Counted from the stretch's first letter, positions 1 to 64,000 are shown. The stretch: 64,000 nt of DNA from Planctomycetota bacterium (GCA_016209705.1 JACQVR010000134.1:64194-128193); one strand, 5' to 3'. A program made the numbers and translations. Notes: generated from the letters alone by a model not told the origin.

Positions 1-2
1 TC

Positions 3-155
3 CGGCGTTTGGTGATCGAGGGCCGGTCGTCGATGGACATGAAGCGCTGCGCCTTTGAGCATGGCATGCTGACGCTGCGCCGGACGGGTCTGCTCAACGC
101 GATGCGCGGCCGGACCACGCTGGAAGAAGTCCTGCGCATGACGATGGCCGATTGA
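3..155 (+). CDS. C-terminal fragment of a type IV pilus / T2SS assembly ATPase (PilB/GspE family); the 5' part lies outside the window
   Basis: The open frame from position 3 translates to RRLVIEGRSSMDMKRCAFEHGMLTLRRTGLLNAMRGRTTLEEVLRMTMAD*, which matches the conserved C-terminal tail of GspE/PilB ATPases. It is followed 80 bp downstream by a GspF/PilC gene. Confidence 0.7.
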   Translation, partial: RRLVIEGRSSMDMKRCAFEHGMLTLRRTGLLNAMRGRTTLEEVLRMTMAD

Positions 156-237
156 AGCTCGTAGCTATCAGCCGTCAGCTATCAGCTGAAAGCACTGATT
201 GCTGAGAGCTGACCGCTGATAGCGTGTCGGAGAGAAT

Positions 238-1464
238 ATGGCGGTTTACACGTACGAAGCGCGGTCCACCGAAGGGCGGAAGATCGACGGAACCGTGAAA
301 GCCTCGGACCGGGCGTCCGCCCTCGACCAGCTCAAGAGGAAGAACCTGACCGTCCTCCAGCTCACGGAGGACAGCGGGCTGGCCGCCAAGCGCACGTTGT
401 TCGGGCGGGCGCCGCGGGCGAAGGTTCGCACCAAGGACATCGTCGTCTGGACGCGGCAGCTTTCCACGATGATCTCCGCGGGCATCTCCCTCTTGGAGGC
501 GCTGGAGATCCTGTGCGAGCAAACGACCGATCCCGGGTTCCGGCGCGTCATGGACCGCATCATCGAGCGGGTCCGTGGCGGCGCCGACTTCTCCACGGCC
601 CTGGGCGAACATTCGAAGATCTTCACGGCGATTTTCGTGAACATGATCAAGGCGGGCGAGGCCAGCGGCAACCTGGACGTCATTCTCCTCCGGCTCGCCG
701 AGTATCTGGAGGCGACCGAAGAGATCAAGCGCGAAGTCAAAGCCGCTTTGGTGTATCCGTGCGTCTCGCTGACCCTGATTCTGGCCATCACGATCGGCCT
801 CATCGTCGGAATCGTGCCGAAGTTCCAGGCGATCTTCGAACAGCTCGGCATGAAGGAGCTCCCGTTGCCCACGGCCGTCCTCCTGGCGATCAGCAACTTC
901 ATGCGCAACCAGTTCTTCTTGATGATCGGCATGATCATTGTTCTGGTCGTGACGTTCATCCTGCTAAAGCGGACCAAGCCCGGCACGCGGATCTGGCACA
1001 AGTTCCTCCTGACGATGCCGGTCTTCGGTCCGATCATCCGCAAGGTGGCGATCTCCCGCTTCTCGCGCACGTTCTCGACGCTGATCCAGAGCGGCGTCCC
1101 CATGCTGGGCGCGCTGGACATCGTGGCCGGCACCGCGGGCAACGTGATCATCGAGTCGGCCGTGCTGAAGGCCAAGGACGCGGTCAGCCGGGGGGAGACG
1201 CTCGGCGATCCGCTCGCCTCGACCCGCGTGTTCCCGCCGATGGTGACGCGCATGATCGCGATCGGAGAGAAGACGGGCGCGCTGGAAAAACTGCTCTCCA
1301 AGATTTCGGACTTCTACGATTCCGAAGTCCGCGCCGCGGTGAAGTCCCTGACCTCGCTGATCGAGCCGCTCATGATCGGCACGATGGGATTGATCGTCGG
1401 CGGCATCGTGCTGGCGATCTTCATGCCGATCATCGACATCCAGAGGAAGCTGGCCGGTTCGTGA
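238..1464 (+). CDS. Type IV pilus / type II secretion inner-membrane platform protein (GspF/PilC family)
   Basis: The 408-aa product has the PilC/GspF N-terminus (MAVYTYEARSTEGRKIDGTVKASDRASALDQLKRKNLTVLQ), two T2SSF-like repeats and three TM segments. A GGAGAG ribosome-binding site sits 4 nt upstream of the ATG. Confidence 0.85.
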   Translation: MAVYTYEARSTEGRKIDGTVKASDRASALDQLKRKNLTVLQLTEDSGLAAKRTLFGRAPRAKVRTKDIVVWTRQLSTMISAGISLLEALEILCEQTTDPGFRRVMDRIIERVRGGADFSTALGEHSKIFTAIFVNMIKAGEASGNLDVILLRLAEYLEATEEIKREVKAALVYPCVSLTLILAITIGLIVGIVPKFQAIFEQLGMKELPLPTAVLLAISNFMRNQFFLMIGMIIVLVVTFILLKRTKPGTRIWHKFLLTMPVFGPIIRKVAISRFSRTFSTLIQSGVPMLGALDIVAGTAGNVIIESAVLKAKDAVSRGETLGDPLASTRVFPPMVTRMIAIGEKTGALEKLLSKISDFYDSEVRAAVKSLTSLIEPLMIGTMGLIVGGIVLAIFMPIIDIQRKLAGS

Positions 1465-1763
1465 TGGCGTGGTGCCCGAGAGGTCACGGAAGAAGCGGAG
1501 CGCACGGAGAAATCCCGTCACCGGAGACACGGAGCCACGGAGAAAAATTGGGGAGATGTGGAGATTGCTGGAGCCATGGAGATCGAAAGGAGTCCGATGG
1601 AGCTAACGCTCCCAAAAATATCTCCCTATCTCCCCCCTATCTCCAGCTCTCCTTGAAGAATCTTCTCCGTGCCTTCGTGCCTCCGGGGTTTGTACGCTCT
1701 CCGTGAACTCCGACTCCTCTTTGTGCTCGAACTCGGAGATTTTGCAGCAGGTTCTGAGTCGCG

Positions 1764-3407
1764 ATGGCATCCAGGGTGTCCAGCCGCATCCTTCCTCGAG
1801 AGCCGGGGGCCGGAGGCCTCCTGACGTGGCTGCCTCTGCTGCGCCTGGCGGTCGCGGGGTTGGCCGCGTACGTCGTTTTCCGCCAGGATCCCAAGCATCC
1901 CTTCCAGCGTCCCGAGTTCCTCCTCCTCGTCGGCGCTTCGGTCATCAACCTGCCGTATCTGCTGCTTCAGACCATGACCCGCGATCGCCGCAAGCTGGTC
2001 ATGGCCCAGCTCGCGATCGACATCCTGACCATCTCGGGGCTGGTCTACATGGCGGGCCCTTTGAGCCCTCACGCTTATTTCTACTTCGCCGTCGTCATCC
2101 TCGTCGCGCTGTTCATCAGTCCGCGCGCGGGATTGGGGTTCGCCGCTTTTTCCAGCGCTTTCCTGGTGCTCATCACGTCGCTGTATTTCACGGCCGCTCA
2201 CTTCGCGGGCATCGAGCTGCCGTATCTCGCGTCGCTCGCCTCGGACGAGATCGTTCCGCTGTACGGGATGCCGGAGCTGATGCTCTTCTCCCTCCTGCTC
2301 TACGTGGCGGGATTGCACGCGGTCGCCTGGCTGGCGGGGCGGCTGTCGGAAGAGCTCAACCGCGTGCGCATCCTCAATACGGAGATCCTTCAGAACATGA
2401 CGGGCGGCGTCATCGCGGTCGATCTTCAAGGCGCCATCGCGTTCGTGAATCCCCAGGCGGCTTCGCTGCTCCAGATTTCGGAGCCTTCCGCGCGCGTGGC
2501 CGGCAGGTCCTATGCGGAAGCATTGCCTTCCGAGATCTCCGATCTGTTCCAGCGGTCCTTGGCCCGGAACGAGCACGTCGAGCAGGAGGTGCGGATCGGT
2601 TCGATCCCGATCGGAATCTCGCTCTCGCCTCTGAGCGATGAACGCAACGTCGGAAGGATCCGGGGCGTCGTGGCCATTCTCAACGACCTGACCTTGAGGC
2701 ACGAGATGGAGCGGATGGCGAAGCGGGCGGAGCGGTTTCGGGCTCTGCTCGAGATCAGCGCCAGCATCGCCCACGAGATTCGCAACCCCATCGCCTCGAT
2801 CCGCGGCGCCGCCCAGGAATTGTCGGCCGTTCCGGTGTCCGGCGAGGACAATCACGCCCTGCTCAACATCGTCATCCGCGAATCCGATCGGCTCGACAAG
2901 ATCGTTTCGGATTTCCTGGACTATGCCGGCGATCGACCCGAAGAGCTGAAGCTGTTGAACGTGGCCGACCTGCTCCAGGAGGTCGTCTTGCTTCTGCAAA
3001 CCCGGGCCGGCGCGGGGCGCGTTCAGATCCGCCTGGAAACGCCCCGGGAAGCGACCTGCCGCGGGGCGCACGACAAACTCAAGCAGGTGTTTCTGAATCT
3101 GGGCCTCAACGCGCTCGAAGCCGGGGGGGAGAAGGGCGGGACGCTGGCCGTGCGATGCTTCCACGCCCACTCTCCGAAAGGGGACCTCCGGGAAGGCGTG
3201 CTGGTCGAGTTCGAGGACAACGGCCCGGGAATCGCGCCGGAACATCTCGCTCGGCTGTTCACCCCGTTTTTCACTACGAAGCCCCGCGGCACCGGCATGG
3301 GGCTGGCGATCGCGCGCAAGATCGTGGAGGATCACGACGGGTCGATCGTCATGGACAGCCGGGTCGGAAAGGGGACCGTCGCGAGAGTATGGCTGCCGTC
3401 CATTTGA
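1764..3407 (+). CDS. Membrane sensor histidine kinase (PilS-like architecture: polytopic N-terminus, PAS, HisKA, HATPase_c)
   Basis: About six N-terminal TM helices precede an H-box (EISASIAHEIRNPIASIRGAAQEL) and the N, G1 and G2 boxes (GTGMGLAIARKIVEDHDGSIVM). It lies immediately downstream of pilB/pilC, and no cognate response regulator is adjacent. Confidence 0.8.
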   Translation: MASRVSSRILPREPGAGGLLTWLPLLRLAVAGLAAYVVFRQDPKHPFQRPEFLLLVGASVINLPYLLLQTMTRDRRKLVMAQLAIDILTISGLVYMAGPLSPHAYFYFAVVILVALFISPRAGLGFAAFSSAFLVLITSLYFTAAHFAGIELPYLASLASDEIVPLYGMPELMLFSLLLYVAGLHAVAWLAGRLSEELNRVRILNTEILQNMTGGVIAVDLQGAIAFVNPQAASLLQISEPSARVAGRSYAEALPSEISDLFQRSLARNEHVEQEVRIGSIPIGISLSPLSDERNVGRIRGVVAILNDLTLRHEMERMAKRAERFRALLEISASIAHEIRNPIASIRGAAQELSAVPVSGEDNHALLNIVIRESDRLDKIVSDFLDYAGDRPEELKLLNVADLLQEVVLLLQTRAGAGRVQIRLETPREATCRGAHDKLKQVFLNLGLNALEAGGEKGGTLAVRCFHAHSPKGDLREGVLVEFEDNGPGIAPEHLARLFTPFFTTKPRGTGMGLAIARKIVEDHDGSIVMDSRVGKGTVARVWLPSI

Positions 3408-3408
3408 T

Positions 3409-3466
3409 AGGAAGTACGGAGTAAGAAGTCAGACGGTGGGCGCGCACTTCCTACTTCGTACTACCT
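3409..3466. terminator. Putative bidirectional hairpin terminator between the convergent histidine-kinase and DUF885 genes
   Basis: AGGAAGTACGGAGTAAGAAGT (3409–3429) and ACTTCCTACTTCGTACTACCT (3446–3466) pair at 18 of 21 positions around a 16-nt GC-rich loop. The element sits exactly between the two stop codons, and there is no U-tract. Confidence 0.35.
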
Positions 3467-5150
3467 ACTCTCCATCCCACCGCTCGATCATCATCCGCAA
3501 GGTCGGCAGCGGAATTGCCCCGTGCCGCAGGACTTCGTGATGAAATCGGCGAATGTCGAACCGCGCCCCGAGCCGCACTTGCGCCTCGGCGCGCAACGCC
3601 TGGATCTCCCGCTGGCCGACCTTGTAGGCCAAAGCCTGGCCCGGCCAGATGATGTAGCGATCGATCTCGTTCAGGATCTCGACGTCCGAGAGCGCCAGAT
3701 GCTCGCGGAAGAACTCGATGGCGCGCTCTCTCGACCAGTCGAACGCGTGAAGGCCCGTATCGACGACCAATCGCGCCGCCCGCCAGGCTTGGTACGTGAG
3801 CATTCCGTATCGCTCGAGATCGTTTTCGTAGACACCCATCTCGTCGGCCAAACGTTCGGTGTAGAGCGCCCAACCTTCCACGAACGCCGTGAAACCGACG
3901 TGCCGCCGGAACTTCGGCAGGCCTTCCAGCTCCATGGCGAGCGCGATTTGCAAATGGTGCCCCGGAACCGCTTCGTGCACCGCCAGGGCGGCCATCGTAT
4001 AGCGGGGGCGGGTTTCGGGCCGGTAGCAATTCGCGTAGAAAATGCCGGGGCGGGATCCGTCTTCCGGCGGACTGTAATAGAAGGCCGCCACGCTGTCTTT
4101 CTCGCGATATTCTTCGATGGCCTTCACTTCGTAGCCCGTCTTCGGGAGGCGGTCGAAATACTGCGGGAGCTTTGCGTCCACGTGGCGCAGGATCCTGCGG
4201 AAGCCTTCGAGATATTCCTCCCGGGAGGTCGCGAAATTGGCCCGATCCGCGCGGAGTCGGGCCGCGAACTCCTTGAGGTCGTCCGTCTTGGCGATCGCGC
4301 GCATCTCCCGCTCGATCGCGGCGAGCTCGTCCAGGCCGATGCGATGCAGGTTCTCCGCCGTCGCGTCGAGCGACGTGTGATAGCGGATGCGGAAGCGGTA
4401 GGCCGCTTCGCCTCCGGGCAGGGCCGAGAGGCCCGGCGCCTCCCGAGGGCGGTACTCCGATTCCAGGAACGCTTTCAGCTTCTCAAACGCGGGGCGGACA
4501 TGCGTCGCCGCGCCCTCCGGATCGGCGGTCGAGATCGGCCAGTCGGTCACCCGCGCCGCCAGATGGGCCTTGAGCTGATCGAGAACGCGGTCGACGGCGA
4601 TCCGAGGGGCGACGCGCCCCTCTCGTAGCCCTTCTCGGAGGTTTGCGATATACTGATCCATGTAGCGGGGAAACGCCTGGAGCCGCGCGGCGAACGTGCG
4701 GCGGCCCTCCGTGTCTTTCAGGGGATGGTGATTGACGAGTTCGAAGAGCCACACGTGGGGACCTTCCATCTGATCCACGTCCCATTGATAGAACTTGTGA
4801 TCGAAGGCTTCGATCGAAAGCTCCAGCCTCCGTATCAGGATGTCCGCGGTCACGCGATCGGCGTCCGTGAGCGCGGTCACGGCGCGAGCGCGGATCAGAA
4901 AGCTTTCCAGCGCGCGGCGCTCGGCCGCGCGGCCTTCGGCACTGAGGTCCGGAAGGAGGTGGTCATAGCGGCGGTCGCCCAGGTACGTCGCCCATACCGG
5001 GTCCTGGCGGAGCCGGAACTCCCAGTATTCGTCGCACAACGCGGCCAGCTCCGGCGAGCGGTCGGGGGCGGCCGCGCGGCCGCCGCAGGCGGCGCTCCCG
5101 AGCGCCCGAAGGGCCGCCGCCCCGAGGCGGATCGAAAAAAAGCGATTCAA
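3465..5150 (-). CDS. DUF885-family lipoprotein (putative metallopeptidase-like)
   Basis: The 561-aa product has a signal peptide with lipobox (LGSAACGG) and the HEAVPGHH motif characteristic of DUF885 proteins. Confidence 0.7.
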   Translation of the reverse strand: MNRFFSIRLGAAALRALGSAACGGRAAAPDRSPELAALCDEYWEFRLRQDPVWATYLGDRRYDHLLPDLSAEGRAAERRALESFLIRARAVTALTDADRVTADILIRRLELSIEAFDHKFYQWDVDQMEGPHVWLFELVNHHPLKDTEGRRTFAARLQAFPRYMDQYIANLREGLREGRVAPRIAVDRVLDQLKAHLAARVTDWPISTADPEGAATHVRPAFEKLKAFLESEYRPREAPGLSALPGGEAAYRFRIRYHTSLDATAENLHRIGLDELAAIEREMRAIAKTDDLKEFAARLRADRANFATSREEYLEGFRRILRHVDAKLPQYFDRLPKTGYEVKAIEEYREKDSVAAFYYSPPEDGSRPGIFYANCYRPETRPRYTMAALAVHEAVPGHHLQIALAMELEGLPKFRRHVGFTAFVEGWALYTERLADEMGVYENDLERYGMLTYQAWRAARLVVDTGLHAFDWSRERAIEFFREHLALSDVEILNEIDRYIIWPGQALAYKVGQREIQALRAEAQVRLGARFDIRRFHHEVLRHGAIPLPTLRMMIERWDGE

Positions 5151-5201
5151 GGGAACCTTTCTATATTTTGGCGCGCGGTATATTTAAACTAAACGAACCC
5201 C

Positions 5202-5981
5202 ATGGACAACACTTCTTCCTTCATCGTCCTGGTGGACCCCGACCGCAAGTTGCTCCAGCAGCTTCAGATGTCCTTGAAGGAACAGGGATACGATGTGCTC
5301 GCGGTGACGGAAGCGGAGGCCGGTTTGTCCGCCATCCGCCAGCGAATGCCGGACATGGTCATCACCGAAGTGGTGCTGCCCAACCTGGACGGATGGAGCT
5401 TCATCACGCAGTTTCGGTCGCTTCCCGGAGCCGCGTTCATTCCGGTGGTCTTCCTGTCGAACCAGAACACCGTCAAGGACCGCATTCACAGCTTCCGGCT
5501 GGGAGCGGACGATTACCTGGGCAAGCCGTTCGATACCGAAGAGCTGATCATCCGGGTCGCCCGCGCGTTGGACCGCCGGCGCGGGATCGAGCACACGGCG
5601 CGGGCGCAACGGGCCGCGCGCAAGTCGCCCAGCGGCGTCGGCTTGCACGGGACGCTGGGAGAAATGGGTTTGGCCTCCCTGCTGACCATCCTGGAGATGG
5701 AGCGCAAGAGCGGCATCCTGGAAGTGCGCCATCCGCCGCGCGGCGAGACGGCGGCCGTCCTGTTCAAGAACGGGCGCATCGTCCAGGCGTGCGTGGACGG
5801 CAAGGTCTCCCTGAAAAACCACGAAGCCGTTTACTACCTGTCCGAATGGTCCGGCGGCAAATTCGAGTTCACCTCGCTTCCGGTGGACGTCGACGACGAA
5901 ATCAACGCGTCCACTTCCTCCCTGCTCCTGGAGGCCGCTCGGCGTCTGGATGAGAACCGGCGTCGGGAGACCCACTATTGA
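5202..5981 (+). CDS. Response regulator: receiver domain plus C-terminal DUF4388 domain
   Basis: An N-terminal REC domain (LVDPDRKLL...DMVITEVVLPNLDGW, with Asp and Lys present) is followed by a DUF4388-like block (GTLGEMGLASLLTILEMERKSGILEV). Confidence 0.75.
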   Translation: MDNTSSFIVLVDPDRKLLQQLQMSLKEQGYDVLAVTEAEAGLSAIRQRMPDMVITEVVLPNLDGWSFITQFRSLPGAAFIPVVFLSNQNTVKDRIHSFRLGADDYLGKPFDTEELIIRVARALDRRRGIEHTARAQRAARKSPSGVGLHGTLGEMGLASLLTILEMERKSGILEVRHPPRGETAAVLFKNGRIVQACVDGKVSLKNHEAVYYLSEWSGGKFEFTSLPVDVDDEINASTSSLLLEAARRLDENRRRETHY

Positions 5982-6742
5982 TGGAACGGACCCGCATCCT
6001 GGTGGTCGACGACGACGAGCTTTATCTTCGCCTGGTGAGCACGACGCTGACCGAACAGGGCTACGACGTCGTCATGGCGCAGGACGGCGTGGAAGCGTTG
6101 AACCAGATCAAGGAGCGACTGCCGGACCTGATCATCACCGACATCCTGATGCCCAAGATCGACGGCCATACCTTGATCATGCGCTTCCGCACGTTGCCGG
6201 GGTCCGCCTACGTGCCGGTCATCTTCCTTTCGGCCCGCGGCTCGACCGAGGATCGGATCTACGGGTTCCGGCTGGGCGCGGACGATTACCTGCCGAAGCC
6301 GTTTCATACCGAGGAACTGGTGCTGCGGATCGCCAAGGCGCTGGACCGCCGGCGGGGGATCGAGCGGAGCACGCGCGGCATGCGGGCGGGGCGCCGCACG
6401 CCGGGTTCGTCCGACCTGCACGGGACGCTGTCGGAGCTGGGCTTTCCCTCGGTGCTGACGCTGATGGACATGGAACGAAAAAGCGGCATCTTGGAGCTCC
6501 GGCACCCGGGGCGCGGAGAAACGGCCGCGCTGCTCATCCGGGAAGGGCAGGTGGTCCAGGCCAGCGTGGACGGGTTGGTCCCGATGAAGAACAAAGAGGC
6601 GATCTACTACTTGGCCGAATGGACCACCGGGCGCTTTGCCTTCACGGCGTTGCCGGTGAACGTTCCGGACGAGATCAAGACCCCGACGGCGGTGCTTCTG
6701 ATGGAAGCGGCGCGGCGTCTGGATGAACAAAAGGGGCCGTAG
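5978..6742 (+). CDS. Response regulator REC-DUF4388, a tandem paralog of the upstream gene
   Basis: Domain order is the same as in 5202–5981 with roughly 50% identity by eye. Its start codon overlaps the upstream stop (ATGA), suggesting translational coupling. Confidence 0.75.
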   Translation: MMERTRILVVDDDELYLRLVSTTLTEQGYDVVMAQDGVEALNQIKERLPDLIITDILMPKIDGHTLIMRFRTLPGSAYVPVIFLSARGSTEDRIYGFRLGADDYLPKPFHTEELVLRIAKALDRRRGIERSTRGMRAGRRTPGSSDLHGTLSELGFPSVLTLMDMERKSGILELRHPGRGETAALLIREGQVVQASVDGLVPMKNKEAIYYLAEWTTGRFAFTALPVNVPDEIKTPTAVLLMEAARRLDEQKGP

Positions 6743-6789
6743 CGGGCGCCCATTCGCGCGCCCGCCGCCCGAACGCGTCTGCGTCCATT

Positions 6790-6820
6790 GTTACAAATAA
6801 TTTTCAAAAATAATCGTAAC
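6790..6820. repeat. 31-nt palindromic element GTTACAAATAA-N-TAATCGTAAC (family copy A)
   Basis: Inverted 10-bp arms flank a central TTTTCAAAAA. The same unit recurs at 6857, 6888, 42422, 52244, 58233 and 58264. Confidence 0.6.
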
Positions 6821-6856
6821 AGAATGAATCGTAGCAGAAGGTGGTCGGCGCCGAAA

Positions 6857-6918
6857 GTTACGATAAATTCTCAAAACTTATTGTAACGTTACGAAATATT
6901 CTCAAAATTTATTGTAAC
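6857..6918. repeat. Two tandem 31-nt palindromic units (GTTACGATAAATTCTCAAAACTTATTGTAAC and GTTACGAAATATTCTCAAAATTTATTGTAAC)
   Basis: The two units form a perfect head-to-tail tandem whose junction TTGTAACGTTACGA is itself palindromic. The second unit ends exactly at the TAG stop of the convergent OMP gene. Confidence 0.65.
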
Positions 6919-8114
6919 TACCAGGTGAAGAGAAGGGAGAGGTACAGCACATGGCGGCGGTAGTCCAACGTTTCGCCGGTGCCCGCGGGGGGAGCGGCGA
7001 GCGTGGCTTCCTGCTGGGCGCGCTCGTATCCCAGGCGGAGCTTCCAACGGCGTGACAGCCAGTGATCCAGCGACAGGCCGGCGATGTGCTGAATGTCCTC
7101 GCGGTCCCGGTGCTCCACATCCAGGAGCAAGTCGGAATCGTAGGCGCGCCTGCGCCACAGATACTCCAAGCCGAGCATCGTCGAGGAGCCGAGGACGTAC
7201 TTCACCGTCAGGGAGACTTCATCGACCGAATGGCCGCGGTCCACCGGCGTCACGCCGCGCGCGTTGGGATCCGCGACGTCGCCGTCGCCGTTGAAGTCGA
7301 TTCCCACGTCGAATTCGTTGAATATGAGGACTTCGTTCGTGACGTCGGCGTCCACCGGCGCATGCTCGAACTGAAGCGCCACCCCCAGGCTTTCATACGC
7401 GACCTCGAGACCGAGCGCGAACCCCAGCGCTTCCTCGTCGCGGCCTGCGAACGGCGGATCGTACGTGCGGTCCCGGCGTTCCACGCGCGCGATGGCCAGG
7501 ATTTCCCTCAGCGATTGGCGGGGGCGATACAGGAGATGGTGGCGGTATTCCAGTTCCAGGACGATCTCCCGGTACCGTCCTGCGGAATAGACGCGTTCGT
7601 CGTCGGAAATGGCCTCGTCTCCATTCGCGTCGGAGGCGTTCGACAGGTAGTTCTTCTCGAAGAGATCGGGCAGAAAACGGAAGGCGATCCCCAGTTCTCC
7701 GCCGGAACTGATCCCCTGACGCGCGCCGAACGCCGCCGTCAAGTGGTTCATGACGGGATTCTGCGTCTGAAGGTGGAATGCCGTCTCGATCCAGAGTCCC
7801 GCGCGAAGGCCGAAGGGGCTCCTTCCGGCGGCATCCAGCCGCCAGCGGGTCGAGTTTCTGAATTCCTCCACGCTCTCCATGTCGTCGAATCGGCCCGACG
7901 CCCGGTCGTCGGCGCGGCCGTCTTCGAGTCGCGACGCGCTTCCATGGTCCAGCGCGAAAACGTTGTCCGAATAGACGAAGTCGTTGCTCAGCTCCATCTC
8001 GTAGCTCCAGCTCGACGGCGTCCGGGCGTACCAGGGCTTGTGTTGCTGGAGGTCCTGCGGCGGCGCGGCCGAGGACGCCGTCGCGACGCAGAAGACGAAG
8101 GCGATCGAGCTCAT
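6918..8114 (-). CDS. Outer-membrane beta-barrel protein (hypothetical)
   Basis: The product has a signal peptide (MSSIAFVFCVATASSAAP), alternating amphipathic strands and a C-terminal aromatic signature (...YLSLLFTW). Confidence 0.6.
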   Translation of the reverse strand: MSSIAFVFCVATASSAAPPQDLQQHKPWYARTPSSWSYEMELSNDFVYSDNVFALDHGSASRLEDGRADDRASGRFDDMESVEEFRNSTRWRLDAAGRSPFGLRAGLWIETAFHLQTQNPVMNHLTAAFGARQGISSGGELGIAFRFLPDLFEKNYLSNASDANGDEAISDDERVYSAGRYREIVLELEYRHHLLYRPRQSLREILAIARVERRDRTYDPPFAGRDEEALGFALGLEVAYESLGVALQFEHAPVDADVTNEVLIFNEFDVGIDFNGDGDVADPNARGVTPVDRGHSVDEVSLTVKYVLGSSTMLGLEYLWRRRAYDSDLLLDVEHRDREDIQHIAGLSLDHWLSRRWKLRLGYERAQQEATLAAPPAGTGETLDYRRHVLYLSLLFTW

Positions 8115-8505
8115 GGGTGCAGGGAAAATATGGGGGGCATGTTAAACGCGGAGCCCGGCCCCGTCGAACAATTTCTTCGATGGGGATTTTGCTTTGAGCC
8201 CTCCGGCCGCGCCATTCAAACTCCCTGCCTCCAGGTTACCCTCATAAGGACGAACCGTGAGTGCCAGAACCCTTCTCGCGTGGGCGGCGGCATGGCTGGC
8301 CTCTCCGACGCTCGCGCATTCCCAGGAGATTCTCGTGGGTCCCCGCGCCCGCGGCATGGGCGGGTTCGGCGGCCGCGCTCGCTCCCGCGGGATGCGAGCA
8401 AAGAGCGGATATCCTGTCGATTCCGATCTGGTCCATTCCTCTTCGCATCTCCGTGGCTTCCGGTTAGAAAAGTGCTTTCTTGCCCTTCTCAAGAAAGGAA
8501 GCGGT

Positions 8506-10500
8506 TTGACGGTTGAAACGCACCCGAGCGTCTGCCCCCTCGATTGCCCCGACGCGTGCAGCCTGGAAGTGAACGTCGATCATGGGCGTGTGACGGGCAT
8601 CGACGGGAGCCGGCGCAATCCGCTGACTCAGGCGTTCATCTGCGCCAAGGTCCGCCGCTACGCGCGACATGTCTATGGTTCCGAGCGACTTCTCCATCCC
8701 GGCGTGCGTCGGGGAAAGAAGGGAGAGGGCGAGTTCTCCTCGGTTTCCTGGGATGAAGCGTTGAACCTCGTCGCGGAACGGATGCGGCGCTCCGCGGGCG
8801 AAGCGATTCTCCCCTTTTCCTATGGCGGCTCCAACGGGTTCCTCTCCCAGGACACGACCGATGCGCGGCTCTTCCGCCGATTGGGAGCGTCCCGCTTGGC
8901 TCGCACCGTCTGCGCGGCGCCTTCCTCGCGCGCGGCCGTGGGACTCTACGGCAAGATGCCCGGCGTGGTGTTGACGGACTACGTTCACGCGCGGCTCATC
9001 GTCGTCTGGGGCGCCAACCCCGCCGTGTCGGGCATCCACTTGATGCCGATCATTCAGCAGGCCCGCGCCCGCGGCGCCAGCCTGGCGGTTGTCGATCCGC
9101 GGCGGACCAAGCTGGCCCAGCAAGCGGATCTGCATCTCGCGCTTCGCCCCGGCACGGACGTGGTGGTCGCGCTGGCGGTGATCCGATGGTTGTTTGCCGA
9201 GGGCGCCGCGGACCTGAAATTCCTGGCCGCCCATGCGGACGGGGTCGAGCGGCTGCGGGAACGCGCGCAGCCGTGGACGCTGAAGCGCGCCGCCGAAGTG
9301 GCCGACGTGAGGCCCGGCGACATCGAAGCGTTCGCCCGACGGTACGCCGAAACGACGCCTGCCGTGATCCGCTCCGGCTGGGGGCTGGAACGCAACCGGA
9401 ACGGCGGCTCGGCCGTCGCGGCCGTCCTGGCCCTTCCGGCCGTGGCCGGCAAGTTCGGCGTCCGGGGCGGCGGCTACACGATGAGCCAATCGGGGGCATG
9501 GAACCTGAACGCCGAAGCGGTGATCGGTGAGCCCGAGCCTCCTACGCGCGTGATCAACATGAACCGTCTGGGGCGGGGCCTTCGGACGGCCAAGCCGCCG
9601 ATTGAACTGCTCTTCGTCTACAACGCCAATCCGCTGGCCACGCTGCCCGATCAGGAAAACGTTCGAGCGGGCCTCCTCCGGGAAGGCCTTTTCACCGTAG
9701 TCTTTGAACAGGTCATGACCGATACGGCGCGCTATGCCGATGTCGTGCTGCCCGCCGCCACGTTCCTGGAGCGAGCGGAGTTATGCGCCGGCTACGGCGC
9801 CATGGTCTTGCAGGCCTCGGACGCGGTCATCGCTCCCGTCGGGGAATCGCGGTCCAATCACGAGGTCTTCGCCGAACTCTGCCGCCGGACGGGCGTCGCC
9901 CGGCCGGGCGAGCCGGAAAGCGAGGAAGCGTTCGCGAGGGCGATCGTGGGAGACCGCGAGGAGTTGCGCGCGGGAGGAATCACGTATCCTACGGTCGGAC
10001 CCGACCCGATCCAGTTCGTGAATAGTTTCCCGTTGACGCCCGACCGGAAGATCCATCTCTTTCCGGAGGACCTCGATCGCGAATCCCCTCAGGGATTGTA
10101 CGGATACCGGGAAGATCCCGCGTCCGAGCCTTATCCGCTCGCGCTCATTTCGCCGGCGTCGGATCGGACGATCAGTTCGACCCTGGGGCAGCTCCGACGC
10201 GAGCACGTGAAGCTGGAAATTCACCCGGTCGATGCGGCGTCGCGCGGGATTCGCGACGGGGACAGGGTCCGTGTTTTCAACGCGCAGGGTGAAGTCCATT
10301 GCTTCTGCCGGATCAACGCGGATCTCCGGCCCGGCGTCGCGTATCTGCCCAAGGGCCTCTGGAGCCATAACACGCTCAACGGCACGACGGCGAACGCTCT
10401 GGTTCCCGACGCGCTGACGGATTTGGGAGGGGGAGCCTGCTTCAATGACGCGCGCGTCCAGGTTGTCGCAACAGCTCTTGATCCCGACCGCCGAATGTAA
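8506..10500 (+). CDS. Molybdopterin-dependent oxidoreductase (MopB superfamily with an N-terminal 4Fe-4S domain)
   Basis: A CPLDCPDAC cysteine cluster is followed by molybdopterin oxidoreductase and C-terminal molybdopterin dinucleotide-binding regions. The probable start is TTG at 8506, with an AAGGAAG Shine-Dalgarno 6 nt upstream; the six-frame ORF opens further upstream at 8257. Confidence 0.75.
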   Translation: MTVETHPSVCPLDCPDACSLEVNVDHGRVTGIDGSRRNPLTQAFICAKVRRYARHVYGSERLLHPGVRRGKKGEGEFSSVSWDEALNLVAERMRRSAGEAILPFSYGGSNGFLSQDTTDARLFRRLGASRLARTVCAAPSSRAAVGLYGKMPGVVLTDYVHARLIVVWGANPAVSGIHLMPIIQQARARGASLAVVDPRRTKLAQQADLHLALRPGTDVVVALAVIRWLFAEGAADLKFLAAHADGVERLRERAQPWTLKRAAEVADVRPGDIEAFARRYAETTPAVIRSGWGLERNRNGGSAVAAVLALPAVAGKFGVRGGGYTMSQSGAWNLNAEAVIGEPEPPTRVINMNRLGRGLRTAKPPIELLFVYNANPLATLPDQENVRAGLLREGLFTVVFEQVMTDTARYADVVLPAATFLERAELCAGYGAMVLQASDAVIAPVGESRSNHEVFAELCRRTGVARPGEPESEEAFARAIVGDREELRAGGITYPTVGPDPIQFVNSFPLTPDRKIHLFPEDLDRESPQGLYGYREDPASEPYPLALISPASDRTISSTLGQLRREHVKLEIHPVDAASRGIRDGDRVRVFNAQGEVHCFCRINADLRPGVAYLPKGLWSHNTLNGTTANALVPDALTDLGGGACFNDARVQVVATALDPDRRM

Positions 10501-12000
10501 CATTCATGCGCCCCTTGCGATGAACGACACCCACGGCGAGCGCCACGCTGCACTACCAGTTTGTGTTTATCACGAAGTACTGCAAGCCGGTCTTGAAGGG
10601 CGAGGTTGCGGTGAGGGCGCGCGACTTGAGAGCTATAACCGAAAGTTGTGGATGGAAGGATAAGGAAAGACGGCGTACCCTTGGTGCTGGAAACAGGCAC
10701 CAGATCTCTTTTCAGAGAAAGGATACGCCGCATGGGAAACGCTACCGGTTCGAGGAGGTGGGGTCCAGAAACTTCGGCAGGTGAGGCGCTGACGGATATC
10801 CTGCGCCAGGGAGCGCAACGACTGCTGGCCACCGCCATCGAGACGGAGGTCGCGGAGTACATCGAGCGGCACACGCACCTGCGGGACGACAAAGGACATC
10901 GCCTGGTCGTTCGCAACGGCCACCTCCCGGAACGAACCCTCCAGACGAGTCTGGGAAGCATCCAGATCCACCAGCCGCGGGTGCGGGACCATCGGGTGGA
11001 TTCGGACGGCCAGGTGATGAGGTTCCAAAGCAAGCTTCTGCCGCCGTACCTACGCCGGACGAAGAGCGTGGAGGCGCTGATCCCGTGGCTGTACCTGAAG
11101 GGGATCTCGACGGGGGATTTTTCGGAAGCCCTCCAGGCTCTTCTGGGTTCGGAATCTCCTGGGCTTTCGGCGACTTCCATCGTGCGGTTGAAGCAAGTCT
11201 GGGAGGAGGACTACCAGGTCTGGAGCCGGCGGTCGCTGGAAGGCAAACGATACGTGTATTTCTGGGTCGACGGGATTCACTGCAACGTGCGGCTGGAGGA
11301 AGGCCGGCCGTGCATTCTGGTCGTCATAGGGGCCACGGCGGAGGGAAAGAAGGAATTGGTGGCGATTCAAGACGGCGAGCGCGAGAGCGAACAGTCGTGG
11401 TACGAGCTTCTTTTGGATTTGAAGAAGCGAGGGTTGACGGTCGATCCCAAGTTGGCCACGGGGGACGGGGCGCTGGGGTTTTGGAAGGCGCTGCCGAAAG
11501 TGTTTCCGAAAACGCAGCAGCAGCGGTGCTGGGTCCATAAGATGGTCAACGTGTTGGACAAGCTTTCCAAGAGGGAGCAGCCGGCGGCCAAGGGTCTTTT
11601 GCACGACATCTGGATGTCGTCCACGCGAGAGAAGGCCAATAAGGCGTTTGATCATTTTGTGGCCGTGTACGCCGCCAAATATCCAAAGGCCGTGGAATGC
11701 TTGAAGAAGGATCGAGAAGAGCTGTTGAGGTTTTATGACTTCCCCGCGGAGCACTGGATCCATCTGCGCACGACGAATCCCGTCGAATCCACATTCGCGA
11801 CGGTCCGCCTACGAACGACACGGACGAAGGGCTCGGGATCACGGGTCGCCTGTCTGACGATGGTCTTCAAGCTCGTACAGATGGCGGAAAAACACTGGCG
11901 GTCGCTGAACGGGGCCAAGCTGCTTCAGGACGTGGTGAAAGGAATTCCCTTTAAGGATGGCATCAAGGACGCCGCCTGACCTATGCCTTCATCCACAACA
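10501..12000 (+). mobile_element. IS256-family insertion sequence (boundaries approximate)
   Basis: It carries an IS256/mutator-type DDE transposase gene and sits directly downstream of the oxidoreductase stop. Its right edge abuts a truncated ISAzo13-family transposase remnant. Terminal inverted repeats could not be resolved by eye. Confidence 0.6.
10732..11979 (+). CDS. IS256-family transposase
   Basis: The product carries the mutator/IS256 family N-terminal pattern (GEALTDILRQGAQRLLATAIETEVAEYIERH...) and a DDE region. The start is placed at the ATG preceded by GAAAGGA; the six-frame ORF opens at 10648. Confidence 0.75.
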   Translation: MGNATGSRRWGPETSAGEALTDILRQGAQRLLATAIETEVAEYIERHTHLRDDKGHRLVVRNGHLPERTLQTSLGSIQIHQPRVRDHRVDSDGQVMRFQSKLLPPYLRRTKSVEALIPWLYLKGISTGDFSEALQALLGSESPGLSATSIVRLKQVWEEDYQVWSRRSLEGKRYVYFWVDGIHCNVRLEEGRPCILVVIGATAEGKKELVAIQDGERESEQSWYELLLDLKKRGLTVDPKLATGDGALGFWKALPKVFPKTQQQRCWVHKMVNVLDKLSKREQPAAKGLLHDIWMSSTREKANKAFDHFVAVYAAKYPKAVECLKKDREELLRFYDFPAEHWIHLRTTNPVESTFATVRLRTTRTKGSGSRVACLTMVFKLVQMAEKHWRSLNGAKLLQDVVKGIPFKDGIKDAA

Positions 12001-12242
12001 TTTGACAATATCTCCCCGCCCAGCCGTCGCATTCCCTCCAAGAAGGTCACATTGTCCAGGCTCTTCAACTCCTGAATGCCCTTCAGAATCGTCGGACGAG
12101 ACATTCCGGTTGCCTCTTGAACCCGTGTCACACCACCCCAACCCAGTTCGATCGCCTTCTGAGCCGCGTACCATCGACGCTGCGGTTCGTTGAGGCTTGG
12201 CAACAGTCTACACCAAAGCTCAAGTGTGCCCCCTCTCTTCAC
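11925..12242 (-). pseudogene. N-terminal remnant of an ISAzo13-family transposase, truncated (probably by the IS256 insertion)
   Basis: The translation (LNEPQRRWYAAQKAIELGWGGVTRVQEATGMSRPTILKGIQEL) matches the HTH-containing N-terminus of ISAzo13-type transposases. Only about 100 aa remain and the frame runs into the IS256 right end. An AT-rich patch at 12240–12300 marks the other edge. Confidence 0.5.
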
Positions 12243-12261
12243 ACTTCCAGTATATCATACT

Positions 12262-12513
12262 TTATAATTTGTATTGTTTATGTTGACGAGACCCCTTAGG
12301 ATGGATCGGCTGCGGTAGGGTCACCAGCCGCGCCCGCAGGAGGAAGACGCCGCCTCGATAGACGAAGACGCGCCAGAGGTCGAAGGGAATATAGCGGACC
12401 TCGATGACGTCGCTGGCCAGTTCGGGCGTAACCTCGAATTCGTTGCCGCAGAGGCTGAAGGTGTGAACTTTGGAGACGCTGAGGTGCTCGCGCCAGAGGA
12501 AGATCGTCTCCAA
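12262..12513 (-). CDS. Short hypothetical ORF, possibly a gene fragment adjoining the IS remnant
   Basis: The 83-aa product has no recognisable domain. It ends in the AT-rich junction next to the ISAzo13 remnant. Confidence 0.2.
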   Translation of the reverse strand: METIFLWREHLSVSKVHTFSLCGNEFEVTPELASDVIEVRYIPFDLWRVFVYRGGVFLLRARLVTLPQPIHPKGSRQHKQYKL

Positions 12514-12595
12514 AGCATAGGGATCGGCATAGCAGCGACGTCTACCGCTGGCTCGGGCGGCATCGACGCCGACGTTGCCAGATTCCGAGTCATCG

Positions 12596-13552
12596 TTAAA
12601 CCTGCTGCTTCATGAACTTGTGGCGCGCCTGCCAGCGGGCTTCTCCCTCCAGACCGGCCTTTAACGTGGCGCGGCGCTTGCCCAGATTGAGGCATGACCA
12701 TTGATATCGCTTCAGAAAGTTCCTGAAGGCCCTGTCAGGGTAGCGCGGCCGTCGTGTGAGAAGGCTCCACGCGAAACCAAGCCACATCGCGAGGCCGCCA
12801 ACCAGCCAAGGACGTGTCCTCATGCGGTAAAGGGAGCTGGCCGTCATGTAGACAAGTCCGGTACCCATGAAGTACTGTCCGTAACCGTGGCGCCATCGCC
12901 CCTTCACAATTCCCTTGTCGCTTGATCCCATGGGGCGCAGATGGACAAAGCGCAGCTCCGGTTCATCCCAACTGCACGCGATCCATCCCTGCATGCGGCA
13001 GCGATGACAATCGATGCCATCCCACATCACCTCACGTACAAAGCCGCCGATTGCTTCGAAGCACTCGCGGCGGTAAAACTTCGTCATCCCGACGGACATT
13101 TCGTCGCCGCAGCGTTCGCTCACGAGCCGGCCAGACTTCGCATCGACAAAATAGTGCTTGCCGCTGCACGTCCCCAGTCGCGGATTCGCTTCCATCCGGT
13201 CCAGAAGGATCGCGAAATACCTCGGCGGCAGCTCCAGATCTAGGTCCAGCTTGCAGAGATACTCGAACTGCGATAAATCGACGGTTTGGAGGCCGGCGTA
13301 AAAGGCGTCGATCACGCCGGGGCCGACGCTTCGACGGCCCCGATTCTCACGGCGCACGATCCGGAGGTAGGGAAGTAGACGCGCATACTCGGCAAGGATC
13401 TCGGGAGTTCGGTCCGTGGAACCATCGTCGACGATGACCCAGAGCGAAGGAGGCTTGGTCTGGCTCGCCACCGACTCCAGCGTGCGGCGCATGTAATCCT
13501 CCTCGTCCCGGCACGGGCTGATCACGCAATAGCGCCGTTTGGTCCCGCTCAT
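12596..13552 (-). CDS. Family 2 glycosyltransferase (GT-A fold)
   Basis: The product has GT2 signatures (CVISPCRDEEDYMRRTLESVASQT...WVIVDDGSTD). The start is taken at MSGTKRRY, where its ATG overlaps the upstream GT4 stop (ATGA). Confidence 0.75.
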   Translation of the reverse strand: MSGTKRRYCVISPCRDEEDYMRRTLESVASQTKPPSLWVIVDDGSTDRTPEILAEYARLLPYLRIVRRENRGRRSVGPGVIDAFYAGLQTVDLSQFEYLCKLDLDLELPPRYFAILLDRMEANPRLGTCSGKHYFVDAKSGRLVSERCGDEMSVGMTKFYRRECFEAIGGFVREVMWDGIDCHRCRMQGWIACSWDEPELRFVHLRPMGSSDKGIVKGRWRHGYGQYFMGTGLVYMTASSLYRMRTRPWLVGGLAMWLGFAWSLLTRRPRYPDRAFRNFLKRYQWSCLNLGKRRATLKAGLEGEARWQARHKFMKQQV

Positions 13553-14829
13553 CGGATGCGATTCCCCGATAAGGCATGATTCAGCCGAGCGACGTTCATG
13601 TCGAGCGAAAACTCGGCGGCGACCCGAGCCCGTCCCGCGGCTGCGACTTTGGCCCGAAGCGCCGGCTTGCGCTGCAGATCTTCGATCACTGCCTCCAGCA
13701 GATCCGGACGATCCGGAGGAACGAGTCGGCCCGTGATCCCGTCTTCCACGAGCTCTCGGAGGGAAGGAAGGTCTCCCGCCACGACCGGAAGTCCGCACGC
13801 CATGGCCTCCATGAGCACCACGGGGATCCCGTCCCGGTCGCCATTTTCATCGGTGCGACAAGGCAGGACGAACAGATCGGCTTGACTCATGAGTTCATGA
13901 ACTTGGGAATTCGGAACCGCCCCCAGCCATCGAAAGCGGTCGTCGCATCCGCATTGGCGCGCCAGATTCGTCAGCCGCGACCGTTCGGGGCCATCGCCGG
14001 CCACTACGACATGCCACGGCTTGCCGTGGCCGGGAGAATGGGATCCCACAGCGCGGATGAGGAGGTCGATCCCTTTCTTGGGAATGAGGCGTCCCACCGT
14101 AAGCAACGTGAAGGGACCGGCGTGTTCCTCGGCGCGGTCCGGCGGTTTCCACGCGGTGGTTTCCACACCGCAACGGATGATCGGGTAACATTCCGGATCC
14201 CGCGGGACGATCGCGCGATAGTACTCCCGATGCCACTCGCTGATGCAGGCTACGAACCGCGCCCGCTCCAATTTGCGGCGCAGCAGGGCGCGGCGCTGGA
14301 AGAGGTCATTCGCGTGTCCCGTAAAACTGAAAGGTATACCAAGCTGTAGGGCCGCGTACATGCCGACCGTGGTCGGGGCGTGCGCGAAGTGACAGTGGAT
14401 ATGTCCGACATGGCAGCGGCGAAGCCACGATGCCAATCCGATGCCAGCGGCAGCTTGGAGAGGAACCTTGAGTCGCTGAACGAACGGCGTGGGCTCCCCC
14501 GGCATGACCGTATCGCAGAACGCGCGCCAAAAAGTGCAGGTCGATCGCGCCGGACGGAACACGAATTCACGGAGCGTCGCGCGCAGGAGACGGAATCGAC
14601 TTTCGTAGACCACGAACGCGGTTCGTATCGGGTTTCCGTCTTCGTCCAGCACCGACTCGTCAGATCGATGTAGACCTCCAGCGAAAACCCGCCAGCCTCG
14701 TGATTTCAGAGCCTGGACCTCCCGCGAGACGAATGTCTCGCTCAGCGCGGGAAAAGTGCTGGAGAGGAATGCAATCTTTTGTTTGCTGGAATGCTCTCCA
14801 ATCGTGTCGAAAGCCGCTGCGCCTTTCAT
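13549..14829 (-). CDS. Family 4 glycosyltransferase (GT-B; resembles PEP-CTERM/EpsH1-associated sugar transferases)
   Basis: The C-terminal EGFG-like region (PVVLMEAMACGLPVVAGDLPSLRELVEDGITGRL) is typical of GT4 enzymes. The start is taken at MKGAAAF and overlaps the upstream GNAT stop by 4 nt. Confidence 0.75.
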   Translation of the reverse strand: MKGAAAFDTIGEHSSKQKIAFLSSTFPALSETFVSREVQALKSRGWRVFAGGLHRSDESVLDEDGNPIRTAFVVYESRFRLLRATLREFVFRPARSTCTFWRAFCDTVMPGEPTPFVQRLKVPLQAAAGIGLASWLRRCHVGHIHCHFAHAPTTVGMYAALQLGIPFSFTGHANDLFQRRALLRRKLERARFVACISEWHREYYRAIVPRDPECYPIIRCGVETTAWKPPDRAEEHAGPFTLLTVGRLIPKKGIDLLIRAVGSHSPGHGKPWHVVVAGDGPERSRLTNLARQCGCDDRFRWLGAVPNSQVHELMSQADLFVLPCRTDENGDRDGIPVVLMEAMACGLPVVAGDLPSLRELVEDGITGRLVPPDRPDLLEAVIEDLQRKPALRAKVAAAGRARVAAEFSLDMNVARLNHALSGNRIR

Positions 14830-15401
14830 CCGAGCGCCTCCCGCCGCGTCAGCGCCTTCAAGGTCGCGATGCGGCGAAAGCCCGCCTTCTCGATCGCCCG
14901 CATCGAGGCCGAGTTGTAGACCCGGCAATCCGCGTACGCCCGTCCCCCGGCCCGGAGCTCCCGCCGAACAATCTCTCTCATCAGCGCCGGAAAAAGCCCC
15001 CGGCCCCGCAAAGCCGGCAGCGTGCGGCCTCGGATGATGACCAGATCCGAGGGCTCCAACGGCACGAACCATCGCCGGAACTGAATCCCCCGGCGGGACA
15101 TGCAGGTGCAGGCGACTTCGCCTTCATCATAACCCACCCAATACACGGCCCCCATCCGGAGTTCTTCAACATCGCCTTCCCATGGAGAACGGCGAGCATA
15201 GTTCCGTAGCGCCTCGGGGACCCGCGACGGCACGTCTTCGACGTCCACGTACCGCTCCACGTGAAGTTCCACGGGTGCCGGAGCGGGCGCGAGCGCGTCA
15301 AACACGTAGACATGATTGCGCTTCCGGAACGTCTGATTGAAGACGTTGGCCAACCGGCGCCAAGCCCGACTCAAGAGGGCGCGTTTTCCGTTCCCCTTCA
15401 T
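14826..15401 (-). CDS. GNAT-family N-acetyltransferase
   Basis: A 191-aa product with a GNAT fold pattern (...RGRGLFPALMREIVRRELRAGGRAYADCRVYNSASMRAIEKAGFRRI). Confidence 0.65.
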   Translation of the reverse strand: MKGNGKRALLSRAWRRLANVFNQTFRKRNHVYVFDALAPAPAPVELHVERYVDVEDVPSRVPEALRNYARRSPWEGDVEELRMGAVYWVGYDEGEVACTCMSRRGIQFRRWFVPLEPSDLVIIRGRTLPALRGRGLFPALMREIVRRELRAGGRAYADCRVYNSASMRAIEKAGFRRIATLKALTRREALG

Positions 15402-15408
15402 GACTAGC

Positions 15409-16482
15409 TCACCGGTAGCGACTCCGGAACTCCAGTCCCTTGACGAGACGTCCGGGAATCCTGAGAACCGGGAGCAGAGGCGTGCGCCGCACCCAGGACT
15501 CCAGACCGTCGCGCCAGCGCTTCACGGAAAGGACGAGAGAAGGGATCTCGATGCGCCCCGCCGCCACCGGGATGAAGCCGCTGCGAAGGCGCCGCTTGAA
15601 CTCCTCATCGCCGTAACCAAGGTCGATCCGTCTCACGCCCAGGCGTGGAGCATGCTCGATCGCGAGATAGAGCAGAAGGAGGCCCGGGAAGTATTTCTCG
15701 AATTTCTCCGCGTGCCGCGGAAACCACCAGTGCCAGGCGTCGCGCGATCGCATTCCCATGTGGGCGGCCGCGAGTTCGCCGTCGAAATAGAGCGCCGACA
15801 GCATTCCCGCGAAGTCGTCGCCCTGCGCGGCGTGAATCCTGTAGATGAGCTCGCGCATCCAAGGGAAGGACCAATTGTCGATCGCCCCGACGGAACGATA
15901 TTGTCTGGACTTCCAAGCCAGCAGCGTATCCAGGACTCGGACGTCCGACACGTGAGCCACGAACTCCACTTTCTTGAAGGCCTCGTTCGCTTTGCGGCGG
16001 AAGACGCGCAATTTCCGCGGCTGGGAGGATCCGGCTTGACGAAGCCCGGCTTCGTATCCCTCCAGGCCGGTGGCGGTGTCCAGATAGTGCGACTCGGTCG
16101 TCCGCGCATGATACGGGGCGAACGCGGCCTGCGAGGCGAGCAGCGCGTGGAACTCCCACGACACGAGGCGGCAGGCCCGCATGAGCTCGGGAACGTCGCA
16201 ATACAGGTCTCGGCGCGCGATCAGGCCGTGAAAATCGGACAGTCTGCTTCCGGCGGGGTCTCCGAAGCCGAACCGGCGGCGCTGGTACGGAAAGAAGCCC
16301 TGAGGTTCGGCCCGGGGTCCCAGCACGGCGACAAACAGGCCGTCGCGCACGGCGGCGACGATGCGAGCGAAATCGGCGTTGAAATACGGGCTGTTCAATT
16401 CTTCGTTCTCGTTCTGCAACGACCGCCATCGGGCCCAGAGCGAGGAAGTCATGTCGCAGGCGTTCAGCACCGTGATTCTCAT
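15409..16482 (-). CDS. FemAB/CelD-like acyltransferase (of the PEP-CTERM-system-associated FemAB-related type)
   Basis: A 357-aa product with BioF2/CelD-like acetyltransferase features. Such proteins typically co-occur with exosortase EPS loci. Confidence 0.55.
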   Translation of the reverse strand: MRITVLNACDMTSSLWARWRSLQNENEELNSPYFNADFARIVAAVRDGLFVAVLGPRAEPQGFFPYQRRRFGFGDPAGSRLSDFHGLIARRDLYCDVPELMRACRLVSWEFHALLASQAAFAPYHARTTESHYLDTATGLEGYEAGLRQAGSSQPRKLRVFRRKANEAFKKVEFVAHVSDVRVLDTLLAWKSRQYRSVGAIDNWSFPWMRELIYRIHAAQGDDFAGMLSALYFDGELAAAHMGMRSRDAWHWWFPRHAEKFEKYFPGLLLLYLAIEHAPRLGVRRIDLGYGDEEFKRRLRSGFIPVAAGRIEIPSLVLSVKRWRDGLESWVRRTPLLPVLRIPGRLVKGLEFRSRYR

Positions 16483-16486
16483 TTTG

Positions 16487-17419
16487 TCATACCGAGGGAT
16501 CGGGCCGCCTGAACAGGGGAGCCCTTAGCCGTTTCCTGAGTTCATCTTTCGGAGACCTTAGGAACAAGATTCGCAACAGGTCGCGAGCTCCTTTGACCAC
16601 GAGTTCGCCGAACTCGGCGGCGGCCGCCGCCACGCGGCCGTAATGCTTGCCCAAGTAATAGTATCGGCTCCTGAAGTAATGGTCGCTCAGGCAGTCTCCC
16701 TCTCCAAGCGACGGATCGAAATGGCGGGCGCTCGATCCGACGAAATGAGTCGCCGAAGCCGCCCCGACCGCCCAGAGCTCCCATCCCGCGGCCCGCAAGC
16801 GCCTGCACAGATCGGTCTCCTCGAAGTAGAGGAAGAAGCGCGGGTCGAATCCGCCCACGCCGCGGAAGGCCTCGCTGCGCACGAGAATCACCGCGCCGCA
16901 CAGCCAGTCGGTGCGGAAGGGGGGCGCGCCAGGACGTACGCACGTCAACTTCGGCTGAAGGCGCCGGATTCCGGTCGCCGTCGCGACGACCGACCAAGGA
17001 GTAAAACTTCCTCCCGCGTGCTGCAATCGATCGCCGCGGCCCCACCGCGTGGCCGGCGCGGCGATCCCGACCACCGCTTTGGCCTCCAGGAACCGCAGCA
17101 GCTCGCGGATCGCGTCTTTTCCGATGACGACGTCCGGATTCATGAAGAGCACGTACGGAGTCCGGACCCGACCGAAACCAAGGTTGCAGCCGCGCCCGTA
17201 ACCGAGATTGCGCGGACTTCTCAGTAGCTCCACCCAGGGATGCTCGCGGGCCACACGATCGGCGGTATCGTCTGGGCTGGCGTTGTCTACCACGATGCAT
17301 TGAAGCAGGCGGTCCTCGTACGCCGGGTACAGCGCCGTCAGCGCGTTTCCCACCGTTTGAGACGAAGCATAGGTCACGATCACGACGGTCGCCGGAACAT
17401 TCTCGTACGCCTCTTTCAT
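16487..17419 (-). CDS. Family 2 glycosyltransferase
   Basis: The product carries the GT2 N-terminal pattern (TVVIVTYASSQTVGNALTAL...CIVVDNASPDDT...NLGYGRGCN). Confidence 0.75.
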   Translation of the reverse strand: MKEAYENVPATVVIVTYASSQTVGNALTALYPAYEDRLLQCIVVDNASPDDTADRVAREHPWVELLRSPRNLGYGRGCNLGFGRVRTPYVLFMNPDVVIGKDAIRELLRFLEAKAVVGIAAPATRWGRGDRLQHAGGSFTPWSVVATATGIRRLQPKLTCVRPGAPPFRTDWLCGAVILVRSEAFRGVGGFDPRFFLYFEETDLCRRLRAAGWELWAVGAASATHFVGSSARHFDPSLGEGDCLSDHYFRSRYYYLGKHYGRVAAAAAEFGELVVKGARDLLRILFLRSPKDELRKRLRAPLFRRPDPSV

Positions 17420-18570
17420 GCTCGCCCCGTCAGCAACCGCGACAGCCCCGGGTACGCTCCGCTCGTTACGAAGGCGAACCTGGCACCAAGATTCTGCGCG
17501 TCGATGCGTGGGAGCGCAAACCGGTCACTGCGAATGGTCACGAGGTAGTCGCTCCCCGAACCGAGCGCGGAATGGAATCCGCACCGCCGGACCTCTTCCT
17601 GTGCCTGCGGCGTCCACCGGTCGTAGGGATACGAAAAATGGCGAGGATCATGCCCGAGCTCGCGCCGGAGGTCCTCCGCGCAACTCGAAATGTCCCGCGC
17701 GGCGGTTTCCCTCGCGTGCGCGCTCAAGTCGATGTGGTCGCGGGAATGGCCTCCGATTTCAAAGCCGGGCGAAAGGCTCAAAAGGTTTCGAAGGTCGTTC
17801 CAGTCCATGACGAGTCGCGGCGAGGATCCGGCCGGAACGAGTTGCTCTTCCACGATCCGGAGCCCCGCCTCGCGATCTCGGGGCGAGCCATCCAGAAGCC
17901 GCATTTCGAGGCGCCGGAAGGCTTCAAGTTCCTCCTGAGGAACGGCCAAGTTAAATGTTTGCGGTTTGTGCCCGTCGAGAAACAACACGTTTCGAGTCCG
18001 GTGCCGAAAGGCGTGATACAGTTGATCCACCCAGGGATTCTGGACGCGCGTCACGTAACCTGTGGAGACGAAGAACGTCGCGGGGATTTCGTACTTCTTG
18101 AGGATCGGGCCGGCGATGGTGAGCTGGTCAAGGTATCCGTCGTCGAACGTGACGACGACGGTTCGCGGCGGAAGGTCGCGGCCTTGTTCCAGAGAGCGGA
18201 CGAGGTGGCTCAAGGAGACGGGCGTACGTCGAATCGAGAGGAAGCGCATCTGCTGCTCGAACGGTTCCGGCTCCATTTGATTGCGGGGATCGATCCATCG
18301 GCCCCGTTCCCGATCGGCCACGCTGTGGTAGGTGAGGATCGTCGTTCCCGTCACGTTTCGCTGGCGGACGTAGAGCGACGACACCTTCGCGGCCTCCAAG
18401 CAGACTTGGAAGGCGCCGAGACTTTCCCGCTTGAGGCGCCTCCAGAGATTCAACCGCGGCTTCGGCGGAACGGCCGAATGGTAGAACGATCCATTGCGCG
18501 AGCGCCCGCTCGCTTCCGACTCACCGGACCTGTTCATGGGGCCTGCTTTCGAGCTGATGAAGGTCGTCAT
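17416..18570 (-). CDS. Polysaccharide deacetylase family protein (NodB homology domain)
   Basis: NodB motifs are present (VVVTFDDGY, HSRDHIDLS), and the start overlaps the upstream stop. The arrangement is consistent with a PEP-CTERM-locus deacetylase subfamily member. Confidence 0.7.
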   Translation of the reverse strand: MTTFISSKAGPMNRSGESEASGRSRNGSFYHSAVPPKPRLNLWRRLKRESLGAFQVCLEAAKVSSLYVRQRNVTGTTILTYHSVADRERGRWIDPRNQMEPEPFEQQMRFLSIRRTPVSLSHLVRSLEQGRDLPPRTVVVTFDDGYLDQLTIAGPILKKYEIPATFFVSTGYVTRVQNPWVDQLYHAFRHRTRNVLFLDGHKPQTFNLAVPQEELEAFRRLEMRLLDGSPRDREAGLRIVEEQLVPAGSSPRLVMDWNDLRNLLSLSPGFEIGGHSRDHIDLSAHARETAARDISSCAEDLRRELGHDPRHFSYPYDRWTPQAQEEVRRCGFHSALGSGSDYLVTIRSDRFALPRIDAQNLGARFAFVTSGAYPGLSRLLTGRA

Positions 18571-19914
18571 TCAGCGAGTCTGACCGGCGGTCTGCGGTCG
18601 AGGCTGAGACGTCATGGGAGTCCATCCCGTCAGGGCCAACACGCCGCTGCCGCCCAATAGGTAGATCGGGTTCACCATCGCGTTGGGAATACAATCGATC
18701 AGGTACAACACCATGACCATCGCCAAGGCGGCGGCCGGTCCCGCCGCGGGCCGCGACCATTCCCGAAGCGGAACGGATCGGATCAGGGTCGCCGCCGGAG
18801 ACAAGAACACGACCAGCATCGCGCCCAGTCCGACCAGTCCGCGAGTGCCCAGTTCGATGATCCACCTCCCGTCGGTCACGGAGATGTCGTTCCCCCTCTC
18901 GTCATAGACCCGCGAGCGTCCCCAGCCGCCCCATCCGAATACCGGCCGTCGCCGCGCCTTGGCGGACAGCATATCTTCGTTGTGAAGTCGCGTCTGCAAG
19001 GAGCCGGCGCGTTCCGTGCTCAGGACGCTCGTCCCCGCAACCAGTTCCTCGCCTGACCAGAATCCCCCGGCGCGAAGCGCCATGTAGAGAGGGGCCGCCG
19101 CAGCGGCCGCGACCAGAACGGCGCGCGTCGGGACGGATCGAACCGACCATAGAACGATTAACCCCACCGCCAGAAGCACCAGGGCGCCGCTCGATTTGCA
19201 TAGAACGGCGGTGGCCAGCAGGGGAATGAGAAACCAGGGCAAGGGAATCCCCCGCAGGGAGCGAAGGGCGCCGCTCATCCAAAGCCACGCCCCCGCCAGC
19301 GCCGCCATGGACATCCACATGCCGACCATCAGGCCGTGTTCCATGAAAACGGTCGGACGCCACCCCGCGAAGCGATGCGTCTGGGCGAAGGAATGCTGGT
19401 GAAAGCCGTACACCATGCGATGGAGCTGGGGGCTCATGCGGATCTCGTAAAGACAGAATGGAATGTACACCAGACCCCCGATGAAAATGCCGATCGCCAG
19501 CTCGCGCAAGCCTTCCAGATCGCTGAAGTAGATCCGGCCGATCAGGTAAGGCAAGCCCCACATTACGATTTGGTTCAGAATGGCTGTCATGCCGTCGTAG
19601 AAGCCCAGTCCATTCGACAGCGATGAACCCAGGGGGCATAAACACCAAACCCCCATGGGAACGTCAACCCATCGAAACCTGAAGGAGAGCAGCCGATCGA
19701 GGTCGAAGATCACGACTCCTAAGAAGAGACTCAGGGACGTCGCCGACATTTTCGTCCAGTCCGGAAAGCCAGCAATCGGATACTTGGCCACCGGCAGGAA
19801 CAACCACGCGGTCAAGAACGCCGCGATCACCGCCCGCCGCGGCGAACGCGTGGCGCACAGCAAGATCACGACCAGCGGCCACCCGAAAAGCGCGATGGGA
19901 ACCGTGATGTTCAT
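18571..19914 (-). CDS. O-antigen polymerase/ligase-like polytopic membrane protein (Wzy family)
   Basis: A 447-aa product with about 10–12 TM helices and a large periplasmic loop, sitting within a polysaccharide locus. Confidence 0.6.
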   Translation of the reverse strand: MNITVPIALFGWPLVVILLCATRSPRRAVIAAFLTAWLFLPVAKYPIAGFPDWTKMSATSLSLFLGVVIFDLDRLLSFRFRWVDVPMGVWCLCPLGSSLSNGLGFYDGMTAILNQIVMWGLPYLIGRIYFSDLEGLRELAIGIFIGGLVYIPFCLYEIRMSPQLHRMVYGFHQHSFAQTHRFAGWRPTVFMEHGLMVGMWMSMAALAGAWLWMSGALRSLRGIPLPWFLIPLLATAVLCKSSGALVLLAVGLIVLWSVRSVPTRAVLVAAAAAAPLYMALRAGGFWSGEELVAGTSVLSTERAGSLQTRLHNEDMLSAKARRRPVFGWGGWGRSRVYDERGNDISVTDGRWIIELGTRGLVGLGAMLVVFLSPAATLIRSVPLREWSRPAAGPAAALAMVMVLYLIDCIPNAMVNPIYLLGGSGVLALTGWTPMTSQPRPQTAGQTR

Positions 19915-19926
19915 GCGGTTCCGGTC

Positions 19927-21447
19927 TCAAACGCGATTGTTCCGATCACTTGGTCCAGCGGCATAAGTCCTGGCCCGAAGCGCCCACAGGACCATCGGCA
20001 GCCATATCAGGACGAAGCAGCCCAGCGCTACGCCGATCTTGATTCCCGGGTCCCCGAGGACAAAGGCCTCACGATGCAGCGCCAGCGCCGCAAGACCGCT
20101 CGTGAGGATTGCCGACGACATGGCCAGGTCGATCGTCCAGCCCTTCAACCCGGATCGGTGAAGAGCCACGGTTCCGATAAGGTATCTCAAGATTTCCACA
20201 AGCGATAGCGCGACCAGGGCGCCCGGGAATCCCCACGTTACGAACGCCGGGGGCACGAAAAGCAGCATGGCGGCGATCTTTGCGACATTCTCAACGGCGA
20301 GCCATTTGGTTTGTCCCAGCGCCAACAACGCCACGCCATTGGAACCCTCGAGAATTTGAAACCAGGCTCCGATGGCGATGATTTGAAGGATCCAGCCCGC
20401 GTCCCAGTAACGCGGGTCGTAAAGCAATTGGATGACGTACGGCCCGCAGAGGATGAGGAACGCCAAGCCCGCGCCTCCACCGACGAGCAATCCCAGGCGA
20501 AGCCGGAGGAAAGCGCCGTGGGTTTTCCCCGCTCGACTGAAGGCGGGCAGCGCGACCGACATGGCGAACTTCAGGACGGTTTCCGTGGGGAGTCGGGCGA
20601 AATTGGCGCCGATCGCGTACACGCCCAGCAATCCGATCGGAATCATCTTGGCGAAGATCAGCTTGTCCGCCTGCATCGCCACGAACGTCGCGAGGCTCGA
20701 GACGAACACCCATTTGCCAAAGTGGAACAGTTCGCGCCGGGCCTCGCGATCCCAGTGCAAGCGGTTGCCGGGGCCGGGCAGCGCTGAATGGCTCAGGATC
20801 GCCTTGATCGCCGACGTCGCCAACCCTCCCACGATCAGGGCCCAGATGGATCGATACGCCAAAGCCAGGCCGATCATCACCAGGACGCCCAGCACCGAAG
20901 AGGCCAGAGTCAACACGATCGGCCGTCCCAGCGCGAGGTGGCGTTCGCGGCTGAAAAACTTGGTGGATTGCAGCCCCTCCAGCACAAGGGTCAATCCGGC
21001 CACTGGCAGGAGCTGAACGAAGAGAGGCTCGCCATAAAAACGGGCCACAGGCCAGGAAATGAGGCATGCGGCGACTCCCAGCGTCGCGCCCCGCAGTAGT
21101 CGTACGGTCCAAATGGTATTGAGAAACGCCGGATCGTCACCGCGCGCGTGTTGGATGATGAGCGGGCGAATGCCGACGTCCGAGAACATGCTCAGGCCTT
21201 GTATGAAGACCTGGACCACGGCCATGATCCCGAACGCTTCCGGAAAGAGCAGGCGGGTCAGGATCAGATTAGAGACGAGGCGGATGGCGTTGGACGCGCC
21301 TTCGCTTCCCAGCGTCCAAAGCGACGCGCGGATCGTGAGCTTTTTCAGCGGCGAACGCTCCGCTGTCGCCTGCTCCGGATGTGGCGCGGCAAGGGGACCG
21401 GTGGCCTGCGTATCGGGTCGGACCATCAACTTCTCACTGCGTGACAT
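19927..21447 (-). CDS. Polysaccharide flippase (Wzx / MOP superfamily)
   Basis: A 506-aa product with about 12–14 TM helices and the N-terminal Wzx-type pattern (ASNAIRLVSNLILTRLLFPEAFGIMAV). Confidence 0.7.
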   Translation of the reverse strand: MSRSEKLMVRPDTQATGPLAAPHPEQATAERSPLKKLTIRASLWTLGSEGASNAIRLVSNLILTRLLFPEAFGIMAVVQVFIQGLSMFSDVGIRPLIIQHARGDDPAFLNTIWTVRLLRGATLGVAACLISWPVARFYGEPLFVQLLPVAGLTLVLEGLQSTKFFSRERHLALGRPIVLTLASSVLGVLVMIGLALAYRSIWALIVGGLATSAIKAILSHSALPGPGNRLHWDREARRELFHFGKWVFVSSLATFVAMQADKLIFAKMIPIGLLGVYAIGANFARLPTETVLKFAMSVALPAFSRAGKTHGAFLRLRLGLLVGGGAGLAFLILCGPYVIQLLYDPRYWDAGWILQIIAIGAWFQILEGSNGVALLALGQTKWLAVENVAKIAAMLLFVPPAFVTWGFPGALVALSLVEILRYLIGTVALHRSGLKGWTIDLAMSSAILTSGLAALALHREAFVLGDPGIKIGVALGCFVLIWLPMVLWALRARTYAAGPSDRNNRV

Positions 21448-21529
21448 TTCGTGGCTCGGCTGATGGCGTTATCCTCGCCGGGCGTTCCCGGGTCTGGATC
21501 CGTTACGAAATTCCCGATCTTTTTTTTGT

Positions 21530-21612
21530 ATGAACCGCTAAAACGCCAAAGCGCCAAAAGAGCTCCAAAAAGTGCGTTCGATGGCGTTTTAGCGCTTTGG
21601 CGGTCTACGGCT
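21530..21612. repeat. ~78-nt palindromic (hairpin-forming) intergenic repeat, family copy 1
   Basis: TGAACCGCTAAAACGCCAAAGCGCC...GGCGTTTTAGCGCTTTGGCGG forms long inverted arms. Near-identical copies are at 23150–23228 and 28318–28396. Confidence 0.65.
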
Positions 21613-23127
21613 TCATTCCTTTGGAAAGACGAGCGCGGTCTGTTCCGCCGATGCGTTCTCCCACCGGAAGCGCTTCCGGCGGTCCAGTCGAACGTGGTTC
21701 ACCCTCTCGCGGTGAAGAATCTTCATCAGCGGCTCCCCGAATCCGCGCAGCCACATCCCGCGATCCGGCCGATCCGCCAAGCGGCCCGTCTCGGAAATGA
21801 AGAGCACTCCCGCGCTGTCGAGGTACGTCGTCCGGCTGGCGTCGATCACGAGCTCGCGGATCGAGCCGCTGCCCCAGTGGCGATGGACCTCCCGCTGCGC
21901 TGGCGGCGCCACGTCCCTTCCGAATTCCTCCGGCAGGAGGACCTGCAGGCGATGGCCGGTCCGGTTCACGCGCACGGCGAAGTGTTCCGCGGAGCGCAGG
22001 CGCTCCAAGCCGCGCTCCAGCTTGTCCATCGTCGGCGCCAGCTCGACATACCGATTCAACTGATAGAGCAAAATCAGCTCGCGGACGCGCGGAATCGCGG
22101 AAAAGAGATAGAGGCGGCGGTTCCGCCGGCGGCATACCCGTCCTAACCGGACCAAGGCTCCCAATTCCAGGCTGTTGAGCCAGCGCGTCCGCGACAAGTC
22201 CAGAACCAGCGAGCGTTCCTGCGTGACCGGTTCGTAAGTTCGGAAAAAGTCCTCCGCATCCGCCGCGCGGCGCAGGGGAGAGAACACCGCCCAGACGGCG
22301 CCCAAGGCCGCGATGCGCGCCGGGTCCGGCGGCTTCACGCGGCGCGCCTCGGCCGGTTTGAGCCGCAGCCACGCGAGCCGCGCCAGCATGCGCGCGAGGA
22401 AAAGAAGGTCTTCTGCGTAGCGCTTCGCCAACCGCCGCGGTTCCCGGGCCATGCGCCAGAACCATTCCATCCCGGCGTTCTGGATCCATTGAGGCGCGCG
22501 AACTTGCTCGCCCGCCAGGAAGTCTAGCGAAGCCCCCACCCCGATCGCCACCGGCGCGTTCATGTCGCGCAGGTGCAGCCGGATCCATTTCTCCTGCTTG
22601 GGCGCTCCGAACGCCACCAGCACGATGTCGGGCTTGGCCTCCTGGATGCGCCGCGCTATGCCCCGATGATCCATGTCCAGGAAAGGGGTGAGCGGCGGCG
22701 ATTCCCAGCCGGCCACGCGCAGGCCGGGGTATTGCTCTTGCAGAAGCCGCATCACCTTTTCCGCTACGCCGGGCGCCGATCCCACCGCGTACAGCGACAA
22801 GCCGTTGTCCCGGGCGGCTTCGGCGAGGCGGGGAACCAGATCGCTGCCGGCCACTCGATCCTTCAGCGCCGGCCCGAACCAGCGGGACAGCCAGACGAGC
22901 GGCATCCCGTCGGGCACGACCAGATCCCCTTCGAGCTGAATCCGGTGCATCTCCGGGTCGCGACGCGCCTGAAGCGCGAAATCCAGGTTCGCCGTCACGA
23001 CTTGCCCCGGAACCCCGGATCGCGCCCGATCCACGATCCACGCGACGGTTTCCTCCTGAGTCATGTTTTGGAGGGGAATGCCGAAGAGGACCAGAGGAGA
23101 TACGCCGCCGTTATTTTTCGAGGTCAT
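21613..23127 (-). CDS. WecB/TagA/CpsF-family glycosyltransferase fused to two C-terminal STAS (anti-sigma-factor-antagonist-like) domains
   Basis: The N-terminal ~250 aa match the WecB/TagA family (GAPKQEKWI...AIGVGASLDFLAG). These are followed by two STAS-like blocks (LVLDLSRTRWLNSLELGALVRLGRV...LYLFSAIPRVRELILLYQLNRYVEL and LVIDASRTTYLDSAGVLFISETG...MWLRGFGEPLMKILHRERVNHV). Confidence 0.65.
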   Translation of the reverse strand: MTSKNNGGVSPLVLFGIPLQNMTQEETVAWIVDRARSGVPGQVVTANLDFALQARRDPEMHRIQLEGDLVVPDGMPLVWLSRWFGPALKDRVAGSDLVPRLAEAARDNGLSLYAVGSAPGVAEKVMRLLQEQYPGLRVAGWESPPLTPFLDMDHRGIARRIQEAKPDIVLVAFGAPKQEKWIRLHLRDMNAPVAIGVGASLDFLAGEQVRAPQWIQNAGMEWFWRMAREPRRLAKRYAEDLLFLARMLARLAWLRLKPAEARRVKPPDPARIAALGAVWAVFSPLRRAADAEDFFRTYEPVTQERSLVLDLSRTRWLNSLELGALVRLGRVCRRRNRRLYLFSAIPRVRELILLYQLNRYVELAPTMDKLERGLERLRSAEHFAVRVNRTGHRLQVLLPEEFGRDVAPPAQREVHRHWGSGSIRELVIDASRTTYLDSAGVLFISETGRLADRPDRGMWLRGFGEPLMKILHRERVNHVRLDRRKRFRWENASAEQTALVFPKE

Positions 23128-23149
23128 GTCGATTCAAATTCCACTTGAT

Positions 23150-23228
23150 TGAACCGCCAAAACGCCAAAGCGCCAAAAGAACTCCAAAAAGTGAATCCGA
23201 TGGCGTTTTAGCGTTTTGGCGGTTCATG
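23150..23228. repeat. ~78-nt palindromic intergenic repeat, family copy 2
   Basis: TGAACCGCCAAAACGCCAAAGCGCC-loop-GGCGTTTTAGCGTTTTGGCGGTTCA, where the right arm is the reverse complement of the left. Confidence 0.65.
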
Positions 23229-23259
23229 CAAAAAGTGTGCGCTTATTTTCCAAGGGATT

Positions 23260-25437
23260 CTAATTTTGATGGCCGGTTCTGCCGGCCGCTTTTTTTTGCC
23301 GCGCCGCGCGCTCGTGTTCCCGCATCAGCTTCGCGAACGACCCGGCCTCGCTCCAGATCCGGACGCGGTTCACCACGGTCATGAGCACGTTCGCGCCCGC
23401 CTGGCGCAGAACCTTGTTCGCCCGCTCCACGTCGGCGAGCGAGGTCCTGGCGGCTTCCACGATCAACACCACCCCGCCGGCCCAACTGGCCAGATATTCC
23501 GCGTCCGCGGAAAGCAGGAGGGGAGGCGCGTCGATCAGGATCATGTCGTACCGATCCGCCACCTGGCGGAGTTGGGCGTCCAGATTCCCGCAATGAGCGA
23601 GGTTGGTCCGGTCCGCCGCCGCGCCCGTTGCGACGCGGTCCGGGAAGCGATCGTCGGCGGGGACGACGACGCTCGACATGGGCGCGGCGCCCGCCAGCGC
23701 GTCGGCCAGGCCGTGTTGCCCGTTGGGTCCCGCGAACCGGCGATCCGGCTTGAGCGCGTTGACCTCGACCGCCAGCGCGCGCACGCCCAGCGTCCCCAGC
23801 TCGCGCGCCACGTCCAGGACCAGTTGCGACGTCCCGCCGCCGGAGCGCGCGGACGTGAACACCACCCGCGTTCGCTGGTTGAGGCGCCGTTCCCGCTCCA
23901 GCAGGAGGGCGAGCCGCCGCACTTGGTCCTCGACGAACGTACCGCCGCGGCGCTTCCAATCGGGCAGCGAAAGGACGGCACCTTCGATGTCCGCCGAGTT
24001 CTGGACGCGCCGGTCGGAGATTTCCAGGAGCACGGGAACGGCGAACGCCAGGAAGAGTGCGAGGGCCGCGAACGCCCCGGCCCATTTGAGGAGCCGCCTC
24101 CACGGCGGCGTCTCGGCAAGGGACGCGGGCGCCACCACGTGGACATAGCCGGGGGACTGCGTCTCCAGACGCATGGAGTCGATCCGGTCCTGGACCGCGG
24201 CGAGCTGGCGCCGCAGGCGATCCACGTCCTGCCGCAACCCCTGGACTTCCGGATAGACCCGAACGGTCCTTTCGATCAGCGCGCCGGCTTTTTCGGTGAC
24301 GCTCTGCTCGTAGCGTTTCGCCTGATCCAGCTCGGCTTGGAGCGCCAGGCGCTCCTCCTTCATGCGCGCCTCATGTCGATGCACGATGCCGTCCCGGAGG
24401 CGTTCCAGCGTCTCTTTTTCGGCCCGCTCCAGCTCGATGTCGATCTCGGCCATCGCGGCCTCGATCGCCCGGCGCCCTTCGTGCTCGTTCGTCAAGCCTA
24501 GAAGCTTTCCTTTCAATTCGGCCTTGCGGGCGAGCAAGACCGTCCGGATCCCGGTCAACTCGACGTCCGCTGCGAGCTGATTGCGCGCCTCGAAGCCGGG
24601 ATCGACGGTCTCGAGGATCTCCTGCCGGGCCGCCAGACCCGCCAGGCTCGCTTCCGCCCGGATCGTGCGCGCCTGAGCTTCTCGCATCGCCAGTTCCGCT
24701 TCCTGGAGCACGGGGGGAATGGTTTCGGATTCCAGGCCTGCGATGCCTAGATCCTTCGCCCATCGCGCGAGTCGATCCGTTTTGGCGCGGATTTCCTCCT
24801 TGAGCTCCGCCACGCGTCGCTGAAGCACGTCTGTCCGCCCTTCGGCGCCGTACAGACCCGGCCCGCGGTTCCGCTCCAAGTAAGCATCGACCACGGCGTT
24901 GACAATCTCGATCAGGCCTTCCGGCCGGTCGCCTTCCAACGCCACCGTAATGTAGAGGGTTTCCGGAACCCGAGCCGTGACCAAGCTCGCGCTGAGACGG
25001 CCCGCGGCGTCGCGCAGGCTTTCCCCGGGTCGCTGCCAGACGGACCGCCGGTCGCCCAGGCGATCCAACGCCTCGAGGGCTACGTCCTCGCGGGCGAGCA
25101 TCAGAAGTTGCTGGTTGAGGAATTCTTGGTAGCGCGGCAATTGGGACTCCCGATCCGCCGCGAGGTTCTTGGCGGTGGGCGAGACCAGCAGGAGCGCTTC
25201 GGCGGTGTAGGTAGGCCGGTTCATGTGAAGCAACAGGGGGGCGGCGGCCGCGGCGACCAGAACGACCATCAGGAACGCGGCGAGCTTGTGACGCCGGAGG
25301 CTGGCGAAAACCCCTACGCGCCGGTGAGCTTCCGAAGCAGAGGCAGCGGATCCGTTCAAGGCCGGGTACGGCTCGGACATATCACTTCCTGTTGGAGTTC
25401 GCGGAGGAGTCGGAGTCCACGGATAAGGATTTAACAC
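23260..25437 (-). CDS. Polysaccharide co-polymerase / tyrosine autokinase (Wzc, GumC/EpsG-like PCP2a; Wzz domain, coiled coil and C-terminal P-loop domain)
   Basis: A 725-aa product with an N-terminal TM segment, a long coiled-coil periplasmic region, a second TM segment and a C-terminal CpsD-like ATPase region (VVFTSARSGGGTSQLVLDVARELG). Confidence 0.7.
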   Translation of the reverse strand: MLNPYPWTPTPPRTPTGSDMSEPYPALNGSAASASEAHRRVGVFASLRRHKLAAFLMVVLVAAAAAPLLLHMNRPTYTAEALLLVSPTAKNLAADRESQLPRYQEFLNQQLLMLAREDVALEALDRLGDRRSVWQRPGESLRDAAGRLSASLVTARVPETLYITVALEGDRPEGLIEIVNAVVDAYLERNRGPGLYGAEGRTDVLQRRVAELKEEIRAKTDRLARWAKDLGIAGLESETIPPVLQEAELAMREAQARTIRAEASLAGLAARQEILETVDPGFEARNQLAADVELTGIRTVLLARKAELKGKLLGLTNEHEGRRAIEAAMAEIDIELERAEKETLERLRDGIVHRHEARMKEERLALQAELDQAKRYEQSVTEKAGALIERTVRVYPEVQGLRQDVDRLRRQLAAVQDRIDSMRLETQSPGYVHVVAPASLAETPPWRRLLKWAGAFAALALFLAFAVPVLLEISDRRVQNSADIEGAVLSLPDWKRRGGTFVEDQVRRLALLLERERRLNQRTRVVFTSARSGGGTSQLVLDVARELGTLGVRALAVEVNALKPDRRFAGPNGQHGLADALAGAAPMSSVVVPADDRFPDRVATGAAADRTNLAHCGNLDAQLRQVADRYDMILIDAPPLLLSADAEYLASWAGGVVLIVEAARTSLADVERANKVLRQAGANVLMTVVNRVRIWSEAGSFAKLMREHERAARQKKAAGRTGHQN

Positions 25438-25548
25438 GGAGACACGGCGAAAAGTTCTCGGGAAACGCCCCTCGAAATGTTTCTCCGTGTCGCCGTGCCT
25501 CCGTGGTAATTCTTCTCGGTGATCTCCGACTCTTCCGTGAACTCGAAA

Positions 25549-26586
25549 TCAGCGCACGATGCTGCTTCGAACCGTGGCGCCCACGAAAAGCCACCCGTAA
25601 AGGTTTAGTTTCTCAAGAACATAGCCGATATCGGCCAGGCCGTTAGTAGGCACGTACAGGATGTCGCCTTTCTGAAGTCTCAAACCCTGGTTGCCCACCG
25701 CCATGACCTCGTCCAGCGAAATTTGGCTCTGAATGCCCAGGCTGGGGCGGATCAGATACATGCTCGAGGGGGCGGCGTCCCGCGTCGTCCCTCCCGCCAA
25801 CGCCAGCGCATCCAATAGCGACATGTCGGACGTCCAGCGGAAGAGACCGGGTTTCTGCACCTCGCCCAGCACATAGACCGGCGTGTCTCCTCGGTCGGGA
25901 ACGAAGACCAGATCGTCCGGCTTGAGGCGCAGATTGAACGCCAGGTCGGCGTCCTCCATGAGTCGCCGCAGGTCGATCCACGCCACGCGCTCCCGACCCC
26001 GAACGACGGCGCAGTGCGTCAGGTTGTGATTCGGTTCGGCGGCGAGACCACCGGCGCGCGCCAGCGCTTCCAGGAGCGTCGGAGGCGTGTCGAATTGCAG
26101 GACCCCGGGCGCGTTCACGCGGCCTAGAACCACGACCCGGTTGGAGACGTAGCGGTCGACCCGCACCGTGACGGTCAGATTGGCGTAGAATCGGGAGAGC
26201 GATTCCTTGATCGCCTTGGCCGCCTCGTCCCGCGTCATTCCGGCCACGCGGAGCGTTCCGGCGACCGGGAGCGTGATCGCCCCGTCCGGGCCGACGATTT
26301 GGGGGCCGGAAAGATCCGGACGGTCCCAAACTTGAACCGTGACGGCATCGCCTTCGCCGAGGCGATATTCCTTTTCGGGTACGGCGTCGAACTCTTTCAA
26401 GGCGTCGCCCGCCGTGAAGGGGAGAGGCGGCTCAGCAGGCCGCCTGAATTCAGGATGCAACGGTTCGCGTCCCTGACATCCGGCGGCCAGGACCGCGGTT
26501 CCCATGAAGAGTAAACAAAAGAATGAACGCGGCCCGTGTTTTTCGGAGGCGCCCGCCGGAGAGAGTACGCCCTTTATGACAATCAT
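25549..26586 (-). CDS. Polysaccharide export outer-membrane lipoprotein (Wza; Poly_export plus SLBB domains)
   Basis: The product has a lipoprotein signal (LAAGC) and Poly_export-type motifs (YRLGEGDAVTVQVWDRPDLSG...PDGAITLPVAG...GMTRDEAAKAI). Confidence 0.75.
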   Translation of the reverse strand: MIVIKGVLSPAGASEKHGPRSFFCLLFMGTAVLAAGCQGREPLHPEFRRPAEPPLPFTAGDALKEFDAVPEKEYRLGEGDAVTVQVWDRPDLSGPQIVGPDGAITLPVAGTLRVAGMTRDEAAKAIKESLSRFYANLTVTVRVDRYVSNRVVVLGRVNAPGVLQFDTPPTLLEALARAGGLAAEPNHNLTHCAVVRGRERVAWIDLRRLMEDADLAFNLRLKPDDLVFVPDRGDTPVYVLGEVQKPGLFRWTSDMSLLDALALAGGTTRDAAPSSMYLIRPSLGIQSQISLDEVMAVGNQGLRLQKGDILYVPTNGLADIGYVLEKLNLYGWLFVGATVRSSIVR

Positions 26587-26631
26587 GGGGGTGATGACCT
26601 TTGCATATATTCAATTTTTTTGCTGAATTCG

Positions 26632-28314
26632 TCAAGGAAAGTCTTGATGGCGTAACCCAGACATGGGTTCGTCGCCGCCTCGGCGATCGGGAGGGGCCAG
26701 GACCGCTTGGAATGACGCAAGGAAGTTTTCCAGCGCGCCGTCCCCCGATCCGGAGATGACCCGGAATATGAACCAGTCCGTGCGCCGTCCCGCCAGGCGC
26801 CGCAGGGTATCCCGCAGCAGCATATCCGCGAATGTCGCGTGGACTTCCGAGCCGTCGGTGAACCAGAAACAGAGGGTCGTTTCGGCGACGCCTTTGCGAA
26901 GGCGCATCAACGTCATCGGGACGGTCCGGCCGTTCCCCAGGGAACGCGCTTCCACGCCCGTCCGTATCGGTTCCCATCCGTCGCCCGTCAAGCAGTAAGC
27001 CGGAGGATGGGCCCGGTGGCGATCTCCACCCGTCGAACTCACAAGCACGTCCACCACGTCACCGGCTAGCGTGTATCGCCGGGCCCACACGCGTCCCCGA
27101 CCGAAGTGCTCCTCCTCGCTGCTCGGAATCTCGCGGTCGCGGCCGACCCACTCACCCTGGAGATAGCTCATCTCCAACCTGGTTTCATCGAATCCTTCCC
27201 ACGAAATTCCGTAGTAATAAGTCTGAAACGCCGCGAGGAGGGCGGTCAGAACCGCTTGAACGGGAAGGAGACGGGGAGCCCGCGGGGCAGGCGGGGCGGG
27301 CGTCAGCCTGAAATAGGGGATCCTCAGGGCGGCCAGGAGTCCCGCGGCCAGCGCGGCCTTGATCATCAGGCTCGCTTTCAAGGTCATGCCGACTCCCAAG
27401 CTCACCAAGCCGAGCTGGTACGACGTGGTGGGGAAACCCAGATACGCGACGAGAGCTAGAAGCGCCGCCGATCGAGCGAAACGAATTCCTTTGATCGATA
27501 GGCCGAGAGACAGCAACGCGCCCATCAGTGAGATCCCCTTGAGGATGTTCACGTCGATGAGCGTCGCGAGGAGCAGGGCCGCCAAGGACAGACCGAATCC
27601 AACCGTGCCCGCTCGCTCCCACGAGGCGTCGGAGGGCGCGCAGCGCCAGATCCATCCCGCCGCCACCGCCGCGATCGCCACGAACACGTAGCTGAACCGA
27701 TCCAGAGGACTCCGTCCCCACGCGTCCAAGCACCACATGATGAAGGGCGCGCCGAGAAAACCCAGCAGGAGCAGCAGCGCGACCGATATCCATGCGTTAC
27801 CGGCGGCCTGCCGCACCGAAGACCTCGCGAGGCGGCCGGCGATGGCGAAGCATCCCAGCATCGCCAGCGCGAACGCGACGAGACCGACGGCGACATGAAA
27901 CGCGCCGCCGGGTTCGCCTCCGATCGCATGGCCCGCGACCACCAGGACAGACACGCGCAACGCGTTGGCGAGAATCGCCAGTGGCAAGGCCAGCGCTACC
28001 GCTGCCGCGCGGCGCACGGGCGTCAGGCCGGGCTGGACTCCGCACCATGTGATCGCCACGAACAGGAGCGCTTGAAGCGTCGTGGAGCCGCTGCACGCTG
28101 GGACCACATCGAACGTCATGCGGGGCGTCGAGAGGATCGTCCCGTTGCGAGTCACGGCGAGCCCGCCTGCTCCGAGAAGAAAATGGGCGACGGCGGAGGA
28201 AATTTCCCGAAGCGGGAGGGCGATGAAGGGTTCCGCGAGTTCCAAGACGAGGAACACGCCGCCCGCCACCAGGCCGGCCAGGAGCCAGCGTCGTCCCTTC
28301 TCGGAAGACTTCAT
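26632..28314 (-). CDS. Exosortase (XrtA-like) fused to an EpsI-like C-terminal domain
   Basis: An 8-TM N-terminal domain carries the exosortase catalytic motifs (VVPACSGSTTL with Cys, and NALRV with Asn/Arg). A ~200-aa soluble C-terminal domain typical of exosortase-associated EpsI follows. Confidence 0.7.
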   Translation of the reverse strand: MKSSEKGRRWLLAGLVAGGVFLVLELAEPFIALPLREISSAVAHFLLGAGGLAVTRNGTILSTPRMTFDVVPACSGSTTLQALLFVAITWCGVQPGLTPVRRAAAVALALPLAILANALRVSVLVVAGHAIGGEPGGAFHVAVGLVAFALAMLGCFAIAGRLARSSVRQAAGNAWISVALLLLLGFLGAPFIMWCLDAWGRSPLDRFSYVFVAIAAVAAGWIWRCAPSDASWERAGTVGFGLSLAALLLATLIDVNILKGISLMGALLSLGLSIKGIRFARSAALLALVAYLGFPTTSYQLGLVSLGVGMTLKASLMIKAALAAGLLAALRIPYFRLTPAPPAPRAPRLLPVQAVLTALLAAFQTYYYGISWEGFDETRLEMSYLQGEWVGRDREIPSSEEEHFGRGRVWARRYTLAGDVVDVLVSSTGGDRHRAHPPAYCLTGDGWEPIRTGVEARSLGNGRTVPMTLMRLRKGVAETTLCFWFTDGSEVHATFADMLLRDTLRRLAGRRTDWFIFRVISGSGDGALENFLASFQAVLAPPDRRGGDEPMSGLRHQDFP

Positions 28315-28317
28315 AAT

Positions 28318-28396
28318 TGGTCACCGCAAAAGCGCCAAAACGCCCCCCGACGCCCCTTCTTGGTTTCTCCTGGCGCTTTGGCGCTTTGGCGGTTCA
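28318..28396. repeat. ~78-nt palindromic intergenic repeat, family copy 3
   Basis: ACCGCAAAAGCGCCAAAACGCC...GGCGCTTTGGCGCTTTGGCGGTT, lying between the prsT-like stop and the exosortase start. Confidence 0.6.
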
Positions 28397-28422
28397 AGTT
28401 CGTTCTTGGCGAATACCGGCGC

Positions 28423-31332
28423 TCATCGAGCTTGCAGCTCCGCGCGCAGCCGCTCGATCCGCCGCTCGATCGCCGGCCGCGCCAGATCTCCTTCCCGAAC
28501 TCCGGCGGTATCGGGGTGGTTCCGGCACGCCTCGTACGACGTCACGGCTTGGGCCAGACGGCCTGCCTTCTCATAGGCCGAGGCCAAAGCGTACAGCAGC
28601 TTCGCGGAGCGCTGCGTCAGCGCGGCGGAAGTCTTCAGCAGGTTGATGCATTCCCGTTCCCTTCCGCAGCGAAGTAGCGCCGTGGCGTACGTGTGGAGCA
28701 CAGAGGGATGATCCGGAATCAGCGCGCACGCCTTCTTGGCGGCCGCCAGCACCGCGGGCTCGTCGAACGTGTCGAGCTGGAGCGAGGCGTAGGCGAAATT
28801 GTTCAGAAGCTGCGGATTGTCCGGATCGGAGCAGAGCGCTCCGCGGTAACACGCCGCCGCGACGGCGATGAATCCTTGCTGTCGGGCGAGCTCCCCGAGC
28901 CGGCCCCAGCGGGCCGCGTTCAAGGAGTGGCGCTCCAAGGCCTCGATGACCCCGTCGGGACGGCCGTTCAGAAGGGTCAGCTCCGCCCAGTACACGGCCG
29001 CGTCGGGGTCGTCCAGCCGGCTCGCCAAACGCTCCATCGCCTCCGCCGGCCGGTCCTCTGTCAGCAGCATCCACGCCTCGCACACGATGACGCGGGCCGG
29101 TGAAAGTCGATCGGAGATTCGCTCCAGAGCGGCCTTCGCCTCGGCGATTCTTCCCAAACGCGCCAGGAGCACCATGCGCATGCTCTGGAACGAGACGTCG
29201 CCCGGATCGCCGCGGGTCAAGGCGGAATCGACGACCTCGAGAGCCTCCGCGATCGCGCCGCGCGCCATCTTGGCTCGCGCGAGCTGCCAGCGGACAGGCG
29301 TCGCTTCAGGTTGCGCCGCCGCGCAGCGCTTCAGAATCGCCTCGGCTTCTTCCGCACGGCCGAGCTCCAGCATGGCCACGCCGTGGAGAAAGCGCGCGTG
29401 GTCGTTGTCGGGAGCGAGGCCGAGAGCGCGATCGCTGGATGACAGGGCGCGGTCCGGCCGGCCCTCCTCCAGGTCCAGTTCCGCGAGGAGGATGTACGTG
29501 TAGGCGTGCGGCGGCCCGGCCGCGGCCGCCTGGGCATGCTCGCGCGCTGTTTTCCAGTCGCGGCGGCGCAACGCCAAGGTTGCGAGTCCCAGCCGCGCCA
29601 CCTGATTCTCGGGCTGCGCCCGGAGCGCCTCGGCGTACCATGTCGCGGCGTCGTCGGACCGGTCCAGGGACAGGAGAAGGTTGGCGTAGGCGACCATGGT
29701 TCCCGGCTCGCGGCGCTCGGAGAGCGTTCGTTCGTACAACGCCAGCGCTTCGGAGGCGCGGTCGAGCTTCACCAGCGCCGCGGCCTGGAAGGGCGCCAGC
29801 ACGCCGGGGGAAGCCCGGCTCGCGGCCGCCGCCGCGAGGACGCTTTCGTATTCCTCGCTGGCGAAAAGGACGGAGAGACGCGCGACCTCGACATCATTCC
29901 GATCCGGAAATTGGCGCGCGAGGCCGTCGAGAACGCTCGCGGCTTCGGCGAGGTTTCCCGCGCGAAAAGCCAGGAGACCGCCGGCAAGGAGGATCGCGGG
30001 GTCGTCTCCGTAACGCCGCTCCAGAAATTTCTGGGCCTCCGCCGCCTCGCGCGACAGCTTTTTCTCCACCGCGATGTCCCGGTAGAGTTCGAGGGAAACT
30101 TTGGAATAGAAGCGCCGCGCGTGCAACCGCTCGAGCACCGCGAAGGCTTCATCGGACTTTCCCGCGCGGCGCAGCGTTTGGGCGAGTTCGATCTGAACGG
30201 CGGGCGCCCGGCCGATCAAGCCGGGGATCGCCCGGTAGGCCGTGGCGGCGTCGGCCCATGCTTTCGCGCGCGCCAACTCCCGGGCCGTGGCCCATCCCAG
30301 CGCCGGGTGCGGGCCGATCAGCGCTCCCGCGCGCCGGAGCCATTCCGCGGACCTTTCACCCAGGCCGCGGAAATAGAGTCGCTCTCCCTCCAGCCACGGC
30401 CCGTCGCCTTGCGCCAGCTCGGCCAGCGCGTCGAGCGCCGCGAAGTCTCCTTGGGCAGCGCGGATGAAGCCGAGGGTAATGCGCGCCTGGCTGTGAAGCG
30501 CCTCCTTGTTCGTGTCGCCGGCGCGGTCCTTGAGGCTGTCCAGAAGGGTCGCCGCCTGTGGCATGCGATCTTGCGCCAGCAGGAACATCGCCTCGTTGAA
30601 CCGCAAATCCTCGCTGTCGCCATGCCGCGCGCGTCCTTCCGCGAAAACCGCTTTCGCCTCGTTCGCGTGGTCTCGGGACGCGGCCAAGGATGCCAGAAGG
30701 CCGTATCCTTCCGCGTCCAGAAAGTCTTTTTCCCGGCATGATTTCAGAAACGCTTCGGCGCGATCCGGCGTTCCCGCCGAGAGGTAGGCGACGGCGATCT
30801 TGTTGGCCAGGCCGGCGGATGGCGACCCTTCGAACAACTTGTTCCAGAGGCGAAGGCTTTCCGGAAAATCCGCCACCGCGTAGTGGAGATCTCCTTCGAG
30901 CTCCCGCCGCGCGGGATCGTCCGGAAGCTCGCGAAGCCGGTCGAGGTTGGGCCGAAGCCGCTCCGCTCGGTTTCCGGACGACGCGCGAACCAGGGCGAGG
31001 AGCACCTCCGCGTTCTTCAGGCCGTTCGCCCAGGCGCTTTTGATGTAAGGCAGCGCAACCGTACTCTGTCCCAGGCGAAGGGCGGCGTTTCCCGCGGCCC
31101 ACTGGTAGTGAGGATCTTCGGGCCTCGCCTTCGCGGCGCGCTCGAAATACGAGAACGCCTCTCGAAAGCGGCGCGCTTCGAATCGTTCCTCGCCCTGCGC
31201 AAAGGCTTGCTCCGCAGTCATGGGGGAAGAGGACCGTTTGCCGAGCAGAAGGTAGGCCGCGCCGGCCGCTCCCGCGAGGGCGAAACCTCCCAGAGACAGG
31301 CCGAGGATGAGTCTGAATTGGGGAGGACTCAT
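28423..31332 (-). CDS. Large TPR-repeat lipoprotein (PrsT-like, PEP-CTERM-system associated)
   Basis: A 969-aa product with a signal/TM N-terminus and continuous TPR repeats. It lies adjacent to the exosortase, as PrsT does in classical EpsH loci. Confidence 0.65.
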   Translation of the reverse strand: MSPPQFRLILGLSLGGFALAGAAGAAYLLLGKRSSSPMTAEQAFAQGEERFEARRFREAFSYFERAAKARPEDPHYQWAAGNAALRLGQSTVALPYIKSAWANGLKNAEVLLALVRASSGNRAERLRPNLDRLRELPDDPARRELEGDLHYAVADFPESLRLWNKLFEGSPSAGLANKIAVAYLSAGTPDRAEAFLKSCREKDFLDAEGYGLLASLAASRDHANEAKAVFAEGRARHGDSEDLRFNEAMFLLAQDRMPQAATLLDSLKDRAGDTNKEALHSQARITLGFIRAAQGDFAALDALAELAQGDGPWLEGERLYFRGLGERSAEWLRRAGALIGPHPALGWATARELARAKAWADAATAYRAIPGLIGRAPAVQIELAQTLRRAGKSDEAFAVLERLHARRFYSKVSLELYRDIAVEKKLSREAAEAQKFLERRYGDDPAILLAGGLLAFRAGNLAEAASVLDGLARQFPDRNDVEVARLSVLFASEEYESVLAAAAASRASPGVLAPFQAAALVKLDRASEALALYERTLSERREPGTMVAYANLLLSLDRSDDAATWYAEALRAQPENQVARLGLATLALRRRDWKTAREHAQAAAAGPPHAYTYILLAELDLEEGRPDRALSSSDRALGLAPDNDHARFLHGVAMLELGRAEEAEAILKRCAAAQPEATPVRWQLARAKMARGAIAEALEVVDSALTRGDPGDVSFQSMRMVLLARLGRIAEAKAALERISDRLSPARVIVCEAWMLLTEDRPAEAMERLASRLDDPDAAVYWAELTLLNGRPDGVIEALERHSLNAARWGRLGELARQQGFIAVAAACYRGALCSDPDNPQLLNNFAYASLQLDTFDEPAVLAAAKKACALIPDHPSVLHTYATALLRCGRERECINLLKTSAALTQRSAKLLYALASAYEKAGRLAQAVTSYEACRNHPDTAGVREGDLARPAIERRIERLRAELQAR

Positions 31333-31422
31333 GAAGGCGACCGGTTCTCTTTCGATAATAAAAGCCTCCCGAAGGAGGCTTTTATTGAAACTCTATTTCA
31401 CATCCGGCGCACGGCTTCACGA

Positions 31423-32169
31423 CTATGTGCGGGAGGCCTTTCGGTTTCGAATGTAAAGGCCCGCCAAACCAAGCCCCAAGAGAGCGAACGCCGCCGGTTC
31501 AGGAACGCCCGGGAAGCGGGGTTCGCTCAGGCTCGTCCCGTACTGGAAATAGACGTCGGCGATTTGAGACAGGTCCCACGAGGGATCCCAGCCGCTCAAC
31601 GTGAAGACGACCGAGTTCGAGATGATCGGCTCGTCGATCAGTCCGCCGTTGGCGGTGGCGGGATTGTCGCCCGCCGTCGTGATGCCGTAATTGACGCCAT
31701 CGGGCGAAGCCGGCGGATCGAGATCATCGCTTGAGAAGCGATCGCCCGGGCCGAACGTGTCGTCCGCTCCAGTCGAGCTGATACCGGAGTTCGAGCCGAA
31801 ATCCATCGCCAGGCTTCCGCTATAAGCCCACTCGCCGCTCACGTCGGGGAAAGCGGCGTCGCCGGCCGCCGTCGCGTTGTAGACGGTCGATCCCGCGGCG
31901 ACGACCGCGCTGACCGGGGTCAGCACGCCCGGTGCGCTGAAGAAAACGGCCGTCAGAATCTGGGAGCTGGTCGTCGGATCGCCGAGGGATGTGTTGGTCA
32001 AGGTAACGATCAGATTGGTTCCCGATGTCTCGAACGTGACGCTGGCCGACAATCCGCCCGGTCCGGTTCCCGTGTACGTGACGAAGTCCGCCCACGCGGC
32101 GGGCGCGGCCGAAAGATACGTTGCACCGACGATGAACGCCGTGACGACCGAAGCGACATGTCGCGACAT
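31423..32169 (-). CDS. PEP-CTERM sorting-domain surface protein (putative exosortase substrate)
   Basis: It has a signal peptide, a Thr/Ser/Gly-rich body and a C-terminal ...GVPEPAAFALLGLGLAGLYIRNRKASRT segment (PEP motif, TM helix, basic tail). Confidence 0.8.
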   Translation of the reverse strand: MSRHVASVVTAFIVGATYLSAAPAAWADFVTYTGTGPGGLSASVTFETSGTNLIVTLTNTSLGDPTTSSQILTAVFFSAPGVLTPVSAVVAAGSTVYNATAAGDAAFPDVSGEWAYSGSLAMDFGSNSGISSTGADDTFGPGDRFSSDDLDPPASPDGVNYGITTAGDNPATANGGLIDEPIISNSVVFTLSGWDPSWDLSQIADVYFQYGTSLSEPRFPGVPEPAAFALLGLGLAGLYIRNRKASRT

Positions 32170-32282
32170 ACGCGCCTCTCCAAAGTTCAGGTTTAACTTT
32201 TTTACGTAAAAGCCGGGCGTCTTGTCAATAGAAATATGATGAAAACATCACCTAAGGCTTGGCCCGCGGACACCGGTACCGC

Positions 32283-33449
32283 TCAGATCAGGAACAACTC
32301 CGCGCGGACGCCAAGCCGCTCCAGGTCCGCTTGGATTTCTTCCTTGTAGATCGGGTTCATGACGATGACCGCGTCGGGACGATATCGCCGCAGAAACTCC
32401 GGCGAGACAATTTCGTGGCCCGAGCCCGCCAAGTACTTTCCATGTTTGTGGGGATTGATATCCACGACGTACTCCAGCTCGTCTCGAATCTCGAGCGTGG
32501 TGAGGTAGGAGACCGCCTTCGATCCCGAACCCCAAACGACGGCGCGCCGGCCCGCCGATCGAAAGCGGTCCAGTTGCCCCCGAAGGCCATCCAGCCTGTC
32601 CGCCACCCACGACTTGAAAAGCTCGATGTCCACGCGCGTCTTCTCGACGGGTTCTTCAATTTCAAAACGCTTTCCATCCGTTCCAGGCCGTGCCTCGATC
32701 ACGAGATATTGGTCGTCGAAGACCTTGTGCAGATCCAGGATCTGGAAGCCGCAGGCGCGGAAAAGACGCGCCAGCGAACCGAGCGTGAAGTACGAGCAGT
32801 GCTCGTAATAGATGTCCCAGAAGGCGTGCTCGGTCAAGACTCTTCCAACATCGGGAACCTCGAAGAAGACGATCGTATCGGGACGGCGATCCAAGGATCG
32901 GCGGATCATCCCGACGAATTCCCGCACGTCGGGAATATGCTCGAGCGTGTGCCGGCAGCAGACGTAGTCGGCCTTCAGATCGCCGAATTTTTCGGAATAC
33001 AGTTCCTGGATAAACTGGATCCGCGCGGCCGTTTCGGCATCGGTGCGCTCCGGCCGGTAACTTGGGTCGATGCCGATTCCGCGATTGTTTCCCATGGCGC
33101 ACATTTGGGACAGGAACTCTCCCTTCCCGCAGCCGATTTCCAGAAGGACCTTGCCGCGGAGGCCATACTTTTCAATCTGGTCGGCGCACAAATCCGTGGC
33201 AAACCGGCGGAACCGCTCGGAAAAGCCCTGCGTTTCTTCGTACTCTGGGGTGTAGCTCAACCGGGCGGGGTCGAAGCGCGTGTTCATGATGAACCCGCAA
33301 TCGCCACAGAATCCGAGGGCCAGGGAACCCCGAGGGAACTTCAGCGCGGCCTCCCGTGTGGAGACCATGAGGCAACTATGAACGGGAACCGGCCCGGTTT
33401 CGTAGAAGAGCTCTACGGCGTTCGAGCCGCAGCTCCGGCATGGCGTCAT
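32283..33449 (-). CDS. Class I SAM-dependent C-methyltransferase with N-terminal Zn-ribbon and C-terminal C-methyltransferase domain (sugar C-methyltransferase-like), paralog 1
   Basis: A CxxC...CxxC zinc ribbon (CRSCGS...CGDCG) is followed by a SAM motif (LLEIGCGKGEF) and a C-methyltransferase C-terminal domain. Confidence 0.7.
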   Translation of the reverse strand: MTPCRSCGSNAVELFYETGPVPVHSCLMVSTREAALKFPRGSLALGFCGDCGFIMNTRFDPARLSYTPEYEETQGFSERFRRFATDLCADQIEKYGLRGKVLLEIGCGKGEFLSQMCAMGNNRGIGIDPSYRPERTDAETAARIQFIQELYSEKFGDLKADYVCCRHTLEHIPDVREFVGMIRRSLDRRPDTIVFFEVPDVGRVLTEHAFWDIYYEHCSYFTLGSLARLFRACGFQILDLHKVFDDQYLVIEARPGTDGKRFEIEEPVEKTRVDIELFKSWVADRLDGLRGQLDRFRSAGRRAVVWGSGSKAVSYLTTLEIRDELEYVVDINPHKHGKYLAGSGHEIVSPEFLRRYRPDAVIVMNPIYKEEIQADLERLGVRAELFLI

Positions 33450-33464
33450 GGCGCGAGCGTGACC

Positions 33465-34697
33465 TTAAACGATTTCAGGAGAGGGGATGGGAATAATGAA
33501 CTTTCCGCCCCGTTTTCGATAATCCTCCTGCTGCTTGATGATCTCGTCCTTGAAGTTCCAGGTGAGCAGCAGCACGTAATCCGGAGCGTCTTCCAGCAGG
33601 CGCTTCGGATGGGCGATGGGCAGGTGCACTCCGGGCATGAGGAGGCCCTGCTTGTGCACATTGCGATCCACGACATAGTCGAGAAGGTCACGCCCGATGC
33701 CCACATAATTGAGAAGGATTGCCCCCTTGGCGGCCGCTCCATAGCCGGCCAGCCTCGCCCCTTTCGCCTTGAGTTCGCGGAGCAGCGACCCCAGCTTTTC
33801 CTTGATGGAGGCGACCCGCCCGGAAAACCCGGCGTAATAATCCAGCGACGTGAGTCCCTGCTCCGTTTCACGACGCACGTAGGCGTCCACGGACTCCCGG
33901 CGGCCGGGAAGCCGTTCCACGAACAACCTCAGCGATCCCCCATGAATGGACAAGGGTTCCACGTGGTTCAAATGGAGATCGTGCCGCCGGAACAACGCCC
34001 TCAAGGAGCTCACGGAGAAGTAGCACAGATGCTCGTGGTAGATGGTGTCGAACTGGCACTGATCGATCAGGTTGGCGACGTACGGAACCTCGAGGACGGC
34101 GAAACCGTGATCCTTCAGAAGGATACGGATCCCGTCGACGAAGCCGCCCGTATCGGCCACGTGCGCCAAGACATTGTTCGCGTGGATCACGTCCGCGCGC
34201 TTGCCTTCCTCGCTCAACCGGACGGCCAGATCGCGGCCGAAGAACTCCAGGAGGGTCGGAACCCCTCGGGCGCGGGCCGCTCGGACCGGGCCTTCGCAGG
34301 GATCGATGCCCAGGACGGGGATCCCGCGTTCCACGTAATACTGAAGAAGATACCCGTCGTTGCTGGCCAACTCGACGACGAGGCTTCTCGAATCCAATCC
34401 GCGCTCGGCGATGCGCGCTTCGACGTTCTTTTTCGAGTGGGCCAGCAGCGCGTCCGAAAAGGAGGAGAAATAGGGATAATCGGCATTGAAGAGTTCCTCC
34501 GGCGGAACCGTTCTGCGGATCTGGACGAGCGTACAATCCGTGCAGAACGCCACGTCGAGAGGATGCCTCGGTTCCGGACGGCCCTCTTCCTCCGGACGGA
34601 TGAGGCGGTCCGCGATCGGCAAATCCCCCAACCGTAGAAACGTCGTCAGCCGGGAGGAGTCGCAGCCGCGGCAACGGTTTCGATCGTTCGAGTTCAA
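33465..34697 (-). CDS. SAM-dependent C-methyltransferase, paralog 2
   Basis: Same architecture as paralog 1 (CRGCDS...CTDC zinc ribbon; [14 protein letters not shown] motif). Confidence 0.7.
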
Positions 34698-34772
34698 GGA
34701 GGAGGATCATATCGTGCGGGGGAGCGAAGTTCCACAAGTTTTGTGACGTTCCCTCAATGCTTGAAAAAAAAA

Positions 34773-34787
34773 TGGAACCTGGTATGC
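34773..34787 (+). promoter_or_regulatory. Candidate sigma-54 (-24/-12) promoter upstream of rfbF
   Basis: TGGAAC-N5-ATGCT has the GG and GC dinucleotides at the canonical spacing, about 55 nt upstream of the rfbF ATG. Confidence 0.3.
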
Positions 34788-34840
34788 TTGGCGGCCTGGG
34801 GCCGGGACGGCGGAATGCATCGAATCCTGAAGGGCGGGGA

Positions 34841-35614
34841 ATGAAAGTCGGAATTCTGGCGGGTGGAGTCGGAACGCGTCTGTCGGAAGAGACCGAGGTC
34901 AAGCCCAAGCCGATGGTGGAGATCGGTGGGAAACCGATCTTATGGCACATCATGAAGATCTATGCGGCGCAGGGGTACAAGGATTTCGTCATCGCGCTGG
35001 GCTACAGAGGCGAGTACATCAAACGTTACATGCTCGACTTCTGCTCCTTGAGCTCGAATCTCACCGTCAACGTTCGCACGGGTGTCGTGGAGAAGGAGAC
35101 GAATGACGGCATCGACGATTGGAGCGTCCGCCTGATCGACACGGGTCTGGAGACGGCCACGGGCGGCCGGATCAAGCGTTTGGCGCCGTACCTGCAAGGG
35201 GAGGGGACGTTCCTGCTCACCTGGGGAGACGGCGTCTTCGACATCGATCTCGGGAAGCTGCTCGCCTTCCATCGTGACCACGGGAAGCTGGCGACGATCG
35301 CCGCCGTTCGCCCTCCAGCGCGCTTCGGCATGATGGAACTGGACGAGGAACGGGTCGTCCGGTACACCGAGAAACCGCAGATCGGAGAGGGTTGGATCAG
35401 CGGGGGGGTTTTCGCCCTCGAACCCGGCATCTTCTCCTACATAGAGGACGACCGTACCCAATGGGAAAAGCAACCGCTGGAGCGGCTCGCAGAAGAGGGG
35501 GAACTGATGGCCTTTAAGCACTACGGCTTCTGGCAATGCATGGACACCCTCCGGGACAAGAAGCATCTCGAGCAGATGTGGGAGTCCAATCCGCCCTGGA
35601 AAATCTGGAGGTAG
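34841..35614 (+). CDS. rfbF: Glucose-1-phosphate cytidylyltransferase
   Basis: MKVGILAGGVGTRLSEETEVKPKPMVEIGGKPILWHIMKIYAAQGYKDFVIALGY... is close to RfbF/DdhA over the full ~257 aa. Confidence 0.85.
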   Translation: MKVGILAGGVGTRLSEETEVKPKPMVEIGGKPILWHIMKIYAAQGYKDFVIALGYRGEYIKRYMLDFCSLSSNLTVNVRTGVVEKETNDGIDDWSVRLIDTGLETATGGRIKRLAPYLQGEGTFLLTWGDGVFDIDLGKLLAFHRDHGKLATIAAVRPPARFGMMELDEERVVRYTEKPQIGEGWISGGVFALEPGIFSYIEDDRTQWEKQPLERLAEEGELMAFKHYGFWQCMDTLRDKKHLEQMWESNPPWKIWR

Positions 35615-35617
35615 CTT

Positions 35618-36718
35618 GTGAAAGTTCTCGTTACCGGCCATGAGGGTTATATCGGGAGTGTCTTGGTGCCGATGCTCCACAGCCACGGCCATGAGGTCGT
35701 GGGGTTGGACAGCGGACTCTTCCGTGTCTGTCTGTTCAACGAACCTCTGCTGAAGGTGAAGAGCCTCACGCTCGACATTCGCGACGTGCGCGAAGAGGAT
35801 CTTCGCGGGTTCGATGCGATCATTCACCTGGCGGGGATCTCCAACGATCCGTTGGGCGATCTCAACCCTAAATGCACCTACGACATCAATCACCGCGCGT
35901 CGGTGCGATTGGCGGAGGTGGCCAAGAAGGCCGGTGTGCCGCGGTTCCTTTATTCCTCTTCGTGCAGTTTGTATGGATCGGCCGGTCGCGATTTCGTGGA
36001 TGAGAACGCTCCGTTCCATCCCGTGACCCCGTATGGGGAATCAAAGGTGAAAGTCGAACTCGACGTCGTCGCGATGGCGGACGACACGTTCTGTCCCACG
36101 TATCTGCGCAACGCCACCGCCTATGGGGTCTCGCCGCGGCTTCGGGGAGACCTCGTAGTGAACAACCTGAGCGGGTACGCGTACACGATCGGAACCGTGC
36201 TCCTCAAGAGCGACGGGACCCCGTGGCGCCCTCTGGTCCACATCGAAGACATCTCCCGCGCATTCCTCGCCGTGCTCCACGCTCCGTGGGATGCCGTGTA
36301 CAACGCCGCCTTCAACGTCGGCTCCACCGAAGAGAACTATCAGATTCGCGACGTGGCACGGATGGTGCAAGAGGTCTTCCCGGGCAGCGTCATCGCCTTC
36401 GGGCCGGGCGCCGGCCCCGACAAGCGGGACTACCGGGTGAACTGCGACAGGATCCAAACGGTCCTGCCGGAATTCAAACCTCAGTGGACGGTGCGCCGGG
36501 GGATCGAGGAACTCTGCGAGGCCTTCAAGAAGAAGCGGCTTACGCGGGAGGAATTTGAGAGCTCCCGCTATCTGCGGATCAAACACGTGCTCGACCTGCG
36601 GCAACGTGGCGAGTTGGATGAAAACTTGCGGTGGACGAAGGCGGTCGCGGCGGGGGCTTCCGCGGGGCCGGCGGATCCTTCCCCGGGCGTGACCCCCGCG
36701 GGTACAAGACGGGATTAA
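35618..36718 (+). CDS. NAD-dependent epimerase/dehydratase family protein (extended SDR)
   Basis: The product has a GxxGxxG motif ([10 protein letters not shown]) and a YxxxK catalytic motif (PYGESK). It sits immediately downstream of rfbF, 3 bp apart. Confidence 0.75.
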
Positions 36719-36768
36719 GAACCTATCTTCGCAGGCATCGTGGCCGCGGCGGTGAAGAAACCGGCCCA

Positions 36769-37956
36769 ATGGATCGCTACGACCTGATCATTATCGGCGG
36801 CGGGGTGATCGGCGTCGCCGCGGCGCGCGCCGCGGCGAAGAAGCGGTCGGGTTTGTCCATCTGCCTCTTGGAAAAAGAATCGGAGCTCGCCGCGCATCAG
36901 AGCGGCCGCAATAGCGGCGTGGCGCACGCCGGATACATCCCCAAACCCGGAACGCTGAAAGCAAAATTCGTCGTCGAGGGCTCCCGCCGGTTGCGCGCAT
37001 TCTGCCGGGACCGGGCGGTTCCTCTCGTCGAGGACGGCATTTTGGTGGTGGGGCGGCGCGACCAGGAGCGGACGTTGCGCGAACTGATCGACCGCGGCAC
37101 GCGGAACGGCGCTCAGGTGGAGTGGGTGGAGGGTACGCGGCTGCGGGAACTGGAATCTCACGCGCGGGCCGAGTGCGGCGTCTTCGCGCGCGAAGGGGCG
37201 AGCTTCGACGCGCGCGCCTACGTCCGCGCGTTGTCCCGGGAGGCCGGCGCCGACATCGCGCTTTCGGAACCGGCGCTCCGATGCCGCGAAACGTCCCGCG
37301 GGGTCGAAATCCAGACGCCACGCCGCACGCTGTCGGCCCGTGCGTTGCTCAATGCCGCGGGCCTTCACGCCGACCGGATCGCGCATCAATTTGGGGTAGG
37401 CCGGCAGTACGCGATCGTTCCGTTCCGCGGGGAGTATTGGGAGCTGACCGGTCCGTCCCGAGACCTGGTGCGGTCTCACCTATATCCATGTCCCGATCTC
37501 CGCTTTCCATTCCTCGGCGTTCATCTATCACGCAAGACGAATGGCCGCGTCGTGGCCGGCCCCGGCGCGGTATTGGCGCCGGGTCGGGAGGCCTATCGCC
37601 GATTTGAATTCGGCGGTCGCGATGTTCTCGACATGGTCCGCTGGCGGGGTTTGAGACGGATGGCGCAGTCAAGCGTGTTCCGGGAGCTGGTCCGGCGCGA
37701 ATGGCGCAAGAGCCTGTTCCCATCCGCGGTGCTCGCCGAGATCCGGCGTCTGGTGCCTGAGGTTCGGGGCGCCGACCTGACTCCTTATCCCTCGGGGATT
37801 CGGGCGCAACTCGTCTCCCGCGAAGGCGATCTCGTGGACGATCTGGTCGTCTTGGAAACGGCGCGTACCGTCCATGTGTTGAACGCCGTCAGTCCGGCGC
37901 TGACCTGCTCGCTTCCATTCGCGGACTACCTGGAGCGGATGCTTCAGGACAAATAG
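36769..37956 (+). CDS. FAD-dependent oxidoreductase, L-2-hydroxyglutarate oxidase (LhgO)-like
   Basis: MDRYDLIIIGGGVIGVAAARA...LLEKESELAAHQSGRNSGVAHAGYIPKPGTLKAKF matches the LhgO/DAO family N-terminus. Confidence 0.65.
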   Translation: MDRYDLIIIGGGVIGVAAARAAAKKRSGLSICLLEKESELAAHQSGRNSGVAHAGYIPKPGTLKAKFVVEGSRRLRAFCRDRAVPLVEDGILVVGRRDQERTLRELIDRGTRNGAQVEWVEGTRLRELESHARAECGVFAREGASFDARAYVRALSREAGADIALSEPALRCRETSRGVEIQTPRRTLSARALLNAAGLHADRIAHQFGVGRQYAIVPFRGEYWELTGPSRDLVRSHLYPCPDLRFPFLGVHLSRKTNGRVVAGPGAVLAPGREAYRRFEFGGRDVLDMVRWRGLRRMAQSSVFRELVRREWRKSLFPSAVLAEIRRLVPEVRGADLTPYPSGIRAQLVSREGDLVDDLVVLETARTVHVLNAVSPALTCSLPFADYLERMLQDK

Positions 37957-37970
37957 ATCGTCGGCGGATG

Positions 37971-38960
37971 CTACCGGTTTGTGACATTCCGGGAAGGATT
38001 CGAATCCCGTGCCGCCGGCGAGGCCTCGGATGGAATGCTCGCGCTGCCGTCGTTCGGAGGGTTGATGAGGCGAACGAGCCGCCGCCTCAGGAATCCGAGA
38101 CCCCGCCGCATGAAGCGGAATAGGCTCTCAAAGACGAAGTGACAGACAATCGTTGCTTGGCAGCACAGCTTGAGCCCGGGCCCGAAGGACTGCTTTCGCA
38201 CCAGAGACGCGAATCCAAGGTACATGTCGGTTCGGGAGTAGGTCATGTCTCTGGTAAAGCTGCTGTGGTATCGAGGGAGGAGGATTTCGGGCCCTTCTCC
38301 CGCCCGGCGCCTAGTTACAAGACATTCATGGACGTGGCAGAAGGGGCCCAGGAGGCAGAGCTCAATGGCGAGGTGGCGGTCGGTCCAGGGATCGATGGGA
38401 AGCAGATTGGTCCTGTGCAGGCTAGAGCTTCGCAACATGCTGTAGATCGGGTCGAAAAAGAGCCGATCCGCCCGCATGAACCACAACGCCCGCGAGAGAC
38501 GCCTCCAGACATAGGGGGAATCCACCCGTCTGCCCGTGTATTCTCGGAAGTGGACGGTATTGTCGTCATCCACTAGGCGCCAGAGCGTCGTGACTCCGAC
38601 CGCTTCTGTGTGGGCGTCCAAACTCGCGACGCACTTCCGCAGATAGGAAGGTTCCAGCCGGTCATCCACCCCGAGCCACCGGAAATACTCCCCGCGGGAG
38701 AGTCCGAAGACCCGGTTGAAGTTTCCGATCTGACCGAGATCTGCGTCGTTCCGGTGATAGCAGAAGTGGCGATCCCGGGCGGTGAATTCCCTGGCGATCG
38801 CCTCCGTCTTGTCAGTCGAGGCGTTGTCGGAGATGATGGCCTCATAATCGTCGTAGTCCTGGCACGCGATGGACTCCAGGGCCGCCCTCAAGAATCGTTC
38901 GCCATTTCGGACGGGAATCCCGATGCTGACTTTCGGCCGGCATCCGGCATCCTTGCTCAA
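37971..38960 (-). CDS. Family 2 glycosyltransferase
   Basis: GT2 signatures: VSIGIPVRNGERFLRAALESIACQDYDDYEAIISDNASTD. Confidence 0.75.
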   Translation of the reverse strand: MSKDAGCRPKVSIGIPVRNGERFLRAALESIACQDYDDYEAIISDNASTDKTEAIAREFTARDRHFCYHRNDADLGQIGNFNRVFGLSRGEYFRWLGVDDRLEPSYLRKCVASLDAHTEAVGVTTLWRLVDDDNTVHFREYTGRRVDSPYVWRRLSRALWFMRADRLFFDPIYSMLRSSSLHRTNLLPIDPWTDRHLAIELCLLGPFCHVHECLVTRRRAGEGPEILLPRYHSSFTRDMTYSRTDMYLGFASLVRKQSFGPGLKLCCQATIVCHFVFESLFRFMRRGLGFLRRRLVRLINPPNDGSASIPSEASPAARDSNPSRNVTNR

Positions 38961-39323
38961 GGTGTGTTCTCCTCTGCGGTTGGTGGACTTCAGGGTGTGA
39001 TCAAAATCGGTTTCCTCTCTAACGCGGAGGCTATCATAGCTTCAACGCTGCTTCGGGCCAATCGCCGGATGTCGCGCAAGGCAGCGAAGCTGGGATCTCA
39101 TCTGGCATTCCGGCTTGCTTTCTTCATGGACATCCCCTCGAATCGGCTCATATTACCCATAGCGAAACTTGGTGTACTGTGCCATTCGCAAGCATCCTGG
39201 CTTGAGCGGGTTACGACAGCTCCCCCCATGAGATATCCAACACGATGGTCAATAAGGCGTTGTAGCATTTGTAAGTACCGAGCAAATCAGGACAGTGGAC
39301 ATCTCCAAGGAGAGGCGGTAGAA

Positions 39324-40613
39324 ATGGCCAAGGTAGCGTCCCCTATTCCCCATGCAGCGGGAAAGATCATGGTTGGCGTCGGTATTGAATGCCGAGGCCA
39401 GCGTCCTTCTCGTGTCGGCGCGAAGCTGAAAGGAGTCCTTAACGTGGCTGCCTGCCCGTTGTGCGCGTCCGGCGACGTATCGTTTTTTTTCGAAATGAAG
39501 GATGTGCCGACTGGCATCAATTTCCCGTGCGCGAGCGCGAGAGAAGCGTTGGACGGTCCCCGCGGGGACATCCGTCTGGCCTTCTGCCCGCGATGCGGAC
39601 TCATCAGCAACATCGATTTCGATTCGACGCGACTCCGGTATGGAGTCGGCTACGAGAACACACTTCACTTTTCCGAAGTCTTTCGGAGGTATGCTGAAGC
39701 CACCGCGGACCGACTGATCGCCCAGTTCGAGCTTCGCGGCAAGGACATAATCGAGATCGGTTGTGGGCGCGGCGATTTTCTGCGCTTGCTGTGCGAGCGG
39801 GGCGGGAACCGCGGGGTCGGTTTCGATCCAAGCCATGCTGGATCGTCCGAGGGCCCTCCTCCCTTGGATCGGATTCGATTCGTCCCCGACGCCTACTCGG
39901 AGCGTTACGTCGATTACGCCGCCGATTTTGTCGTGAGCCGGCACACCCTTGAGCACGTCCAGCAGCCGGCGGATCTGCTGGGGCCGCTTCGGCGGTCGAT
40001 CGGGGACCGTCTCGATACCGCGGTCTTCTTCGAGGTACCTAACACAACTTTCATCCTTAGAAATCGATACGTCTGGGACATCATCTACGAACACCCCTGC
40101 TACTTCACGGGGCCCTCGCTCAGGGCTGCCTTTGAACGTTCGGGTTTCCGGGTTCTCGAAACCTACGATGCGTTTGAGGGGCAATATCTGTGCGTCGAGG
40201 CGTATCCGTCAGAAGGCGATGAGCGTACCGAGACCGGGGTCGAAGGGCTCGACCAGGTCCGTTCGGACATCGAATCGTTCGAGATGGCTTATCAGCGCTA
40301 TGTGGCCGAATGGAAGGACAATCTGCGCTCCCTCGCGACGGCGCGAAACCGGGTCGTCTTGTGGGGGGCCGGATCGAAGGGCATCACCTTCTTGAACCTC
40401 TTTCGCGGCGCCGCCCCGATTCGCCACGTCGTCGATATCAATCCCTTGAAACACGGCAGCTTTGTCGCCGGCAGCGGGCAAGAGATCGTGCCGCCCGAAT
40501 TTTTGGTCGATCATCCCGTCGACACCGTCATTGTGGCGAACCCGATTTATGGACGGGAAGTGACGGCGGCGACTCATCGGCTCGGTCTGAGCCCCGAGTT
40601 CCTATATCTTTGA
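39324..40613 (+). CDS. SAM-dependent C-methyltransferase, paralog 3
   Basis: Same Zn-ribbon, methyltransferase and C-methyltransferase C-terminal architecture (CPLCAS...CPRCG; IIEIGCGRGDF). The start is placed at the ATG with an AAGGAGAG ribosome-binding site; the six-frame ORF opens at 38610. Confidence 0.7.
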   Translation: MAKVASPIPHAAGKIMVGVGIECRGQRPSRVGAKLKGVLNVAACPLCASGDVSFFFEMKDVPTGINFPCASAREALDGPRGDIRLAFCPRCGLISNIDFDSTRLRYGVGYENTLHFSEVFRRYAEATADRLIAQFELRGKDIIEIGCGRGDFLRLLCERGGNRGVGFDPSHAGSSEGPPPLDRIRFVPDAYSERYVDYAADFVVSRHTLEHVQQPADLLGPLRRSIGDRLDTAVFFEVPNTTFILRNRYVWDIIYEHPCYFTGPSLRAAFERSGFRVLETYDAFEGQYLCVEAYPSEGDERTETGVEGLDQVRSDIESFEMAYQRYVAEWKDNLRSLATARNRVVLWGAGSKGITFLNLFRGAAPIRHVVDINPLKHGSFVAGSGQEIVPPEFLVDHPVDTVIVANPIYGREVTAATHRLGLSPEFLYL

Positions 40614-40858
40614 AGTTGAAACCATCGGGAATTCGAGCCGCCGTCTCGACTCGATGACGCGCGTTCAGCCCATGGCGAAACACTTCCGCCGGTTCGAATG
40701 AAACTTTATTTAACTTACCCGGGCGCATGATACGCTCTTCCTTCCCGTTGCGAGGAAAAGTCTCTGGAAGGGCGAATCGAGCGGAGCACGTCGGCTGGGC
40801 GCCTCCTTTTTGTCGTCTGGATCCGGAAGTTCTTCGGTCGTAGGGCAATGAGGAGAAC

Positions 40859-40886
40859 TTGACGTGGCAAGGGTGGATTATATAAA
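40859..40886 (+). promoter_or_regulatory. Candidate sigma-70-type promoter upstream of the priming sugar transferase
   Basis: TTGACG, a 16-nt spacer and TATAAA lie in a locally AT-rich ~330-bp leader, about 65 nt upstream of the start at 40950. Confidence 0.3.
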
Positions 40887-40949
40887 ATTGAACTTTATGG
40901 ATCAGGGGCGGGAAACCGGCTTGACGACCAAGCCACCAAGGATCCGGGC

Positions 40950-42377
40950 ATGTTGAAGCAATATGCCAAAGTTGTTCAAGCCGTGTTGTTCCTGAGCGAT
41001 CTTGCGATCACCGGCGTCGCGTTTTTCGGCGCGTACGTACTTTTTCAATCTCACATCGCCTCGTTGCCCTACTTCGGCCGCCTGGGCGACTTGAATGAAT
41101 ATCTGTGGCTGTTGCTCCTGATCCTGCCCGTATGGGCGCTGTTGCTTCAGGCGGGCGGGGTGTACCACCGCTCGCAGCGGATCGCGCCGCTGGCGGGGGA
41201 GCTGTGGAGAACGGCGCGGGCGGTTCTCTTGGGCGGCCTGGTTCTGTTCGCGTTCATCGCGCTGGCGAAGTTGAGCCACATCTCTCGCCCGTTCATCCTC
41301 TTCTTCATGGTCCTGGACATCGGTTTTCTGTTGTTTTTCAAGACGGCCGTTCGGGTGTTCGCCAGGTCGATGCGGGCTCGCGATCTCAACGTCCGGACCG
41401 TCCTGATCGTGGGCACGGGGAAGACCGCGCTGGAGATCGCGAACCGGATCGCCGCCAACCGCCAGTGGGGATTCAGGCTGCTGGGGTATGTCGCCGAGGA
41501 CACGGGGCCGTCCGATCTGATCGGCGATCGACGCCCCGTGCTGGGCGCCCTGGCGGACATTTCACGGCTGCTGCGCGAGCACGTGGTGGACGAGGTCATC
41601 GTGGCGGTGGAGCGGGAGCAGATTCCCGAGATGGAAGGGCTGTTCCTCCTGTGCGAGACGCTGGGGGTGAACGCGCGGCTGGCGGTGGAGTTCTTTCCGC
41701 ATCGAATCGCGCGCGTGGATCTCGAGGATCTGGACGGGATCCCCATGCTGACGTTTTCGACCACGCCCAAGAACGTCTGGGCGCTGGCGACCAAGCGGGC
41801 GGTCGACATCGCGGCGGCGTCGATATTCCTGGCGGCCTTCTCCTGGCTTTACCTGTTGATCGCGCTCCTGGTGCGGGCGACGTCGCCGGGGCCGATCTTC
41901 TTCCGCCAGCAGCGCGTGGGCCTCAACGGACGGCGGTTCACGTTCTACAAGTTCCGCTCCATGATCGCGGATGCGGAACAGCGGCGCACCCAGGTGGCCC
42001 ACCTCAACGAAATGGACGGACCCGTATTCAAGATACACAACGATCCGCGAGTCACTCCCGTGGGGCGCTTTTTGCGGAAATTCAGCCTCGACGAGTTCCC
42101 CCAGATGTGGAACGTGCTTCGGGGGGACATGAGCCTGGTGGGACCGCGTCCGCCTCTGCCGTCCGAAGTGGACCTGTACGAGCTGTGGGAGCGCCGCCGG
42201 CTGAGCGTCCGGCCGGGACTCACCTGCCTCTGGCAAGTGGAGGGGCGCAACGGGATCGGGTTCAAGGAATGGATGAAACTCGATCTGGCGTACATCGACA
42301 ACTGGTCGCTGGCGCTGGACCTGAAGATCCTCTTGAAGACCGTTCCGGTGATCCTGACGGGGCGGGGGGCGAGTTAG
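40950..42377 (+). CDS. Polyprenyl-phosphate sugar phosphotransferase (WbaP/EpsL-type priming bacterial sugar transferase)
   Basis: N-terminal TM helices, a central CoA-binding-like region and the C-terminal bacterial sugar transferase domain (PGPIFFRQQRVGLNGRRFTFYKFRSM...DEFPQMWNVLRGDMSLVGPRP). Confidence 0.85.
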   Translation: MLKQYAKVVQAVLFLSDLAITGVAFFGAYVLFQSHIASLPYFGRLGDLNEYLWLLLLILPVWALLLQAGGVYHRSQRIAPLAGELWRTARAVLLGGLVLFAFIALAKLSHISRPFILFFMVLDIGFLLFFKTAVRVFARSMRARDLNVRTVLIVGTGKTALEIANRIAANRQWGFRLLGYVAEDTGPSDLIGDRRPVLGALADISRLLREHVVDEVIVAVEREQIPEMEGLFLLCETLGVNARLAVEFFPHRIARVDLEDLDGIPMLTFSTTPKNVWALATKRAVDIAAASIFLAAFSWLYLLIALLVRATSPGPIFFRQQRVGLNGRRFTFYKFRSMIADAEQRRTQVAHLNEMDGPVFKIHNDPRVTPVGRFLRKFSLDEFPQMWNVLRGDMSLVGPRPPLPSEVDLYELWERRRLSVRPGLTCLWQVEGRNGIGFKEWMKLDLAYIDNWSLALDLKILLKTVPVILTGRGAS

Positions 42378-42421
42378 CCGTGATTCGTTCCGTGATGATT
42401 TCCGTTACGGCCACTCTCCTG

Positions 42422-42452
42422 TGTTACGATTAATTCTCAAAATTATTTGTAA
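42422..42452. repeat. 31-nt palindromic element GTTACGATTAATTCTCAAAATTATTTGTAAC (family copy C)
   Basis: Same unit as at 6857/6888. It lies between convergent genes and overlaps the 3' end of the MBL-rhodanese ORF. Confidence 0.6.
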
Positions 42453-43507
42453 CAGTCCCTCCAGCGGGCCATGCCTCCGGTGAGGACGCGGACGTTGGCG
42501 TGACCGGCCCCCAGCAGGATCTGCGCCGCCACCGCCGCTCGCATGCCTACCTTGCAGATCGTGATCACCTCGCGATCCTTGAATGGGGCGAGCTCGCCGA
42601 CGCGCTCCTCCAGCGAGCCGAGCGGGATGTGCGTGATTCCGTTCAGGTGGCCGAGCTCCCCCTCGAGCTCCTCGGGCTCGCGGACATCGAGAAGGATCAA
42701 TCCCGCCGGACGTTCCAGCCGCGCTCGCAACTCCTCGGCGGTGATCGAGGGCGCCGGAAAAGCGGCGGTATCCGCAGCGACCTCGCAGGCGCACCCCTCC
42801 TGGGGGATCCAGACGGCCTTGGGATCGCGGGTTCCCTCGTGGTTGGCCTTGAGCACCGCCTTCATCCAATCGGCGGGTCCGAGGCGCAGGGTCTCGAGGT
42901 ACCGGATGAACTCCGCCTTCTCGCGGCGACTGAGGTGGGGGTTCCGCTTGCCCTGGACGGCGAGCGTCGTGGGACGCCGGCCGCGATACTCGTGACCCGG
43001 ATAAACCACGAGATGATCGGGAAGGCCGAGGATCCGCTGCAAGCTGTCCCAGTGCTCGCCGGGATCGCCGCCGGGAAGGTCGTCACGGCCCGCTCCTCCG
43101 TCGTCCAGAAAGAGCGTATCTCCGGTGAGGATCCGATCGGGAAAGACGAGGCAGATGGAGTCCTTCGTATGGCCCGGCGTGTGCAGGACCGTGACGTCCA
43201 GATCTCCCAACGGCGAGGCCGATCCTTCGACGATGCGGGACGTCACCGACCGGGGAGAACCGCGGACGTGCATCACGTACGCGCAGCCGGTCGCCTCCTT
43301 CAGCGCGGTGCCGGCGGATAGATGATCCGCGTGGGTGTGGGTGTCGATGACGTGCGTCAACTTCAGGCGCTCGTTCTCGATCAGCGCGAGATAGTCTTCC
43401 AAGGCGTCCAACACGGGATCCACGAGGACTGCGTCGGCGGCTCCCTCCGGGCGGATCAGATACGTCTGGCAACCCCGGGAATTGAAAGCCTGGAATCGCA
43501 TTCCCAT
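42443..43507 (-). CDS. MBL-fold persulfide dioxygenase (ETHE1-like) fused to a C-terminal rhodanese domain
   Basis: A metallo-beta-lactamase metal-binding motif (HTHADH) is followed by a rhodanese catalytic-cysteine region (VITICKVGMRAAVAAQIL). Confidence 0.7.
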   Translation of the reverse strand: MGMRFQAFNSRGCQTYLIRPEGAADAVLVDPVLDALEDYLALIENERLKLTHVIDTHTHADHLSAGTALKEATGCAYVMHVRGSPRSVTSRIVEGSASPLGDLDVTVLHTPGHTKDSICLVFPDRILTGDTLFLDDGGAGRDDLPGGDPGEHWDSLQRILGLPDHLVVYPGHEYRGRRPTTLAVQGKRNPHLSRREKAEFIRYLETLRLGPADWMKAVLKANHEGTRDPKAVWIPQEGCACEVAADTAAFPAPSITAEELRARLERPAGLILLDVREPEELEGELGHLNGITHIPLGSLEERVGELAPFKDREVITICKVGMRAAVAAQILLGAGHANVRVLTGGMARWRDCYK

Positions 43508-43511
43508 GACA

Positions 43512-43898
43512 CTACCAATACCAGATCCGGTCGTGGCGTGCGAATAGATCGGGGATGGCGCTTTTCTTCACGACCTCCACGCCGCTCATCAGCCGATCCT
43601 TCGGCACGCCCCGGGAGGCGAGATCTTCCTCGACGGCGTAGAGGTCGATGCCTTTGCCCTTCAGCATCTCGAGGTCGTCGAGGATCCGAGGCGGCGGATC
43701 GAGCGCGAGGTCGCCGATTCGGAGTCCGCCGGCGTCCTGGCCCCGGACCAGATAGTTGACCGCGTTGCCGCGGAGGAGGATCGATTGTTCCAGGTTTCCC
43801 TGCACCTTCATCGCCAGCGAGAACCAAAGGGCGACGTCGTCTTGTTCTTCCAGCGTCGCGTGATAGGCCCGCTCCACGACGTTCAGAGTTTTTCCCAT
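43512..43898 (-). CDS. DsrE/DsrF-like sulfur-relay family protein
   Basis: A 128-aa product of YchN-like size with a DsrF/TusC-like pattern. It sits in an operon with two further DsrE/H-like genes. Confidence 0.5.
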   Translation of the reverse strand: MGKTLNVVERAYHATLEEQDDVALWFSLAMKVQGNLEQSILLRGNAVNYLVRGQDAGGLRIGDLALDPPPRILDDLEMLKGKGIDLYAVEEDLASRGVPKDRLMSGVEVVKKSAIPDLFARHDRIWYW

Positions 43899-43901
43899 GG
43901 C

Positions 43902-44300
43902 TCACCTCGTCGGAATGACCAGGACATTCGTGCTCGCGGCGGCCGCTTTCACGAAGTCGCCCGGCGTGCCGCGCTTGGCGCCCGCAACCATGTTTCCCTC
44001 GCTGCCGCGCTCGTCCGCGCACAGGCCGCAGTAGGTCCATTCGAGCTGGCCCTGCGCCAGAAGCCCTTCGACCCACGCCTTCGTCGTGGGATGGTTCTGC
44101 ACCTTGACGTCCGCGCATCCCTTCGGCGCGTTGGCGTGCGGCTTCTGCGTCGCGACGGTCAGCGACACGGCTCCTTCGTACGCGAAGACGCTGACCTTGA
44201 TCCCTTTCTTCTGCGCCTCGCTGATGATCCGAAACGCGGTCGTGGTCGTCTCCGACTCGTACGGCGGATCCATCAGCAGGAGCGTGAGCTGTTTTTGCAT
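43902..44300 (-). CDS. DsrE/TusD-like sulfur-relay family protein
   Basis: The start is taken at MQKQLTLLLMDPPYESETTTTAFRI (133 aa) with a GGGAGG ribosome-binding site. A conserved cysteine lies in the region ...WTYCGLCADERG. Confidence 0.55.
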   Translation of the reverse strand: MQKQLTLLLMDPPYESETTTTAFRIISEAQKKGIKVSVFAYEGAVSLTVATQKPHANAPKGCADVKVQNHPTTKAWVEGLLAQGQLEWTYCGLCADERGSEGNMVAGAKRGTPGDFVKAAAASTNVLVIPTR

Positions 44301-44314
44301 CGCACCCTCCCGAA

Positions 44315-44638
44315 TCAATGCCAGAGCGTCCGGACGTCCGGCTGCGCCAGCAGGTCCACGAAGTCGCCCATTCCCGCGACCTTGACGTCCGGCACGAGGT
44401 CGCCGTCGACGATGCCTCGCTGGCGAAGCGAGAAATCGTCCGCGAGAACCGAGACCCCGGCGAGCTGCGGGACCCGGCCGCCCGAGAAGCCGCGGCGCGC
44501 GGCGAAGACGCCGTTCTGCACCAGGACGAGCGTGACGTCGTGCCCCGCTCCCTTCAGATCCCGTGCCAGATCGTAGAACTCGTTCACCGCGGTCGCTTCC
44601 TGCGGATCGCGGGATTCCCACAGCAGATAGCGGGTCAT
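44315..44638 (-). CDS. DsrH/TusB-like small sulfur-relay protein
   Basis: The start is taken at MTRYLLWESRDP (107 aa) with a GAGGAGGAGG ribosome-binding site. It is the first gene of the minus-strand operon. Confidence 0.45.
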   Translation of the reverse strand: MTRYLLWESRDPQEATAVNEFYDLARDLKGAGHDVTLVLVQNGVFAARRGFSGGRVPQLAGVSVLADDFSLRQRGIVDGDLVPDVKVAGMGDFVDLLAQPDVRTLWH

Positions 44639-44727
44639 AGATCCTCCTCCTCGAAGCGCGTGATGGGAGGAGTGTACCGCGGCAACCCAAGCATGGGTAA
44701 AGAAATTCGCCGCCTCGCCAGGAAAGG

Positions 44728-45240
44728 TTACCGCGGTGGCGCGCCGCTTTCGTCGGGCGGGCGATTCAGGAATCCGCGGCACGCGCGGGCGCCGCAGCGG
44801 CAGGCGAGGAGCGGGGTATCCCCGGTGATGCGGTAGTCGAGAAGAAGTTCCTCACCGGCCTCGATGGGGCGCAGGCTGACGAGCAGGACGCGTCCCTTGC
44901 GGACGCGCGCGACGAGGTTGGGTTCGCAGCCATGGTTGATGAATTCGGCGCCGCTTCCCCGGATGGCTCCATCGATGGCCCGCCGCCGGCTGACCCAGAA
45001 GACATACATTCGGGGACGCAGGCGTCTCCGGTACACCTCGTCCCGGCCGATCCGCTCCCCCGTATATTCGATCACCCGCCGTCGCGCGGGAATCGGTTCG
45101 GCCGCGAAGAGGCCCCAGCGATCGATGCGCGACCGGCCGAACTTCAGCTTGTAGCGGCACGCGGCGGGATCCAGGCGCGGCACCACCTCGGGTCCGCCGG
45201 GGAGGAGCACCTCGCGGACGAAGGCGGTCCGTTCGGCCAT
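44728..45240 (-). CDS. SET-domain protein (putative protein-lysine methyltransferase)
   Basis: SET motifs are present (GSGAEFINHGCEPNLVARV...GEELLLDY) plus a Cys-rich post-SET region (CRCGARACRG). Confidence 0.75.
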   Translation of the reverse strand: MAERTAFVREVLLPGGPEVVPRLDPAACRYKLKFGRSRIDRWGLFAAEPIPARRRVIEYTGERIGRDEVYRRRLRPRMYVFWVSRRRAIDGAIRGSGAEFINHGCEPNLVARVRKGRVLLVSLRPIEAGEELLLDYRITGDTPLLACRCGARACRGFLNRPPDESGAPPR

Positions 45241-45246
45241 GGCGCA

Positions 45247-45669
45247 TCAGAACCAACTTTTGCCCCCGGCCGGCGCGCCGGGGGTCTTGCCGGCTCCGAT
45301 CTTGCCCCAGGGATCGGTGGAGGTTTTGCCGCCGGCGGCCTTTCCGGATGGGCCGGCGCCCCACTTCCCGGGCGCGGACTTCGCGGCCCCAGCCGCAAGC
45401 GGGAATTGTGGGTAGGGGTCGAAAGCTTGGAGCGCTTTGAGTGATTTCCCGCCGGCGTCGACCCTTCCATCGCTCCAATTGAAGGACGCCTTCTGGAATC
45501 TGTGGATGGCGTTGATGGTTTTGGGGCCCACGATGCCGTCGACGGCCAATTCGGGAGAGGGTCCGCCCTGGGTGGCGGGCACGCAGTTGAGAAGATACTG
45601 GACCGTCATGACGTCGGAAGGGTGGTTCAATCCTCCCTGTCCGACCGACCCCGTGATGTGTTTCGCCAT
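45247..45669 (-). CDS. Small protein with an N-terminal peptidoglycan-binding-like domain and a Gly/Lys/Pro-rich repetitive tail
   Basis: A PG_binding_1-like segment (LAVDGIVGPKTINAIHRFQ) is followed by GKWGAGPSGKAAGGK... low-complexity repeats. Confidence 0.5.
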   Translation of the reverse strand: MAKHITGSVGQGGLNHPSDVMTVQYLLNCVPATQGGPSPELAVDGIVGPKTINAIHRFQKASFNWSDGRVDAGGKSLKALQAFDPYPQFPLAAGAAKSAPGKWGAGPSGKAAGGKTSTDPWGKIGAGKTPGAPAGGKSWF

Positions 45670-45702
45670 GTCATGCTCCCTGTTCTATAGGGCGAAGGCG
45701 AG

Positions 45703-45775
45703 TGCCGGGAGACGGATTCGAACCGTCAGCCTACGGCTTATGAAACCGCCGCTCTAACCGTTGAGCTATCCCGGC
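45703..45775 (-). tRNA. tRNA-Met (anticodon CAT; elongator type because G1-C72 is paired; could alternatively be tRNA-Ile2/lysidine)
   Basis: The reverse complement folds as a cloverleaf: acceptor GCCGGGA/TCCCGGC, D-arm GCTC...GAGC, anticodon stem GCGGT/GCCGT with loop TTCATAA, and T-arm GACGG-TTCGAAT-CCGTC. CCA is not encoded. Confidence 0.85.
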
Positions 45776-45919
45776 GCCTTCGGACGTCACACGTTACCTT
45801 GACGTGCTTCGTTCGGCAAGTTCATCCGGACGCGGGCGTTCCCGCGCTTTCCTTTTCCCCGGCTTTCGCGTAGAAGAACATAGCGCCGGACGTCCCGATC
45901 GCGAAAGGAGCTCAAGAAC

Positions 45920-48391
45920 GTGCCGCACTCCTGTCCGCGGAACTGGACCCTGGGGCTCGGACTCCTGTGTCTCGCCGCCATCCGCTTGGAGTGCGCCTCC
46001 CCCGCGCTCCAGGCTCCTGAAGCGCTCCACCTCCAGCAAGAACCGCGTTCCGTCGCCCGCGATAGGCTGGGCGATCCGCTGCCTCCCGGCGCGATAGCCC
46101 GCTTGGGTACCACTCGCCTCCGCCACCTGGGCCCGGTGTACCGCGTCGCGTTCGCGCCCGACGGCCGGACGTTCGCGTCGGCCAGCGGCGATCGCACCGT
46201 GCGCCTCTGGGACGCCGTCACCGGAGAGGAGCGGTTGAAGCTCACGGGACACGAAGATTTCGTCTCGGCGCTCGCGTTTTCCCGGGACGGGAAGAGGCTC
46301 GCGTCGGGGGGCTTGGACGCGTTCGTGCGCGTCTGGGATCTCGCCGGCGGAAAGGAACTTTTCAAGCTGCCGGGACACAACCGTCCGGTGCAAACCGTCG
46401 CCTTTTCGGCGGACGGCAAGAAACTGGCCGTGGGAATGGAAGGGGCGGTGTTCTTGTGGGACGCCCACTCCGGCAAGGAAATCGTGAAGCCGGAGGAATT
46501 CGCCGATGAGCGCGTTTCCAGCCTGGCGCTTTCGGCGGACTGCGCCACGGTCGCGTTGGGCGCGTGGTCGGGCGACGTGCGCCTGAACGACGTCGTCTCC
46601 GGCGACGAGCGGATGCGGTTGCTCGGGCACGACAAGCCGATCCGCGGCATCGCGTTTTCCCTGGACGGCACGCTCCTCGCGACGGCCAGCAGCGATCGCA
46701 CGGTTCGCCTGTGGAACGCGCAGACGGGTCGGGAGATCCGAGCGCTGGAGGACGCCGACGAGGCGTATTCCGTCGCCTTCTCTCCGGACGGAGCGACCGT
46801 GGCGGCCGGAACCAAGCAGGGCCGAATCACGCTGTGGGATCACGGCACGGGCCGGGAAGCGCGGAGATTCTCCGCGCACGAGGGCGCGATCTTTTCGCTC
46901 GCCTTTTCTCCCAATGGGAGCGCGCTGCTTTCCGGCGGTCTCGATCAGGTCGTCCATCTGTGGCGCGTGGCGTCCGGAGAAGAAGGGATCCCGCGGCCCG
47001 GCCACGCGGGCGCGGTGTCGGGCATCGCGGTCCATCCGCAGACGAATCGCCTGGCGTCGGCGGGCCACGATCAGACGGTTCGTCTCTGGGACGCGGGAAC
47101 GGGAAAGCAACTCTGGAAGGGGATGGGCCATGAGGGGCGCGTTCATGCCGTCGCCTTCTCCCCGCGGGGAGTGACGCTCGCGTCGGGCGGAGAGGACCGG
47201 ACGATTCGCCTGTGGGACGTGTCCTCCGGAAAGGAGCGGCGGGCGCTCGAGGGGCACGAGGCGCCCGTCGGATGCGTGGCGTTTTCCCCGTACGGCGCCA
47301 CGCTGGCGTCCGGCTCCGCGGACCAGACCGTTCGCCTGTGGGAGGTGGAGACGGGCCGGGAACTGCGCGTCCTGAAGGCTCGATCGAGCATGGTCATCGT
47401 TCATTCGGTGGCCTTCTCTCCCGACGGCAAATGGTTGGCGTCGGCAAGCCTGGACCGGGTGGTCCGCGTATGGAATGTGGAAACGGGGGAGGAGGCGCGC
47501 GCGCTCAAAGGACACGAAGGCAACGTGACGTGCGTGGTTTTTTCTCCCGACGGGATGACGCTCGCCTCCGCCGCGGACGGCGCGATCCGCCTGTGGGAAT
47601 CCGCGACGGACCGCCTGCTGCTCACGATGCGGGGGCATGAGGGGGCGATCGCGTCGGTGTCATTTTCCTCCGACGGGAAGTGGATCGCTTCCGCCGGTTA
47701 CGATCGCACCGTCCGGCTGTGGGACGTGGCGACGGGAAAGCAACTGTGGCAACGCGAAGGCCACGCGAAGGAAATCACCGGCGTCTGCGTGTGGGGAACG
47801 GAACACGTCGCCTCCGCGAGCGCCGACACGACGATCCTGATTTGGGATCTGGCGCCGGAGTCCGTTGCGCCCGGTCGCCTGCCGGCCGAAGACGCGGAGC
47901 GGTTGTGGAAAGACCTCGCCGGGGAAGACGGTCCGCGGGCTTATAAGGCGATGTGGCGCCTGGCCGCCGCCGCGGACCAGGCGATCGATCTGATCCGAGG
48001 ACGGCTGGACCAGGAGCGCCCGTCGGCGGAGGAAGTGGAGCGGCTACTGGAGGAACTGGATCACGAAGATGTGGCGGTGCGGGATCGCGCCGCCCGGCGC
48101 TTGGTGGAGTTCGAAGCGGAAGAAGCGCTGCGCGGGCGGCTTGAGCGAGACCCCGGGCCCGAGCTGCGCGCGCGCATCGAGACGCTGCTGGAAGATCTGA
48201 GGCAGCGGCGGGAGACTCCGATCGCCGCCGACGCGCCGTCGCTCCAGCGGATCCGGGCTATCCAGGTTTTGGAACGGGTCGGAACGCCGGAAGCGCTCGA
48301 AGCGCTGGAGCGGCTGGCCGGTCACGCGCCCTGGGCGGGGGTGCGGCGGGACGCGAAAGCCGCGTCGGCCCGGCTCAAGGCACGCCGTTAG
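45920..48391 (+). CDS. Secreted WD40-repeat protein (~14 WD repeats) with a C-terminal HEAT-like repeat region
   Basis: The gene uses a GTG start with an AAAGGAG ribosome-binding site. A signal peptide is followed by repeated ...SASxDxTVRLWD... WD40 units and a C-terminal PBS-lyase/HEAT-like segment. Confidence 0.8.
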   Translation: MPHSCPRNWTLGLGLLCLAAIRLECASPALQAPEALHLQQEPRSVARDRLGDPLPPGAIARLGTTRLRHLGPVYRVAFAPDGRTFASASGDRTVRLWDAVTGEERLKLTGHEDFVSALAFSRDGKRLASGGLDAFVRVWDLAGGKELFKLPGHNRPVQTVAFSADGKKLAVGMEGAVFLWDAHSGKEIVKPEEFADERVSSLALSADCATVALGAWSGDVRLNDVVSGDERMRLLGHDKPIRGIAFSLDGTLLATASSDRTVRLWNAQTGREIRALEDADEAYSVAFSPDGATVAAGTKQGRITLWDHGTGREARRFSAHEGAIFSLAFSPNGSALLSGGLDQVVHLWRVASGEEGIPRPGHAGAVSGIAVHPQTNRLASAGHDQTVRLWDAGTGKQLWKGMGHEGRVHAVAFSPRGVTLASGGEDRTIRLWDVSSGKERRALEGHEAPVGCVAFSPYGATLASGSADQTVRLWEVETGRELRVLKARSSMVIVHSVAFSPDGKWLASASLDRVVRVWNVETGEEARALKGHEGNVTCVVFSPDGMTLASAADGAIRLWESATDRLLLTMRGHEGAIASVSFSSDGKWIASAGYDRTVRLWDVATGKQLWQREGHAKEITGVCVWGTEHVASASADTTILIWDLAPESVAPGRLPAEDAERLWKDLAGEDGPRAYKAMWRLAAAADQAIDLIRGRLDQERPSAEEVERLLEELDHEDVAVRDRAARRLVEFEAEEALRGRLERDPGPELRARIETLLEDLRQRRETPIAADAPSLQRIRAIQVLERVGTPEALEALERLAGHAPWAGVRRDAKAASARLKARR

Positions 48392-48405
48392 CTCGGATGC
48401 CCGAT

Positions 48406-49170
48406 CTATGGCAGCATCCCTTCCCAGTGGTAGGGAAGATCCCGCATCCGGCCGGGACGGTCGGAGGTCCTCAACGCGGCGACCATGTCGTTTACGATGC
48501 TGCGCTGAAGCGCGATCGCGTGGGCCGGTCCCAGGGTGCGGCCGAAGGGGAAGTTGATGAAGAGCGGGCGGGGGACCCGAATCTGGGCCGCGATTTCCTT
48601 GACGGTCACGAGCGTGACCGTCGAGAGCCCGGAGCGCTCGAGTTCGCGCGATATTTCCGCCGCCGTTTGATTGCAGGCGAAGTTCGCCGGCACGATGAAG
48701 ACGACGTCGATGGCGTAGTCTTCGCGCATTTTCCGGCCGACCTCGCGGGCATTGTCCCGCAGCGCGTTCACGTCGTCGCACAGCCCGTAGAAGGAGAAGA
48801 ACGTTTCGCTCACGCCCGCGAGCACGCGCTCTTCCGCCAGTTCCTTGATTCGATCCACCGGCGCGACGACGTTGAGGTCTTCCTCCGCTTCCCGAGGATC
48901 GAAGTTGGTGAAATCGAATGTCAGCGTCGCTCGGGAGACGTACATCGAGATCTCGCGGAAGTCGGGGCTTCCGTGCAGGCGGTCCGCCGCGTATTCCACC
49001 TGGGTCTTCAGGCGCAGGCCGGCCGTCGTGACCAGGGCGCCCTGGCACATGGGGAGCGAGCGGTGCAGCGGCGTCCAGGGCGTGGGTTCCGTCTGAAAGA
49101 AGCCGAACTCGGCGGCGCGGCGCTCCAGAGCGTGACGGCGGTCGGCGGGATAGAAGGCGAACTCGGTCAT
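48406..49170 (-). CDS. Hypothetical protein (possible GrdB/PrdB-like fold)
   Basis: A 254-aa product with protein-like composition, taken from MTEFAFYPADRRHA. The opposite-strand ORF 48397–49242 looks like a shadow of it. Confidence 0.4.
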   Translation of the reverse strand: MTEFAFYPADRRHALERRAAEFGFFQTEPTPWTPLHRSLPMCQGALVTTAGLRLKTQVEYAADRLHGSPDFREISMYVSRATLTFDFTNFDPREAEEDLNVVAPVDRIKELAEERVLAGVSETFFSFYGLCDDVNALRDNAREVGRKMREDYAIDVVFIVPANFACNQTAAEISRELERSGLSTVTLVTVKEIAAQIRVPRPLFINFPFGRTLGPAHAIALQRSIVNDMVAALRTSDRPGRMRDLPYHWEGMLP

Positions 49171-49389
49171 GGCGGCGGACTCCAAAGAGAAGCCCCAACA
49201 AAAGAACGCAAGACGCGTGCGGAGCTTATGAAGGCCGCCTGAAGCCGGCAGGAAAACTCCGAACTGCGCCCTCTCTCTCCCTTCCACAATAAATCTAACA
49301 TGAGATGGCGCGGAAGCAAGGCCGAATCGAGAAAAAAATCGTTGGCGCGCCGGACGGCGGCTTATAATTTCATGCCGGGCACCGGAGCG

Positions 49390-50079
49390 ATGGTTCGGCT
49401 GGCATGGCTGTCGATTTTGACCGGATGCGCGGCGGCAAGCTCACGGCCGTCCGGGCCTTTTGACATTCCCCGGGAATCGTTGGGGGAGGACGCGGTCGCG
49501 GTTCTGGATGAGCCGTCCGCGGTGGTCGATCTGCCGCTCACGCGCGTCGAGAGCCGGCCGGACATCTACGAGTTCCTCCTCGAAGAGCTGCCGTTCACCG
49601 CCGGCGTGCTTCGTGAACTGGGACGGGCGACGTACCGGATCCGGCGGGAAGCGCGGCCGGAGGGCGAGCCGGAGACGATCGTCTTCGACGACGGCGAAGG
49701 CATCGAGGTGCGCGCCGAACTGGTGCTTCGAGAGCGGACGCGGTGGATCTACGTCACCGACGGGCGATACGATCTGGGCCTCTTTTCCGTATGGAGCCGC
49801 GGCGTCGTCATCGTCGTGTATGAAGCGCGGGACGGAGCGCTCTGGACTCGGGCGCGCGTATATGCCAGATTGAAGGGGAAAGTCTTCGAACTGGGCGCGC
49901 TGGTCCTGGGCCTGCTTGAAAGCACGATCCGTTCGAAGGCGCTCGTGTTCGTCGATGCGGCGCGGGAAGTGGCGGAGCTGACGGCCGCCGATCCGGAGCG
50001 GCTCTATCGGAACGTGAAGGGTTCGCGCGAAGTGGACGCCGGCGTGCTCGAGGAGTATCGGCGGCGTTTCTTGAAATAA
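49390..50079 (+). CDS. Hypothetical lipoprotein
   Basis: Carries a lipobox (MVRLAWLSILTGCAAAS) and has no recognisable domain. Confidence 0.5.
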   Translation: MVRLAWLSILTGCAAASSRPSGPFDIPRESLGEDAVAVLDEPSAVVDLPLTRVESRPDIYEFLLEELPFTAGVLRELGRATYRIRREARPEGEPETIVFDDGEGIEVRAELVLRERTRWIYVTDGRYDLGLFSVWSRGVVIVVYEARDGALWTRARVYARLKGKVFELGALVLGLLESTIRSKALVFVDAAREVAELTAADPERLYRNVKGSREVDAGVLEEYRRRFLK

Positions 50080-50095
50080 TTGTTCTTTCAAAATC

Positions 50096-50735
50096 TGGCG
50101 GCGCCGTGACGGCGGCCGAGACGATCGCCCCCGCCCTTTCTCAAGCATTTTGCTGCTTCAATGCGTCTGGACCCCAAAGGAGGGTTGAGCTGTGCGGGAG
50201 ATAAGTGCTCAAGAAAGGGCGGGGGAGGAAAGTCCGGGCTCCACAGGGCGGGATGGTTCCTAACGGGAACCGGCTTCGCGCGGAAGCGCGAAGTCAGGGA
50301 AAGTGCCACAGAAAACAAACCGCCCCGCCCTTTCTTCAGCGTTTGCTTCTTCCGACGGGACCCCTCCGGAAGGGTGTATTTCCGTTCCGGAGAAAAAAAA
50401 TGCTCAAGAAAGGGCGGGGCAAGGGTGAAACGGTGCGGTAAGAGCGCACCGCGCCTCCGGCGACGGAGGCGGCACGGCAAACCCCATCCGGAGAAAGTCC
50501 AAATAGGTGCGCGGATGAAGGCCGGCCCGGCCGAGAGCGCACGGGTAGGACGTTGGAGGCCGCGCGCGAGCGCGGTCCTAGACGGATGATCGTCACCCCG
50601 CCCTTTCTTCAGCGAAACGCTTAGAGGAGAGCGCGCCCTTTCGGAGGGATGTCGCTTCGACGAAGTTTTCGCGTTGGAGAAAGGGCGGGGAACAGGACCC
50701 GGCTTATGAAGCCGCCGTCACCGCGCCGCTCATCA
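50096..50735 (+). ncRNA. rnpB: RNase P RNA (bacterial type A) with three greatly expanded peripheral hairpins
   Basis: The conserved regions are present: GGAAAGTCCGGGCTCC (CR-I), AAGGGTGAAACGGTGCGGTAAGAGCGCACC (CR-II/III), GTCCAAATAGG (CR-IV) and ACAGGACCCGGCTTA (CR-V). P1 is formed by GGCGGCGCCGTGACGGCGGC (5') and GCCGCCGTCACCGCGCCGC (3'). Roughly 100-nt hairpins occupy the P3, P12 and P18 positions. Confidence 0.8.
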
Positions 50736-50790
50736 TGCAAGGTCCCGGAACGTATATAAGGGTGAGGCGGCATTGCATCTGGAGGAAACC

Positions 50791-51483
50791 ATGAAGCGGC
50801 TGATCGGTTGGATGGCGCCGGCGGCGGCGCTCCTGGCGCTCGCTCTCTCGGCGAACGCTCAGGACGATAAAGAGGCGCTCAAGAAGAAGATTTTGGAGTC
50901 CGTCGAGAAGAAGCTGAAGGAGGAAGAGGAGCGCATTCTCAAAGAGGTCGCGAAGCTCATCGACGATGAGCTGGGCAAGGGGATGGGCAAGAAGTCCGAC
51001 GACAAGCCCAAGGAAGATCCCCCTCCGGCCAAGAAGGCGGGTTACCTCGGCATCCAGGCGGAAGAAGTTTCCCGCGAGGAGTGCGAGGAGCTGAAGATCG
51101 AAGGCGGGGTCCGCGTCTACGCGGTGCATCCCGACAGCCCGGCCCAGAAGGGAGGGGTGGAGGAAGGCGACATCATCGTCGAGATCGACGGCGAGAAGAT
51201 TCTCGATTTCGCGACGCTGCGGCCCGTGCTGCTCAAGAAGGGAGCCGGCGCCGGCGTGACGATGAAGGTGCTGAGAAGCAAGAAGTCGCGCGAGATCAAA
51301 GTGACGCTGGGCGTCCATCCGGAGGAGCAGTCGCGCGGCGTTCCGGAACAGCGCCCGAAGTCGGACCGGAAGGCCGAAGCCAAGAAGACCGAGGAGCCCT
51401 CCAAGGACGAATCCTCGAAAACCTCGAAAGGCGACCAGGATCTCCGCGAACGCCTGCGGAAGTTCCTGGAGAAGCAGAAGTAG
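50791..51483 (+). CDS. Secreted PDZ-domain protein with Lys/Glu-rich flanks
   Basis: A signal peptide (MKRLIGWMAPAAALLALALSANA) is followed by a PDZ core (GYLGIQAEEVSREECEELKIEGGVRVYAVHPDSPAQKGGVEEGDIIVEIDGEKI). Confidence 0.65.
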   Translation: MKRLIGWMAPAAALLALALSANAQDDKEALKKKILESVEKKLKEEEERILKEVAKLIDDELGKGMGKKSDDKPKEDPPPAKKAGYLGIQAEEVSREECEELKIEGGVRVYAVHPDSPAQKGGVEEGDIIVEIDGEKILDFATLRPVLLKKGAGAGVTMKVLRSKKSREIKVTLGVHPEEQSRGVPEQRPKSDRKAEAKKTEEPSKDESSKTSKGDQDLRERLRKFLEKQK

Positions 51484-51659
51484 CGGCGGAAACGAATCGC
51501 GGATTCGGCCTCCCGCCCGAATCCCCCTGGCTTTTTTCACGCGAACCTTTCGCGCCGGTGTGTTACTCTATCCGCTAGACGTTCGGGGCGATCCGACGTC
51601 AAATAATCGTTGGCCGAGTGACCCGTGATCGCCTGCTCTGGGGTGGAGAACGCCGTTCG

Positions 51660-52253
51660 ATGCCGGATCCCGCGGAAGTCGATCTGATCCAACGCTGCCA
51701 GAAGGGCCATGAAGGCGCGTTCCGCGAATTGATGGAACGCTACCAACGTCGGACCTACTGGATCGCGCACAACATGCTCAACAATTACGATCTCGCCCAG
51801 GACATTTCTCAGGAAGCGTTCATCCGCGTCTTCCGCAATCTGCGCAACTTCGACGTAAAGAAAAACTTCTACACGTGGCTCTACCAGATCGTCGTGAATC
51901 TGTGCATCGACCATCTGCGCAAGATGTCGCACGGGCGGACGGTGGATCTGGACGAGGTGGGAGGGTTGCCGGACGACGAGAAGCGGAACCCGCATGAAGA
52001 GTCCGGTCGCGCCGAGTTGCGCGGCCGGGTCCAGAAGACGCTGGATCGCCTTCCGCCGAAGTACAAGGCGGTCATCATGCTGCGCGACATCCAGGGCTTT
52101 TCCTGCGAGGAGATCAGCGAGATCGTCGGCTGCACGAACGCGACGACGCGGTGGCGCCTGCACCGGGCGCGCAAGCTCTTCAAGGCGTTGTGGACGGGCA
52201 AGCGCGTCGAAGCGGCCCGCGACGACGACGGCGACGCCGACCTGTTACAATAA
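51660..52253 (+). CDS. ECF-type RNA polymerase sigma-70 family factor (sigma-24/RpoE-like)
   Basis: Contains sigma region 2 (YWIAHNMLNNYDLAQDISQEAFIRVFRNLRNFD) and region 4 (LPPKYKAVIMLRDIQGFSCEEISEIVGCTNATTRWRLHRARK). Confidence 0.85.
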   Translation: MPDPAEVDLIQRCQKGHEGAFRELMERYQRRTYWIAHNMLNNYDLAQDISQEAFIRVFRNLRNFDVKKNFYTWLYQIVVNLCIDHLRKMSHGRTVDLDEVGGLPDDEKRNPHEESGRAELRGRVQKTLDRLPPKYKAVIMLRDIQGFSCEEISEIVGCTNATTRWRLHRARKLFKALWTGKRVEAARDDDGDADLLQ

Positions 52254-52274
52254 GTTTTGAGAATATATTGTAAC
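52244..52274. repeat. 31-nt palindromic element GTTACAATAAGTTTTGAGAATATATTGTAAC (family copy D, inverted orientation)
   Basis: It overlaps the sigma-factor stop codon and lies between the sigma and anti-sigma genes. Its centre is the reverse complement of the TTCTCAAAA centre seen in the other copies. Confidence 0.6.
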
Positions 52275-52361
52275 GGGCGGCTTCCCCGGGAGCGGGGTCC
52301 GCGAGGTTTCCAACATTTCGGGTGGAGTTCCGTACCACCTACAGAGCCGGAGACTTATTTC

Positions 52362-52979
52362 ATGGGTTGCGAGGACATGAAGGACCTGCTGGCGCTGGAA
52401 GCCGGCGGGGATGCTCAGCCGGATGAACGGATCGCCGTCGAATCTCATATTGCGGTGTGTCCCGAGTGCGCGCGCGAATTGACGGATTATCGCCAACTGC
52501 GCGCCGCCCTGGCTGAATTGCGCGAAGGCGCGGTGCCGTCCAGAACGTTCGAGCGGATCCGCGGGCAGGTCGGCAGCGCCATGAAGTTCACCATCGTCCA
52601 GCGCTCCACCGCCTCATGGTTCGTGCGCGCCGCCGCCGTGCTCGTCGTGGGCGTATCGGTGGGCTTCTCCAGCGCTTCGATCTATCGCCAGGTCACCCAG
52701 CTTCGGCCCGCGGTGGAAGCGGAGGATGGCGTCGCGGACCAGGACCTGGAAATGGAAAAGGGCGCCAGCAACGTTTCCGGCAGGCCCTATCGGACCGCCG
52801 CCGGAGCGCGCGGTTTCGGCATCATTTCGCCGCCCTCGGTACTGGATCCGCTCCGCGGCGGCTTCACGTTCCGCATCGACCGGACGCCGGAAGCCAAGGT
52901 GAATGATTCTTCTAAAGACGGCGTCTACTACCTCCCGCGCGTCGAAAGCTTCCCCGATCCTCATGAGGTGGATTTCTAA
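52362..52979 (+). CDS. Anti-sigma factor (zf-HC2 zinc-finger type, single TM segment)
   Basis: A H-x3-C-x2-C motif (HIAVCPECAREL) is followed by a TM helix (WFVRAAAVLVVGVSVGF). It lies directly downstream of the ECF sigma gene. Confidence 0.7.
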   Translation: MGCEDMKDLLALEAGGDAQPDERIAVESHIAVCPECARELTDYRQLRAALAELREGAVPSRTFERIRGQVGSAMKFTIVQRSTASWFVRAAAVLVVGVSVGFSSASIYRQVTQLRPAVEAEDGVADQDLEMEKGASNVSGRPYRTAAGARGFGIISPPSVLDPLRGGFTFRIDRTPEAKVNDSSKDGVYYLPRVESFPDPHEVDF

Positions 52980-52998
52980 AGCGGGTCCTGGAACCAGC

Positions 52999-54090
52999 AT
53001 GAACGCGCTCCTGTGGATGGCGCTGTCGGCCGGCGTCGCGTCGGCCGCGCAAGAGCCCCCCCCCTCCCAGGAGGAACCCAGCGCGCTCGAAAGGATCGAA
53101 CGCGACGTCGCCGCCGTCGTCGAGCGCGCGCGCAAATCCGTCGTTCAAGTCACGGTCCGTTGCGCCGCCATGGTCGACCGCATGCCGGTCTCCGAGACGG
53201 TGAAGCTTTCGGGCGTCGTCTATTCGGAGGACGGCGTCATCCTTACTGACGCTGGCGGCCTGGATTCGGCCGTCGAAGTGCGGGTGACGCTGCCGGAAGG
53301 ACACGAGACGTTCGCGACGGTCGTGGCGGTGGATCCCCAGACCTCGATCGGCGTCTTGCGCATCAAGGCCACGGGACTGACGCCGGCCGAATTTACGGAC
53401 TCCCCGGAAATCCGGCAGGGCAGTTTCGCCGTGGTCGTCGGAAATCCCATGGGTCTGCGCGGATCCTCCTCGGTTGGCTTCCTGAGCGGCACGGGACGCT
53501 CCATTGTGTGCCGCGGCCGCCGCTTCGACGACATGCTTCAACTCACGACTTCCGTCCAGCCGGGCGACTGCGGCGGCTTCGTCGCCGACGCGCGCGGCCG
53601 TCTGATCGGCATGGTGCATTCCAACCACGTCAGCCGCGCGCTCGATCCCGCGAGCATGAGCATCCTGATGCTCCTGGGCAAGAACGGGGCCAATTTCATG
53701 CAAGCCGGAATCCAGATGACGGCGTTCGCCACGCCTTCCAGCGTCGTGCGGATGGTCGCCGAACGGATCCTGAAATACGGCCGCATGGTTCGCGGTTGGG
53801 CCGGGCTGTCGGTGCGGCCGATCGATCTGTCGAAGCGGGAGCAGCTCGATCTTCCGCCGGGCCACGGCGGAGAAATCTTCTCGGTCGACAAGTCCGGTCC
53901 GGCCCGCAAAGCGGGCCTCAAGCGCGGCGACATCCTCCTGTCGTTCGACGGCGAACCGGTGAGCGATCTTCAGGCGCTTCGGTGGAAGGTCCAGCGGATC
54001 GAGGAGCCGCGCGACGTGAAAGTCGTCATCCTGCGCGGCGACGAACGCCTCGAAAAGAACCTTCGAGTGGAGCTTGAACCCCAGCCGTGA
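52999..54090 (+). CDS. HtrA/DegP-like trypsin-fold protein with PDZ domain whose catalytic triad is degenerate (predicted non-catalytic)
   Basis: A signal peptide is followed by an HtrA scaffold in which TNNH is replaced by TDAGG (no His), the Asp position by Ser, and GNSGG by GDCGG (Ser to Cys). The PDZ domain is intact. Confidence 0.7.
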   Translation: MNALLWMALSAGVASAAQEPPPSQEEPSALERIERDVAAVVERARKSVVQVTVRCAAMVDRMPVSETVKLSGVVYSEDGVILTDAGGLDSAVEVRVTLPEGHETFATVVAVDPQTSIGVLRIKATGLTPAEFTDSPEIRQGSFAVVVGNPMGLRGSSSVGFLSGTGRSIVCRGRRFDDMLQLTTSVQPGDCGGFVADARGRLIGMVHSNHVSRALDPASMSILMLLGKNGANFMQAGIQMTAFATPSSVVRMVAERILKYGRMVRGWAGLSVRPIDLSKREQLDLPPGHGGEIFSVDKSGPARKAGLKRGDILLSFDGEPVSDLQALRWKVQRIEEPRDVKVVILRGDERLEKNLRVELEPQP

Positions 54091-55220
54091 ACCGGGTTGC
54101 GTCGGCTTTGGCGTTTCTGGTGCTGCTGGCGGCCGGGATCGCGGGCGGAGTAGGCCTGAGCCAACGCTTGGAGCCGCCCCCGTTTCATCCCTCCGCCGCG
54201 GACACCGCCGCGGCGCTTCAGGCGGCCTTCAACCGCGCGGCCGAAACGGCCATGCGCTCCGTCGTTCACATTTCCACCAAGGTCCAATTCGCGTCCCGGG
54301 AGAACGTCGGCTCGGGCATCATCGTCAGCGATCAGGGTCACATCGTGACCAACGAGCACGTCATCCGGCTGGTCAAGGAGATCGTCGTGAGGTTCGTCGA
54401 CGGCGCCGAATATGAAGCCACTCTGGTGGGACGGGATCCAGAATCCGATCTGGCCGTCGTGAAGATCGATCCCGAAGGCCGCCCGCTGACGCCGATCGCC
54501 TTCGCCGATTCCGAGGCCGTGCGGGTGGGGGACGTCGTGTTCGCGATCGGCAGCCCGTTCGGATACAACCACACGGTCACCGGCGGCATCGTCAGCGCCA
54601 AGCATCGCCGGACCGAGCTCAATCAGCCGTACGAAGATTTCATCCAGACCGACGCGGCCATCAATCCCGGGAATTCCGGCGGCGCGCTCGTGAACCTGAA
54701 CGGCGAGCTGGTGGGACTCAATACCGCGATCGTCTCCCAGACGCGCGCCAGCGAGGGTATCGGATTGGCGATCGCTTCGGACCTCGTGAAATGGGTGCAG
54801 CAACGGCTGATCCGCGACGGGCGGGTGAAGCGTGGGTATCTGGGCATCGATTCCCTGGACGTCAATCCGAAAATCGTTCGCCAGGACGACCGGGTCCGCG
54901 GCCACCGCCGGTTCAAGGGCATTCAGGACATGAAGGACCTCCTGGAGGAGCTTGGGTTATCGGAAGCCCGCGGCGTGATCATCACGCGCGTGGAGGACCG
55001 CTCTCCAGCGGCCTCGGTGCCGCTGCAACCTCTGGATGTGCTGACGGAGATCGACGGCAAGCCGATCCGCAATCGCCATCAACTCTTCTTCCAAGTGGCC
55101 GAACTCGAGCCCGGCAAGAGAGTCAAATTGAAATACGTCCGCGATCGCCGCTTGCTGGAAGCGGAAGTCGAGCTGGCCGAGCGCCGTCCCGTCGACCCGT
55201 GGGGCGGCCCGCAGCGATAG
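54087..55220 (+). CDS. HtrA/DegQ-family serine protease with PDZ domain (canonical triad)
   Basis: A GTG start overlaps the upstream stop (GTGA). The catalytic residues are present: HIVTNEHVI, DLAVVKI and NPGNSGGALVNLNGELVGLNTAI. Confidence 0.85.
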   Translation: MNRVASALAFLVLLAAGIAGGVGLSQRLEPPPFHPSAADTAAALQAAFNRAAETAMRSVVHISTKVQFASRENVGSGIIVSDQGHIVTNEHVIRLVKEIVVRFVDGAEYEATLVGRDPESDLAVVKIDPEGRPLTPIAFADSEAVRVGDVVFAIGSPFGYNHTVTGGIVSAKHRRTELNQPYEDFIQTDAAINPGNSGGALVNLNGELVGLNTAIVSQTRASEGIGLAIASDLVKWVQQRLIRDGRVKRGYLGIDSLDVNPKIVRQDDRVRGHRRFKGIQDMKDLLEELGLSEARGVIITRVEDRSPAASVPLQPLDVLTEIDGKPIRNRHQLFFQVAELEPGKRVKLKYVRDRRLLEAEVELAERRPVDPWGGPQR

Positions 55221-55229
55221 ATGGAAGGG

Positions 55230-56078
55230 TCAGTTTCCTCCCTTCGTTTCCTCCACGACCAGGCGCCGGTAGCGCTCCATCAGAAGCCGCGTCAGCGCGC
55301 CCGGGCGCCCGGCGCCGATCTTCCGCGATTCCACGCGCGTCACGGGAACCAATTCGATCAGCGCGTTCGTGATGAACGCTTCCTCGGCGCGGTCAAGCTC
55401 CTTCAGATCCAGGCGGCGCTCGACCGTGCGAAGGCCCAATGAGCGGGCGATCTCGATGACGGCGGCGCGCGTCACGCCGGGCAGAATGGGCCCGAGCGAC
55501 GGCGTATGGAGCGCGCCGTCTTGAACGAGAAAGAGGTTGCTGGCGCATCCCTCCAGCAGCTCGCCGGAAAGCCCGATCAGGATCGTATCCGCGAAGCCGC
55601 CTTTCCAGGCCGCCTCGTGCCCGCGCACGTGTTCGAGATAGTTGAGCGTCTTGTGGCCGTGGAGCGGGACGCGGGGGTCGCGCCGCCATTCCGCGATCCG
55701 GACGCGCGCGCCGCGCGTGAGCCACGAGGGGGGAAGCGGTCGAAGCGGCCGCGCGCGGATCATGAAACGCGACGCGGCGGCCTCTTCGCCGCCCGTCAGG
55801 ACCAGGCGCAGGGACGCGTCCGGCCGGCGGCTCCGGACCAGGAGCTGCCGTGCCGCGCGCTCGATCGCGTCGTCGCCAAGGGGAAGCTTCAAGTCGAAGC
55901 GGCGCGCCGAACGTCGCATCCGGGCGAGATGCCGATCGATCCGGAACGGAACGCCTCCGTAAGCGCGCGTGACTTCGAAAAGGCCGTAGCCGTACTGGAC
56001 CGCGCGGTCAAGGGCGGGAACGAACGCGCGGTCGGCCCGCACGATGCGCCCGTCCAGCCAGACGAATTCGATGCTCAT
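55230..56078 (-). CDS. pabC: Class IV aminotransferase, probably aminodeoxychorismate lyase
   Basis: A 282-aa product with the class IV fold pattern (YGYGLFEVTRAY...). It lies in the same minus-strand operon as pabB. Confidence 0.6.
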   Translation of the reverse strand: MSIEFVWLDGRIVRADRAFVPALDRAVQYGYGLFEVTRAYGGVPFRIDRHLARMRRSARRFDLKLPLGDDAIERAARQLLVRSRRPDASLRLVLTGGEEAAASRFMIRARPLRPLPPSWLTRGARVRIAEWRRDPRVPLHGHKTLNYLEHVRGHEAAWKGGFADTILIGLSGELLEGCASNLFLVQDGALHTPSLGPILPGVTRAAVIEIARSLGLRTVERRLDLKELDRAEEAFITNALIELVPVTRVESRKIGAGRPGALTRLLMERYRRLVVEETKGGN

Positions 56079-56497
56079 GCGAACTCGATCACCCGAAGGC
56101 CCTCCGCGCGCGCCGCTTTGGCCTGCGGGCCGTCTCCCGTGACGAAGCGGATCTTGCGGGCGGACTCCCTGGCGAGGACCATGGCGGAAGCGATGTGGAC
56201 GGCGTCGATCCCCTTGAGCGCATGGTGCCGTACGAGCCGGACGGCCAGATCGATCTGTCCGATGTCCACGGGCACCAGATTGAAGTTTCTCAGATCCGTC
56301 CGGATCCGCTCCAGAAGCGCTTCCCGCATGCGGCGGTCGGATCCGGCCCGGCGCGTCACCGCCCCGGCGACTTCCGGCAGGAGCAGGACGGAGGCGAGGT
56401 GCGTTCGAGTTCGCGTCAGGAAATTATGGGCGCGTTCATGATCGGGTTCCCGCTCGACATAGGCCCGGACGAGAGCGCTCGTGTCCCAGAAGATCAT
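56075..56497 (-). CDS. vapC: Type II toxin-antitoxin system toxin, PIN domain
   Basis: The product begins MIFWDTSALVRAY..., carries the conserved PIN acidic residues, and is ~140 aa. Its start overlaps the antitoxin stop (ATGA) and its stop overlaps the pabC start. Confidence 0.7.
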   Translation of the reverse strand: MIFWDTSALVRAYVEREPDHERAHNFLTRTRTHLASVLLLPEVAGAVTRRAGSDRRMREALLERIRTDLRNFNLVPVDIGQIDLAVRLVRHHALKGIDAVHIASAMVLARESARKIRFVTGDGPQAKAARAEGLRVIEFA

Positions 56498-56778
56498 TCT
56501 CGGTCCGCGATGACCTGGTCCGACAACCCTTCGAGGGGAAAACCCTTGAAGGGCCGGATGCGCCCGCCTTGGCCGAGAATGAGCTTTCCTTCCGATGCGA
56601 GACGGCGAAGTTTCCACTCCAGCGCGGATTCACCGCGGATCCGGGTCGTGGCTTTTACGAGAACGGCTACGGGTTTGCCCCGGGATGTGACCAGCACCCG
56701 CTGGCCTTCCTCTACGGCCCTCAGCGCGCCGCCGAGGTTGGCTTGCAGTTCCCGAACGCCGTACGTCACGTAGCTCAT
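56494..56778 (-). CDS. Type II antitoxin (Phd/YefM-like)
   Basis: A 94-aa product (MSYVTYGVRELQANLGGALRAVEEGQRVLVTSRGKPVAVLV) lying directly upstream of vapC. Confidence 0.6.
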   Translation of the reverse strand: MSYVTYGVRELQANLGGALRAVEEGQRVLVTSRGKPVAVLVKATTRIRGESALEWKLRRLASEGKLILGQGGRIRPFKGFPLEGLSDQVIADRE

Positions 56779-56796
56779 GCATATGCAGTATATGCA
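56778..56796 (-). promoter_or_regulatory. Palindromic candidate operator abutting the antitoxin start
   Basis: TGCATATGCA is self-complementary and is followed by a GTATATGCA half-repeat. This is a typical position for TA autoregulation. Confidence 0.3.
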
Positions 56797-56831
56797 ACTC
56801 GACGCGCGAATCCAAGAAAATGCGATCGAGC

Positions 56832-58232
56832 TTAAGGATCCGTCGGCAGATCCAGCCCCAGGGCCCGCACGATGCCGGTCGCCTTGACCAGAGTCTCGTG
56901 GAACTCCTGCTCGGGATCGCTGTCGGCGACGATCCCCCCTCCGACCTGAAACCAGAGGTCCTCGCCGTGCCGCTCCACGATGCGGATGGCGATCGACAGC
57001 GCGACCCGTCCGTCGAATCCGATCCACCCGATCGCCCCCGTGTAGGCCGCGCGGCGCGTGGGCTCGATCTCGTCGATGATCTCCATGGCGCGGATCTTGG
57101 GCGCGCCGGTGATCGATCCTCCCGGAAACGTGGCGCGCAGCAGGTCGATCGCGTCCGCGTCGCGCCGGAGGCGGCCCTCGACGGTCGCCACGAGGTGATG
57201 GACGGTCGGATGCGTTTCGAGCGCTTTGGGCTGCGTCACCTTCACGCTGCCGAATTCGCACACGCGGCCGAGGTCGTTGCGCTCCAAGTCGACAATCATG
57301 GCCAGCTCAGCGTCGTCTTTGGGACTGGAAAGCAGCTCGGCCCGCAGGCGCTCGTCCTCCGCGGGATCCGCGCCGCGGGAGCGCGTTCCCTTGATCGGAC
57401 GCGTCACGACGTGCCGCTCCCGCGCGTGCAGGAAGAGCTCGGGAGAGGAACTGACCACGGCCCGCGCGCCCATCGATAGAAGGGCGGAGTAGGGGGCCGG
57501 GCTGGACGATCGGAGCCGCGCGTAGATGTCGAACGGGTCGAGCCGCATTCGGGCGTGAAAGCGTTGAGACAGGTTGACTTGATAAATATCGCCGGCGGCG
57601 ATGTATTCCCGGGCGCGCCGGACGGCGGCCAGGTACCCCTCGCGGGTGAAGTTGGACGCGACGGGCCGGTCACAGGCCCGCGGCGAGAGGGGCGGCCACG
57701 ATCCGAAATGCTCGTCGTACGCCCGCGGATCGATCGCGCGCGGTGGATCCCGCGGCGCCAGCTCGACCAGTCGTGCCCGGTTCGCGGCCCGGTCCAGCAC
57801 GAGCGCCCGATCATAGAAGGCCAGAAACAGGTCCGGGAAACCGCGATCATCCACGGCCTGGCGAGGGAGGGACTCGATCCTTCCGCCGAGATCATAGCCG
57901 AGATATCCCACCGCGCCGCCGGCGAAGGGCAGTCCCGTGTCGTCGTCCGAGACGGCGTGTTCCGCCAGCGCGGCGCGCAGAACCTCGAAGGGATCGCCCC
58001 GAAGCGTCCGCTTCCGGCCCGCGCGCCATTCCTCGATTCGATCGCCCTTGGCGATCCAGACCCGCGCCGGATTGGAGCCGAGAATCGTCCACGGCCGATC
58101 CGGCTGCGTCGGGTCGGTGTAGTCCAGGATGAACGGAAACGGTTGCCGCGCGAGGGTGGGCCAGATCGAAAGCGCGTCGCTCGGCAGCGTGACTCCCGCG
58201 GCGACGGGCCGGAACCGGAACGCAGAGGCCAT
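56832..58232 (-). CDS. pabB: Aminodeoxychorismate synthase component I (chorismate-binding enzyme)
   Basis: Chorismate-binding motifs are present (GDIYQVNLSQRF...PELFL...GSITGAPKIRAMEII...AYTGAIGW). Confidence 0.8.
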   Translation of the reverse strand: MASAFRFRPVAAGVTLPSDALSIWPTLARQPFPFILDYTDPTQPDRPWTILGSNPARVWIAKGDRIEEWRAGRKRTLRGDPFEVLRAALAEHAVSDDDTGLPFAGGAVGYLGYDLGGRIESLPRQAVDDRGFPDLFLAFYDRALVLDRAANRARLVELAPRDPPRAIDPRAYDEHFGSWPPLSPRACDRPVASNFTREGYLAAVRRAREYIAAGDIYQVNLSQRFHARMRLDPFDIYARLRSSSPAPYSALLSMGARAVVSSSPELFLHARERHVVTRPIKGTRSRGADPAEDERLRAELLSSPKDDAELAMIVDLERNDLGRVCEFGSVKVTQPKALETHPTVHHLVATVEGRLRRDADAIDLLRATFPGGSITGAPKIRAMEIIDEIEPTRRAAYTGAIGWIGFDGRVALSIAIRIVERHGEDLWFQVGGGIVADSDPEQEFHETLVKATGIVRALGLDLPTDP

Positions 58233-58294
58233 GTTACAATAAGTTTTGAAAATTATTTGTAACGTTACGATTAATTCTCAAAACTTATTGTAAC
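58233..58294. repeat. Two tandem 31-nt palindromic units (GTTACAATAAGTTTTGAAAATTATTTGTAAC and GTTACGATTAATTCTCAAAACTTATTGTAAC)
   Basis: The pair begins one base after the pabB start codon and ends at the TAG stop of rocA. Confidence 0.65.
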
Positions 58295-59922
58295 TACTTC
58301 TTGCCGGCCCTGGCCGCGGATTTCCTGGCGGGGGAGAAGCGGGGGGACGGCGACTCGGGCGGCGGGCCGGCGACTTTCTGGCTGATCGTCTTGGCCTGCA
58401 TGAACAGCAGCAGGTAATCGCGGCCGCCGGCCTTGGAGTCCGTGCCGCTCATGTTGAATCCGCCGAACGGATGGACGCCGACCATGGCGCCGGTGCACTT
58501 GCGGTTGATGTACAGGTTGCCGCAGTGGAACTCGCGCATCGCCCGCTCGATCCGCTCCGGGCGGTTGGAGTAAACGGCGCCGGTCAGCCCGTACTCGGTG
58601 GCGTTGGCGATGCGCAGCGCGTCGCCGAAATCCTTCGCCTTGATCACGGAGAGCAGCGGGCCGAAGATTTCTTCGGTCGCGATGCGGGCCTTTTCGGACA
58701 CGTTGGCGACGACGGTCGGGGGGATGAAATACCCGTCCCCTTTCTCCTTCGATGGCCGGCCGCCGAGGACGATTTTGCCTTCCTTCTTGGCGATGTCGAT
58801 GTAGCCGAGGACCTTCCGATACTGGCTCTCGTCCGCCACGGGTCCCATCTGGCAGTCCAAACTGCGAACGTCGCCGACCTTGAGTTGCCCGGCCTTCTTG
58901 ACGACCAGATCCAGCAGTTTCTCGTAGTTCCGTTCGGTGACGATGAGGCGCGAACACGCCGAACACTTCTGGCCCTGGAAGCCGAACGCCGATTGCACCG
59001 CGCCGTCCGCGGCCGCTTCGAGATCCGCGTCGTCGTCCACGACGATGGCGTCCTTGCCGCCCATCTCGGCCACGACGCGCTTGAGCCACTTCTGGCCCGA
59101 CTGCACTTTCGCGGCCCGTTCGTAGATGCGCACTCCGACGTCGCGGGACCCGGTGAAGGCGACGAAGCGGGTCAGCGGCGAGTCGACGAGATAATCGCCC
59201 ACCTCGGAGCCGGCGCAGGGCACGTAATGGAGCACGCCGTCGGGGATTCCACCGCTGATCAGCACCTCGAACACCTTGTAGGCCGTGAGCGGCGTGACGC
59301 TCGCGGGTTTCATGAGCACGGTGTTTCCCGTGACCAGGGCCGCGGAGGTCATGCCGGTCAGGATGGCGTTGGGAAAGTTCCACGGCGCGATCACCACGCC
59401 GACGCCCAGCGGGATGTACTCCAGGCGGTTCTTTTCACCGGGGAGGCGAGCCAGCGGCTGCTCTTCGGCATACCGCAGCATCTCGCGCCCGTAGAACTCG
59501 AGGAAGTCGATCGCCTCGGCGGTGTCCCCGTCCGCTTCCGCCCACGACTTCCCGACTTCGAGCACCATGGTGGCGTTGAACTCGTATCGCCGCCGGCGCA
59601 TGCCCTCGGCGGCCTTGAACAGGCATTCCGCGCGCTTCGCCGCGGGCACCTGCTTCCACGATTCGAACGCCTGCGTGGCGACTTTCAGGGCGCGTTCCGC
59701 CAGCGACTTGTCCGCCCGGCTCACCACCGCCAGGACTTCCTTCGGCGCCGAGGGGTTCGTGGACTGGATCTGATGCTTCGTCTTGATGCGGTCGCCGCCG
59801 ATGACGACCGGGATTTCACGCCCTCCCTCGCGCTGCACGGCGGCGATCGCGGCCTCCATGGAACGGCGCACATCCGGCTTGGCAAAGTCGAGGAGCGGCT
59901 CGTTTTTGAACTCGGAGACCAT
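58294..59922 (-). CDS. rocA: L-glutamate gamma-semialdehyde (1-pyrroline-5-carboxylate) dehydrogenase
   Basis: Strong similarity along its length to RocA/PruA (EAIDFLEFYGREML, KVQSGQKWLKRVVAEMGGKDAIVVD, GNLYINRKCTGAMVGVHPFGGFNMSGTDSKAGG). The start is at MVSEF with a GGGAGG ribosome-binding site. Confidence 0.85.
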   Translation of the reverse strand: MVSEFKNEPLLDFAKPDVRRSMEAAIAAVQREGGREIPVVIGGDRIKTKHQIQSTNPSAPKEVLAVVSRADKSLAERALKVATQAFESWKQVPAAKRAECLFKAAEGMRRRRYEFNATMVLEVGKSWAEADGDTAEAIDFLEFYGREMLRYAEEQPLARLPGEKNRLEYIPLGVGVVIAPWNFPNAILTGMTSAALVTGNTVLMKPASVTPLTAYKVFEVLISGGIPDGVLHYVPCAGSEVGDYLVDSPLTRFVAFTGSRDVGVRIYERAAKVQSGQKWLKRVVAEMGGKDAIVVDDDADLEAAADGAVQSAFGFQGQKCSACSRLIVTERNYEKLLDLVVKKAGQLKVGDVRSLDCQMGPVADESQYRKVLGYIDIAKKEGKIVLGGRPSKEKGDGYFIPPTVVANVSEKARIATEEIFGPLLSVIKAKDFGDALRIANATEYGLTGAVYSNRPERIERAMREFHCGNLYINRKCTGAMVGVHPFGGFNMSGTDSKAGGRDYLLLFMQAKTISQKVAGPPPESPSPRFSPARKSAARAGKK

Positions 59923-59979
59923 GATGCCTCCCGGGGGAAGGGCCTTAGGGTACAATGAAATTTTCCAGGGTCAAGGAGA

Positions 59980-60732
59980 ATGAAAAAGTCGCTTTCCAGG
60001 GCGCCGGGACGCCCCTACAATGCGCCGGCGATGAGCTTTCAGGCCGCCCGCGCAACGCCGCGGAACCGCCCGGTGATCACGCTCGACGGACCGGCCGGAG
60101 CGGGGAAAACCACGGTCGCCAAGCGCCTGGCTCAAGCACTGGGATTCCGATTTCTCGATACCGGCTCCATGTATCGCGCCTGTACGTGGAAGGCGCTGGA
60201 AGAGGGCGTGGATGTGCGCGATCCGGCCGCGCTCGTCGATATGATCCGCCGCTCCCGACTGGAGCTCGACGGCGACCGCATTCGGATAGACGGTCGCGAC
60301 ATCACCGAGGCCGTCCGATCCGAGCGGATCACCCGCGCCGCCGCTTTCCTCGCGGATCCGCCGGAAGTTCGGACGGAACTCGTTCGCCGCCAGCGCGACT
60401 TCGGACAGGCGGGCGGACTCGTGACCGAAGGGCGGGATCAGGGTTCGGTCGTCTTTCCGGACGCCGAGCACAAGTTCTACCTGGATGCCTCCATCGACGT
60501 CCGGGCGCGGCGCCGCCATCGGGAGTTGACGGAACGGGGCGAACGCGTCGATTATGAGGAAGTCCGCCGCGGGATCGCCGAACGGGACGAGAAGGACCGC
60601 ACGCGTTCCGTGGGAGCCTTGCGAAAACCCGCGGACGCGGTCGTGATCGATACGTCGTCGCTTTCCATCGATGAAGTCGTGTCGAACCTGCTCGCGCGCC
60701 TTGGGACCGGAAGGGCGGGTTCCAACGCATGA
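59980..60732 (+). CDS. cmk: Cytidylate kinase
   Basis: PVITLDGPAGAGKTTVAKRLAQALGFRFLDTGSMYRA... and KFYLDASIDVRARRR match Cmk. An alternative start at 60031 (MSFQ) is possible. Confidence 0.85.
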   Translation: MKKSLSRAPGRPYNAPAMSFQAARATPRNRPVITLDGPAGAGKTTVAKRLAQALGFRFLDTGSMYRACTWKALEEGVDVRDPAALVDMIRRSRLELDGDRIRIDGRDITEAVRSERITRAAAFLADPPEVRTELVRRQRDFGQAGGLVTEGRDQGSVVFPDAEHKFYLDASIDVRARRRHRELTERGERVDYEEVRRGIAERDEKDRTRSVGALRKPADAVVIDTSSLSIDEVVSNLLARLGTGRAGSNA

Positions 60733-63700
60733 AGGGAGTTCGCTTTCGCCACATACGCTGGCTCCTCGCGGGCGTGGGTCTCCTGGTCGCGGTTTCGGCC
60801 GGGGCCTACGCCGGGCGCTGGGCGCTCCTGGAATCCAAAGTGCGCCGGGAGCTTCGAACGCTGGCGACCGACCTCTTCCAGGCGGACGATGTTCAAGCCC
60901 GCGTCCTCCAGGGGACGCTCGTTTCCTCGCTCGAAGCGCGAGACGTGGTGATCCGTCCGGGACGCGAGTCGTTTTTCCGCGAGTTCACCGTCCGAGAGCT
61001 TCGCGTCCGGTACGGACCTTTCGGAACGTCCGCGCTGGAGGTCTTCATTTCCGGCGCGCGTCTTGCGCTGGCTCCCTCCGAAGGTCCTTCTCCTCCCGTT
61101 CACGAGATCGTCCGGTCCTTTCTCTCCGGCGCGCGCGACGCTCGATTTCCGGGCCGGCTGGAAGCGCGAGATTCCGTCGTGACGTTGGCCGACGGCGCCC
61201 GCATCGATTTGATTCACGCGGTGTGGGCGGCGGAATCGGGCGCGGCGCACGTTCGGACCGAGGCGTTCGGAGACGTTCACGTCTCGGTGACGTTCGACCG
61301 GAACGAGCGGTTGGACGTGTTCGCCACGGCGAGCGGAGGCCCGGTTCGCTCCGCGAGCGTTTATCTCGGGGGCGGCCCGACGTCCGCGCGTCCGTTGAGG
61401 ATCGACGCCGAGACGTCCCACGGCAGGATCTCATGGTCCGGCGAGGCGATCGTGGATGCGCGGGGGTTCCTGGATCGCGTCACGGGACGCCTGCGATGGA
61501 AGGGCATCACGGCGCGCACGGACGCCGAACTGATCTCGGGAGACGTTTCCTGCGACGTCGAGGGTGAATTTCAAATTCGCGAGGAGGATGTCTCGGCGGC
61601 CGTCTCGGTCCGGGCGCGGGCGCGAGGTCCGCTCGGCGGTCCTCCGGAGGATTGGATGATTCAAGAGGCGGCTCTCCGCTCCACCGACGGCGTCTTTCGC
61701 GGCATGCCGTTCGACGAAGTCGCGGTGTCCGCCGAATCCGGCCCCGCATCGAGGTTTCCCGTTCGCCTGCGGGTGAAGCGGAACGGCGACCGCGTGGAGG
61801 CGGAGGGACAGGCGGGCTGGCGCAAAGATCTGGAATTCGACCTCGATGTGGAGGCCGCCATCAAAGACGGACATCCCTACGTCGCCTTGTGGGACACGGA
61901 TCTCGACGTGCGCGGAACGGATGTGAGACTGGAGGGTTGGCTGCGGCGGCGCGGCGGCCGGTTTGAAGGCGGCGCGTCGATCCTCGGAGGGGCGGGTGAG
62001 GCGTTCGGCCTTGCATGGGACGCGCTTCGAGTGGAGGGAGCGTTCTCCTCGGACCACGCGGAAATCGTCCGGCTGGATCTCTCGGGCCGTCAATGGCCGG
62101 ACCCCGTGATCGTCTGGGCCAAGGGAGATTTCCGGGACGGGCGCCTCCGGAACGCGGAGGCTCGGCTCGAAGTCGGTGGGGATCGGCTCCATGGAGCCGC
62201 CTTATTATCGGCCGCGGACGAGTTCGAAGCCCGCTTCCGTTTTGATGGAGGTCTGACGTGGCTCGGACTCCCCACATCGGAACGCCCGATGCGAATTGAA
62301 GGCACGGCCTCGGGATCGAGGGAGCGTTTTCGCGTGCGGGCGGACACGACGTTCGGACGGCTCGACGCGGCGGTTCAACGGCACGCCGAAGCGTGGAACG
62401 TGGAGGTCGAACCGTCGACGCTGTCGGTTTCGGAGCATGAGCGCCTCGATCTGGGACGGGTGCGTCTTGAATGGCGGCCGGGCTCGTTCCGGCTGGACGA
62501 GGTCGAACTCTCTTCGAAACGCCGCGAGGCCGCCTTGAAGCTGCGCGGGGGCGCGACGTGGACGGAGCGTGAAGTTCAAGCGCGTCTCGAAGGACTCGAG
62601 GCGCGCGTTCGGAGTCGGGAGATCGATGGATTCACCCTGGACGTTTCCATGATCCGGAGCTCCGGGCTCTTCACGGTGAACTTTCAATGGGGGCGTGACG
62701 AAGGAGACTTCGCGCGGTTTTCCGGAACGTGGGGAGATTCGGTGGATCTCCGCTTCCAGGCCAGGGTCCGCAACGTCGATTCGCCGGTGGTGTGCGAGTT
62801 CGTTCCGGAATGGCCGGCGCGGGGGTCATTGAATGTGGATGCGCGGGTGAGCGGCGCTCCGGGAGGGCCTGACGTGACCGGCGCGCTGGACCTCGGCGAT
62901 GTTGAGATATCGGGGACGCCGATCGGAAGCCTTCACATACCGATCTCCTCGGAAAGCGGCGCGCTCGTGATTCCGGAGCGAACGCACCAGACTTTGAAAG
63001 GGCCGCTGACGTTCGCCGCCCGGATCCCCTGGAGCCGGGCGGACTCCGCGCCGGCGGGGGCCCATGTGGAGGGGCCGATGTCCAGCGCATGGATCTCATT
63101 GCTCCCGGAGGACGTTCGTCCCTGGGTACCCCCGGGGCATGCGCGCGTGGTCGCCTCGGCAAAAGCCGACTTCTCGGACTGGAAGGTGGCGCTTTCGTAC
63201 GCCGGCGATCGCCACGAGTTCCCCGCGCCGCTGGGATCCTTGGCGGAGTTTCGCCTGGAGGCGGAGCTCGACGCGACCCGCCTGCGGATCGCCTCGCTGA
63301 CGGCGAAGTTGGGGCAAGGACCGTTGAAGGCGGAGGGATGGATCGGCGTGTGGGGCGAGGGGCTGCCCCTCATGATTTCAATCAAGGGGCGAGATCTTTT
63401 GGTCGTGCAGGGCGATTTGGTCCGGGTCCGGATCGATCCCGACGTGGTGCTCACCCACGTCGAAGGGGGCCCGTTCAAGGTGGCCGGGAAAGTGGAGATC
63501 CCGCTGGTGCTTTACTATGCGGAATTCGCGCCCGCGGCGGCCACCGGAAGAAAGACGTCGGAAAGACTGCTGCCGCCGGGACTGCGCTTGATGGGCGCGG
63601 AGACGGGCGGGTTCGTGATCACGGGCCTCGAGGGAATGGAGCGGGTGGAACTCGATCTGGAGGCCGTGAGCACGGGTGAAGTCCGCATCCAGAACAGCGT

Positions 63701-64000
63701 CGTCGGCGCCCTGTTGAAAGCGCGCCTTCGCTGCCGCGGCACGGGGGCGGAACCCATCGTCAGCGGGACGATCGAGGCGCGGCGAGGCGAAGTGCGCCTG
63801 ACGACCGGGCTTTTCATTCGCATCGTGTCGGGCCAGGTGGACCTTCCGAGTGAACCGTCGAAGGAACCCTCGGTGCTCTTCGAAGGTCAGGTCGGACGGG
63901 GCGCCGAATCCATCACGATTCTGATGACCGGATCGCTGGAGCGGCCCAACCTAACGTTGCATTCCGATCCGCCCAAAAGCCAGGAAGAGCTGCTCGCGCA
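60729..64000 (+). CDS. TamB/AsmA-like translocation-and-assembly-module protein (DUF490); the 3' end lies outside the window
   Basis: The ATG overlaps the cmk stop (ATGA). An N-terminal TM anchor (WLLAGVGLLVAVSAGAYA) is followed by a long, beta-rich, Gly/Arg-rich open frame that continues to the window edge. This ORF is absent from the six-frame track, presumably because it has no stop codon in the window. Confidence 0.6.
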   Translation, partial: MKGVRFRHIRWLLAGVGLLVAVSAGAYAGRWALLESKVRRELRTLATDLFQADDVQARVLQGTLVSSLEARDVVIRPGRESFFREFTVRELRVRYGPFGTSALEVFISGARLALAPSEGPSPPVHEIVRSFLSGARDARFPGRLEARDSVVTLADGARIDLIHAVWAAESGAAHVRTEAFGDVHVSVTFDRNERLDVFATASGGPVRSASVYLGGGPTSARPLRIDAETSHGRISWSGEAIVDARGFLDRVTGRLRWKGITARTDAELISGDVSCDVEGEFQIREEDVSAAVSVRARARGPLGGPPEDWMIQEAALRSTDGVFRGMPFDEVAVSAESGPASRFPVRLRVKRNGDRVEAEGQAGWRKDLEFDLDVEAAIKDGHPYVALWDTDLDVRGTDVRLEGWLRRRGGRFEGGASILGGAGEAFGLAWDALRVEGAFSSDHAEIVRLDLSGRQWPDPVIVWAKGDFRDGRLRNAEARLEVGGDRLHGAALLSAADEFEARFRFDGGLTWLGLPTSERPMRIEGTASGSRERFRVRADTTFGRLDAAVQRHAEAWNVEVEPSTLSVSEHERLDLGRVRLEWRPGSFRLDEVELSSKRREAALKLRGGATWTEREVQARLEGLEARVRSREIDGFTLDVSMIRSSGLFTVNFQWGRDEGDFARFSGTWGDSVDLRFQARVRNVDSPVVCEFVPEWPARGSLNVDARVSGAPGGPDVTGALDLGDVEISGTPIGSLHIPISSESGALVIPERTHQTLKGPLTFAARIPWSRADSAPAGAHVEGPMSSAWISLLPEDVRPWVPPGHARVVASAKADFSDWKVALSYAGDRHEFPAPLGSLAEFRLEAELDATRLRIASLTAKLGQGPLKAEGWIGVWGEGLPLMISIKGRDLLVVQGDLVRVRIDPDVVLTHVEGGPFKVAGKVEIPLVLYYAEFAPAAATGRKTSERLLPPGLRLMGAETGGFVITGLEGMERVELDLEAVSTGEVRIQNSVVGALLKARLRCRGTGAEPIVSGTIEARRGEVRLTTGLFIRIVSGQVDLPSEPSKEPSVLFEGQVGRGAESITILMTGSLERPNLTLHSDPPKSQEELLA

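Follow-up and report, generated by a model that had tools for sequence, protein, structure and literature searches.

A triad-less HtrA homologue encoded with an ECF sigma factor and a ZAS-type anti-sigma factor in a Planctomycetota bacterium

We analysed a 64,000-nucleotide stretch of DNA from a Planctomycetota bacterium, referred to here as the window, and find at positions 51660–55220 (+ strand) four consecutive genes for an ECF sigma factor, a single-pass anti-sigma factor, an HtrA-fold protein in which all three catalytic residues are replaced, and a complete HtrA. This order had been proposed in a sequence-only reading of the DNA, and the Pfam domains of the four products agree with it. 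Sequence comparison places the third protein in an old monophyletic 'PGDxGG' clade of triad-less HtrAs, and it supports a tight linkage of this pseudo-protease to the anti-sigma factor. The anti-sigma factor itself ends in an aromatic, OMP-like C-terminus, a candidate PDZ ligand that is a new finding relative to the earlier reading.

Sigma factor operon and upstream region

The locus is best explained as an autoregulated envelope-stress operon, with autoregulation from a candidate promoter. The ECF sigma factor (51660..52253, + strand, 197 aa) contains regions 2 and 4 only (Pfam Sigma70_r2 3.6e-19, r4_2 9.4e-14 and Sigma70_ECF 5.7e-12), scores 110 bits against the NCBIfam sigma70-ECF model (cutoff 42.9) and is 67–74% identical to the copies of relatives. 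It is followed by a zf-HC2 (ZAS-type) anti-sigma factor (52362..52979, + strand, 205 aa; zf-HC2 1.1e-05) that has a single TM helix and the zinc motif H-x3-C-x2-C, and the two thus constitute an ECF sigma/ZAS pair.

The candidate ECF-type promoter (51542..51570, + strand) lies 118 nt ahead of the sigma start and has the pattern CGAAC-N17/18-TACTCTA, of which there is a single occurrence within the 64-kb window. A pattern derived post hoc for the related loci, GAAC-N16-18-(CGTCGAAT/TACTAAT), precedes sigma by 76–121 nt in 16 of the 26, where shuffles expect 0.2. Since an ECF-type promoter candidate is conserved upstream of the sigma gene, the sigma factor probably regulates its own operon.

Upstream of the promoter, at 50791..51483 (+ strand), is a gene for a PDZ-only secreted protein with a signal peptide, a charged coiled region and one PDZ domain (Pfam PDZ_2 9e-16). 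Homologues are found upstream of sigma in nine related loci, and by sequence it is a shortened form of the two-PDZ protein that relatives encode at this place.

The 31-nt palindrome GTTACAATAAGTTTTGAGAATATATTGTAAC, noted earlier between the sigma and anti-sigma genes, is present there as a perfect copy (52244..52274, + strand), which covers the last two sigma codons and the stop codon. The window contains three further copies, making four where 0 are expected, and the predicted hairpin has an energy of -17.9 kcal/mol (z = -5.96). None of the 84 related loci searched contains the palindrome, which is therefore a genome-specific repeat and not part of the module.

The pseudo-protease and its catalytically complete neighbour

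The pseudo-protease (52999..54090, + strand, 363 aa; Trypsin_2 5.1e-21, PDZ_2 2.1e-13) has the HtrA/S1C architecture of a chymotrypsin-fold protease domain followed by a PDZ domain. We aligned it in three independent ways: with phmmer to the AlgW, DegS and DegP structures, with BLASTP to the live paralogue, and with MAFFT to 47 homologues and canonical HtrAs. All three alignments confirm the replacement of the catalytic residues, with TDAGG in place of TNxHV (His to Gly), DPQTSIGV in place of DPESDLAV (Asp to Ser) and GDCGG in place of GNSGG (Ser to Cys). The catalytic histidine had been described as changed to 'Ala/Gly'; its loss stands, and the aligned residue is Gly. There is no displaced His, Asp or Ser that would restore the triad. 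Having Gly, Ser and Cys at the triad positions, the protein is therefore a structural (non-peptidase) homologue and not an active S1C peptidase. The PDZ domain is intact, as had been suggested, with a carboxylate-binding loop RGWAGLS that corresponds to RGYLGI in the live copy.

The AF2 model of the pseudo-protease has a pLDDT of 89.4 and a pTM of 0.84. Its top Foldseek matches are AlgW, DegS and DegQ (E 1e-25 to 1e-29, TM up to 0.88, with 0.87–0.88 for AlgW and DegS), and DegP is also among the matches. The protein falls below the curated HtrA cutoffs, with 167.5 bits for NCBIfam degP_htrA_DO (cutoff 416.2) and 133.4 bits for the DegS equivalog (cutoff 422.95). Read by eye, its N-terminus (MNALLWMALSAGVASA/AQE) resembles a signal peptide; because the hydrophobic stretch at the N-terminus is short (8–12 residues) in many clade members, we only infer that the protein is exported.

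The fourth gene (54087..55220, + strand, 377 aa; Trypsin_2 2.3e-36, Trypsin 3.1e-18, PDZ) encodes an HtrA with a complete H/D/S triad in the motifs TNEHV, DPESDLAV and GNSGG, and the triad is present in all 29 complete live copies among the related loci. With one PDZ domain and a 20-residue hydrophobic N-terminal anchor, read from the sequence, it has the architecture of DegS and AlgW. It scores 253.7 bits against the DegS equivalog TIGR02038, under the cutoff of 422.95, and is, as judged by sequence, DegS-like in architecture and not a DegS orthologue.

The GTGA overlap reported for the dead and live genes is found at 54087–54090, where the GTG start of the live gene overlaps the dead stop codon. 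In most close relatives, an extra PDZ gene sits between the two, and the coupling is therefore a local feature. Conservation of the pair, which had been named as a check, holds in part: both full-length copies are present in 22 related loci, so that the pairing recurs, but the invariant unit is instead sigma/anti-sigma/pseudo-HtrA. The live HtrA is not adjacent in the remote branches L078 and L084, nor in the truncated locus L082.

His and Asp of the triad are absent in all 47 database homologues and in about 45 metagenomic or genomic loci, and the nucleophile position is Cys in 43 of the 47 homologues and 42 of the 45 locus copies (∼90%). A role confined to binding would not account for this near-invariance of the cysteine within the sub-clade. 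More than 90 homologues, at 38–53% identity, have a full-length ORF with the same substitutions, and there is a score gap between triad-less homologues (1e-60) and canonical HtrAs (5e-35). The triad is missing in 53 of the best 150 representatives (50% identity), and 45 of these 53 group as a single pure clade in an NJ tree from which the triad columns were left out. It had been pointed out that the Cys variant might be a sequencing error; an identical protein has been deposited (P0001), and the sequence comparisons indicate that the dead copy is neither such an error nor the result of recent decay.

The order sigma, anti-sigma, pseudo-HtrA is found in every close locus with enough flank and in eight of nine remote branches, the ninth being interrupted by a contig end; the nucleophile position in these remote branches is Q, A, T, S or P. 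The anti-sigma and pseudo-HtrA genes are 19 nt apart in the window, and their adjacency is common to all related loci. Across 20 genomes with both paralogues, the PDZ domain is conserved to a similar degree in the dead and live copies (45% and 48%, respectively), whereas the protease domain is more relaxed in the dead copy (49% versus 67%).

The anti-sigma factor and its C-terminal tail

The anti-sigma ORF opens at 52257, whereas its conserved start codon is an ATG at 52362 (MGCEDMKDLL). In the zinc motif C3-x25-H29-x3-C33-x2-C36, residues C3, H29, C33 and C36 are invariant among 23 homologues. The protein matches the NCBIfam anti-sigma model at 4.2e-11, which is under the cutoff of that model. 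In the AF2 model, the cytoplasmic domain (residues 1–54) is helical with pLDDT > 90, and residues 84–117 form the TM helix. The periplasmic residues 118–205 show no secondary structure (pLDDT 43–62), and this tail is predicted to be disordered.

Conservation of the periplasmic part is restricted to the last ∼17 residues, YLPRVE-x6-7-[DE]x[DE]-F/Y/W-COOH, which read YLPRVESFPDPHEVDF-COOH in the window (52929..52976, + strand). L191, P192, R193 and E195 are invariant and F205 is nearly invariant in the 23 homologues; the remaining periplasmic part does not align. The tail ends in F, Y or W in all 34 locus-derived, all 23 database and all 9 remote-branch sequences (one of the nine read from an incomplete upstream ORF where a contig ends), compared with 5.5% of 1053 long ORFs. 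These 60+ tails share phylogeny, and the independent support amounts to about 10 deep lineages rather than 60. In the earlier reading, the PDZ domain was suggested to bind the C-termini of misfolded OMPs; since the anti-sigma factor itself bears a conserved OMP-like aromatic C-terminus, a direct contact between PDZ domain and tail is the simplest hypothesis. Other PDZ domains in the cluster, namely that of the live HtrA and those of one to three PDZ-only proteins, could equally receive the tail.

An ECF sigma factor, a ZAS-type anti-sigma factor and an HtrA-family gene follow each other in the same order in the actinobacterial sigE-rseA-htrA cluster of M. tuberculosis, but the HtrA encoded there is a complete serine protease. 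Solved mycobacterial HtrA structures are among the phmmer and Foldseek matches of the pseudo-protease. To our knowledge, neither a dead paralogue nor an aromatic anti-sigma C-terminus has been described for the actinobacterial cluster.

Possible roles of the pseudo-protease

The locus resembles the sigma-E/RseA/RseB/DegS system of E. coli and the AlgU/MucA/MucB/AlgW system (with MucE) of P. aeruginosa, where an ECF sigma factor is likewise held by a single-pass anti-sigma factor. The gene right after the anti-sigma gene codes for RseB or MucB in those systems and for the pseudo-HtrA, which is probably periplasmic, in this one; a membrane-anchored single-PDZ HtrA is also common to them, here the likely site-1 protease. 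Both paralogues have AlgW and DegS as their best matches in sequence and structure. The dead HtrA does not match MucB_RseB in Pfam or NCBIfam searches, and any equivalence would therefore be functional only. In E. coli, degS is unlinked to rpoE, whereas the HtrA described here lies inside the sigma operon. Unlike RseA, the anti-sigma factor is ZAS-type with a tail that is predicted to be disordered, and the aromatic C-terminus, which in the sigma-E and AlgU systems belongs to OMPs or a separate MucE-like protein, is here also borne by the anti-sigma factor. Aromatic C-terminal peptides are the currency read by the HtrA PDZ domain in RseA/DegS and MucA/AlgW: the PDZ domains of DegS and AlgW bind YxF or WVF C-termini, and RseB and MucB protect RseA and MucA against site-1 cleavage (PMC8103513, PMC8545111).

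By analogy with these systems, and with a confidence that comes close to even without reaching it, we propose that the pseudo-protease is a dedicated periplasmic partner of the anti-sigma factor, with the position and role of RseB/MucB and the scaffold of DegS. Its PDZ domain would bind the aromatic, OMP-like end of the anti-sigma tail, and the dead substrate cleft may hold the neighbouring YLPRVE segment uncut, which would keep the tail shielded in unstressed cells. C-termini of unassembled OMPs or misfolded periplasmic proteins would compete for the PDZ site, and the tail would be let go. The freed tail would then be cleaved by the live HtrA as site-1 protease, which it might also activate in the way OMP peptides activate DegS. 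A site-2 protease would act next and free the sigma factor, which would transcribe its own operon from the GAAC-N17-TACT/CGTC promoter. The HtrA-family pseudo-protease MamO, described below, is a precedent for this proposal too (PMC4794232). Whether the pseudo-HtrA shields or acts as an adaptor is a direction that the sequence does not constrain.

It is conceivable, although we hold this with distinctly less confidence, that the anti-sigma factor is 'self-baited': its tail would mimic the C-terminus of an unassembled OMP, the pseudo-protease would be a non-cutting receptor for it, and envelope stress would be sensed through competition, with free OMP C-termini displacing the bait to the live HtrA or the site-2 protease. 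If this is true, a pseudo-enzyme decoy sensor would replace RseB across a large part of Planctomycetota.

Instead of blocking site-1 cleavage, the dead copy could promote or tune it by forming hetero-trimers with live subunits, with the dead PDZ domain recruiting the tail or setting the activation threshold. Pseudo-proteases have arisen repeatedly through duplication, and one of the HtrA family, MamO, promotes the activity of its live paralogue MamE, as MamE-dependent proteolysis needs MamO but not the triad of MamO (PMC4794232). The likeness lies in a duplicated HtrA-family gene that has lost catalysis and is kept beside a live HtrA (PMC4794232). MamO, which works in biomineralisation, carries a TauE transporter domain and a di-histidine metal site; unlike MamO, the pseudo-protease has a PDZ domain, is tied to a sigma/anti-sigma pair and is without a TauE domain (Pfam), and its 23.2 bits against NCBIfam MamO (cutoff 800) place it outside that family. 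Allostery of HtrA trimers (PMC8545111), the recurrence of the GTGA coupling in L080, and the presence of a live HtrA within the next two downstream genes of almost every close relative and of 6/9 remote loci are also consistent with mixed oligomers. However, dead and live copies are only 26% identical, the coupling is unconserved because of the separate PDZ gene in most relatives, and L078 and L084 combine a sigma/anti-sigma pair and a pseudo-HtrA with no adjacent live HtrA, as does the truncated L082 with a pseudo-HtrA behind a partial upstream ORF. Judged from the N-termini, the dead copy also looks soluble, with a cleavable signal peptide, whereas the live copy looks membrane-anchored. We consider a mixed oligomer improbable.

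A comparably low probability applies to a role as regulon effector only, in which the dead HtrA would be induced by the sigma factor and act, without protease activity, as a holdase or chaperone towards unfolded envelope proteins while taking no part in signalling. DegP has a protease-independent chaperone function, for example in the S210A variant, in which the HtrA fold and PDZ domain bind unfolded clients without cutting. That state of DegP is engineered or temperature-dependent and belongs to a complete enzyme, whereas the loss seen here is natural and ancient, extends to all three residues and goes with a genomic link to an anti-sigma factor. The pseudo-protease has kept its fold and PDZ domain and is encoded within the same autoregulated operon, other secreted PDZ proteins that resemble quality-control factors are numerous in the cluster, and htrA/degP is a classic member of the sigma-E regulon (PMC8103513). 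Nevertheless, a fixed place right after the anti-sigma gene over very deep divergence is unexpected for an effector, as other effector-like genes come and go, and this role would leave the conserved aromatic end of the anti-sigma tail unexplained.

It is very unlikely that the protein is still an enzyme, that is, a cysteine-type HtrA and true site-1 protease with Cys191 as the nucleophile and a relocated base such as His207 in 'VHS' (the chymotrypsin Ser214 equivalent). Beside the frequent cysteine described above, His207 is present in 44/47 homologues, but sister branches with the same genomic context have A, S, T, G, Q, P, V or M at the nucleophile position, and at the His207 position four remote branches read ITG, IAS, VAS or ITA, and L081 reads IHS. 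Members without the cysteine keep the histidine in three of four cases, and the two residues are therefore uncoupled.

Finally, an artefactual origin of the substitutions, whether by sequencing error, by frameshift in a pseudogene or by recent decay of an htrA duplicate, has as its sole support the general expectation that an odd single residue may be an error. It is refuted by the independent deposit of an identical protein, the shared substitutions in the > 90 homologues and the confident AF2 model.

Loss of the catalytic triad in the first of two HtrA genes

The ORF listing and the domain scan place, all on the plus strand, a secreted PDZ-only protein (50791–51483), an ECF sigma factor (51660–52253), a zf-HC2 anti-sigma factor (52362–52979), an HtrA-like protein (52999–54090) and a second HtrA (54087–55220). 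The ORF of the anti-sigma factor opens at 52257, but all homologues begin MGCE or MNCD, and the start was therefore set at 52362. The sequence-only reading had proposed that the HtrA-like protein lacks all three catalytic residues while its PDZ domain is intact, and both points are borne out. Three independent alignments (phmmer against the solved chains of AlgW, DegS, DegP and DegQ, BLASTP against the live paralogue, and MAFFT with homologues) agree that TDAGG lies opposite TNxHV (His to Gly), DPQTSIGV opposite DPESDLAV (Asp to Ser) and GDCGG opposite GNSGG (Ser to Cys), and the carboxylate-binding loop of the PDZ domain, RGWAGLS, is present. The fold of this dead HtrA is predicted to be intact: the AlphaFold2 model has a mean pLDDT of 89.4 and a pTM of 0.84, and its top structural matches are AlgW, DegQ, DegP and DegS, with target-normalised TM values of up to 0.88. 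By its structure the protein belongs to the HtrA family, but it lacks the catalytic feature that defines this family.

A variable insertion at residues 209–240, modelled with low confidence (pLDDT 51–70), occupies the loop that follows the nucleophile strand (L2 region). About half of the close dead-HtrA clade has this insertion (consensus xxLLxLFGKxxxDxx), and it is far longer and highly charged in L078 and L083, two loci of remote branches.

A database search returned 47 homologues of the dead HtrA at 39–53% identity, and all named ones belong to Planctomycetota metagenome-assembled genomes. A score gap separates these dead-type homologues from canonical HtrAs (1e-60 versus 5e-35). The dead copy is not a sequencing error, the outcome that would have undone the initial observation, as His and Asp are missing in 47/47 homologues and Cys is kept in 43/47. 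On genome and metagenome contigs, none of 45 non-identical dead-type ORFs (some of them partial) has H/D/S and 42 have the Cys; the triad is complete in 29 of 29 full neighbouring live copies. For the 20 genomes with both paralogues, the mean pairwise identity of dead versus live copies is 49% versus 67% in the protease domain and 45% versus 48% in the PDZ domain; constraint on the protease domain is looser in the dead copy, and the PDZ domain is about equally conserved in both.

When a profile was searched against 1.84 billion representatives, the triad was missing in 53 of the best 150 matches. These 53 have PGDxGG in common, where x is C, A, S, T, G, Q, P, V or M, and the GDCGG group can be placed as one branch of this wider family. 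A neighbour-joining tree calculated with the triad columns left out gathers 45 of the 53 in a single clade that holds no H/D/S sequence, which points to a single, ancient loss of the triad. Judged by these comparisons, the dead HtrA is an old, constrained family and not a product of decay. Partial triads are found outside the main dead clade, in the database homologue P0056 and in several representatives from the profile search; one example, a cluster of 12 member sequences, reads LTTVSVV / DDQSNLAV / PGNSGG, with His and Asp gone and Ser retained. Erosion of the HtrA triad therefore seems to have taken place more than once.

Gene neighbourhood of the dead HtrA

Every close relative with enough flank has the order one or two PDZ-only genes, sigma, anti-sigma, dead HtrA, (extra PDZ) and live HtrA. 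The sigma factors of these relatives are 67–74% identical, and most of them encode the extra PDZ protein of ~260 aa between the dead and the live HtrA. Among nine remote representatives, eight have the dead HtrA directly 3' of the ECF sigma and zf-HC2 anti-sigma genes; a contig end cuts the locus of the ninth. A complete HtrA is encoded at most two genes downstream in six of the nine, and no adjoining live HtrA was found in L078, L084 or the truncated L082. This pattern identifies sigma / anti-sigma / pseudo-HtrA as the conserved unit. Many relatives, but not all, have the pair of dead and live HtrA. The GTGA overlap joining its two genes, which we find on the sequence as described, is a local feature common to the window and L080. 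The original observation is confirmed, with strong comparative support, and the interpretation attached to it is partly supported: the dead HtrA is genomically tied to the anti-sigma factor, but the dead/live pairing is not the constant element. Across the genomes compared, the pseudo-enzyme clade emerges as large, old and genomically locked to one sigma/anti-sigma type. Its members are presently annotated as 'trypsin-like peptidase' or 'S1C serine protease', and PGDxGG-clade proteins should not carry a protease annotation.

As many as three additional secreted PDZ-only proteins are encoded in the clusters of relatives, of ~170 aa (one PDZ), ~400 aa (two PDZ) and ~260 aa (one PDZ, between dead and live HtrA). 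PDZ-only genes are situated upstream of sigma in L003, L007, L037, L050 and L058, and between the HtrA genes in L002, L007, L040, L041, L050, L052 and L059; the window retains just a shortened one-PDZ form of the ~400-aa protein (50791–51483). HEAT repeats are fused to the PDZ protein in some remote branches (L083), and for L084 Pfam gives HEAT_2 alone. Directly upstream of sigma, L078 encodes a 1275-aa protein (342–4169) with many PDZ and AhpC-TSA/Redoxin domains, which hints at a possible link to oxidative envelope stress.

A 259-aa protein at 49300–50079 (+) has no Pfam or NCBIfam match; its homologues head the same cluster in L050, L058, L060 and L064, and it may be a member of the module. 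Between this ORF and the PDZ-only gene lies a full-length RNase P RNA gene of bacterial class A (50186–50639 (+), 230.6 bits), which explains why this stretch is poor in ORFs. A tRNA is located at 45703–45775 (−). Downstream of the module follow, convergent to it on the minus strand, a class IV aminotransferase gene (domain scan) and a putative pabB-like gene (translation read by eye).

The anti-sigma tail and possible roles of the dead HtrA

Outside the zinc-finger domain, the TM helix and the last ~17 residues, the anti-sigma factors barely align, and periplasmic residues 118–205 have no secondary structure in the AlphaFold2 model (pLDDT 43–62). The last ~17 residues are conserved as [YFH][YH]LP[RH][VA]E-x6-7-[DE][KRV][DES][FYW]-COOH; in the window the tail reads YYLPRVESFPDPHEVDF. 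All 34 locus anti-sigma factors, recovered with an HMM from 8 hand-extracted sequences, end in F (25), Y (8) or W (1). The same holds for 23 of 23 database homologues, which are family members only and provide no outgroup. In nine remote branches the YLPRVE portion fades and the terminal residue is aromatic throughout (VDF, VDF, FCY, LGY, LSF, MAF, VGY, RSF and VKF). The background of aromatic ends is 5.5% among 1053 long ORFs of the same loci, a set that includes many ORFs that are not genuine genes. On unassembled OMPs and MucE, the PDZ domains of DegS and AlgW recognise an aromatic residue plus a free carboxylate, as in YxF and WVF (PMC8103513, PMC8545111), and the short linear motif of the anti-sigma factors looks like this known HtrA-PDZ ligand.

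A DegS scaffold and a DegS-type ligand on the anti-sigma factor make a contact between PDZ domain and tail the simplest model, and we tentatively favour an RseB-like role as a quite possible one. The pseudo-HtrA, encoded directly after the anti-sigma factor and presumably periplasmic and non-cutting, would occupy the place of RseB/MucB and hold the anti-sigma C-terminus in its PDZ domain. C-termini of unassembled envelope proteins would compete and free the tail for site-1 cleavage by the anchored live HtrA. The logic is similar to that of sigma-E/RseA/RseB/DegS and AlgU/MucA/MucB/AlgW, but here a non-homologous HtrA pseudo-enzyme would fill the RseB slot and the PDZ-type ligand would be on the anti-sigma factor itself. 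Although DegS-like in its architecture, the live HtrA does not reach the cutoff of the DegS equivalog. To our knowledge, the sensing of envelope damage by ECF anti-sigma factors outside Proteobacteria and Firmicutes is largely unknown, and we know of almost no experimentally characterised pathways for the many ECF sigma factors of Planctomycetota. No paper describing the sigma/anti-sigma/pseudo-HtrA arrangement was found in the literature searched, the coverage of which is incomplete and leaves novelty unproven; the paper that re-classified the ECF sigma factors names neither HtrA nor PDZ nor trypsin in its main text.

The dead copy could instead be an adaptor within mixed trimers, a reading supported by the translational coupling of the dead and live genes and by the MamO/MamE precedent (PMC4794232); we consider this unlikely in view of the remote loci without an adjoining live HtrA and of the PDZ genes that intervene between the two copies elsewhere. 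The likeness to MamO/MamE is that of a pseudo-enzyme beside an enzyme, and the window adds a second natural case of a dead HtrA alongside a live one, but the dead HtrA falls outside the MamO family (NCBIfam 23 bits versus a cutoff of 800). It is also doubtful that the dead copy is merely a stress-induced holdase, as this would leave both the strict adjacency and the anti-sigma tail without explanation. A catalytic Cys with the relocated His207 as base is highly improbable, since in sister branches of the same context the nucleophile position is hypervariable and the His is not conserved, and the Cys–His dyad is weak by covariation.

Promoter and repeat elements

The anti-sigma and dead HtrA genes are separated by 19 nt and the dead and live genes overlap by 4 nt; from these tiny gaps we infer that the module probably forms one autoregulated transcript. 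Of 26 distinct loci, 16 have an ECF-promoter-type motif, GAAC-N16-18-(CGTCGAAT/TACTAAT), that precedes the start of the sigma gene by 76–121 nt; the expectation from shuffles is 0.2, for a pattern that we defined post hoc. The copy at 51542 is the sole one in the 64-kb window; none precedes the PDZ-only gene, for instance. Most relatives (L001, L003, L006, L039, L041, L044, L046, L050, L051, L059, L060 and L064) have a conserved CGTTATAAT / CGTCTATAAT box between this promoter and the start of the sigma gene. The box resembles a second −10 element, of the housekeeping type, and would provide for basal expression. Its version in the window is weak (AAATAATCG), and no sigma-70 promoter was called by the consensus scan. 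A hairpin with a T-run at about 51501–51537 (+), after the PDZ-only gene, was seen by eye and received no call in the consensus terminator scan.

The 31-nt palindrome reported at the sigma/anti-sigma junction is present and covers the last two sigma codons and the stop. This element (GTTACAATAAGTTTTGAGAAT.TAT.GTAAC), AT-rich in a 64% GC genome, is located at 6858–6917 (−), 52244–52274 (+) and 58265–58293 (−), single or in direct tandem, at or over stop codons. Since none of the 84 related loci searched has it, we reject a regulatory role for it within the module; in appearance it is a REP-like post-gene element specific to this genome. In L001, a related locus, the spacer between the sigma and anti-sigma genes holds an additional small ORF (about 4950–5270); judged by eye, its sequence is similar to that of the four-helix-bundle '23S rRNA intervening sequence' proteins. 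This ORF and the window's palindrome suggest that the spacer tolerates insertions.
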